A DNA stretch of 49,376 bases from a virus. Its lineage: Duplodnaviria; Heunggongvirae; Uroviricota; Caudoviricetes. Under the pieces are notes generated by a model. It saw only the letters and a program-made list of their open reading frames with translations. It was not told the DNA's origin and searched no databases. The stretch lies in IMG/VR virus record IMGVR_UViG_2531839433_000005, positions 1-49,376 of that record; one strand, written 5' to 3'. Below, in pieces: positions 1 to 49,376 of the stretch; the stretch's first letter is position 1; each line of letters begins with the position of its first letter. A program made the translations under genes and the position numbers.

Positions 1-1131
1 TCAAATGACCAGTTTTTTCCACTCCTTACCACGTGCATCGTTGTAAATATCGGTCATTTTTTGATTCGAATGGCCAAGCAAAATTTGGGTGTCGATCCCT
101 TGCTCCCTGAACAAACGCTCCGACAATGATCGCTGTTCATGGAAAGAGGGTGGGGTACCATTAGCGCACCAGTTGTAATCTACAGAGTCCCGCGCTTTTT
201 TAAATGCAACTGTTAACGTTGCTGGCTTAACCATCCCGCCGCGCTTGGCTGTCCCTTTCGCATGATGGTGGTGCAATAGCCACGGACTAAGAACGCAATC
301 GCGACAGGATGACACCACATCATCCAGGGTGAGATTTAATTTATTGCAACGCAGAGCAAGAGGGATGGCAATCCGGGTTCCTGTTTTTTGCTGTTCGACA
401 TGAAGATAACCATCCCGGATATCCGAAAATTGCATTTTGCAAATATCTGAAAGGCGCTGGCCTGTCATCAGTGCCAGCAGCATGCCGCGCTGTAAAAAGT
501 AACCATCCTTTTCCGCTGCGTTATAAATCATCATCCACTCATCAAAAGTCAGTCGCTGTCTTGATATCCGCACCTGCGGTTTTTTTGCCGATTCTGCAGG
601 GTTAAAGCCTGGCGGAACATCGCCTGTTTGCTGAGCTTCTCGGAAAACATCGATCAGTACCTTCCTGAAAATTTGTCCCATTCTGTTATGTCCTCTGGCC
701 TTGTACTCTTCCAGCACCGATACCACATCTTTTACGGTTATGGCATCTAACGGTCTGGTGCCAAAACGTTCATCAAATACCCTGAGAGGGGCCGCTTTTT
801 GTTTCAGCGTGTTGAGTTTGATCTCTCCGTTTTCATATCTTTCCTGTTGAATTTTTCTGTAATTATTCAGAAAAATGGAAACGGTTGATGAACCGCCGGT
901 ATCATTAATAATTTTCTCCTGCAGACTGAGCATTTGTTTCATTTGCTGCCTGGCAAGACGGCTGTTCGCTTCTGCTGCAATAGTTTCTGCCAGTTTCTGG
1001 TCAATACTGCCGAGACCGTGATTTTTGCCTGTTATGGGATGCCTGTAACGCCAGTAAACTTTGTTATTTCTTTTGTCAAAATACGGAGATAATCCCGGAA
1101 CATCAGTTTTATATTTTCGCGGGCGCGCCAT
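1..1131 (-). CDS. int: Phage tyrosine integrase
   Basis: 376-aa ORF at the prophage end; C-terminal region carries R (TGQRLSD), HxxR (FHEQRS) and terminal Tyr (MTDIY) motifs typical of tyrosine recombinases; start overlaps the xis-like ORF. Confidence 0.85.
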   Translation of the reverse strand: MARPRKYKTDVPGLSPYFDKRNNKVYWRYRHPITGKNHGLGSIDQKLAETIAAEANSRLARQQMKQMLSLQEKIINDTGGSSTVSIFLNNYRKIQQERYENGEIKLNTLKQKAAPLRVFDERFGTRPLDAITVKDVVSVLEEYKARGHNRMGQIFRKVLIDVFREAQQTGDVPPGFNPAESAKKPQVRISRQRLTFDEWMMIYNAAEKDGYFLQRGMLLALMTGQRLSDICKMQFSDIRDGYLHVEQQKTGTRIAIPLALRCNKLNLTLDDVVSSCRDCVLSPWLLHHHHAKGTAKRGGMVKPATLTVAFKKARDSVDYNWCANGTPPSFHEQRSLSERLFREQGIDTQILLGHSNQKMTDIYNDARGKEWKKLVI

Positions 1132-1357
1132 CTTCCAGTATCCTCTTCAAGGCTGGGTGATCTGTAGCGATCACCTCCGGCTTGTTTACCATTCCGACAA
1201 AGCGAGCTTGCGGATCCACTCGCCAGTGTCTTCCAACTTTTTTGGGAAGAGGAAATATCATTCCGGCTTTAGCGTATTTACTTAACGTGCCCGGAGTAGG
1301 GACCGGATCGCTGAATTCCTCTTTTGCCCACTCAGTGAGCAGAATAAGTCTTGCCAT
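1109..1357 (-). CDS. xis: Excisionase-like small DNA-binding protein
   Basis: 82-aa basic ORF immediately upstream of and overlapping int on the same strand, the usual xis position. Confidence 0.55.
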   Translation of the reverse strand: MARLILLTEWAKEEFSDPVPTPGTLSKYAKAGMIFPLPKKVGRHWRVDPQARFVGMVNKPEVIATDHPALKRILEDGAPAKI

Positions 1358-1421
1358 GAGCGTCGTTCGCTAATCATGGTCGTCGCCACTATAGCTGGTG
1401 GGCGACGACCGGGGTTGAACA

Positions 1422-3893
1422 TTAAAAATCAGCCTGACTCGGGATCAGTTTTTGCCAGATAGCTGAAACGTATTTTGCCTGGTAACGAGCGTCATCAAGT
1501 GCATTATGGCGCTCACCTTCGAATGGGATAGCAGTTCTGGCATCGAAGTCTATGGCTTTCCCCAGCTCAACGATTGTGCGTACATCGCGATCGTTGTAGT
1601 AACGCCACGGGCAGGGGATCCCCTGCCGCTCGTATGAACGGCGCAAAATAGTGTTGTCGAAGTTGGCTCCATTTCCCCAGACCTGAACAAAAAATTCACC
1701 GGAGTTTTCGTCGATAAATTCCCGCAATTGTAACAGTGCATCATCTAACGGGATTTCATCGGTCATAATGGCAGATTGCGCTTCGCGTGATTGTTTAAGC
1801 CACCATTTAATGGTGTCCCGATCAATGACTCCGCCAGCAGTTTCCAGATCGATAGTCTTACTAAATTCCGGTCCCATATCTCCGGTTTGCGGATCGAAAA
1901 ATATTGCACCTATTGAGATAATCGGGGCATCGGGATTTTTTCCCATGGTTTCAAGGTCGATCATCAGATGAATCCCCGCTCTGCTGGTGGATGTGAGATT
2001 ATGATGACCGTTCGCCTTAATTAAGGGATCTGACGCCTCGCCAGTTTCACTATCGCTGGCATGATGCTGATTGCCGCCAGTGTTCTCCTTGTGCTGATGC
2101 GCAGTGCCTTCCATTTCCTCCGGATCATTTTCCTGAACTTCAGGCTGATTCTCTCCATCGAATATTTCCTGGTATGTTGCGTCACCCATCACCGCACCAC
2201 AATCAGGGCAGTTGCCGCCACCGCTCTGACCGCAGGCGGTGCAGATCTTTTCCGGTTCCTGTTGCACTACTGGTTCAGGTTGTTTCGTTTCTGGCTCGTT
2301 TTGTTGCGTATTTGGGCTGTTTTGTTCCGCTTTCTGGTCGTTCTGTTCCGTTTCTTGCTGGTTCTGGTTCGCAGAATCGCGGGTCTGGATCCCCTTAACC
2401 CATTTCGGATCATTCGGGTCGCTAATCCCTTCAACAAATTCACCACGTGATACTGCAAGCAGTTCATCGGCGTCAGGCTGGCTGATATTGGCTGCCTGCA
2501 TAATTTTGTTTACTTCGTCAGCGGTAACTTTTACTGACCCTGGTTGTGCGGTCGTGTCAGATGCACCAGTATTTTGTTGTGAACCTGAGTATGTACCGTT
2601 TTTGCGGGCGAAATATTCTTCTTTCGTGATTTCAGTAGCCCCAGCAGACAGCGCCTTATCCAGACCAGAAAGTTTGTTTGCGCGACCGTATTTTTCGCCA
2701 TCCTTGTCGGTGAAGAGGAAGTAGAACGGCCCCTCACGTTCTACAGATGGTTCGACTTCCACTTTGCATTCGGTTTTTTCGTTGTCTGGAATTGCCGTTT
2801 CCACTGCATCAGTTTCTGGTACTGGCGACGAGAGAGTATCAGTTGCGCTCTGATTTGTTCCTTCATCTTCAAACACGCCCTTTGTAGTCAGGTATTCAGT
2901 AATGTATTTGTTCAGTGCCACAGGGTCTTTGTGAATGTCGATCGGACGTTCACGGACAAGGCCAAAAATAGTCTGGCGGTCGTAGCGAAGGGCATCAGGC
3001 TGTTTGCGCATTGATGCCGAGATACGCTTCCAGTCTTCGCGGTCGTTGTCGATAACTTCATTTTTTGCCCAGCGATGGATGCTGCCGTCAATGTTTCCGG
3101 CATCCACATCACCAGGCCAGAGAGCGTAGGCCAGTTCGTCATCCAGTGTTTTCCATGTCTGCTTGTATTCGCGATGAATGGCAGCAATGACCAGGTTGAT
3201 TTTTCCTGTTGAATTTTCAGTGTGCTGTTGATTGGCTCTGGCGCGGGCGAGATCAACAACAGACGTGTATTTTCCGGTTTCCTTGCGTTCACCTTCGCGA
3301 CGTTTTTTCCAGATGCGCATCTCTGCCTGAATTTCGGGCCATTTGGCACCAGGCTTACATTTATGCTTAACCCACCCGATGGCATGCAGCTTAAGCTCCG
3401 GATACATGGCGTTAACTTCTGGCATTTTCATCAACGCTTCAACGATATGTCCGTCGAATGTTGCCATGTCTTCCTGCAACAATTCCTGCGCGCTAATCAC
3501 CATATCAACGGTGATGTTTTCACATGTGTCGAACTTAACCATGACAGCGTTCTGTACTTCAGGGGCCAGCTTGTCAAAAGTGACGTTCATCGGATCTGAT
3601 TCAGTCTCAACCGGGACAAAGGAAGCAGACTCCTCATCCCAGCGGTTTTCCTGCATATATTCAGCATCCCAGGAATCGAGGGCAGGGCGGGGTATACCGG
3701 GTTTATCCTCGCAAACAAGAAATTTATAAGCGCAGTCCTGAGCAGCCGGATAATGTTCCAGGAATTGCCAGTGAAATTTTGCTCGTGCACGGCGTTCGTC
3801 GCCAGCTTCAATGGCTGTGGCTACAGCCACAGCGCCTTCTTCCCTTGTTGCCAGTTCGTCAGGAATAGCGGCGCAAATAAAGACTTTACTCAT
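1422..3893 (-). CDS. Putative exonuclease with C-terminal DnaQ-like (DEDDh) 3'-5' exonuclease domain
   Basis: 823-aa ORF; C-terminal motifs LMIDLETMG (Exo I), WGNGANFD (Exo II), HNALDDARYQ (Exo III); Cys-rich CTACGQ..CPDCG zinc-ribbon-like motif; Q/E/N-rich linker encoded by imperfect 21-bp tandem repeats. Confidence 0.7.
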   Translation of the reverse strand: MSKVFICAAIPDELATREEGAVAVATAIEAGDERRARAKFHWQFLEHYPAAQDCAYKFLVCEDKPGIPRPALDSWDAEYMQENRWDEESASFVPVETESDPMNVTFDKLAPEVQNAVMVKFDTCENITVDMVISAQELLQEDMATFDGHIVEALMKMPEVNAMYPELKLHAIGWVKHKCKPGAKWPEIQAEMRIWKKRREGERKETGKYTSVVDLARARANQQHTENSTGKINLVIAAIHREYKQTWKTLDDELAYALWPGDVDAGNIDGSIHRWAKNEVIDNDREDWKRISASMRKQPDALRYDRQTIFGLVRERPIDIHKDPVALNKYITEYLTTKGVFEDEGTNQSATDTLSSPVPETDAVETAIPDNEKTECKVEVEPSVEREGPFYFLFTDKDGEKYGRANKLSGLDKALSAGATEITKEEYFARKNGTYSGSQQNTGASDTTAQPGSVKVTADEVNKIMQAANISQPDADELLAVSRGEFVEGISDPNDPKWVKGIQTRDSANQNQQETEQNDQKAEQNSPNTQQNEPETKQPEPVVQQEPEKICTACGQSGGGNCPDCGAVMGDATYQEIFDGENQPEVQENDPEEMEGTAHQHKENTGGNQHHASDSETGEASDPLIKANGHHNLTSTSRAGIHLMIDLETMGKNPDAPIISIGAIFFDPQTGDMGPEFSKTIDLETAGGVIDRDTIKWWLKQSREAQSAIMTDEIPLDDALLQLREFIDENSGEFFVQVWGNGANFDNTILRRSYERQGIPCPWRYYNDRDVRTIVELGKAIDFDARTAIPFEGERHNALDDARYQAKYVSAIWQKLIPSQADF

Positions 3894-4016
3894 TTTGTTT
3901 TAACCTCATGACAGATTTAAGGATGAACAAATCCCTGCCATTGCTGGCATATAAGAATCAAATCTGATGTATTCATTAAGCTGAATGTCGTATTGTGGCA
4001 GTTATTTTATTACTGC

Positions 4017-4238
4017 TCACCATGACTCTGCTTTTACAGGTAAACCATCACGACCAAGGAAGACTTTAATCATGGTTTCCTTAATACAGTGTTGTGTGGA
4101 AAAATCACGAATATAGAGCCGTTGTTTTTTAATGTTGTTTACCGAAGCAATATATGTTCTTCCTTTATGAATAACATAATCACCGGGAGTCACGCACTGA
4201 CGAGGAATCTCATCAGTTCCGAAGTGATGAGCAATCAT
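4017..4238 (-). CDS. Hypothetical small protein
   Basis: ORF with GGAG Shine-Dalgarno upstream of the second in-frame ATG; first ATG at 4250 is an alternative start. Confidence 0.4.
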
Positions 4239-4800
4239 AATTATCTCCATTTTTACAAATGAACTTTGTTGATGCGGTGCCTGGTGCCTCCAGGTGACGT
4301 TAACCAGTTAACAATTAACGCCGGATACAGAGAACCCACCCATAACACTGTTTTTGGTTTTAACTGTTCCGCGTGCGCTTAGCCGCATTCACCGCATCAC
4401 AAAATTCACTTTAAAAAGGGCGGCAGAGCAGTCACGGAGTAAACTGATACCGCCAAACGCCACCAGAAAATTGATAACAGAGGGCGTTGTAGCGGGGTTG
4501 TCACTTAAGCGTATGGTCAACCTGACAACCCGGTGTCCTCAACGGGGAAGGAATAACCCCGCCATACTTACCGCCGCGCCATTTCGCGGATTGCCACAAC
4601 CGGAAGCGCACGGTCGAATTAAATTTAACGACACCGTACAGTGAGACGAACTTCGCCGTGCGCTTTCGCGTTATGCCCTGACTTTTCAGGAAAATGCCCT
4701 TTCAGTAAACTGTCAGTGCCGGATGCTCACCCGTGTCCGGCGCACGCACTCCACCTGACCCGTGGAGAACTCCTTAATTACCAACCCTCAGGAGGGTGAA

Positions 4801-5022
4801 ATGACTAGTAAAAATGTAAATATCCAGTTTAACCACGATGTTTCTCCTGCTGGACTTGCGGATGAGCTCACTGCTATAAAAACGGCAATTATGCTACTTG
4901 CTGCTAAGTTGCCTGCGTCATCAAAGCCAGCGGAAATTTGTGACTCATTGCGTAAGATGAATTCAACAAAATGCAATGAGATGGCATCACTTATTGAAAG
5001 TGCAATTGATTTTAATGATTAA
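4801..5022 (+). CDS. Hypothetical small protein (plus-strand gene inside leftward operon)
   Basis: ORF preceded by strong RBS AGGAGGG; 3' end overlaps the convergent ORF 5012..5386 by 11 bp; longer form would start at 4762. Confidence 0.4.
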   Translation: MTSKNVNIQFNHDVSPAGLADELTAIKTAIMLLAAKLPASSKPAEICDSLRKMNSTKCNEMASLIESAIDFND

Positions 5023-5386
5023 TCGAAATTTCATGGCTAACTGTAACACTCCCATCTGTGGCGGGATGGTTTAAATCGCTGGGATTAATGCCGCACTCAG
5101 TAAAATGGTTCTTAAGGGGTTCTATCCGAATCCCTTTCTTTTTCATTAACAAGCCAAAACCCTTATCAATGATATCCATTAATTCCAGGAAGTATTTTTC
5201 ATGTAAATCCTGGTTATCAGAGAGCTGCTTCTCTTCGTACAGACCGATAAAGGCACGACGCACGTTACCGGATATAGTATCGATGGTTTCTTTTTCTACG
5301 GTACTCAGGTCAAGAGTCGCCAGTTGGGAACGAACTATATTCGCTGCCATTTCCTGGAATTGCATTGGTAAATCTTTAAATTCCAT
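5012..5386 (-). CDS. Hypothetical protein
   Basis: 124-aa ORF, tightly packed with the downstream small leftward ORFs. Confidence 0.45.
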   Translation of the reverse strand: MEFKDLPMQFQEMAANIVRSQLATLDLSTVEKETIDTISGNVRRAFIGLYEEKQLSDNQDLHEKYFLELMDIIDKGFGLLMKKKGIRIEPLKNHFTECGINPSDLNHPATDGSVTVSHEISINH

Positions 5387-5408
5387 TATTAGCCTCGTTG
5401 GTTAGCTA

Positions 5409-5627
5409 TTAACGCGGGCATGTAATCATTCTGGCAATGCTTAATGCCGCTGCTTTTTCCAGCCTGGTGATATCCTGCTCCAGAGCGGACAGATTTTCAG
5501 CCTGCTTAGCCCTGGCTTCATTGGCCCATTTCAGGTCCTGCGCAGCCTTAATTTTCTGGTGCATCCACTCATAAAGTTCATCATCGGTATAGTCTGGCGC
5601 GATGATGACGGGTTCTCGTTTCTGCAT
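5409..5627 (-). CDS. Hypothetical small protein (early-left region)
   Basis: 72-aa ORF in leftward early operon; size and position reminiscent of Kil-type small proteins, but no sequence assignment possible. Confidence 0.45.
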   Translation of the reverse strand: MQKREPVIIAPDYTDDELYEWMHQKIKAAQDLKWANEARAKQAENLSALEQDITRLEKAAALSIARMITCPR

Positions 5628-5656
5628 ACTGATTCCTCGCGGTGCTGCTTCGCTTA

Positions 5657-5785
5657 TCAGCCGTTAGATTTTGCCGGGCTGGAAAGCGCCTGTATAAACT
5701 CACTGAAGCTGAGAGCTTCTTCGCCTTTGGCAAGGCCTTCGAAGTATTCTTCGTAAGCCTTTTCCATGATTGTGTCGAAATCCAT
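5657..5785 (-). CDS. Hypothetical very small protein (42 aa)
   Basis: Short ORF not in the supplied track; AGGTGA Shine-Dalgarno upstream of ATG; fills the gap between neighbouring leftward genes. Confidence 0.3.
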   Translation of the reverse strand: MDFDTIMEKAYEEYFEGLAKGEEALSFSEFIQALSSPAKSNG

Positions 5786-5786
5786 A

Positions 5787-5942
5787 TCACTCACCTGAGT
5801 TTCTTTTCAGCCAGCGACGGGCACCATTTTCGGTTTTAAACGTTTTGCTTTTGGTATACGTCATCGCGGTGAACGTACCGTCCTGGTTGGGGAACACGCC
5901 ACATACCAGAGATTCGTTGTTGCCAAGATCGATAGTATCCAT
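5787..5942 (-). CDS. Hypothetical small protein (51 aa; longer 78-aa form possible to 6023)
   Basis: Internal ATG preceded by GAGG RBS; first gene downstream of the presumed pL region. Confidence 0.35.
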   Translation of the reverse strand: MDTIDLGNNESLVCGVFPNQDGTFTAMTYTKSKTFKTENGARRWLKRNSGE

Positions 5943-6023
5943 GTTGACCTCATTTCCCCTTAACGCCGGGGTAGCGGAACAAAAACCTGCTGCATAGTTA
6001 TTAAAGTTGAACCCTGCCGTCAT

Positions 6024-6234
6024 GTTCTTACGCCTCGGGCTGGCTACTTAACCCCTGACCACTGCCGGGTAACTCGAAGTATTGCCCTGCATTCTGTGGG
6101 GTGGAGTGAAGGAATGAATGAAGTTTAGAAAAATGAACTTTACAGGTCAATGTTTTTTTATCAAAACATTTTAAGCAGGCAGCTGTTAAGCCATCACCAC
6201 GATGGCATACAGTTAATCAAATAGATGAGGTTGG
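6024..6234. promoter_or_regulatory. Presumed leftward early promoter/operator region (pL-like)
   Basis: 210-bp non-coding gap between the cI stop and the first leftward early gene; contains TTTTGAT/ATCAAAA half-site-like motifs similar to those between cI and cro. Confidence 0.3.
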
Positions 6235-6873
6235 TTAAATATCTTGTTGAATTTTAAAGCATACGCCCAATATGCAAGATAGATCATCCAGCATAATTGA
6301 AGGGTAGCGAGGATTCGTGGGGACTAAAAGAATATCCGGCCCTTCTATCTCCAGTTTACGAATGACAGGTGTTGTGGTCCCTTTGGGTAAGGCAAGGACA
6401 ATATTTCCTGGTTGTACGGTTCGATCGGGATCAACAAAAACTGTTGAACCATTTGGGATGGAAACTCCCCCACCAGATGTTGACATACTGTCACTCTCTA
6501 GAACAACTGCAAAGGTATTGGCCGGGATTTCTCCGACAAGCTGCACACAAGAGGTTATTGAGGAATTTTTCATATAATCACTCCAGCTTGCTGCCTGCTG
6601 AAGTGATAGTAGCGGAACCGTTTTTATCGGCGGTAAAGATAGATCAAGCGAATCACCTGTATTTAACTCTCCTCCATTAAGAAGCCAATTTTCGTTTACT
6701 TTCAATATCTTTGCCAGTGAACTTATGTAACGCGAGGACGGCGCTCCTCCACCGTTCATCCATTGACTTACGGAGCCTTTTGATGCGCCAGTGGCATTGA
6801 CAAGGTCTTTGCCTTTCAGGTTTAGCGCATGCATACGTTGGGTTATGCGTTCAGATATTGTTTGCTTGCTCAT
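6235..6873 (-). CDS. cI: CI-type prophage repressor (XRE HTH + S24 LexA-like peptidase domain)
   Basis: 212 aa; N-terminal HTH; C-terminal DSMS Ser motif and downstream Lys (VIRKL) as in LexA/CI autocleavage domains; divergent from a Cro-like gene. Confidence 0.85.
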   Translation of the reverse strand: MSKQTISERITQRMHALNLKGKDLVNATGASKGSVSQWMNGGGAPSSRYISSLAKILKVNENWLLNGGELNTGDSLDLSLPPIKTVPLLSLQQAASWSDYMKNSSITSCVQLVGEIPANTFAVVLESDSMSTSGGGVSIPNGSTVFVDPDRTVQPGNIVLALPKGTTTPVIRKLEIEGPDILLVPTNPRYPSIMLDDLSCILGVCFKIQQDI

Positions 6874-6964
6874 GTTTTGATTTTAAAACACAGATGGTTT
6901 TGTTTCTTGACTTTCTTTGGTTTTGATTATTAAACTTTTGGCGTTCAGTTTTATGGAGCGACTC
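6874..6964. promoter_or_regulatory. Immunity operator/promoter region (oR, pR/pRM-like)
   Basis: Divergent intergenic region; repeated GTTTTGATT(T/A)TTAAAAC-like motifs at 6874..6891 and 6919..6935; candidate -35 TTGACT 6907..6912 and -10 TATTAA 6928..6933 reading toward cro. Confidence 0.4.
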
Positions 6965-7195
6965 ATGAAAAAATCAGAAGTATTAGGCTATTTTGGCGGA
7001 GTTGTTAAAACAGCCGCAGCTCTAGGAACGTCAAAAACCACAGTCAGCATGTGGGGGGAAGAGGTTCCGTGGAAATGGGCGTTGCTAATTCAGGCAGTCA
7101 CTGCCGGGGCGCTCAAATATGAGTTACACATACCGACGGTTGTCATTCCCGGTTCTGATCATAATCCGCCTTCTAACCAAGGGGGGGATTCATGA
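6965..7195 (+). CDS. Cro-like small HTH regulator
   Basis: 76-aa ORF divergent from cI with GGAG RBS; resembles Rac-type YdaS/Cro proteins as recalled. Confidence 0.6.
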   Translation: MKKSEVLGYFGGVVKTAAALGTSKTTVSMWGEEVPWKWALLIQAVTAGALKYELHIPTVVIPGSDHNPPSNQGGDS

Positions 7196-7617
7196 AAATC
7201 AAGCATGAACACATCCGCATGGCGATGAATGCCTGGGCGCATCCGGACGGCGAGAAAGTACCGGCTGCAGAGATTACCAAAGCGTATTTCGAGCTGGGAA
7301 TGACGTTCCCGGAACTGTATGACGACAGCCATCCGGAAGCCCTGGCTCGCAATACCCAGAAAATTTTCCGCTGGGTAGAGAAAGACACCCCTGATGCAGT
7401 TGAAAAAATTCAGGCGTTGTTACCAGCGATCGAAAAGGCAATGCCACCTTTGCTGGTGGCCAGAATGCGCAGCCACAGTTCTGCTTATTTTCGGGAGCTG
7501 GTGGAGACGCGGGAGCGACTGGTGAGAGACGCTGATGATTTTGTCGCAGTGGCAATCGCCGGTTTCAATCAGATGAACCGCGGTGGCCCGGCGGGAAATG
7601 CCGTGGTGATGCACTAA
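7192..7617 (+). CDS. CII-like / YdaT-like regulator
   Basis: 141-aa ORF translationally coupled to cro (ATGA overlap); N-terminus MKIKHEHI.. resembles the Rac YdaT family as recalled. Confidence 0.5.
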   Translation: MKIKHEHIRMAMNAWAHPDGEKVPAAEITKAYFELGMTFPELYDDSHPEALARNTQKIFRWVEKDTPDAVEKIQALLPAIEKAMPPLLVARMRSHSSAYFRELVETRERLVRDADDFVAVAIAGFNQMNRGGPAGNAVVMH

Positions 7618-7640
7618 AAGCACGGTGTTCGGAGTTTTTT

Positions 7641-8588
7641 ATGAGCAGCAAGCTTCATGGTCTTGTCTGGGAAGGGTGTGCCTTCACCGGCATGATCTTA
7701 TCCAGGGTGGCAGTTATGGCTCGCCTTGCAGATTACAGCAATGACGAAGGTGTGTCATGGCCTGCAGTGGAGACCATTCGTCGTCAGATTGGGGCAAAGA
7801 GTGAATCAACGGTTAAAGCTGCGATAGCAGAACTGGAAAAGAACGGCTGGCTGACGAAGGAGGAACGTAAGGTCGGTGGGCGTAATGAAAGCAATATCTA
7901 CCGTCTTAATGTGGAAAAACTCGAAGCAGCAGCAGCGGCAGCGCGTGAGGCATATAAACCGAAAAGAAAAATTAGCCAGGCAAAAAATGACCCGTCAAAT
8001 ATTGCCCCCTCAACGGTTAACCCATCAAATTTTGATGGATCAACCGTTGATAAAAAACAGTCGGATAGGGGGGCGATGGTTGGCCCCGATCCGTCAGTAT
8101 TAAAACCTGATCCGTCAGATAAAAGATCTTTTCGTCCGGAAGCTTCGCAACCGGACATGCAGACGGCTGAACAGGATTTTTTAACCCGACACCCTGACGC
8201 GGTTGTGTTCAGTGCGAAAAAACGCCAGTGGGGTAGCCAGGAAGATTTAGCGTGTGCGCAGTGGATCTGGGGGCGAATCGTGAGTCTTTACGAGCAGGCC
8301 GCCAGCGATGATGGCGAGATTTCGCGACCGAAAGAACCCAACTGGACCGCATGGGCCAACGACGTGCGCACAATGCGGATGCTGGATGGCAGAACTCACA
8401 GACAAATTTGTGAAATGTTTGGTCGGGTGCAGCGGGATCCATTTTGGGTAAAAAATATCATGAGTCCGTCAAAGCTTCGCGAAAAATGGGATGAACTGGT
8501 TATCCGCCTGGGGCGTTCGTCTGTACAGCGTTGTGTGAATCATATTTCTGAGCCGGATACCGAAATTCCGCCGGGGTTCAGGGGGTAA
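7641..8588 (+). CDS. Replication initiation protein (O-like, N-terminal winged-helix)
   Basis: 315-aa ORF directly upstream of the DnaC-like loader; standard lambdoid replication-module position. Confidence 0.6.
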   Translation: MSSKLHGLVWEGCAFTGMILSRVAVMARLADYSNDEGVSWPAVETIRRQIGAKSESTVKAAIAELEKNGWLTKEERKVGGRNESNIYRLNVEKLEAAAAAAREAYKPKRKISQAKNDPSNIAPSTVNPSNFDGSTVDKKQSDRGAMVGPDPSVLKPDPSDKRSFRPEASQPDMQTAEQDFLTRHPDAVVFSAKKRQWGSQEDLACAQWIWGRIVSLYEQAASDDGEISRPKEPNWTAWANDVRTMRMLDGRTHRQICEMFGRVQRDPFWVKNIMSPSKLREKWDELVIRLGRSSVQRCVNHISEPDTEIPPGFRG

Positions 8589-8594
8589 CGGGCC

Positions 8595-9341
8595 ATGAAA
8601 AATATCGCGGCAGGTGGTGTTCTTGAGCGTATCCGTAAGCTGACCCCGCAGCATGTAATCGCGCCGTACCGGACAGTGGACGAGTGGCGCGAGTGGCAAC
8701 TGGCAGAAGGGCGAAAACGTAGCGAGGAGATCAACCGCCAGAATCGCCAGTTGCGGGTGGAAAAAATCCTGAATCGTTCGGGCATCCAGCCTCTGCACAG
8801 CAAATGCTCGTTTGCGAATTATCAGGTGCAGAACGACGGGCAAAAACACGCGCTGAGCCAGGCAAAATCCATCGCTGACGAACTGATGACCGGGTGCACG
8901 AATTTTGTGTTCAGCGGTAAGCCGGGTACCGGAAAGAACCACCTTGCAGCCGCCATTGGCAATCATCTTCTGGCGAAAGGTCGCAGCGTGATTGTGATAA
9001 CGGTGGCTGATGTGATGCTGGCGTTACACAACAGCTACGACAACAAAAACTCAGGCGAAAAATTTTTACAGGGGTTGTGTGATGTTGACCTGCTTGTCCT
9101 GGATGAAATCGGAATGCAGCGGGATACGCGCAACGAGCAGGTCACGCTGAACCAGATAGTCGACCGCAGAACGGCTTCGATGCGTAGTGTCGGAATGCTG
9201 ACGAACCTTAACCACGTAGCGATGAGTACGCTTCTTGGCGAGCGTGTAATGGACCGCATGGTCATGAACGGTGGTCGCTGGGTGAATTTTAACTGGGAGA
9301 GCTGGCGTTCGAATGTCAGACACCTGAGGGTTGTGAAGTAA
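8595..9341 (+). CDS. DnaC-like helicase loader (AAA+ ATPase)
   Basis: Walker A GKPGTGKNHLAAAIG and Walker B DLLVLDEIG motifs; 248 aa. Confidence 0.85.
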   Translation: MKNIAAGGVLERIRKLTPQHVIAPYRTVDEWREWQLAEGRKRSEEINRQNRQLRVEKILNRSGIQPLHSKCSFANYQVQNDGQKHALSQAKSIADELMTGCTNFVFSGKPGTGKNHLAAAIGNHLLAKGRSVIVITVADVMLALHNSYDNKNSGEKFLQGLCDVDLLVLDEIGMQRDTRNEQVTLNQIVDRRTASMRSVGMLTNLNHVAMSTLLGERVMDRMVMNGGRWVNFNWESWRSNVRHLRVVK

Positions 9342-9355
9342 TTTCAGGAGGATTT

Positions 9356-9751
9356 ATGGCGAAACCTTTTTCTCTCGAACAGCGGGAAGAGCTGAAGGCA
9401 CGAATTATCGGGTTGGTACGCAAAAATGAACGCATGACGATGTCGCAGCTGGAGAGAGCGACAGGGGCAGGCTGGCACTCGGTCCGACGCTGCCTTGTGG
9501 ATGTGCTGGCTTGTGGCGATTTATACATGTCCGGGGAATACGGTGTTTTTGCATCAGAGCAGGCGTATCGCGTATGGCGTAAGACACCGGAGAAAAGAAC
9601 CGACCTGACACTGATTCGAAAGTTACCAGACGGAGAAATACGCCGCTACGACAGGAGCCAGAACATAATCTGTCGCGAGTGCCGGAAGAGTGAGGTTATG
9701 CAGCGAGTGCTGGCGTTTTATCAGGGTAATTTTCAGGAGGTGATGGCGTGA
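9356..9751 (+). CDS. Hypothetical protein
   Basis: 131-aa ORF with RBS AGGAGG; overlaps the next gene start. Confidence 0.45.
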   Translation: MAKPFSLEQREELKARIIGLVRKNERMTMSQLERATGAGWHSVRRCLVDVLACGDLYMSGEYGVFASEQAYRVWRKTPEKRTDLTLIRKLPDGEIRRYDRSQNIICRECRKSEVMQRVLAFYQGNFQEVMA

Positions 9752-10044
9752 GGGTGAGAGTCTATATCGCCGGTCCAATGACCGGGTATAAAAATTTCAA
9801 CCGTGAGGCGTTCCACAATGCGGAAGAGGAACTGAAACGGGAAGGGCATACCGTCTTAAACCCGGCAGTACTTCCGGACGGGCTGACACAGCCGCAGTAC
9901 ATGGATATCTGCATGGCGATGATTCGTTGCGTGGATGCGATTTACATGCTGCAAGGCTGGCAGCGGTCAGCAGGCGCTAAGGCGGAACTGGCGCTGGCGG
10001 AGAAGCTGGGGCATGCAGTTATTTTCCAGGAGGAGGTACAGTGA
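9748..10044 (+). CDS. DUF4406-like protein (nucleoside 2-deoxyribosyltransferase-like fold)
   Basis: 98 aa; N-terminal VYIAGPMTG motif characteristic of this family as recalled. Confidence 0.5.
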   Translation: MRVRVYIAGPMTGYKNFNREAFHNAEEELKREGHTVLNPAVLPDGLTQPQYMDICMAMIRCVDAIYMLQGWQRSAGAKAELALAEKLGHAVIFQEEVQ

Positions 10045-10325
10045 ATATCGACGCAACAATGACGATTGGTACGGCCCTCAATACGGGGCTGGCGCTTCTT
10101 GGTTGGTGCTACGTCATGTTCTGCTCATGGCGGTGGCTGTCACTGATGTTACTGAAAAAATGGAATAAACGCTGTAAACAGACGCAGCGGCAGAAGGCAA
10201 TGAATGCGTTTTTTGAGACCTTCGATATTGACAGTATGGAGCCAGGAGAGCCAGCTCGCGTGATTAGCAGAGGAGACGTTGTAATTCTTGTATACCGGAG
10301 TGAAGAGAAATATGAGCGAAATTAA
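10041..10325 (+). CDS. Hypothetical small membrane protein
   Basis: GTG start overlapping the previous stop; hydrophobic N-terminal segment. Confidence 0.4.
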   Translation: MNIDATMTIGTALNTGLALLGWCYVMFCSWRWLSLMLLKKWNKRCKQTQRQKAMNAFFETFDIDSMEPGEPARVISRGDVVILVYRSEEKYERN

Positions 10326-10424
10326 CTATCAGGCACTGCGTGAAGAAGAGAAAGCATAATCCAAATCTGAATAATTAAATTCAGCACTGTAAATAAAATT
10401 TAATCCTTAACCGGAGGAGTATCT

Positions 10425-10637
10425 ATGTTAAATACACAAAAAAACATTAACGCGGAAAAATATAACGAGTGGGTGAAAAAATTTTCTGAGCAGATTTTTA
10501 AAATTACTGGCGACGAGAATGCGGCAAAAAGTGAATTAGAACCATGGACACCTGAAGGAGCCAACCCAAATTATTGCTGGTGGGATGTTGATCCAGTTGA
10601 TGCTGCAAATGAAGCCATGAGTTACCACAACGATTAA
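10425..10637 (+). CDS. Hypothetical small protein (AT-rich)
   Basis: 70-aa ORF with GGAGGAG RBS; convergent with the AT-rich two-gene cassette. Confidence 0.45.
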   Translation: MLNTQKNINAEKYNEWVKKFSEQIFKITGDENAAKSELEPWTPEGANPNYCWWDVDPVDAANEAMSYHND

Positions 10638-10675
10638 TGTCAGGAGGCCGCCCGAAAGGGCGGCTGTTCCGCTGT

Positions 10676-11230
10676 TCAATTATCTAAAATTGTGCTAAAT
10701 CTTTTTATTACCATTAAGAACGTTATAACAGTGATAAAAAAGGATGCATAGGATAAAAAGCTAACAATATATGCAGGTGCGCGAAAATACCATTTCATTA
10801 AATCTACTGCATTGTCAGGCAGGAAATATATTATCACTGAAAATATAACCAATACTATTGAAGTTAATATTGCATAAGCGACGTTGTGGCATAACTGCTC
10901 ATATATGGTTTTGTTAGTGTTTAATGATATCAATTTGTCTCGGGATTTGTTTCCTTCAATTATGTCTGATATCTTAGTGATGGTTTTTTGTTTTTGTTCA
11001 TAAATCATTATTACTGCACTCATTAATAGTGCTGTTGTAATAGCCCCGAAGTTAACGAAGACGGAAGCAATTGCCGGTTTCATTATTCCGTATGTCCAGC
11101 ACAGAACGAAAGAAAGAGATAACGGAACAATAAAATGTACGATAATGTCGCTCATCAACATTGTTCCACGCTGATCTGACATTGTTTTGTAGTGTTTTAT
11201 TATTACACCCAGCACATTTATTTTATTCAT
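10676..11230 (-). CDS. Multi-pass integral membrane protein (candidate effector of two-gene cassette)
   Basis: 184 aa with about four hydrophobic helix-length segments; start overlaps upstream stop (ATGA); strongly AT-rich codon usage unlike flanking phage genes. Confidence 0.6.
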   Translation of the reverse strand: MNKINVLGVIIKHYKTMSDQRGTMLMSDIIVHFIVPLSLSFVLCWTYGIMKPAIASVFVNFGAITTALLMSAVIMIYEQKQKTITKISDIIEGNKSRDKLISLNTNKTIYEQLCHNVAYAILTSIVLVIFSVIIYFLPDNAVDLMKWYFRAPAYIVSFLSYASFFITVITFLMVIKRFSTILDN

Positions 11231-12159
11231 ATAATCACCCCTTTGTTTCCGCTATGCAGTTCTAACAATATATCATTAGAAAGGTTTTTTATCGTGTCAT
11301 GAAGTGCTGTTAGATCAGGTATGCCTGTTAATGGGTCGATTTTTAAATCATTATCATCTAACTCTGCGGAAATTCCTTTTTTTAGTATGGTCTCATAATT
11401 GAAAACGACAGTCCGACTGCCGAGTTGTAAGCTTACTTTTATTGCATCACATTTATCTTCAATAATCTCAATGATGTTTCCTATATTCTTGTTTCTTAAA
11501 TCCCTGAAACTTCCGAACATGCCATTGTTTGCTTTTATTATTAAGTCTGTCTTGATGTTTGTTTTGTTTTGACCAAAGGAATCAGCAATGTCTTTTGGTG
11601 CTTTATATCCTTGAGCCTTAATTTGTTTTAATTCGGAATTGAGAATATATTGAGGGATTTTCTTATGATGTAATGGATTGATTCTTGCTTCGAGTTGAAA
11701 TTTGTTTTTTAGATATTCAGTGATAGAATCAGAAAGGACACCTCGAGCAGAAATATTATCGCAAGAGTGGAATGCAATAATTCCTTCTTCAAGGGTGTCT
11801 GGTAGGTATATTAAAATATAACGTTCTTTGAGTGTTACATCATAAGCAGTTGTCCTATAGTGGATTTTTTTGAGTTTTACATCTTTTATTTCACTGCTTT
11901 CTCCATATTTCCCAACTTTTATATAACCATATATAATTTTCTTTGAGTTATCAAAGTGAAGTTTAGCGTGTTGTTCCAGAGATATTTTAGTTTTGGATAC
12001 GCCAAACTCGATAGGGGTGTTTTTATATAGAGTAAAATAATCAACAAAAAGTTCATATGCCGTTTTTTTATTACTTAAACCCAATTCATTAAGTTTTTTG
12101 CTGGCTCGACTGCCTTTATGGGTCAATACGCGGAATGAATAGAAATTAACGCTGTGCAT
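11227..12159 (-). CDS. Cytoplasmic protein of unknown function (candidate sensor of two-gene cassette)
   Basis: 310-aa Lys/Ile/Asn-rich ORF, no recognisable catalytic motif; translationally coupled to downstream membrane protein. Confidence 0.6.
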   Translation of the reverse strand: MHSVNFYSFRVLTHKGSRASKKLNELGLSNKKTAYELFVDYFTLYKNTPIEFGVSKTKISLEQHAKLHFDNSKKIIYGYIKVGKYGESSEIKDVKLKKIHYRTTAYDVTLKERYILIYLPDTLEEGIIAFHSCDNISARGVLSDSITEYLKNKFQLEARINPLHHKKIPQYILNSELKQIKAQGYKAPKDIADSFGQNKTNIKTDLIIKANNGMFGSFRDLRNKNIGNIIEIIEDKCDAIKVSLQLGSRTVVFNYETILKKGISAELDDNDLKIDPLTGIPDLTALHDTIKNLSNDILLELHSGNKGVII

Positions 12160-12489
12160 GAAAAGTCCTTTTGAACATATAGGAGTATACTAGAACATAA
12201 ATAGATGCAATGCATAAAGGAAAAGCTACCGCAGGGCGAACTCACCCACCGATAACTCTTAACTGGTTGTTTGTAAAAGATAATACATAAATTTGGGTCT
12301 GTGTAAAGAGGTAAGCATCGTCAGGGCAAGGGAGATGTGTTAGGCAATATTGGTAAAATTTACGTTGAGGATAAAAACGGTTTGCGGGAAAAGGAGAGTT
12401 AAGTAGAATTGCTGCGGGTGCTTGAGGCTATCTGTCTCAGGCATGAACACCAAAAGGCAGATAGAGAAAAGCCCCAGTTAACATTACGC

Positions 12490-12560
12490 GTCCTGCAAGA
12501 CGCCTAACATTAATCTGAGGCCCAATCTATGTCTCACAAATGTAGGTTAGCCTCTTACGT
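12490..12560 (-). ncRNA. Putative Sok-like antisense RNA (position inferred, not seen directly)
   Basis: In hok/sok loci the antitoxin RNA is antisense to the mok translation-initiation region (mok ATG at 12529); coordinates approximate. Confidence 0.25.
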
Positions 12561-12585
12561 GCCGAAAGGCAAGGAGAAGCAGGCT

Positions 12586-12741
12586 ATGAAGCAGCAAAAG
12601 GCGATGTTAATCGCCCTGATCGTCATCTGTTTAACCGTCATAGTGACGGCACTGGTAACGAGGAAAGACCTCTGCGAGGTACGAATCCGAACCGGCCAGA
12701 CGGAGGTCGCTGTCTTCACAGCTTACGAACCTGAGGAGTAA
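12586..12741 (+). CDS. hok: Hok/Gef-family type I toxin
   Basis: 51-aa product MKQQKAMLIALIVICLTVIVTALVTRKDLCEVRIRTGQTEVAVFTAYEPEE matches the Hok/Gef family (HokD/RelF-like as recalled); upstream in-frame 70-codon extension from 12529 corresponds to a mok-like leader. Confidence 0.85.
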   Translation: MKQQKAMLIALIVICLTVIVTALVTRKDLCEVRIRTGQTEVAVFTAYEPEE

Positions 12742-12808
12742 GAGACCAGGCGGGGGCGAAATCCCTCGCCACCTCTGATGTGTCAGGCATCCTCAACGCA
12801 CCCGCACT

Positions 12809-12833
12809 TAACCCGCTTCGGCGGGTTTTTTAT
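12809..12833 (+). terminator. Rho-independent terminator (copy 1)
   Basis: Hairpin AACCCGC-TTCG-GCGGGTT followed by T-run. Confidence 0.6.
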
Positions 12834-12880
12834 TGGTTGACAAAATTATGAATATGCACCAATATCTTGGTTGACAAAAG
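12834..12880 (+). promoter_or_regulatory. Candidate promoter with direct-repeat operator
   Basis: TTGGTTGACAAAA at 12834..12846 and 12867..12880 (33 bp apart); -35 TTGACA 12837..12842, candidate -10 CAATAT 12860..12865. Confidence 0.4.
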
Positions 12881-12914
12881 TCGTTTTTTGCACGGATTAG
12901 GCGGAGAAGTGTCT

Positions 12915-13508
12915 ATGCAGAACCATCCATTCCCTTGGGAGTTCTTTCCTGAGTTAACAGAGGAGCGTTTAACCATTATAGCTGAGGAGTTGCTCAGGAT
13001 ACAGGATATTACTCATGAGTTATTGTCATCGCCCTATGATGATAATTACACTCGTGGTGGTTGTACATTTGGGCGTCAGCGGCAGGCGTTGCTACAAATG
13101 TGCGTACGAAAGACATATGACTGGTTAAGACTACTTAATCCTGGCATGGATCTTACGTTTTCAATTGGGAATGTCCCTATTCGTTTCTTTACTGATGACG
13201 CAGATAACCCCAAGAAACGCGGTTTTTTCAAAAGAAATGATGCTGATCGACTCTTTGAGTCAGAGGAGACTACTCCAACTATGCATCGCTTTGTGGTTGA
13301 AAAGCCTGAATTTGAAGGCGAGGGTGGTAGAGTCATTTTTAATGGCTATAACGTGTTTGGTGAGATCGTGTCAACTTGGACATATGGTGCGGACCGTGTT
13401 GTTATGCTGAACTCTGTCGATGATGTACCTCCAGCACCGGTACCTATCGAACTAGAACCTATCAGTGCGTCTAAGACTGAGAAGGAAAAGAAACAAAATA
13501 GCAAATAG
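12915..13508 (+). CDS. Hypothetical protein (module gene A)
   Basis: 197 aa from ATG with GGAG RBS (TTG at 12867 is an alternative start); no recognisable motif. Confidence 0.55.
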   Translation: MQNHPFPWEFFPELTEERLTIIAEELLRIQDITHELLSSPYDDNYTRGGCTFGRQRQALLQMCVRKTYDWLRLLNPGMDLTFSIGNVPIRFFTDDADNPKKRGFFKRNDADRLFESEETTPTMHRFVVEKPEFEGEGGRVIFNGYNVFGEIVSTWTYGADRVVMLNSVDDVPPAPVPIELEPISASKTEKEKKQNSK

Positions 13509-13518
13509 TGGGTGAAAT

Positions 13519-14640
13519 GTGTTTAACGGTACTAATTTAAGACTTGCTCGTCTGTATCACGAGCTATCTCTGGAGCAGGTTGCTGAGAAGGTTGAAAAAA
13601 CACGCCAGTATGTACAGCGACTGGAGTCTGGTTCAGCTACTCCATCCCCAGAGCTTATAAATAAATTAGCCGAGGTTTTGCGCGTGAAGCCCGCCTTTTT
13701 CGAAGGGCAGGAACATTCTCCTGTTAATGAAGAGATTGTACATTTTCGTAAACGCGCCTCGACAAGGATGTCAACGAAGCTATCAACACTCGCTAAGGCT
13801 GAGTTTTATCGTCGTTTTATTGATGTATTTGAAGATAACCTTAATTTGTCACCTGTTCGATTTCCTGAATTTCGTGTCCATACACAAGAAGATATCGAGC
13901 GAGCGGCAGAAAAATGTCGTATTGAGTGGGGCTTAGGCTTTGGCCCAATTGAAAATATGACTCGCCTTGCCGAGAAACTTGGGGCGTTTGTTACTTCATT
14001 TGACTCCGTTTCGGATGAAGTAGATGCACTGTCTGTTCCTCTACGAAGGCCTTTTATTGTTCGAAATACAGCTAAAAATTCACCTTGTAGGCAACGCTTT
14101 GATATTGCTCATGAGGTTGCCCATTTGATTCTTCATGAAGGAATTTCTACTGGGGATAGATTAACTGAATCCCAGGCAAACCGTTTTGCCTCTGCTCTGT
14201 TGCTTCCCAGAACGTCGATGGCGAAATATTTTCCAAGACCTGTGGGGGGGAGGATAAATTGGCAGGGACTAAGCCAATTTAAGTTGACATGGAAAGTAAG
14301 TAAGGCTGCCATTGTTTACAGGGCTCATCAATTAGGACTTTTGACTGATGAGCAGTACAGAACTGCATTTATGGGGTTGAAACGGAAAGGGGAAGCTATT
14401 GATGAAAAAGAAGATTATCTAATCCCTCATGAGCGTCCTGAGTTATTCCGTCGGGCTTTATCGTTTTTATTTGAAGAGTTAGGATACGACCCACAGCGTA
14501 TAGCTGATGAAATGGATATAGAAGTGGACATTTTTTATGAGTTAGCAGGAGATGATCTTCCTGCGGTTCATGAACTGCCAGGAAGTGGTGATGTTGTTTC
14601 ACTACAATCTTACCGAACTCTTAGAGGCAAAATTCACTAG
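13519..14640 (+). CDS. XRE-family HTH fused to ImmA/IrrE-type zinc metallopeptidase (module gene B)
   Basis: N-terminal HTH (LSLEQVAEKVEKTRQYVQRLESG); HExxH motif HEVAHLILHE; GTG start 10 nt after the upstream stop. Confidence 0.75.
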   Translation: MFNGTNLRLARLYHELSLEQVAEKVEKTRQYVQRLESGSATPSPELINKLAEVLRVKPAFFEGQEHSPVNEEIVHFRKRASTRMSTKLSTLAKAEFYRRFIDVFEDNLNLSPVRFPEFRVHTQEDIERAAEKCRIEWGLGFGPIENMTRLAEKLGAFVTSFDSVSDEVDALSVPLRRPFIVRNTAKNSPCRQRFDIAHEVAHLILHEGISTGDRLTESQANRFASALLLPRTSMAKYFPRPVGGRINWQGLSQFKLTWKVSKAAIVYRAHQLGLLTDEQYRTAFMGLKRKGEAIDEKEDYLIPHERPELFRRALSFLFEELGYDPQRIADEMDIEVDIFYELAGDDLPAVHELPGSGDVVSLQSYRTLRGKIH

Positions 14641-14643
14641 GCA

Positions 14644-14668
14644 TAACCCGCTTCGGCGGGTTTTTTGT
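14644..14668 (+). terminator. Rho-independent terminator (copy 2, same hairpin as 12809..12833)
   Basis: AACCCGCTTCGGCGGGTTTTTT repeated. Confidence 0.6.
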
Positions 14669-14741
14669 TTTACGTATTCTGGTTTACAATCTACAGGCCA
14701 GCCTGAACAACTGGCACCTGCTGCGCCAGCAGAGAAAACCG

Positions 14742-15014
14742 ATGGCGCACAATACCAAACATCACAATTCTGATACCGACCTTGCCAGCTGGCACGGGCG
14801 GCGTTCTCATACATTCAAATATGACTGGTACCAGCATGCTCCATGCACTGAAGAACAGGCCGAATGGCTGATTCAGAACTACCGCAGGCGTGGGTACGAC
14901 TTTCAGAAAGACCTCAGCCCTGACTTCCGACACTGGATAATTTCTGTCAGGCTCCCTTATTCCGAACGCCCACCGCGTCCGTCCCGCACATTCCAGCAAC
15001 GCATCTGGAGGTAA
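14742..15014 (+). CDS. Hypothetical protein
   Basis: 90-aa ORF immediately upstream of and adjacent to the DUF968 gene. Confidence 0.4.
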   Translation: MAHNTKHHNSDTDLASWHGRRSHTFKYDWYQHAPCTEEQAEWLIQNYRRRGYDFQKDLSPDFRHWIISVRLPYSERPPRPSRTFQQRIWR

Positions 15015-15015
15015 C

Positions 15016-16062
15016 GTGCGGGTATTACTTCGACCTGTTCTGGTGCCGGAACTTGGGGTGGTTATCGTTAAGCCAGGTCGTGAATCCATGCAGGTATTCC
15101 ATAACGGCAGAGTGCTGGTTGAACCGGAGCCAAAAAGCATGCGCGGTCTGCCGTCCGGAGTCGTTCCTGCTGTTCGCCAGCCGCTGGCGGAGGATAAATC
15201 ATTACTGCCATTTTTCAGCGATGAGCGGGTGATTCGTGCTGCTGGTGGTGCTGGTGCATTGTCTGACTGGCTGTTACGCCACGTTAAATCCTGCCAGTGG
15301 CCTCATGGTGACTATCATCACAGTGAAACCGTCATACATCGTTATGGTACCGGCGCAATGGTGTTGTGCTGGCACTGCGACAACCAGCTGCGTGACCAGA
15401 CATCCGAATCACTCGAGCAACTTGCTCATCAAAACCTGTCAGCATGGATGATTGACGTCATACGCCATGCAATGAATGGCACGCAGGAGCGGGAATTATC
15501 GCTGGCTGAATTATCTTGGTGGGCAACCATAAATAACGTAGCGGACGCACTACCGGAGACGGTATTACGTCGTTCGCTGGGATTGCGCGCGGAAAAAATT
15601 CGCTCAGTATACCGCGAGAGCGACATCGTGCCGGGAGAGCAGACTGCCACCAGCATACTGAAGCAGCGCACAAAAAATCTTGCGCCGCTGCCTCACGCCC
15701 ACCAGCAAAACCCGCCACAGGAAAAGACGGTGGTCAGCATTGCTGTTGATCCGGAGTCTCCGGAATCTTTCATGAAACGACCTAAACGTCGCCGCTGGGT
15801 TAACGAGAAATACACACGCTGGGTGAAGACACAGCCGTGTGCGTGTTGTGGTAAGCCAGCCGACGATCCCCATCACCTGATTGGTCATGGTCAGGGCGGA
15901 ATGGGGACAAAATCTCACGATATTTTTACGCTACCGCTGTGTCGGGAGCATCACAACGAGCTTCATGCGGATCCGCTGGCGTTCGAAGAAAAGCATGGTT
16001 CTCAGGTTGATTTAATTTTTCGTTTTCTTGATCACGCCTTTGCAACTGGCGTGCTTGGGTAA
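15016..16062 (+). CDS. DUF968/YdfU-like protein with C-terminal HNH-type nuclease motif
   Basis: 348 aa; C-terminal CACCGK..HHLIGHGQGGMGTKSHD..CREHHNELH Cys/His cluster; position equivalent to the nin region. Confidence 0.6.
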   Translation: MRVLLRPVLVPELGVVIVKPGRESMQVFHNGRVLVEPEPKSMRGLPSGVVPAVRQPLAEDKSLLPFFSDERVIRAAGGAGALSDWLLRHVKSCQWPHGDYHHSETVIHRYGTGAMVLCWHCDNQLRDQTSESLEQLAHQNLSAWMIDVIRHAMNGTQERELSLAELSWWATINNVADALPETVLRRSLGLRAEKIRSVYRESDIVPGEQTATSILKQRTKNLAPLPHAHQQNPPQEKTVVSIAVDPESPESFMKRPKRRRWVNEKYTRWVKTQPCACCGKPADDPHHLIGHGQGGMGTKSHDIFTLPLCREHHNELHADPLAFEEKHGSQVDLIFRFLDHAFATGVLG

Positions 16063-16074
16063 AAGAGGTGACTG

Positions 16075-16434
16075 ATGCTCATAGATTTGGTTTTACCTTA
16101 CCCGCCGACGGTGAACACTTACTGGCGACGCCGTGGCAGCACATATTTTATCTCGGAGGAGGGAAAGCGTTATCGCCGTGATGTGGCGCTTATTGTTCGC
16201 CAGCAGCGACTGAAATTAAAGCTGTCCGGACGGCTGGCGATAAAGGTGATTGCAGAGCCACCGGATAAACGTCGTCGTGACCTGGACAATATCCTGAAAG
16301 CACCACTGGATGCACTGACACATGCGGGGTTGCTTATCGACGACGAGCAGTTTGATGAAATCAATATTGTGCGCGGTCAGCTCGTTCCTGGTGGGCGACT
16401 GGGGATAAAAATCACAGAATTGGGGTGCGCATGA
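16075..16434 (+). CDS. rusA: RusA-family Holliday junction resolvase
   Basis: 119 aa; conserved RRRDLDN and acidic residues as in RusA. Confidence 0.8.
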   Translation: MLIDLVLPYPPTVNTYWRRRGSTYFISEEGKRYRRDVALIVRQQRLKLKLSGRLAIKVIAEPPDKRRRDLDNILKAPLDALTHAGLLIDDEQFDEINIVRGQLVPGGRLGIKITELGCA

Positions 16435-17120
16435 ATAACCAGTATTTACAGTTTGTGCGTGAGCAGCTCATTATCGCCACCGCTGATTTGAGTGGGGCAA
16501 CAAAAGGTCAGCTTGAAGCCTGGCAGGAGAATGCCATGTTTGATACAGGGCGTTACAGGCGTAAAAAAATCCGGTACCGAGATGAAGTGACCGGAAAAAT
16601 GATTACGCGGGATAATCCACCAATCCCGGGGAAACAATCGCTGGCGAAGGGGACGTCAATTCCTCTGGTCAGTCCGGTTGAGTTTTCGACATCATCGTGG
16701 CGGCGGGCTGTTCTGTCTCTTGAAGAACATCATAAAGCCTGGTTGTTATGGTGTTACAGCGGGAGTATTTGTTGGGAATATCAGATCGCGATAACACAGT
16801 GGGCGTGGAATGAATTTAATACTCAATCCGGTACCAGAAAAATTGCAGGGAAAACGCAGGAACGCCTGAAAAAATTAATCTGGCTGGCGGCGCAGGCAGT
16901 AAAAGCAGAACTTTTTGGTGGGGAAGGTTATGAATACCAGGAGCTGGCATTACTGGCGGGAGTGACAACTAAAAACTGGTCCAAAACATTTACTCGTCAC
17001 TGGGTTGCAATGAAACACATTTTTCACCGACTGGATAGTGAGGCTTTATTGTTTGTAATGAGAACACGTTCAAAACAAAAGGCGGCATTTTCAAAGCAAA
17101 GTGTTGCAAAAGTAGATTGA
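16425..17120 (+). CDS. Putative late-gene antiterminator Q
   Basis: 231-aa ORF immediately upstream of a promoter/terminator pair, tRNAs and lysis genes (canonical Q position); family assignment by position only. Confidence 0.5.
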   Translation: MRMNNQYLQFVREQLIIATADLSGATKGQLEAWQENAMFDTGRYRRKKIRYRDEVTGKMITRDNPPIPGKQSLAKGTSIPLVSPVEFSTSSWRRAVLSLEEHHKAWLLWCYSGSICWEYQIAITQWAWNEFNTQSGTRKIAGKTQERLKKLIWLAAQAVKAELFGGEGYEYQELALLAGVTTKNWSKTFTRHWVAMKHIFHRLDSEALLFVMRTRSKQKAAFSKQSVAKVD

Positions 17121-17132
17121 AAGGCATATATT
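17104..17132 (+). promoter_or_regulatory. Candidate late promoter pR'
   Basis: -35 TTGCAA 17104..17109, 17-nt spacer, -10 TATATT 17127..17132, overlapping the end of the Q ORF. Confidence 0.4.
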
Positions 17133-17185
17133 TCATGCAAATCTGATATTTTGCCGATTTTGTACGTGATGGCAAAAGCAAACAA

Positions 17186-17212
17186 AACCCGCCCACAAGC
17201 GGGTTTTTTTGT
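17186..17212 (+). terminator. Rho-independent terminator (tR'-like)
   Basis: CCCGC-CCACAA-GCGGG hairpin followed by a 7-T run, about 55 nt downstream of the candidate pR'. Confidence 0.6.
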
Positions 17213-17330
17213 GCCACTTATCTCGGATAGAAATGGTGAATGCGCTGGTGGAGGAAGTAAGGGTAATTTTTAACCAGGTGATTCTTGAATGCTTGCAACA
17301 TTTATTTCGTAACGTTATTATCCTGCGCCC

Positions 17331-17406
17331 GGCCCTTTAGCTCAGTGGTGAGAGCGAGCGACTCATAATCGCCAGGTCGCTGGTTCAAATCCAGCAAGGG
17401 CCACCA
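17331..17406 (+). tRNA. tRNA with CAT anticodon (Ile2/Met type)
   Basis: 76 nt; acceptor GGCCCTT/AAGGGCC, D-arm TAGCTCAGTGG, anticodon loop CTCATAA, T-loop GGTTCAAATCC, 3' CCA; resembles E. coli ileX as recalled. Confidence 0.75.
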
Positions 17407-17407
17407 A

Positions 17408-17484
17408 CCGTCACCAGTTCATCAGGAAAGAGCGTCAACCCTTTAAGTTGAGTGTGCGAGGTTCGAGTCCCCGGTGGCGGTCCA
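17408..17484 (+). tRNA. Atypical tRNA-like element (possible anticodon TTT; may be a pseudo-tRNA)
   Basis: Acceptor CCGTCAC/GTGGCGG with one G-U pair, T-loop TTCGAGT, 3' TCCA; D-arm and anticodon loop (C at position 33) are non-canonical. Confidence 0.35.
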
Positions 17485-17486
17485 GT

Positions 17487-17562
<76 letters not shown>

Positions 17563-17565
17563 TAT

Positions 17566-17640
<75 letters not shown>

Positions 17641-17914
17641 GCATTTGAAATAAGCCTTATTGTATTGCAGCACTGGCGTATTTTTTATTACGTGGGAGCA
17701 GGTTGTTTTAAGAGACATTCTGTTCTCTGGCTATAATTTGAGGCCAGGTGTAGCCTCAGTGCTGATTTTTTTACGACAGCAGAATGGTGCATTATCGGTG
17801 GAGATTTTGTATTTCCTGGCAGGGTCGGTGATGCATCATTCCGATGTTGTAAGCATCGCTCAGAATAACGTTGAGATTAATCGCGTACTAAGCAAAACCT
17901 GGAAATACATCCTT

Positions 17915-17942
17915 AACCGCCGCACCAGGCGGTTTTTTTTAT
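17915..17942 (+). terminator. Rho-independent terminator
   Basis: CCGCC-GCACCA-GGCGG hairpin followed by 8 T. Confidence 0.5.
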
Positions 17943-18107
17943 TCATTTTTTTTTCATGGCTCGCTACGGCGGGCCTTTTTCATATCCTCGCCACACCCGG
18001 CGCATATCACATCAAATAACGCCGCGCAAAAGGCATCTGCGGGTGCCTTTGACGGGGTGTTTTTACGGGCCGCTGGTGGCCCTTTTTTATTTACAGGAGA
18101 AAAACGT

Positions 18108-18497
18108 ATGTCTGAACCCTTATCCGGTTCCGGCACGGCTGCGGCGCTCGGTGGGGCGACGGTGTACGGGCTGTTTACCGGAACGGATTTCGGGATTGTG
18201 TTTGGTGCGTTCGCCGGGGCGTTATTTGTGGCAACGATGCCGCAGGCGCTTTCAGTCTGGCGTGTGGTGGCGCATTTTTTGGTGTCGTTTATCGTCGGCG
18301 TGCTGGGGGCGCGCGTGCTGTCAGCCTGGATTGCATCAAAAACAGGGTATGACGGTACATCGGCAGATGCGCTGTGTGCGGTGCTGGTATCGGTGGTGTC
18401 GGTGAAGATTCTGTCGTTCATCCACCAGCAGGATATTGCATCGCTGGTGTCCGGTGTGTTCTCCCGTCTGCGGGGTGGAGGCGGTAATGTTAAGTAA
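18108..18497 (+). CDS. Putative holin (multi-TM membrane protein)
   Basis: 129 aa from ATG with RBS AGGAGA; several Gly/Ala-rich hydrophobic segments; first gene of lysis cassette; a GC hairpin with T-run lies immediately upstream. Confidence 0.55.
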   Translation: MSEPLSGSGTAAALGGATVYGLFTGTDFGIVFGAFAGALFVATMPQALSVWRVVAHFLVSFIVGVLGARVLSAWIASKTGYDGTSADALCAVLVSVVSVKILSFIHQQDIASLVSGVFSRLRGGGGNVK

Positions 18498-18762
18498 CCT
18501 TCCCGGATTACTGAATGTGGTGTTAAGCACGGTTATCGTGCTGACGCTCTTTTTTTATCGTCGTGGTGATTCCAGACATAAACCGCTGATGTCGTGGCTG
18601 GCCTGGCTGCTGATGCTGCTGTATGCCTTTGCGCCACTTTGTTATCTGTGTGGTCGCTTTCCACCCGGTAACTGGCTGGTCGTCCTGATTAACCTGGTGT
18701 TCTGCGTGCTGGTGATACGAGCACGCGGGAACGTATCAAAAATCCTTTCATTACGGAGGTGA
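18487..18762 (+). CDS. Second small membrane protein of lysis cassette (holin/antiholin-like)
   Basis: 91 aa, two or three hydrophobic helices; start overlaps holin stop, end overlaps endolysin start. Confidence 0.5.
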   Translation: MLSNLPGLLNVVLSTVIVLTLFFYRRGDSRHKPLMSWLAWLLMLLYAFAPLCYLCGRFPPGNWLVVLINLVFCVLVIRARGNVSKILSLRR

Positions 18763-18764
18763 GT

Positions 18765-19142
18765 ATGCCCGGTAAATTCAGATTCAGTCGTCGAAGTGAG
18801 AAAAATCTGGAGGGCGTCAAACCACAGCTGGTTGCTGTTGTTCGCCGTGCGCTGGAGCTGACGGAGGTTGACTTCGGTATTACGGAAGGCCTGCGCAGTA
18901 AGTATCGCCAGAAGCAGCTGGTCGCGGAAGGGAAAAGCCAGACCATGAACAGCCGCCACCTGACCGGTGATGCGGTGGATGTTGTGGCCTACATTGGTAG
19001 CCAGGTGTCATGGGACTGGCCTCTGTACGAGAAAATCGCGCAGGCATTTAAGCAGGCTGCCGCAGAGCTGGGAACTGCCATCGAATGGGGCGGGGACTGG
19101 AAAACACTGAAAGACGGGCCTCACTTTCAGTTGAAGCGCTAA
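18765..19142 (+). CDS. Endolysin, peptidase M15 family (L-alanyl-D-glutamate peptidase type)
   Basis: About 125 aa; motif SRHLTGDAVD typical of M15 zinc peptidases; GGAGG RBS; alternative GTG start at 18759. Confidence 0.75.
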   Translation: MPGKFRFSRRSEKNLEGVKPQLVAVVRRALELTEVDFGITEGLRSKYRQKQLVAEGKSQTMNSRHLTGDAVDVVAYIGSQVSWDWPLYEKIAQAFKQAAAELGTAIEWGGDWKTLKDGPHFQLKR

Positions 19143-19156
19143 TAACCAGGTGGTTT

Positions 19157-19339
19157 ATGAGCCGAAAACACTGGACACACAGAATGCCGCGAACGGCGGC
19201 GAAATGGGCACTGGTAGCGATACTGGTGCCTTTTTTCCTGGTGGGATGCGTTAGCCTGGATAAGGTGCGCCAGCTTTTCGATACGGCCTCGCAGGTCTGC
19301 GAAATTGTCGAAAGTGCCAGGCAGTGTATGCAGAACTGA
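19157..19339 (+). CDS. Small lipoprotein (possible spanin-like lysis accessory)
   Basis: 60 aa; signal peptide with lipobox FLVGC; directly follows the endolysin. Confidence 0.5.
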   Translation: MSRKHWTHRMPRTAAKWALVAILVPFFLVGCVSLDKVRQLFDTASQVCEIVESARQCMQN

Positions 19340-19402
19340 TCGCCTGTAAGAGCAGAATATTGTTGAATCTAAGTAAGCGGCTCGTCAGAACCGTATTGAT
19401 AT

Positions 19403-20974
19403 TTACTGAGAGCTCAGATCAACTTTCCAGGGCAACAGATCGCGTACCCGGTTTGCCGGCCAGTCCTGGATATGTTCAATGACGTAGCGCAGCCACTTTT
19501 CTGGCTCCACATTGTTCAGACGGCATGTGCCGATCAGCGAGTACAACACCGCCGCATGTTCACCACCGCTGTCGGAACCCGCGAACATCCACTTTTTCCG
19601 GCCTACGGCCACTCCCCGTAAGGCGTTCTCTGCGATGTTGTTGTCGATTTCCACCCAGCCATTACTGCAGTACACGTTCAGTGCATCCCACTGTTTCAGC
19701 AGGTATGCGAACGCTTTTGCCGTATCTGAGTGACGCGACAGTGTTTTCATCTGTTGCTGTATCCAGTCATACAGTGACTGCATCAGTGGCGCGGCTCTGG
19801 TTTTTCTTGCCGCCAGACGCTGTTCTGCTGAACAGCCCCGGACCTCTGCCTCGATGGCATACAGTTCACCGATACGCTGCAGGGCTTCCGTGGTGATGTC
19901 GGTGGGCGCTCTTGCATGCACATCGTGGATTTTTCTCCGGGCATGAGCCATACACGCGGCTTCCGTTATTCTGCCGGATTCGTATAACGCCCGGTAACCA
20001 CCGTAAGCATCGGCCTGAAGCACACCGCTGTAACCGGCCAGGTGATTTTGTGGATGGATACCTTTCCGGTCCGGACTGTACGCGAACCAGACCGCCGGGG
20101 GCATCTGTGAACCGGCGTTACGGTCATCACGGACGTAGACCCACAGCCGGGCTGTCCGGGTTTTACCGCTGCCCGGCTCCTGGACCGGGACGGGGATATC
20201 ATCAGCATGGACTTTACCGGGCATCAGCACATACTGGCGCAGGACGTCATACAGCGGCTCCAGTAGTTCAGCAACGGCACCTGTCCAGCGCCCCAGTGTG
20301 GCACGGCTCAGCTCCACACCCTGACGGCGGTATATCTCTGACTGGCGGTATAACGGCAGATGGTCTGCATATTTTCCGGTGACGACATGGGCCAGGAGCC
20401 CCGCTCCGGCATAACTGCGTGCAATGGGTTTTGAAGGTACTGGTGCCTGCACGATATGGTCGCACCGACAACAGGCCAGTTTCGGACGTTGTGTTTCGAT
20501 AACCTTAAAGGCGCTGCTGATAAGCTCCAGTTGCTCTGACACATCACATCCCAGAGAACTGAGTTCACCACCACAGGCAGGACAGCATTCCTCTTCCGGC
20601 CGGATAACCCGGGTTTCACGGGGAAGTGAGGCCGGTAACGGTTTACGGGCTGAAGACTGGCGCAGGGCGGATGGCAGTACCGGGTCATATTGCTCACCCA
20701 GCGTTTCCGCCATTTCTTCCTGAAGTGCGCTGATTCGCTCCTGTGCTTCCTGTATCTGCCGTTCGGTTTTTGCACGAAGTTTTTCTGAGCTTTTACCGAA
20801 CTGCATACGTTGCAGTTTCGCAACCAGCGCCTTCAGCCGGTTGATTTCGGAAGCATAAGCCGCCACCCGCTGTGAGAGCAGGCGGTTGTATTCAGCCATC
20901 TGGCGGATGGTGTCCTGTTGCGTCTGCAACAGTGCCCGCAGGCGGGCGTTCTCATGAGCAAGTGAGGTGTCCAT
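19403..20974 (-). CDS. IS66-family transposase (TnpC/orfC)
   Basis: 523 aa; N-terminal coiled-coil/leucine zipper, CxxC zinc-finger-like motifs, DDE-type core as in IS66 transposases. Confidence 0.85.
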
Positions 20975-20993
20975 ATCCTCACTTTACAACGGG

Positions 20994-21341
20994 TTATATG
21001 CGGATTCCAGCGCGTTCCGTTCGTTTCGGGTGCTTCCAGTTGATACCTTCAAGAAGCATGGATAACTGAGCCGGAGTAAGGTGCACCTTGCCGTCACGGG
21101 TGACTGGCCAGACGAAGCGGCCCCGCTCCAGGCGTTTGGTGAAGAGGCACAGTCCGTCACTGTCAGCCCACAACACTTTTATCTGGTCACCCCGGCGTCC
21201 GCGGAAGATGAACAGGTGTCCGGAGAACGGGTCATCCTTCAGGACGTTCTGAACTTTTGATGCCAGGCCGTTAAAGCCATTTCGCATATCGGTGATACCT
21301 GCAACCAGCCAGATACGCGAACCTGCAGGGAGAGATATCAT
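20994..21341 (-). CDS. IS66 accessory protein TnpB (orfB)
   Basis: 115-aa ORF in the characteristic position, overlapping the orfA stop. Confidence 0.8.
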   Translation of the reverse strand: MISLPAGSRIWLVAGITDMRNGFNGLASKVQNVLKDDPFSGHLFIFRGRRGDQIKVLWADSDGLCLFTKRLERGRFVWPVTRDGKVHLTPAQLSMLLEGINWKHPKRTERAGIRI

Positions 21342-22018
21342 CAGTGGCTGCTCCCTTTTATTTCGCGGATAAGTGTCTGTAATAACGCCGGCGTCAGTTT
21401 ACCTTTAAGCCTGAGAGTTCCGGCCGGCAGAACCAGCTCACAACACAGACTGTCGGACGGTGTATTTATCTGCTCTGGTTCCTGTGCGGGGGCCGGGATT
21501 TTATTATCCGGCTCCGGCGTTAACGTCACGGGAAGCAGTGCCGGCATATTTTTTCCGGAAGGCAGCAGGCCACCTTTCCGGTATTGATGGCGCCAGTTGA
21601 AGAGCAGGTTATCGTTGATTCCGTTTTCCCGGGCGATCTGCGCCACACAGGCTCCGGGCTGCAGTGACTGCTCCACTAAGGCGATTTTAAACTCATAAGG
21701 GAAGTTGGGCCGCCGGGGACGTTTTTTTACCACGGGGGCTTCGGATATAACGGTGCTTTCAGGACGTACGACTGGTACCGTGGAAAATTGTCCGTAAAGG
21801 CAGGCATCAAGTTCCTGCTCCGACATGCCTGCGGGCAAAGGCCACGAAAGGCCAGCTCTCCGAAAGCGCACGAACATACTACAAACTGTTGATTTTGGTA
21901 CACCCAGGCGACGCCCGGCCACAACCCGGGGTAAATGTTCTTCAAAGTGAAGACGTAAAGCTTCAGTGATCCAGGTCCGGTGTTTCATACGATAGTGTCC
22001 ATTAAAAATGATGGACAT
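21341..22018 (-). CDS. IS66 accessory protein TnpA (orfA)
   Basis: 225-aa ORF at the upstream end of the IS; HTH-like N-terminus. Confidence 0.7.
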   Translation of the reverse strand: MSIIFNGHYRMKHRTWITEALRLHFEEHLPRVVAGRRLGVPKSTVCSMFVRFRRAGLSWPLPAGMSEQELDACLYGQFSTVPVVRPESTVISEAPVVKKRPRRPNFPYEFKIALVEQSLQPGACVAQIARENGINDNLLFNWRHQYRKGGLLPSGKNMPALLPVTLTPEPDNKIPAPAQEPEQINTPSDSLCCELVLPAGTLRLKGKLTPALLQTLIREIKGSSH

Positions 22019-22133
22019 TATTTTTGTAGAGCCGGAGGAAACAGACCAGACGGTTTAAATGAGCCGGTTACGAATCTAAATTTACTTTGAACAGTGGCCC
22101 GGATGGAAAGGGCATCTAAATAGGAGCAGAAAA

Positions 22134-22343
22134 ATGTTAACTGTAAAAGTCATGTCTCAAAATGGTGGGGAAGAGCTCCATTGCGGGCGTAGCATTGGCT
22201 ATCATCCAGAGCAGCGGAGTATTGCCGTATCGGGAAAGGATGGGAAAGTCATTCTGAAAGATGGAGATATTGCTTATGTAATGAACCAAAACGCTCAAAT
22301 AATATCTGTTTATCGGCCCAATAATAGTCAGAAAAACATTTGA
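22134..22343 (+). CDS. Hypothetical small protein (AT-rich)
   Basis: 69-aa ORF with AGGAG RBS in an AT-rich segment between the IS and cos. Confidence 0.4.
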   Translation: MLTVKVMSQNGGEELHCGRSIGYHPEQRSIAVSGKDGKVILKDGDIAYVMNQNAQIISVYRPNNSQKNI

Positions 22344-22466
22344 ATTTCGCAAGTCCAAAGTTCAGTGGTGATCGTTATCAACTAATTGAAATAACAAGCT
22401 TATGTTTGTGTAATTGGTGATATAGCATGTTAATGCTGAATATCAGCGTCAACATGGAGTTATACA

Positions 22467-22682
22467 ATGGTTTTTAAACACTATTACGTGAACAAAAATG
22501 CTCAGAGCAATGGCGATCATGAGGTGCATGCTGAGGAATGTTCATATCTTCCTGCTGTAGCTAACCGCGATTACCTTGGTTACTATAGTGATTGTTCTTC
22601 GGCGGTAACAGAGGCAAAGGCCAAAGGATATTCCCGGGTGAATGGTTGCTATTGGTGTGCCAATAAGTGCCACACGTCTTAA
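22467..22682 (+). CDS. Hypothetical small Cys-rich protein
   Basis: 71 aa with C..C..CYWCANKCH cysteine cluster; followed by a terminator. Confidence 0.45.
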   Translation: MVFKHYYVNKNAQSNGDHEVHAEECSYLPAVANRDYLGYYSDCSSAVTEAKAKGYSRVNGCYWCANKCHTS

Positions 22683-22701
22683 TCAATTGTCAATAAACCA
22701 T

Positions 22702-22726
22702 AAAGGCCGCTCTGCGGCCTTTTTCA
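22702..22726 (+). terminator. Rho-independent terminator
   Basis: AGGCCGC-TCT-GCGGCCT hairpin followed by TTTTT. Confidence 0.6.
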
Positions 22727-23003
22727 TGTTAAAAAAGATTGCGGCATTACAGCAGCCCTTCACACTGAGTGGCTGCGATAATGTGAGAAATAAAAAACCG
22801 GCAGGGGAAATCCATTGAAGATTTGCCGGTGGCAAAAAGATGGCCATGCTTTCAACCTTAGTCGCAGGGTTACGGAGTGCAACTACGAATGCTGCCGGTA
22901 TATGGCTGAATGGCGTTTCAATGATGTACGTCATCTTATCTGTAAATGTTAATGATAAACGCTCTCATTTGTGCGGGTCCTTCCGGTGGGGTGGCCTGCC
23001 ACG

Positions 23004-23015
23004 GGGCGGAAGGCG
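23004..23015 (+). other. cosN: predicted 12-nt cohesive end (packaging nick site)
   Basis: Flanks ..TCCTTCCGGTG..CACG|GGGCGGAAGGCG|CGCGGGTTTTCGCTATTTATGAAAATTTTCCGG parallel the lambda cos region as recalled; the 12-mer differs from lambda GGGCGGCGACCT in its last six positions. Confidence 0.5.
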
Positions 23016-23175
23016 CGCGGGTTTTCGCTATTTATGAAAATTTTCCGGGGAAAATCATGTCGGTACTTCTCGAACATAACTATTTGTTTTTTCTAATATC
23101 GAATCCGTAAAAGGTCCGACATGAAAACGCCTAAAAAAGTCATTTTCGGGCACTTTCATGTCGGACCCTGTGTTT
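23016..23175 (+). promoter_or_regulatory. cosB-like region with three R-type repeats
   Basis: CATGTCGG at 23056..23063 and 23157..23164 and its reverse complement CCGACATG at 23116..23123, between cosN and nu1. Confidence 0.4.
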
Positions 23176-23191
23176 GTTGTGAGACTGTTTC

Positions 23192-23711
23192 ATGAAGGTT
23201 AATAAAAAGAAACTTGCCGAAATTTTCAACGTGGATCCGCGAACGATTGAACGCTGGCAGTCTCAGGGACTCCCTTGCGTCTCCGGAGGTGGTAAGGGCG
23301 TTGAATCTGTATTTGATACCTCCATGGCAATTCAGTGGTATGCGCAGAGGGAGGCTGATATCGAAAATGAAAAACTCCGTAAAGAGGTTGAGGATTTCAG
23401 GGCTGCCAGTGAGGCAGATCTCCAGCCTGGGACTATTGAGTACGAACGCCATCGACTTACGCGTGCGCAGGCTGACGCCCAGGAGCTGAAGAATGCCAGA
23501 GACTCCGCAGAAGTGGTGGAAACCGCATTCTGTACTTTCGTGCTGTCACGGATCGCAGGTGAAATTGCCAGTATTCTTGACGGGATCCCTCTCTCGGTAC
23601 AGCGGCGTTTTCCGGAACTGGAAAACCGACATGTTGATTTCCTGAAACGGGATATCATCAAAGCCATGAACAAAGCAGCCGCGCTGGATGAACTGATACC
23701 GGGGTTGCTGA

Positions 23712-23737
<26 letters not shown>
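23192..23737 (+). CDS. nu1: Terminase small subunit
   Basis: 181 aa; C-terminal two-thirds match lambda Nu1 as recalled, N-terminal DNA-binding part diverges. Confidence 0.9.
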
Positions 23738-27418
<3,681 letters not shown>

Positions 27419-27438
<20 letters not shown>

Positions 27439-28738
27439 TCTCCCGCATATTGCCAGTATGGCTTTTAATGAGCCGCTGATGCTTGAACCCGCCTATGCGC
27501 GGGTTTTCTTTTGTGCGCTTGCAGGCCAGCTGGGGATCAGCCGCCTGACGGATGCGGTGTCCGGTGACAGCCTGACTGCCGGAGAGGCACCCGCGACGCT
27601 GGCGTTATCCGGTAATGATGACGGGCCACGACAGGCCCGCAGTTATCAGGTCATGAACGGCATCGCCGTGCTGCCGGTGTCCGGCACGCTGGTCAGCCGG
27701 ACGCGGGCGCTGCAGCCGTATTCGGGGATGACCGGTTACAACGGCATTATCGCCCGTCTGCAACAGGCTGCCAGCGACCCGATGGTGGACGGCATTCTGC
27801 TGGATATGGACACGCCCGGCGGAATGGTGGCAGGGGCATTTGACTGCGCTGACATCATCGCCCGTGTGCGTGACATAAAGCCGGTATGGGCGCTGGCCAA
27901 TGACATGAACTGCAGCGCAGGTCAGCTGCTTGCCAGTGCCGCCTCCCGGCGTCTGGTCACGCAGACCGCCCGGACAGGCTCCATCGGCGTCATGATGGCC
28001 CACAGTAATTACGGTGCTGCGCTGGAGAAACAGGGCGTGGAAATCACGCTGATTTACAGCGGCAGCCATAAGGTGGATGGCAACCCCTACAGCCATCTAC
28101 CGGATGATGTCCGGGAGACACTGCAGTCCCGGATGGATGCAACCCGCCGGATGTTTGCACAGAAGGTGTCGGCATATACCGGCCTGTCCGTGCAGGCTGT
28201 GCTGGATACCGAGGCTGCAGTGTACAGCGGTCAGGAGGCCATTGATGCCGGACTGGCTGATGAACTTGTTAACAGTACCGATGCGATCACCGTCATGCGT
28301 GATGCACTGGATGCACGTAAATCCCGTCTCTCAGGAGGGCGAATGACCAAAGAGACTCAATCAACAACTGTTTCAGCCACTGCTTCGCAGGCTGACGTTA
28401 CTGGCGTGGTGCAAGCGACGGAGGGCGAGAACGCCAGCGCTGCGCAGCCGGACGTGAACGCGCAGATCACCGCAGCGGTTGCGGCAGAAAACAGTCGCAT
28501 TATGGGGATCCTCAACTGTGAGGAGGCTCACGGACGCGAAGAACAGGCACGCGTGCTGGCCGAAACCCCCGGTATGACCGTGGAAACGGCCCGCCGTATT
28601 CTGGCCGCAGCACCACAGAGTGCACAGGCGCGCAGTGACACTGCGCTGGATCGTCTGATGCAGGGGGCACCGGCACCGCTGGCTGCAGGTAACCCGGCAT
28701 CTGATGCCGTTAACGATTTGCTGAACACACCAGTGTAA
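27419..28738 (+). CDS. C: Head maturation protease/scaffold C
   Basis: GTG start giving (M)TAELRNLPHIASMAF..; ORF in the track extends further upstream in frame. Confidence 0.8.
28133..28738 (+). CDS. nu3: Scaffolding protein Nu3 (in-frame internal start within C)
   Basis: Internal ATG (MDATRRMFAQ..) in frame with C, as in lambda where Nu3 shares the C-terminal part of C. Confidence 0.6.
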   Translation: MDATRRMFAQKVSAYTGLSVQAVLDTEAAVYSGQEAIDAGLADELVNSTDAITVMRDALDARKSRLSGGRMTKETQSTTVSATASQADVTGVVQATEGENASAAQPDVNAQITAAVAAENSRIMGILNCEEAHGREEQARVLAETPGMTVETARRILAAAPQSAQARSDTALDRLMQGAPAPLAAGNPASDAVNDLLNTPV

Positions 28739-28747
28739 GGGATGTTT

Positions 28748-29080
28748 ATGACGAGCAAAGAAACCTTTACCCATTACCAGCCGCTGGGCAACAGTGACCC
28801 GGCTCATACCGCAACCGCGCCCGGCGGATTGAGTGCGAAAGCGCCTGCAATGACCCCGCTGATGCTGAACACCTCCACCCGTAAGCTGGTTGCGTGGGAT
28901 GGCACCACCGACGGTGCTGCCGTTGGCATTCTGGCGGTTGCTGCTGACCAGACCAGCACCACACTGACGTTCTACAAGTCCGGCACGTTCCGTTATGAGG
29001 ATGTGCTCTGGCCGGAGGCTGCCAGCGACGAGACGAAAAAACGGACCGCGTTTGCCGGAACGGCAATCAGCATCGTTTAA
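28748..29080 (+). CDS. D: Head decoration protein
   Basis: [12 protein letters not shown].. 110 aa, lambda gpD-like. Confidence 0.9.
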
Positions 29081-29135
29081 CCTGACCCTTCATCACTAAA
29101 GGCCGCCTGTGCGGCTTTTTTTACGGGATTTTTTT

Positions 29136-30161
29136 ATGTCGATGTACACAACCGCCCAACTGCTGGCGGCAAATGAGCAGAAATTTAAGTTTGATCCGCT
29201 GTTTCTGCGTCTCTTTTTCCGTGAGAGCTATCCCTTCACCACGGAGAAAGTCTATCTCTCACAAATTCCGGGACTGGTAAACATGGCGCTGTACGTTTCG
29301 CCGATTGTTTCCGGTGAGGTTATCCGCTCCCGTGGCGGCTCCACCTCTGAATTTACACCGGGATATGTCAAGCCCAAGCATGAGGTGAATCCGCAGATGA
29401 CCCTGCGTCGCCTGCCGGATGAAGATCCACAGAATCTGGCGGACCCGGCTTACCGCCGCCGTCGCATCATCCTGCAGAACATGCGAGACGAAGAGCTGGC
29501 CATTGCCCAGGTCGAAGAGATGCAGGCAGTTTCTGCCGTGCTTAAGGGCAAATACACCATGACCGGTGAAGCCTTCGATCCGGTTGAGGTGGATATGGGT
29601 CGCAGTGAAGCGAATAACATCACGCAGTCCGGCAGCACGGAGTGGAGCAAGCGCGACAAGTCCACGTATGACCCGACCGACGATATCGAAGCCTACGCGC
29701 TGAACGCCAGCGGTGTGGTGAATATTATCGTTTTTGATCCGAAAGGCTGGGCGCTGTTCCGTTCCTTCAAAGCCGTCAGGGAGAAGCTGGATACCCGTCG
29801 CGGCTCTCATTCCGAGCTGGAGACAGCGGTGAAAGACCTGGGCAAAGCGGTGTCCTATAAGGGGATGTATGGCGATGTGGCCATCGTCGTGTATTCCGGA
29901 CAGTACGTGGAAAACGGCGTCAAAAAGAACTTTCTGCCGGACAACACGATGGTGCTGGGGAACACTCAGGCTCGCGGTCTGCGCACCTATGGCTGCATTC
30001 AGGATGCGGACGCACAGCGCGAAGGTATTAACGCTTCTGCCCGCTACCCGAAAAACTGGGTGACCAGCGGCGATCCGGCGCGTGAGTTCACCATGATTCA
30101 GTCAGCACCGCTGATGCTGCTGGCTGATCCTGATGAGTTCGTGTCCGTTCAACTGGCGTAA
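29136..30161 (+). CDS. E: Major capsid protein
   Basis: MSMYTTAQLLAANEQ.. 341 aa, lambda gpE-like; preceded by a GC hairpin with T-run. Confidence 0.9.
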   Translation: MSMYTTAQLLAANEQKFKFDPLFLRLFFRESYPFTTEKVYLSQIPGLVNMALYVSPIVSGEVIRSRGGSTSEFTPGYVKPKHEVNPQMTLRRLPDEDPQNLADPAYRRRRIILQNMRDEELAIAQVEEMQAVSAVLKGKYTMTGEAFDPVEVDMGRSEANNITQSGSTEWSKRDKSTYDPTDDIEAYALNASGVVNIIVFDPKGWALFRSFKAVREKLDTRRGSHSELETAVKDLGKAVSYKGMYGDVAIVVYSGQYVENGVKKNFLPDNTMVLGNTQARGLRTYGCIQDADAQREGINASARYPKNWVTSGDPAREFTMIQSAPLMLLADPDEFVSVQLA

Positions 30162-30202
30162 TCATGGCCCTTCGGGGCCATTTTCTCTCTGTGGAGGAGT
30201 CC

Positions 30203-30598
30203 ATGACGAAAGATGAACTGATTGCCCGTCTCCGGTCGCTGGGTGAGCAACTGAACCGTGATGTCAGCCTGACGGGGACGAAAGAAGAACTGGCGCTCCG
30301 TGTGGCAGAGCTGGAAGAGGAGCTTGATGACAAGGATGACGCAGCCGGTCAGGACACGTCTGTCAGCCCGGAAAATGCGCTGACCGGACATGAAAATGAG
30401 GTGGTATCAGCACAGACGGATACCGTGACTGATACGGCTGTTCTGGTCACGGTTGTGGCACTGGTGACGCTGCATACCGATGCACTTCACGCCACGCGGG
30501 ATGAGGCTGTGGCATTTGTGCTGCCGGGAACGGCGTTCCGTGTCTCTGCCGGTGTGGCAGCTGAAATGACAGAGCGCGGCCTGGCCAGAATGCAATAA
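30203..30598 (+). CDS. FI: DNA-packaging/head completion protein FI
   Basis: MTKDELIARLRSLGEQ.. lambda FI-like. Confidence 0.85.
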   Translation: MTKDELIARLRSLGEQLNRDVSLTGTKEELALRVAELEEELDDKDDAAGQDTSVSPENALTGHENEVVSAQTDTVTDTAVLVTVVALVTLHTDALHATRDEAVAFVLPGTAFRVSAGVAAEMTERGLARMQ

Positions 30599-30609
30599 CG
30601 GGAGGCGCT

Positions 30610-30963
30610 GTGGCTGATTTCGATAACCTGTTCGATGCTGCCATTGCCCGCGCCGATGAAACGATACGCGGGTACATGGGAACGTCAGCCACCATGACAT
30701 CCGGTGAGCAGTCCGGCGCAGTAATACGTGGTGTTTTTGATGACCCTGAAAATATCAGCTATGCCGGACAGGGCGTGCGCGTTGAAGGCTCCAGCCCGTC
30801 CCTGTTTGTCCGGACTGATGATGTGCGGCAGCTGCGGCGCGGCGACACGCTGACCATCGGTGAGGAAAACTTCTGGATAGACCGGATTTCGCCGGATGAT
30901 GGCGGAAGCTGTCATCTCTGGCTTGGGCGGGGCGTACCGCCTGCCGTTAACCGTCGCCGCTGA
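30610..30963 (+). CDS. FII: Head-tail joining protein FII
   Basis: 117 aa, MADFDNLFDAAIARADE.., lambda FII-like. Confidence 0.85.
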   Translation: MADFDNLFDAAIARADETIRGYMGTSATMTSGEQSGAVIRGVFDDPENISYAGQGVRVEGSSPSLFVRTDDVRQLRRGDTLTIGEENFWIDRISPDDGGSCHLWLGRGVPPAVNRRR

Positions 30964-30974
30964 AAGGGGGATGT

Positions 30975-31553
30975 ATGGCCATAAAAGGTCTTGAGCAGGC
31001 CGTTGAAAACCTCAGCCGTATCAGCAGAACGGCGGTGCCCGGTGCCGCCGCAATGGCCATTAACCGCGTTGCTTCATCCGCGATATCGCAGTCGGTGGCA
31101 CAGGTTGCCCGTGAGACAAAGGTACGCCGGAAACTGGTAAAGGAAAGGGCCAGGCTGAAAAGGGCCACGGTCAAAAATCCGCAGGCCAGAATCAAGGTTA
31201 ACCGGGGGGATTTGCCCGTAATCAAGCTGGGTAACGCGCGGGTTGTCCTGTCCCGCCGCAGGCGTCGTAAAAAGGGGCAGCGTTCAGCCCTGAAAGGTGG
31301 CGGCAGTGTGCTTGTGGTGGGAAACCGTCGTATTCCCGGCACGTTTATTCAGCAACTGAAAAACGGCCGGTGGCATGTTATGCAGCGTGTGGCCGGGAAA
31401 AACCGTTACCCCATTGATGTAGTGAAAATCCCGATGGCGGTGCCGCTGACCACGGCGTTTAAACAGAATATTGAACGGATACGGCGTGAACGTCTTCCGA
31501 AAGAGCTGGGCTATGCGCTGCAGCATCAACTGAGAATGGTAATAAAGCGATGA
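30975..31553 (+). CDS. Z: Tail completion protein Z
   Basis: 192 aa, lambda Z-like. Confidence 0.85.
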   Translation: MAIKGLEQAVENLSRISRTAVPGAAAMAINRVASSAISQSVAQVARETKVRRKLVKERARLKRATVKNPQARIKVNRGDLPVIKLGNARVVLSRRRRRKKGQRSALKGGGSVLVVGNRRIPGTFIQQLKNGRWHVMQRVAGKNRYPIDVVKIPMAVPLTTAFKQNIERIRRERLPKELGYALQHQLRMVIKR

Positions 31554-42700: not shown

Positions 42701-45676
42701 GTGAGTATGGCAGTAAAGATTTCAGGTGTACTGAAAGATGGTGCAGGTAAGCCGATACAAAACTGCACCATTCAGCTAAAGGCCAGGCGCAACAGCACCA
42801 CGGTGGTGGTGAACACAGTGGCCTCAGAAAACCCGGATGAAGCCGGGCGTTACACAATGGACGTCGAGTATGGTCAGTACAGCGTCAGTCTGTTGGTGGA
42901 GGGATTCCCGCCGTCACACGCCGGGATTATCACTGTATATGAGGACTCAAAGCCGGGCACACTGAATGATTTCCTCGGTGCAATGACGGAGGATGATGTC
43001 CGGCCAGAGGCACTGCGCCGTTTTGAACTGATGGTGGAAGAGGTGGCGCGTAACGCGTCCGCAGTGGCACAGAACACGGCAGCTGCGAAGAAGTCAGCCA
43101 GCGATGCCAGCACATCAGCCCGTGAGGCGGCAACCCATGCGACTGATGCTGCAGACTCAGCACGCGCAGCCAGCACGTCAGCCGGACAGGCCGCGACGTC
43201 GGCTCGGTCAGCGTCTTCCAGCGCAGGAACGGCATCAACAAAGGCCAGTGAAGCAGCGAAAAGTGCTGCTGCTGCAGAGTCATCAAAAAGCGCGGCAGCT
43301 ACCAGCGCCAGTGCCGCGAAAACGTCAGAAACGAATGCCGCAGCATCACAAAAATCGGCAGCCACTTCTGCATCCACAGCGACCACGAAGGCGTCAGAAG
43401 CTGCCACCTCGGCACGGGGTGCGGCGGCCTCAAAAGAGGCAGCGAAATCATCAGAAACGAATGCATCATCAAGTGCCAGTAGTGCAGCTTCCTCGGCAAC
43501 GGCGGCAGGAAATTCCGCGAAGGCGGCAAAAACGTCCGAGACGAACGCCAGGTCTTCTGAAACAGCAGCGGGACAGAGCGCCTCAGCTGCGGCAGGTTCA
43601 AAAACAGCGGCTGCGTCGTCTGCCAGTGCCGCGTCAACAAGTGCCGGGCAGGCCTCAGCCAGTGCCACCGCCGCCGGAAAATCGGCAGAAAGCGCCGCAT
43701 CATCCGCTTCAACAGCCACAACGAAGGCTGGCGAAGCCACTGAGCAGGCCACTGCAGCAGCGAGGTCTGCTTCTGCAGCAAAAACCTCTGAAACAAATGC
43801 AAAGACTTCAGCAGACAATGCTGCTTCCTCTAAGGCGGCAGCCGCATCGTCCGCTGGTTCAGCGGCGTCATCGGCATCATCTGCGTCTGCTTCAAAAGAT
43901 GAGGCGACCAGACAAGCGTCAGCAGCGAAAGGTAGTGCCACGACAGCAACAACGAAAGCATCAGAGGCGGCAGGCAGTGCGACGGCTGCATCTCAGAGCA
44001 AAGTTGCTGCTGAATCCGCGGCAACGCGTGCCGAAACAGCAGCAAAACGGGCAGAGGATATTGCTGATGCCGTATCTCTGGAAGATGCGAGCACGACGAA
44101 AAAAGGTGTGGTTCAGCTTAGTAGTGCAACCAATAGCACATCTGAAACGCAGGCTGCAACGCCGAAAGCAGTAAAGGCCGCGTATGACCTTGCTGGCGCA
44201 AAATATACCGCTCAGGACGCCACGACGGCACAAAAAGGGATAGTCCAGCTCAGTAGTGCCACCAACAGCACGTCTGAAACACTGGCTGCGACACCGAAAG
44301 CGGTTAAGGCGGTAATGGATGAAACAAATAAGAAAGCCCCATTAAACAGCCCGGCGCTGACCGGAACGCCAACAACGCCAACTGCGCCAAAAGGGACTAA
44401 TAATACTCAGATCGCAAGCACGGCTTATGTGATGGCCGCGATTGCCGCACTTGTAGATTCGTCACCTGATGCACTGAACACGCTGAACGAGCTGGCGGCG
44501 GCGCTGGGCAACGACCCGAATTTTGCGACCACCATGACTAACGCGCTTGCGGGTAAGCAACCGAAAGATGCCACCCTGACGGCGCTGGCCGGGCTTGCTA
44601 CTGCGGCAGACAAGTTTCCGTATTTTACGGGGAATGATGTCGCCAGCCTGGCAACTCTGACAAAAGTCGGGCGGGATATTCTTGCGAAATCGACCGTTGC
44701 CGCTGTTATCGAATACCTCGGTTTACAGGAAACGGTAAATCAGGCTTCTGGCGCATTACAGAAAAACCAGAACGGCGCAGATATTCCGGGAAAAGATACC
44801 TTCACCAAAAATATTGGGGCCTGCCGCGCATATAGCGCATGGCTGAATATTGGTGGCGATAGTCAGGCCTGGACAACCGCGCAATTTATTTCGTGGCTGG
44901 AGAGTCAGGGAGCATTTAACCATCCTTACTGGATGTGCAAAGGCTCATGGGCTTATGCAAATAATAAGGTCATTACAGATACAGGTTGCGGAAATATTTG
45001 TCTTGCAGGTGCTGTGGTGGAAGTTATTGGCACTCGCGGCGCAATGACCATACGCGTTACTACGCCGAGCACGTCCAGCGGCGGCGGAATTACTAACGCT
45101 CAATTCACCTATATTAATCATGGTGATGCTTATGCTCCTGGCTGGCGACGAGACTACAACACGAAAAACCAGCAGCCTGCATTTGCTTTAGGGCAGACAG
45201 GAAGCAGGGTTGCAAATGATAAAGCTGTTGGCTGGAACTGGAATAGCGGTGTTTATGATGCAGATATCAAAGGCGCAACAGCATTAATACTCCACTTCAA
45301 TATGAATACGGGGAGTTGCCCTGCCGTACAGTTCCGTGTGAATTACAGGAACGGCGGTATCTTTTATCGTTCAGCGCGTGATGGTTATGGCTTTGAAGAT
45401 AACTGGTCAGCGTTTTACACCACAACCTACAAACCCTCTGCGGGGGATGTTGGTGCATATACCAAAGCGGAATGTAACTCAAAGTTTATTACAGGTATTC
45501 GTCTGGGCGGTCTGTCATCTGTTCAGACATGGAATGGTCCCGGCTGGTCTGACAGGTCAGGTTATGTCGTTACGGGTTCAGTTAACGGAAACCGTGATGA
45601 ATTAATTGATACAACACAGGCAAGGCCAGTTCAGTATTGCATTAATGGAACGTGGTATAACGCGGGGAGTATTTAA
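42701..45676 (+). CDS. stf: Side tail fibre protein (Stf-like) with invertible C-terminal part
   Basis: 991 aa; conserved N-terminus, long Ala/Ser/Thr-rich repeat region, two copies of the tail-fibre repeat (..VQLSSATNSTSET.AATPKAVK..), C-terminal domain encoded inside the invertible segment. Confidence 0.85.
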   Translation: MSMAVKISGVLKDGAGKPIQNCTIQLKARRNSTTVVVNTVASENPDEAGRYTMDVEYGQYSVSLLVEGFPPSHAGIITVYEDSKPGTLNDFLGAMTEDDVRPEALRRFELMVEEVARNASAVAQNTAAAKKSASDASTSAREAATHATDAADSARAASTSAGQAATSARSASSSAGTASTKASEAAKSAAAAESSKSAAATSASAAKTSETNAAASQKSAATSASTATTKASEAATSARGAAASKEAAKSSETNASSSASSAASSATAAGNSAKAAKTSETNARSSETAAGQSASAAAGSKTAAASSASAASTSAGQASASATAAGKSAESAASSASTATTKAGEATEQATAAARSASAAKTSETNAKTSADNAASSKAAAASSAGSAASSASSASASKDEATRQASAAKGSATTATTKASEAAGSATAASQSKVAAESAATRAETAAKRAEDIADAVSLEDASTTKKGVVQLSSATNSTSETQAATPKAVKAAYDLAGAKYTAQDATTAQKGIVQLSSATNSTSETLAATPKAVKAVMDETNKKAPLNSPALTGTPTTPTAPKGTNNTQIASTAYVMAAIAALVDSSPDALNTLNELAAALGNDPNFATTMTNALAGKQPKDATLTALAGLATAADKFPYFTGNDVASLATLTKVGRDILAKSTVAAVIEYLGLQETVNQASGALQKNQNGADIPGKDTFTKNIGACRAYSAWLNIGGDSQAWTTAQFISWLESQGAFNHPYWMCKGSWAYANNKVITDTGCGNICLAGAVVEVIGTRGAMTIRVTTPSTSSGGGITNAQFTYINHGDAYAPGWRRDYNTKNQQPAFALGQTGSRVANDKAVGWNWNSGVYDADIKGATALILHFNMNTGSCPAVQFRVNYRNGGIFYRSARDGYGFEDNWSAFYTTTYKPSAGDVGAYTKAECNSKFITGIRLGGLSSVQTWNGPGWSDRSGYVVTGSVNGNRDELIDTTQARPVQYCINGTWYNAGSI
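44707..44732. other. Left crossover site of Gin/Pin-type inversion system
   Basis: TTATCGAATACCTCGGTTTACAGGAA, inverted copy of the site at 47921..47946; about 75 bp of near-identical flanking inverted repeat. Confidence 0.7.
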
Positions 45677-45678
45677 TC

Positions 45679-46212
45679 ATGATGCACTTAAAAAACATTA
45701 CTGCTGGCAATCCTAAAACAAAAGAGCAATACCAGCTAACAAAGCAATTTAACATCAAATGGCTTTATTCAGATGATGGAAAAAACTGGTATGAGGAACA
45801 AAAGAATTTCCGGCCAGACACATTGAAAATGGCCTATGACCATAACGGCGTTATTATTTGTATTGAAAAGGATGTTTCAGCAATTAATCCGGAAGGCGCA
45901 AGCGTCGTTGAATTACCTGATATTACAGCAAATCGCCGTGCTGATATTTCGGGTAAATGGATGTTCAAAGATGGCGTAGTGATAAAGCGAACTTATACCG
46001 AAGAGGAACAGAGGCAGCAGGCAGAGAATGAAAAGCAAAGCCTGTTGCAACTTGTCAGGGATAAAACCCAGCTATGGGACTCACAGCTACGGCTGGGCAT
46101 CATTTCCGACGAGAATAAACAAAAATTAACCGAGTGGATGCTCTATGCGCAGAAAGTCGAATCTACAGACACCTCCAGCCTGCCAGTAACATTTCCCGAA
46201 CAACCTGAATGA
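45679..46212 (+). CDS. tfa: Tail fibre assembly protein (Tfa), orientation A
   Basis: 177 aa, N-terminus [21 protein letters not shown].. typical of the Tfa/gp38 chaperone family. Confidence 0.8.
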   Translation: MMHLKNITAGNPKTKEQYQLTKQFNIKWLYSDDGKNWYEEQKNFRPDTLKMAYDHNGVIICIEKDVSAINPEGASVVELPDITANRRADISGKWMFKDGVVIKRTYTEEEQRQQAENEKQSLLQLVRDKTQLWDSQLRLGIISDENKQKLTEWMLYAQKVESTDTSSLPVTFPEQPE

Positions 46213-46214
46213 GA

Positions 46215-46245
46215 CAAGGCCCGATAGCGGGCCTTAATTTTTATT
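46215..46245. terminator. Bidirectional hairpin terminator between convergent tfa genes
   Basis: AGGCCCG-ATAGC-GGGCCT hairpin with A/T-rich flanks. Confidence 0.5.
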
Positions 46246-46771
46246 CAGGCTTTTGTGGCCATTCAGGATTTGCCCTATCCACACGGCTGACCAGAACACT
46301 GTAGCGTTCCCATGCTTCCAGTCGTGTGCGTTCCTCGTCTGTTGCCATATTCAACCTGACAGCGCGTTCCAGCGGCTGGATGACTGATTCAGCTTCGGAA
46401 AGCAATGCGGCCTTTTGTGATTCGGCCTGTTGTTGCTGTTCGTCTGCCGTATAAATCCGTTTAACCACAGCTCCATCCTTAAACATCCACTTTCCTGAAT
46501 CATCAGCGCGGCGGTTGGCTGTAATATCTGGAACCTCGACAACGCTAAAACCTTCGGGATTAAGCGTGGATGCATCTTTGGTGATGGCGACAATAATATT
46601 ATTTGCATCGTAAACAATCTTTATTGTGTCTGGCTGAAAGTTTTTCACTTCCTCATACCAGTTTTTACCGTCTTCTGTATATAACCAGATAACATCAAAA
46701 TTCTTTGTTAGCTGATATTGCTCTTTTGTTTTTGGATTTCCTGACTTAATATTTTTTAAATGCTGCATCAT
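46241..46771 (-). CDS. tfa: Tail fibre assembly protein (Tfa'), orientation B
   Basis: 176 aa, paralogous to tfa on the opposite strand ([22 protein letters not shown]..). Confidence 0.8.
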
Positions 46772-47920
46772 TTACACCTGTGCGACGTTATACCATGTGC
46801 CATTGATGTATTTTTGTATTGGTCTGAAGATGGCTTCATCATCGCCATCTACTTCACCAATGATTCTTAATCCGGTAATTGCGTGTCCGGCTTTTTCATA
46901 GCGACCACCACGCGCCATCAATTGAACAACACGCGTACCCAGGCGAACATCTTTCACATAGCGGGAATCAAAATTCCCCCAGTTGCTGGGCTGCATCTGA
47001 CCGTTAACAGCAAATGTTACTGAGTTATCTGTATTTCGCTGACTATAGAAATGCCAGCCTGAATCATCACCAAGCTCTGCAACAGTTGGTCTTGATGAAG
47101 TGCCCCATAAATAAAACTTTGCGTTCTTCGTGGAGTTGTTGGAGCTGGATAGCGAGAATTTTTTACTATCACCTGCCTGAATGTTTTTAAAAGCAATAGC
47201 CACTCCATTCTGAAAGCGGAATACTCGCTGACTATTAGCGTAAACATCCAGAATACCATCACCATTCTGTTTAAATCCGGTATCATTATCACCCAAAACA
47301 ATCGAGTTACCGCCAAGAGCACTGGATGTTCCGATGCCCAGAGCACCATTCAATTGACCGCCAGATAATGACAACGCCCCAACCTCAGCAGCAGTCGGTT
47401 TAATGTGCGAACTGTAAATTACATATACAGTTCCATCTGTCAGGCCTGTTGGTTTATTCGCTGTATAAGTTGGTGATGTATGAATCGTTACGCTGGCGTT
47501 ACCGGTATAATCCCACTGAATATTAACACCTGTGGCGTAATTACCTATTTCAACATAAACATCATAGGTATCACCGGATGTATTCACCCATGCAATATTA
47601 GTAAATCCAGCCGATGTTCGTCGCCATAATGCACCAGTAATACCTTTTGGATTCCCATTTCCGGCACGCAGAACCAGCTCAGAGATGCCTGCCTGATGCG
47701 GGGCGCCAACGTTATACCCTGCGCCACCAATCAGGCTTATGTAAACCACGGAACTGGCTTGTGGCATTGTTACAGTTGCCAGTTTGAACCATCCAGCCCC
47801 ACCACTAAAAGACATGGTTGTTGAATTTGTTGTGCCGATATTACGCAGGAATAGTTTTTTATCGGGAATATCTGCGCCGTTCTGTTTTTTCTGTAATGCG
47901 CCAGAAGCCTGATTTACCGT
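46772..47920 (-). CDS. Alternative tail-fibre C-terminal variable segment (start-less in this orientation)
   Basis: Open frame on the minus strand from the right crossover site through a 347-aa ORF ending ..INGTWYNVAQV (cf. stf C-terminus ..INGTWYNAGSI); would be fused in frame to the constant stf 5' part after inversion. Confidence 0.6.
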   Translation of the reverse strand, partial: TVNQASGALQKKQNGADIPDKKLFLRNIGTTNSTTMSFSGGAGWFKLATVTMPQASSVVYISLIGGAGYNVGAPHQAGISELVLRAGNGNPKGITGALWRRTSAGFTNIAWVNTSGDTYDVYVEIGNYATGVNIQWDYTGNASVTIHTSPTYTANKPTGLTDGTVYVIYSSHIKPTAAEVGALSLSGGQLNGALGIGTSSALGGNSIVLGDNDTGFKQNGDGILDVYANSQRVFRFQNGVAIAFKNIQAGDSKKFSLSSSNNSTKNAKFYLWGTSSRPTVAELGDDSGWHFYSQRNTDNSVTFAVNGQMQPSNWGNFDSRYVKDVRLGTRVVQLMARGGRYEKAGHAITGLRIIGEVDGDDEAIFRPIQKYINGTWYNVAQV

Positions 47921-47946
47921 TTCCTGTAAACCGAGGTTTTAGATAA
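47921..47946. other. Right crossover site of Gin/Pin-type inversion system
   Basis: TTCCTGTAAACCGAGGTTTTAGATAA, resembles gix/hix/pix-type 26-bp sites as recalled; immediately upstream of the invertase start. Confidence 0.7.
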
Positions 47947-48000
47947 TGGCGGTTTCTGGCCTGCATGGCATGATTTGTGCTTTTGGACGGGAGATTCAGC

Positions 48001-48195
48001 GTGCTGATTGGCTATGTAAGGGTATCAACAAATGACCAGAATACAGACCTGCAACGAAACGCTCTTGTTTGTGCAGGATGTGAACAAATATTTGAAGATA
48101 AATTAAGCGGAACAAGGACAGGCCAACCTGGATTAAAACGTGCTTTAAAGCGCCTTCAAAAAGGTGACGCACTGGTTGTCTGGAAACTGGACTGA
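48001..48195 (+). pseudogene. Truncated serine DNA invertase (Pin/Gin/Hin family), N-terminal 64 codons only
   Basis: (V)LIGYVRVSTNDQNTDLQRNALVCAGCEQIFEDKLSGTRTG..LVVWKLD then stop; the catalytic-Ser region (YVRVST) is present but the rest of the catalytic domain and the C-terminal HTH are missing. Confidence 0.8.
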
Positions 48196-48233
48196 CTGGG
48201 TCACTGTATGCGGCATCTTGTCGTGCTGGTGGT

Positions 48234-48305
48234 GGAAGCCTGGAAAAAGTATCGGGTGTTGCTGAACCGTGTTGATACATCAACTGCACCTGATATTGAG
48301 TGGCC
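48234..48305 (+). repeat. 72-bp direct repeat, copy 1 (3' end of a Tfa gene; copy 2 at 49283..49354)
   Basis: GGAAGCCTGGAA(A/G)AAGTATCGGGTGTTGCTGAACCGTGTTGATACATCAAC(T/C)GCACCTGATATTGAGTGGCC; two mismatches between copies. Confidence 0.85.
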
Positions 48306-48381
48306 TACGAACCCTGTCAGGGAGTAATCATTGGGATTATGCCGCAGCACGTCTTAAGCAAGAACGTGCTGCGGTTGGATG

Positions 48382-49050
48382 CTATTTTTTCCCTGAAGCG
48401 GAAAACATTACTACAGTACCTTGAACCTTGGTTTTAACATTCTCGAAATGCTCTGAGAGTATATGTGTTAAGCCTTCTTCGGAATCTTTTGTGTTTGAAA
48501 AGATGCCTTTCTGATTGTAAATGCGCATCAGTTTTTGACCGAAGCTATTGTGCACAACTCCATCGCCAAGAATTGTGGCTCCGTATAGAGTTCCATCGTC
48601 AGTTAAGGCCTGCGCCGCATTGCGTATTACACAGCTTTTTGTAGATATATTTCCAGGCAGGCAGTGAAGAAGGTAAAACATGGAAATGGAATCAAATTGA
48701 CCATGTAACGCCGCGGGATAAGGATCAAAAACATCATGGCTAATTTTATGTTTAATTTTTGATTCCCCAGCCCTTGTAGATGCCGCGTTCAGGCTAGCTT
48801 CGTTCAAATCCATTAAAGATATCAGACTACTCTCAGGTACGTGAGTAAGGTAAAACCCAGTTCCAACACCAATATCCAGATGGTTGTTACCTAAATGTTC
48901 CAGAAAGTGTGGAAGAAGGTGTTCCTTTGTAGGACATCCCCATGCAAGCCGATTTGATACTCCCAAAACCCACCAGTCATAAAGCTTTAGGGTAAGTGGT
49001 GTGTAAATTTTAGCCCCATCATCTGTGTTTTTTTTCATTAATTTCACCAT
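48382..49050 (-). CDS. Class I SAM-dependent methyltransferase (cargo gene)
   Basis: 222 aa; motif I LDIGVGTGFY; AT-rich relative to the tail genes; flanked by the 72-bp direct repeats. Confidence 0.7.
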   Translation of the reverse strand: MVKLMKKNTDDGAKIYTPLTLKLYDWWVLGVSNRLAWGCPTKEHLLPHFLEHLGNNHLDIGVGTGFYLTHVPESSLISLMDLNEASLNAASTRAGESKIKHKISHDVFDPYPAALHGQFDSISMFYLLHCLPGNISTKSCVIRNAAQALTDDGTLYGATILGDGVVHNSFGQKLMRIYNQKGIFSNTKDSEEGLTHILSEHFENVKTKVQGTVVMFSASGKK

Positions 49051-49106
49051 GTTATAGTTTTATTTGTGAATTAAATCAATTGTGGCGATGAATTACAAGA
49101 GGTTAA

Positions 49107-49376
49107 ATGCTGCCGCAGCATAGCGATATTGAAATAGCCTGGTATGCTTCGATACAGCAGGAGCCGAATGGCTGGAAGACCGTCACCACACAGTTCTACA
49201 TCCAGGAATTCAGTGAGCATATTGCGCCACTTCAGGATGCTGTAGAGCTGGAGATCGCAACGGAGGAAGAAAACTCGTTGCTGGAAGCCTGGAAGAAGTA
49301 TCGGGTGTTGCTGAACCGTGTTGATACATCAACCGCACCTGATATTGAGTGGCCGGAAGAACCAGACACAATGTAA
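49107..49376 (+). pseudogene. Tail fibre assembly protein fragment (C-terminal part only)
   Basis: C-terminal ..[46 protein letters not shown].. matches Tfa C-termini; N-terminal part unrelated and preceded by AT-rich non-coding sequence. Confidence 0.6.

What the first reader, a model, noticed from the sequence alone, without database searches (positions are those of the whole stretch)
48196..49376. Methyltransferase cargo gene flanked by 72-bp direct repeats derived from a tail-fibre-assembly gene
The same 72-bp sequence, the 3' end of a Tfa gene, occurs at 48234..48305 (fused after the truncated invertase) and at 49283..49354 (end of a Tfa fragment). Between the copies is an AT-rich, minus-strand class I SAM-dependent methyltransferase (motif LDIGVGTGFY). 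This looks like a moron inserted by recombination that simultaneously deleted most of the invertase. Its substrate is unknown.
Basis: partly seen in the sequence, partly recalled or inferred. Interest (0 to 1): 0.6.

Follow-up and report, generated by a model that had tools for sequence, protein, structure and literature searches.

The report
Common prophage methyltransferase gene ybcY
This is the intact version of ybcY, a small self-contained methyltransferase gene of unknown substrate that sits after the tail-fibre genes of lambda-like prophages in about 70% of E. coli genomes; the repeats around it are old recombination scars, so the feature is real but ordinary.

Summary

The locus is the orthologue of the K-12 DLP12 module tfaD-ybcY-tfaX (97% nt identity). 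The gene is in 3799 of 5426 complete E. coli genomes and in free lambdoid phages. There it is always flanked by tail-fibre-assembly (tfa) 3' ends, 132-197 nt long, at the same 1047-1049 nt spacing. So the repeats predate the invertase truncation, which is a separate illegitimate joint (48229|48230) found in about 536 genomes.

The true cargo unit is about 48370-49193: the gene plus its own promoter, conserved across genera. 'TfaX' is a chimera of the first ~31 codons of a small divergent gene (phrog_3893) and the last 58 codons of another tfa allele (joint 49199|49200).

The protein has a confident Rossmann methyltransferase fold. It resembles small-molecule and lipid methyltransferases (JHAMT, UbiG, PmtA), not DNA methyltransferases, and is under purifying selection (dN/dS 0.11-0.21). 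Its substrate remains unknown. This is an already-annotated moron of low novelty.

The parts
47977..48229 (+). Remnant of a Pin/Gin-type serine invertase gene. It holds codons 1 to about 84, with a TGA nonsense codon at 48193-48195. It lacks the rest of the catalytic domain and the HTH.
   Evidence: PF00239 Resolvase profile positions 2-73 of 145. It is 95% identical to an intact 199-aa invertase gene (L007) up to 48191. It then continues in frame but diverged ([14 protein letters not shown] against LDRLGRSMKHLISLV) to about 48229.
48230..48327 (+). Last 32 codons plus stop of the tfa gene that normally precedes ybcY. The left direct repeat is 48230-48305. Joint J1 with the invertase is at 48229|48230.
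   Evidence: Homology to the intact tfa of the O104:H4 ompW prophage starts exactly at 48230 (96%, tfa nt 488-598). The same is true for K-12 tfaD and PhiR26_1. Repeat.
48341..48375 (.). GC-rich hairpin between the tfa stop and the methyltransferase stop. It is a likely bidirectional terminator and belongs to the tfa side of the joint.
   Evidence: Fold energy is -28.6 kcal/mol (z -3.7) on the + strand and -25.1 kcal/mol (z -5.8) on the - strand. Homology to the Citrobacter cassette starts only at 48370.
48382..49038 (-). ybcY-family class I SAM-dependent methyltransferase, 218 aa from the conserved start (ATG at 49038-49036). The mechanical ORF extends 4 codons further, to 49050.
   Evidence: phrog_2132 E 1.3e-156 over residues 5-222. 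Pfam Methyltransf_12/23. M5 is invariant and the upstream ATG is not conserved. AF2 pLDDT 89.5. dN/dS 0.11-0.21. 97% nt identity to K-12 ybcY.
49051..49098 (-). Promoter and leader of ybcY, conserved across genera. Candidate -35 TTGTAA (49098-49093), 17-nt spacer, TG-n-TTTAAT extended -10 (49075-49070). The alternative named by Shimada et al. is TTGATT (49079-49074)-17-TATAAC (49056-49051). An SD-like GGTGA lies 6 nt before the conserved start codon (ATG 49038-49036).
   Evidence: Alignment A2 of E. coli, C. freundii, Salmonella, C. braakii and Enterobacter upstream regions. An RpoD genomic-SELEX site with an H-NS mark lies in the K-12 ybcY/tfaX spacer (PMC3946193). The motif is present in the window. 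The consensus scan tool did not call it.
49107..49199 (+). First 31 codons of a small phrog_3893-type gene, the natural divergent neighbour of the methyltransferase. Here it forms the 5' part of the chimeric 'tfaX' ORF.
   Evidence: In C. freundii L022 the same N-terminus continues into an intact 80-aa ORF matching phrog_3893 (E 7.6e-38). Nucleotide homology to L022 ends at 49193.
49200..49376 (+). Last 58 codons plus stop of another tfa allele (the Tfa part of 'tfaX'). The right direct repeat is 49279-49354. Joint J3 is at 49199|49200.
   Evidence: PF02413 profile positions 75-130 of 131. This stretch is collinear at 90.9% with the 3' end and downstream DNA of an intact tfa in a ybcY-less prophage (L026 4990-5526 = L001 9301-9845), with homology starting exactly at 49200. 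The whole ORF matches phrog_2341.
49130..49333 (+). Match to Rfam family IS009 (RF02111), a candidate sRNA described from this K-12 region. It overlaps the tfaX ORF.
   Evidence: 122.2 bits against a gathering score of 117. The left repeat gives a partial sub-threshold match at 48205-48284 (47.5 bits).
44706..47952 (.). Context: the invertible tail-fibre segment (tfa, tfa', alternative stf C-terminus) bounded by 95-nt inverted repeats at 44700-44794 and 47858-47952. The invertase remnant belonged to this switch.
   Evidence: Inverted repeat I3, 92% complementary. The segment is the exact inverse (99.8%) of that in strain 504239, whose flanks are 99.9% identical.

Best explanation
The finding is the att-proximal end of a lambda-like prophage integrated in ompW of enterotoxigenic E. 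coli.

Its core is an intact orthologue of ybcY, which is a pseudogene in the K-12 DLP12 prophage. It is an ~0.8-kb self-contained cassette (about 48370-49193). The cassette encodes a 218-aa class I SAM-dependent methyltransferase, read leftward from its own sigma-70 promoter and ending at a hairpin shared with the late operon. This is a classical moron, which I infer is expressed from the prophage and, like other AT-rich foreign DNA, subject to H-NS.

Shown:
- The Tfa-derived repeats are not scars of an insertion into this prophage.
- The left copy is the 3' end of the tfa gene that precedes ybcY in every lambdoid carrier.
- The right copy is the 3' end of a second tfa allele, joined at 49199|49200 to codon 31 of the cassette's small divergent gene (phrog_3893). 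This produces the chimeric ORF 'tfaX' (Rfam IS009).

Inferred history:
- An illegitimate crossover took place between a phage carrying tfa-ybcY-phrog_3893 and the middle of the tfa gene of a second phage.
- Later and separately, an invertible tail-fibre cassette (stf/tfa/tfa'/stf'/pin) was joined at 48229|48230. This removed about 115 codons of pin and the first ~162 codons of the upstream tfa, and clipped the left repeat to 76 nt.

Inferred function, low confidence: the enzyme O- or N-methylates a small, probably hydrophobic or lipid-like host metabolite or xenobiotic in the lysogen. It does not methylate DNA.
For: Identity of the module:
- Window 48230-49353 is 97-98% identical to K-12 tfaD-3'/ybcY/tfaX and to phages PhiR26_1 and ev243.
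- ybcY is covered at 80% or more in 3799 of 5426 complete E. coli genomes and occurs in 15 phage records.

Repeats predate the pin event:
- Repeats of 197 nt/90%, 157 nt/85% and 132 nt/87%, at spacing 1047-1049, flank ybcY in O104:H4 (same ompW site, intact tfa), K-12 and PhiR26_1.
- The pin|tfa joint is found in 536 genomes.
- No genome has the 3' half of pin within ~1 kb of ybcY.

Joints:
- pin homology runs to 48191-48229 and tfa homology starts at 48230.
- Citrobacter cassette homology covers 48370-49193 only, with an intact 80-aa phrog_3893 neighbour.
- A ybcY-less prophage is collinear with the window from exactly 49200 onward.

Autonomy of the cassette:
- The promoter, SD and start block is conserved in five genera.
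- There is an RpoD SELEX site with an H-NS mark in K-12.
- A hairpin lies downstream of the stop, and GC is 40.8%.

Protein:
- Motif I and 58 invariant columns in the alignment.
- AF2 pLDDT 89.5, pTM 0.86.
- Foldseek top hits are PmtA, JHAMT, PfPMT and NodS.
- Profile against PDB: JHAMT 4e-6, UbiG 1e-3.
- dN/dS is 0.11-0.21 against Citrobacter, Salmonella and Enterobacter homologues.
- Homologues are stand-alone genes in unrelated chromosomal, island and prophage contexts.
Against: - No substrate is identified. Structural neighbours are generic (identity 12-21%, TM about 0.6) and no conserved partner gene exists.
- Expression in this strain is not shown. The consensus promoter scan found no site. 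The two candidate promoters differ in what leader they would give.
- H-NS may keep the gene silent, and the K-12 copy is a pseudogene, so it is dispensable at least in the laboratory.
- The order and parentage of the recombination events are reconstructed from extant mosaics, not observed. Gene conversion among tfa 3' ends (96% here against 85-90% elsewhere) blurs the history.
Confidence: 0.8

Rival explanations
1. One reading: a single recombination between Tfa-derived 72-bp repeats inserted the methyltransferase into this prophage and deleted most of the invertase in the same step.
For: The left repeat begins exactly where the invertase remnant ends. No intermediate with an intact pin next to ybcY was found.
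Against: The same repeat-flanked module, at the same spacing, exists with an intact tfa and no invertase at the same ompW site, in K-12 and in free phages. It is about 7 times more widespread than the pin joint. The right repeat is part of a different joint with a phrog_3893 gene.
Confidence: 0.05
2. YbcY is a PmtA-like phospholipid N-methyltransferase that converts phosphatidylethanolamine to methylated PE or phosphatidylcholine in the lysogen's membrane.
For: The best Foldseek PDB hit is bacterial PmtA 8ys9 (E 3.4e-11, TM 0.60-0.67, similar length). The best, though very weak, NCBIfam hit is Legionella PmtA. Phosphoethanolamine N-methyltransferases recur among the structural hits.
Confidence: 0.08
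3. YbcY is a DNA (or RNA) methyltransferase acting in anti-restriction or epigenetic control.
Against: The sequence has no (D/N/S)PP(Y/F/W) or PCQ/ENV motif and no target-recognition domain in 218 aa. There are no DNA-methyltransferase Pfam hits. There are no DNA methyltransferases among the top 50-60 structural neighbours. Homologues are stand-alone chromosomal genes without restriction partners.
Confidence: 0.03
4. The cassette is a selectively neutral hitch-hiker or decaying relic with no function in the lysogen. It is kept only because it lies between recombination-prone tfa ends.
For: It is a pseudogene in K-12 (a 2-nt deletion in the start codon). An H-NS site is reported. It is surrounded by gene fragments (pin', tfa', tfaX, DUF4376'). 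30% of genomes lack it.
Against: dN/dS is 0.11-0.21 across genera. The ORF is intact at 95-100% nt identity in all 3837 records that carry the gene. The 90%-identity protein cluster has 6589 members. The promoter, SD and start are conserved across five genera.
Confidence: 0.1
5. YbcY is an anti-phage or superinfection-exclusion factor, as are many genes found at the tail-fibre/att hotspot of temperate phages.
For: It lies in the variable att-proximal accessory region next to lom, and to ompT in relatives. It sits at the edges of mobile elements in other genera.
Against: The only PADLOC match is a marginal hit of the methyltransferase domain to mad2 (E 0.0044, 13.9 bits). It is a single gene with no partner. 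Many homologues are ordinary chromosomal genes.
Confidence: 0.07

Closest known systems
E. coli K-12 DLP12 cryptic prophage module tfaD-ybcY-tfaX (b0561-b0563)
   Same: Same gene order and orientation. Nucleotide identity is 97% over window 48230-49353. The same tfa-3' direct repeats lie at 1047-1049 nt spacing. The same promoter motif is present in the ybcY/tfaX spacer.
   Different: Here ybcY is intact, whereas K-12 has a 2-nt deletion in the start codon. The upstream tfa is replaced by a pin remnant, leaving only 76 nt of the left repeat. The prophage sits in ompW rather than at the DLP12 site. The right repeat is a different tfa allele (96% against 85% identity between the copies).
Morons of lambdoid phages (Hendrix/Juhala concept; examples are lambda lom and bor)
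   Same: An autonomous transcription unit with its own promoter and terminator. It has deviating base composition, lies between late genes and att, and is absent from some relatives.
   Different: Its product is a cytoplasmic-type methyltransferase, not an envelope protein. No lysogen phenotype is known.
Small-molecule class I methyltransferases: JHAMT, UbiG, bacterial PmtA, phosphoethanolamine N-methyltransferase, NodS
   Same: Rossmann methyltransferase core with motif I and an N-terminal helical lid, at a similar size of about 210-260 aa. These are the best sequence and fold matches.
   Different: Identity is only 12-21% and no family cut-off is met. The family-specific invariant residues (YDWWVL, AW-C-T, HD, LLHCLPG, GATILG, HN, YN-KGIFSN) have no assigned role.
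Invertible tail-fibre switches with Din-family serine invertases (e14 Pin, Mu Gin, P1 Cin)
   Same: Alternative stf C-termini and tfa genes lie head-to-head between inverted repeats, with an invertase gene next to the segment.
   Different: The invertase here is a dead 84-codon stump fused to tfa. Even so, the segment is found in both orientations among near-identical prophages.

Membership tests
Class I (Rossmann-fold) SAM-dependent methyltransferase | Glycine-rich motif I (D/E-x-G-x-G-x-G) | tested here: met
   LDIGVGTG at residues 58-65. D59, G61, G63, T64 and G65 are invariant in 29 homologues.
Class I (Rossmann-fold) SAM-dependent methyltransferase | Acidic residue at the end of strand beta-2 (ribose contact) | tested here: met
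   Invariant D81 sits at the end of predicted strand 76-81. The position is inferred from the model, not from a ligand complex.
Class I (Rossmann-fold) SAM-dependent methyltransferase | Seven-stranded alpha/beta methyltransferase fold | tested here: met
Class I (Rossmann-fold) SAM-dependent methyltransferase | SAM binding and methyl transfer | not testable with these tools
   Needs a biochemical assay.
YbcY family (phrog_2132) | Full-length match to the family profile | tested here: met
   E 1.3e-156, residues 5-222 against profile positions 1-218 of 218.
YbcY family (phrog_2132) | Orthologous position tfa / ybcY (opposite strand) / tfaX | tested here: met
   97% nt identity to the K-12 locus. 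The same order is seen in phages ev243 and PhiR26_1.
DNA methyltransferase (N6-A, N4-C or C5) | Catalytic motif IV (D/N/S)PP(Y/F/W), or PCQ plus ENV | tested here: not met
   Absent from the sequence. The only similar string, DPYP at residues 110-113, is not after strand beta-4. There are no DNA-methyltransferase Pfam families.
DNA methyltransferase (N6-A, N4-C or C5) | Target-recognition domain; DNA methyltransferases as structural neighbours | tested here: not met
Bacterial phospholipid N-methyltransferase PmtA (NCBIfam NF045882) | Score at or above the curated cut-off | tested here: not met
   17.6 bits against a cut-off of 390.
Bacterial phospholipid N-methyltransferase PmtA (NCBIfam NF045882) | Specific structural similarity to PmtA | tested here: inconclusive
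Moron (autonomous accessory unit of a temperate phage) | Own promoter | tested here: inconclusive
   A promoter-like block is conserved in five genera, and a published RpoD SELEX site exists in K-12. The consensus scan found none, and no transcript data exist for this strain.
Moron (autonomous accessory unit of a temperate phage) | Own terminator | tested here: met
   Stable hairpin at 48341-48375 just downstream of the stop, z -5.8 on the gene's strand. This is sequence-level evidence only.
Moron (autonomous accessory unit of a temperate phage) | Absent at the same position in related phages; deviating composition | tested here: met
   The ETEC1706 prophage has an intact tfa followed directly by the DNA that follows tfaX here. 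30% of genomes lack the gene. GC is 40.8% against 51.5%.
Serine invertase (Pin/Gin/Hin family), for 47977-48229 | Complete catalytic domain plus C-terminal HTH | tested here: not met
   Only profile positions 2-73 of 145 match. There is an internal TGA and the sequence is joined to tfa after about codon 84. The intact relative is 199 aa.
Tail fibre assembly protein (PF02413), for both flanks | Full-length domain | tested here: not met
   The right fragment covers profile positions 75-130 of 131. The left fragment is the last 32 codons. Both are remnants.
Rfam IS009 (RF02111) | Bit score at or above the gathering score | tested here: met
   122.2 against 117 at 49130-49333 on the + strand. Whether this is a functional RNA, or simply conserved tfaX DNA, was not tested.

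The most novel reading that the evidence does not exclude
YbcY is a lysogenic-conversion enzyme. It methylates a ubiquitous envelope lipid or small metabolite (for example PE head groups, PmtA-like, or a carboxyl or hydroxyl group of an isoprenoid or quinone-like compound) or detoxifies a xenobiotic. This would give 70% of E. coli strains a phage-borne chemical trait that has gone unnoticed because the K-12 copy is dead and the gene is H-NS-silenced in the laboratory.
Probability: 0.12. Interest if true: 0.6.

Novelty: already known. Interest (0 to 1): 0.2.

Why it matters
As a genomic feature it matters little. It is the intact form of a gene annotated in K-12 for decades, and its flanking repeats are typical mosaic joints at the recombination-prone 3' ends of tfa genes.

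Two points have modest value:
- An uncharacterised methyltransferase under purifying selection, with its own conserved promoter, is carried by prophages in most E. coli, including ETEC, EHEC and O104:H4. Its substrate is unknown and is a tractable biochemical question.
- The dissection shows how annotation labels mislead here. 'TfaX' and the Rfam sRNA family IS009 both correspond to a chimeric joint between a truncated small gene and a tfa tail. This is a caution for anyone treating them as genuine genes.

Tried and rejected
- Conserved partner gene. Alpha/beta hydrolases lie near the methyltransferase in phages, Erwinia and Enterobacter, but they belong to different families (Abhydrolase_1+TAP-like, COesterase, small Abhydrolase_1), and the other contexts lack one. 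I judged the co-occurrence to be chance.
- Defence-system membership. PADLOC gave only a marginal methyltransferase-domain hit to mad2.
- DNA methyltransferase. No motifs, no Pfam hits and no structural neighbours support it.
- Named NCBIfam family. All hits were far below their cut-offs.
- Viral structure library. Only generic methyltransferases were found.
- afdb50 fold search. The library was not available.
- Context of a distant family member, P0267.
- Naming distant family members. The cluster look-up gave only generic or 'UbiE' labels.
- Search for an ancestral state with an intact pin next to ybcY. None was found in 5426 genomes at megablast sensitivity with one pin allele.
- Consensus promoter and terminator scan. 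It found nothing in 47900-49376. The conserved promoter block and the hairpin were found by alignment and folding instead.
- Literature. No functional study of ybcY or tfaX was found in the searchable library. The hits concern SELEX sites, appY regulation and gene lists.
Full report
**1. What is in the sequence**

The surrounding region encodes, in order:
- a long side tail fibre gene (42701-45676, +);
- a tail fibre assembly (tfa) gene (45679-46212, +);
- an inverted tfa' (46241-46771, -);
- an inverted alternative stf C-terminus (46772-47815, -).

These are bounded by 95-nt inverted repeats, 92% complementary, at 44700-44794 and 47858-47952. This is a Pin/Gin-type invertible tail-fibre switch.

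Next comes a 72-codon ORF (47977-48195) that matches only the first half of the Resolvase domain. After it lie the features of the finding:
- a 76-nt direct repeat, 48230-48305 and 49279-49354, 96% identical with spacing 1049;
- between the copies, a 222-codon minus-strand ORF (48382-49050) carrying HLDIGVGTGFY.

The gene's GC content is 40.8% against 51.5% for the window. The right copy lies in an 89-codon ORF (49107-49376) whose C-terminal 56 residues match the end of the Tfa domain.

**2. Where it comes from**

The 1.48 kb from 47900 to the window end is 100% identical in 7 complete E. coli genomes, mostly ETEC, and covered at 80% or more in 409. This rules out an assembly artefact.

In strain 504239 the locus is the right end of a lambdoid prophage (J, lom, stf and so on). 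About 540 bp further on lies a truncated ompW next to yciE and the trp operon, which marks attR.

**3. The module is the well-known tfaD-ybcY-tfaX of DLP12**

A phage record annotated the protein as 'YbcY'. K-12 DLP12 carries tfaD, ybcY (a minus-strand pseudogene) and tfaX. Window 48230-49353 is 97% identical to that stretch, and 98% identical to phages PhiR26_1 and ev243.

The gene alone is covered at 80% or more in 3799 of 5426 complete E. coli genomes, always at 95% identity or higher and in up to 4 copies. It also occurs in 15 phage records.

An O104:H4 prophage at the same ompW site has J, lom, stf, an intact 585-nt tfa, ybcY, tfaX, a DUF4376 remnant and ompW'. Wherever the upstream tfa is intact, ybcY is flanked by longer direct repeats at the same spacing:

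| Carrier | Repeat length | Identity | Spacing |
|---|---|---|---|
| O104:H4 prophage | 197 nt | 90% | 1049 |
| K-12 DLP12 | 157 nt | 85% | 1047 |
| PhiR26_1 | 132 nt | 87% | 1049 |

The repeat geometry is therefore a constant, older property of the module. It is not a scar of an event in this prophage.

**4. The three joints**

*J1 (48229|48230).*
- An intact 199-aa invertase gene from a P2-like prophage (L007) is 95% identical to the window up to 48191.
- The next 38 nt are a diverged but in-frame continuation ([14 protein letters not shown] against LDRLGRSMKHLISLV), with CGA changed to TGA at 48193.
- Homology to the intact tfa starts exactly at 48230, at tfa nt 488 of 585.
- A 181-nt probe across this joint is covered at 80% or more in 536 genomes.
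- No genome has the 3' half of pin within ~1 kb of ybcY.

*J2 (about 48370-48376).* Homology to a C. freundii copy of the cassette (91.4% nt) covers window 48370-49193 only, with no tfa sequence on either side. The stable hairpin at 48341-48375 therefore belongs to the tfa/late-operon side.

*J3 (49199|49200).*
- In C. freundii the DNA upstream of the methyltransferase encodes, divergently, an intact 80-aa ORF. Its first ~30 residues are those of 'TfaX' ([22 protein letters not shown]...).
- That ORF matches phrog_3893 (E 7.6e-38) and is followed by a UmuD-like fragment.
- A ybcY-less prophage at tRNA-Ser (ETEC1706) has an intact tfa. Its last 177 nt and the following 360 nt are collinear (90.9%) with window 49200 onward and the DNA beyond the window end.
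- 'TfaX' (phrog_2341) is thus a chimera: 31 codons of a phrog_3893 gene joined to the last 58 codons of a tfa allele.
- The same stretch reaches the gathering score of Rfam IS009.

**5. Reconstruction (inferred)**

A lambdoid phage carried tfa, hairpin, ybcY (leftward) and a phrog_3893 gene (rightward). An illegitimate crossover joined codon 31 of the small gene to the middle of the tfa gene of another phage. The result was a viable recombinant with one complete tfa, the cassette, and a leftover tfa tail.

The 85-90% identity between the two copies in most carriers fits two parental alleles better than an in-situ duplication. Much later, in a lineage now found in about 10% of genomes, an invertible tail-fibre cassette with its invertase was joined at J1. 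This cost the invertase its last ~115 codons and the upstream tfa its first ~162.

Its description of the parts is correct.

**6. The cassette is autonomous**

I aligned the upstream regions from the E. coli phage module, K-12, C. freundii, Salmonella, C. braakii and Enterobacter, whose coding sequences are 69-91% identical to the window's. The alignment shows an invariant block, TTGATTTAATTCAC, preceded by CTTG(T/C)(A/C)ATT and followed by AACTATAAC-n2-GGTGAAAT-n-AATG.

This block can be read in two ways:
- TTGTAA-17-TG-n-TTTAAT, an extended -10 promoter;
- TTGATT-17-TATAAC, as listed by Shimada et al. for a K-12 RpoD SELEX peak marked as H-NS bound (PMC3946193).

The conserved ATG is codon 5 of the mechanical ORF. 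M5 is invariant and the profile match starts at residue 5, so the protein is 218 aa. The K-12 pseudogene has lost 2 nt of this ATG. The simple consensus scan called neither promoter nor terminator.

**7. The protein**

- Pfam: Methyltransf_12, 23, 25 and 11.
- NCBIfam: only sub-threshold hits, namely PmtA, CpaM and RquA.
- PADLOC: nothing meaningful.
- PDB by sequence: JHAMT and UbiG, weak. With a family profile, JHAMT scores 4e-6 and UbiG 1e-3.
- AlphaFold2 on a 29-sequence alignment: pLDDT 89.5, pTM 0.86, a classic Rossmann methyltransferase with two N-terminal helices.
- Foldseek against PDB: PmtA, JHAMT, phosphoethanolamine N-methyltransferases, NodS, CysG/SgvM (E about 1e-10, TM about 0.6).

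No DNA methyltransferase appears among these neighbours. The sequence lacks DNA-methyltransferase motif IV and any target-recognition domain.

The family is distinct and sizeable: 415 clusters at 50% identity with E of 1e-30 or better. It has strongly conserved residues of its own.

Homologues at 56-69% identity are stand-alone genes in unrelated settings:
- Salmonella, near hrpA and cybB;
- Erwinia;
- Enterobacter;
- Yersinia;
- Aeromonas, flanked by IS elements;
- Citrobacter braakii, beside sodC and prophage debris;
- a Pasteurellaceae island beside ompW.

No conserved neighbour exists; the nearby hydrolases belong to different families. dN/dS against Citrobacter, Salmonella and Enterobacter copies is 0.11-0.21.

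I conclude that it is a functional small-molecule or lipid-type methyltransferase whose substrate cannot be named from these data. I found no functional study in the searchable literature.

**8. Verdict**

It is wrong on mechanism and timing.

The feature is already annotated and extremely common, so novelty and interest are low. The remaining open question is the substrate of YbcY. The most novel reading that the data allow is a phage-borne lipid or metabolite methylation trait in most E. coli, which I put at about 12%.

Noticed in passing
window 44706-47952 (against L001 4801-8047): The 3.2-kb invertible tail-fibre segment is in the opposite orientation to that of strain 504239, although the flanks are 99.9% identical and both carry the same dead invertase stump. 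Strain WS1933D has the window's orientation. The switch has therefore flipped since the invertase was truncated. Possible causes are an invertase supplied in trans, RecA acting on the 95-nt inverted repeats, or segment replacement.
   Followed up: partly
window 49130-49333 (+); weaker at 48205-48284: Rfam family IS009 (RF02111), a candidate sRNA, matches above its gathering score. The match coincides with the chimeric tfaX ORF, which spans a recombination joint (49199|49200). The family may describe conserved mosaic DNA rather than a dedicated RNA gene.
   Followed up: partly
window 49107-49376; L022 4699-4941: 'TfaX' (phrog_2341) is an in-frame fusion of the N-terminus of a phrog_3893 protein (intact and 80 aa in C. 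freundii, followed by a UmuD-like fragment) with a Tfa C-terminus. The function of phrog_3893 is unknown.
   Followed up: yes
L004 (K-12) about 6795-6810 against window 49036-49050: The K-12 ybcY pseudogene has a 2-nt deletion that removes the conserved start ATG (AATTAAT--AAAAAAAC). This explains why the laboratory strain is a natural null.
   Followed up: partly
window 48300-48437 (+): RefSeq annotates a 45-aa 'hypothetical protein' (WP_001309429.1) here. It overlaps the tfa stop, the hairpin and the 3' end of the methyltransferase on the opposite strand, and is most likely a spurious call.
   Followed up: no
L001 9478-10014; L005 7241-7510 (beyond the window end): Between tfaX and the truncated ompW (attR) the two ompW prophages differ. 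O104:H4 has a DUF4376 tail-fibre-related pseudogene, and strain 504239 has about 540 bp that in ETEC1706 follow an intact tfa. The att-proximal end is a graveyard of tail-fibre gene fragments.
   Followed up: partly
L020 5001-6589 (Testudinibacter, Pasteurellaceae): A 57%-identical homologue of the methyltransferase sits at the edge of an AlpA-type island directly next to an intact ompW gene. This is a curious echo of the ompW integration site of the E. coli prophage and may be coincidence.
   Followed up: no
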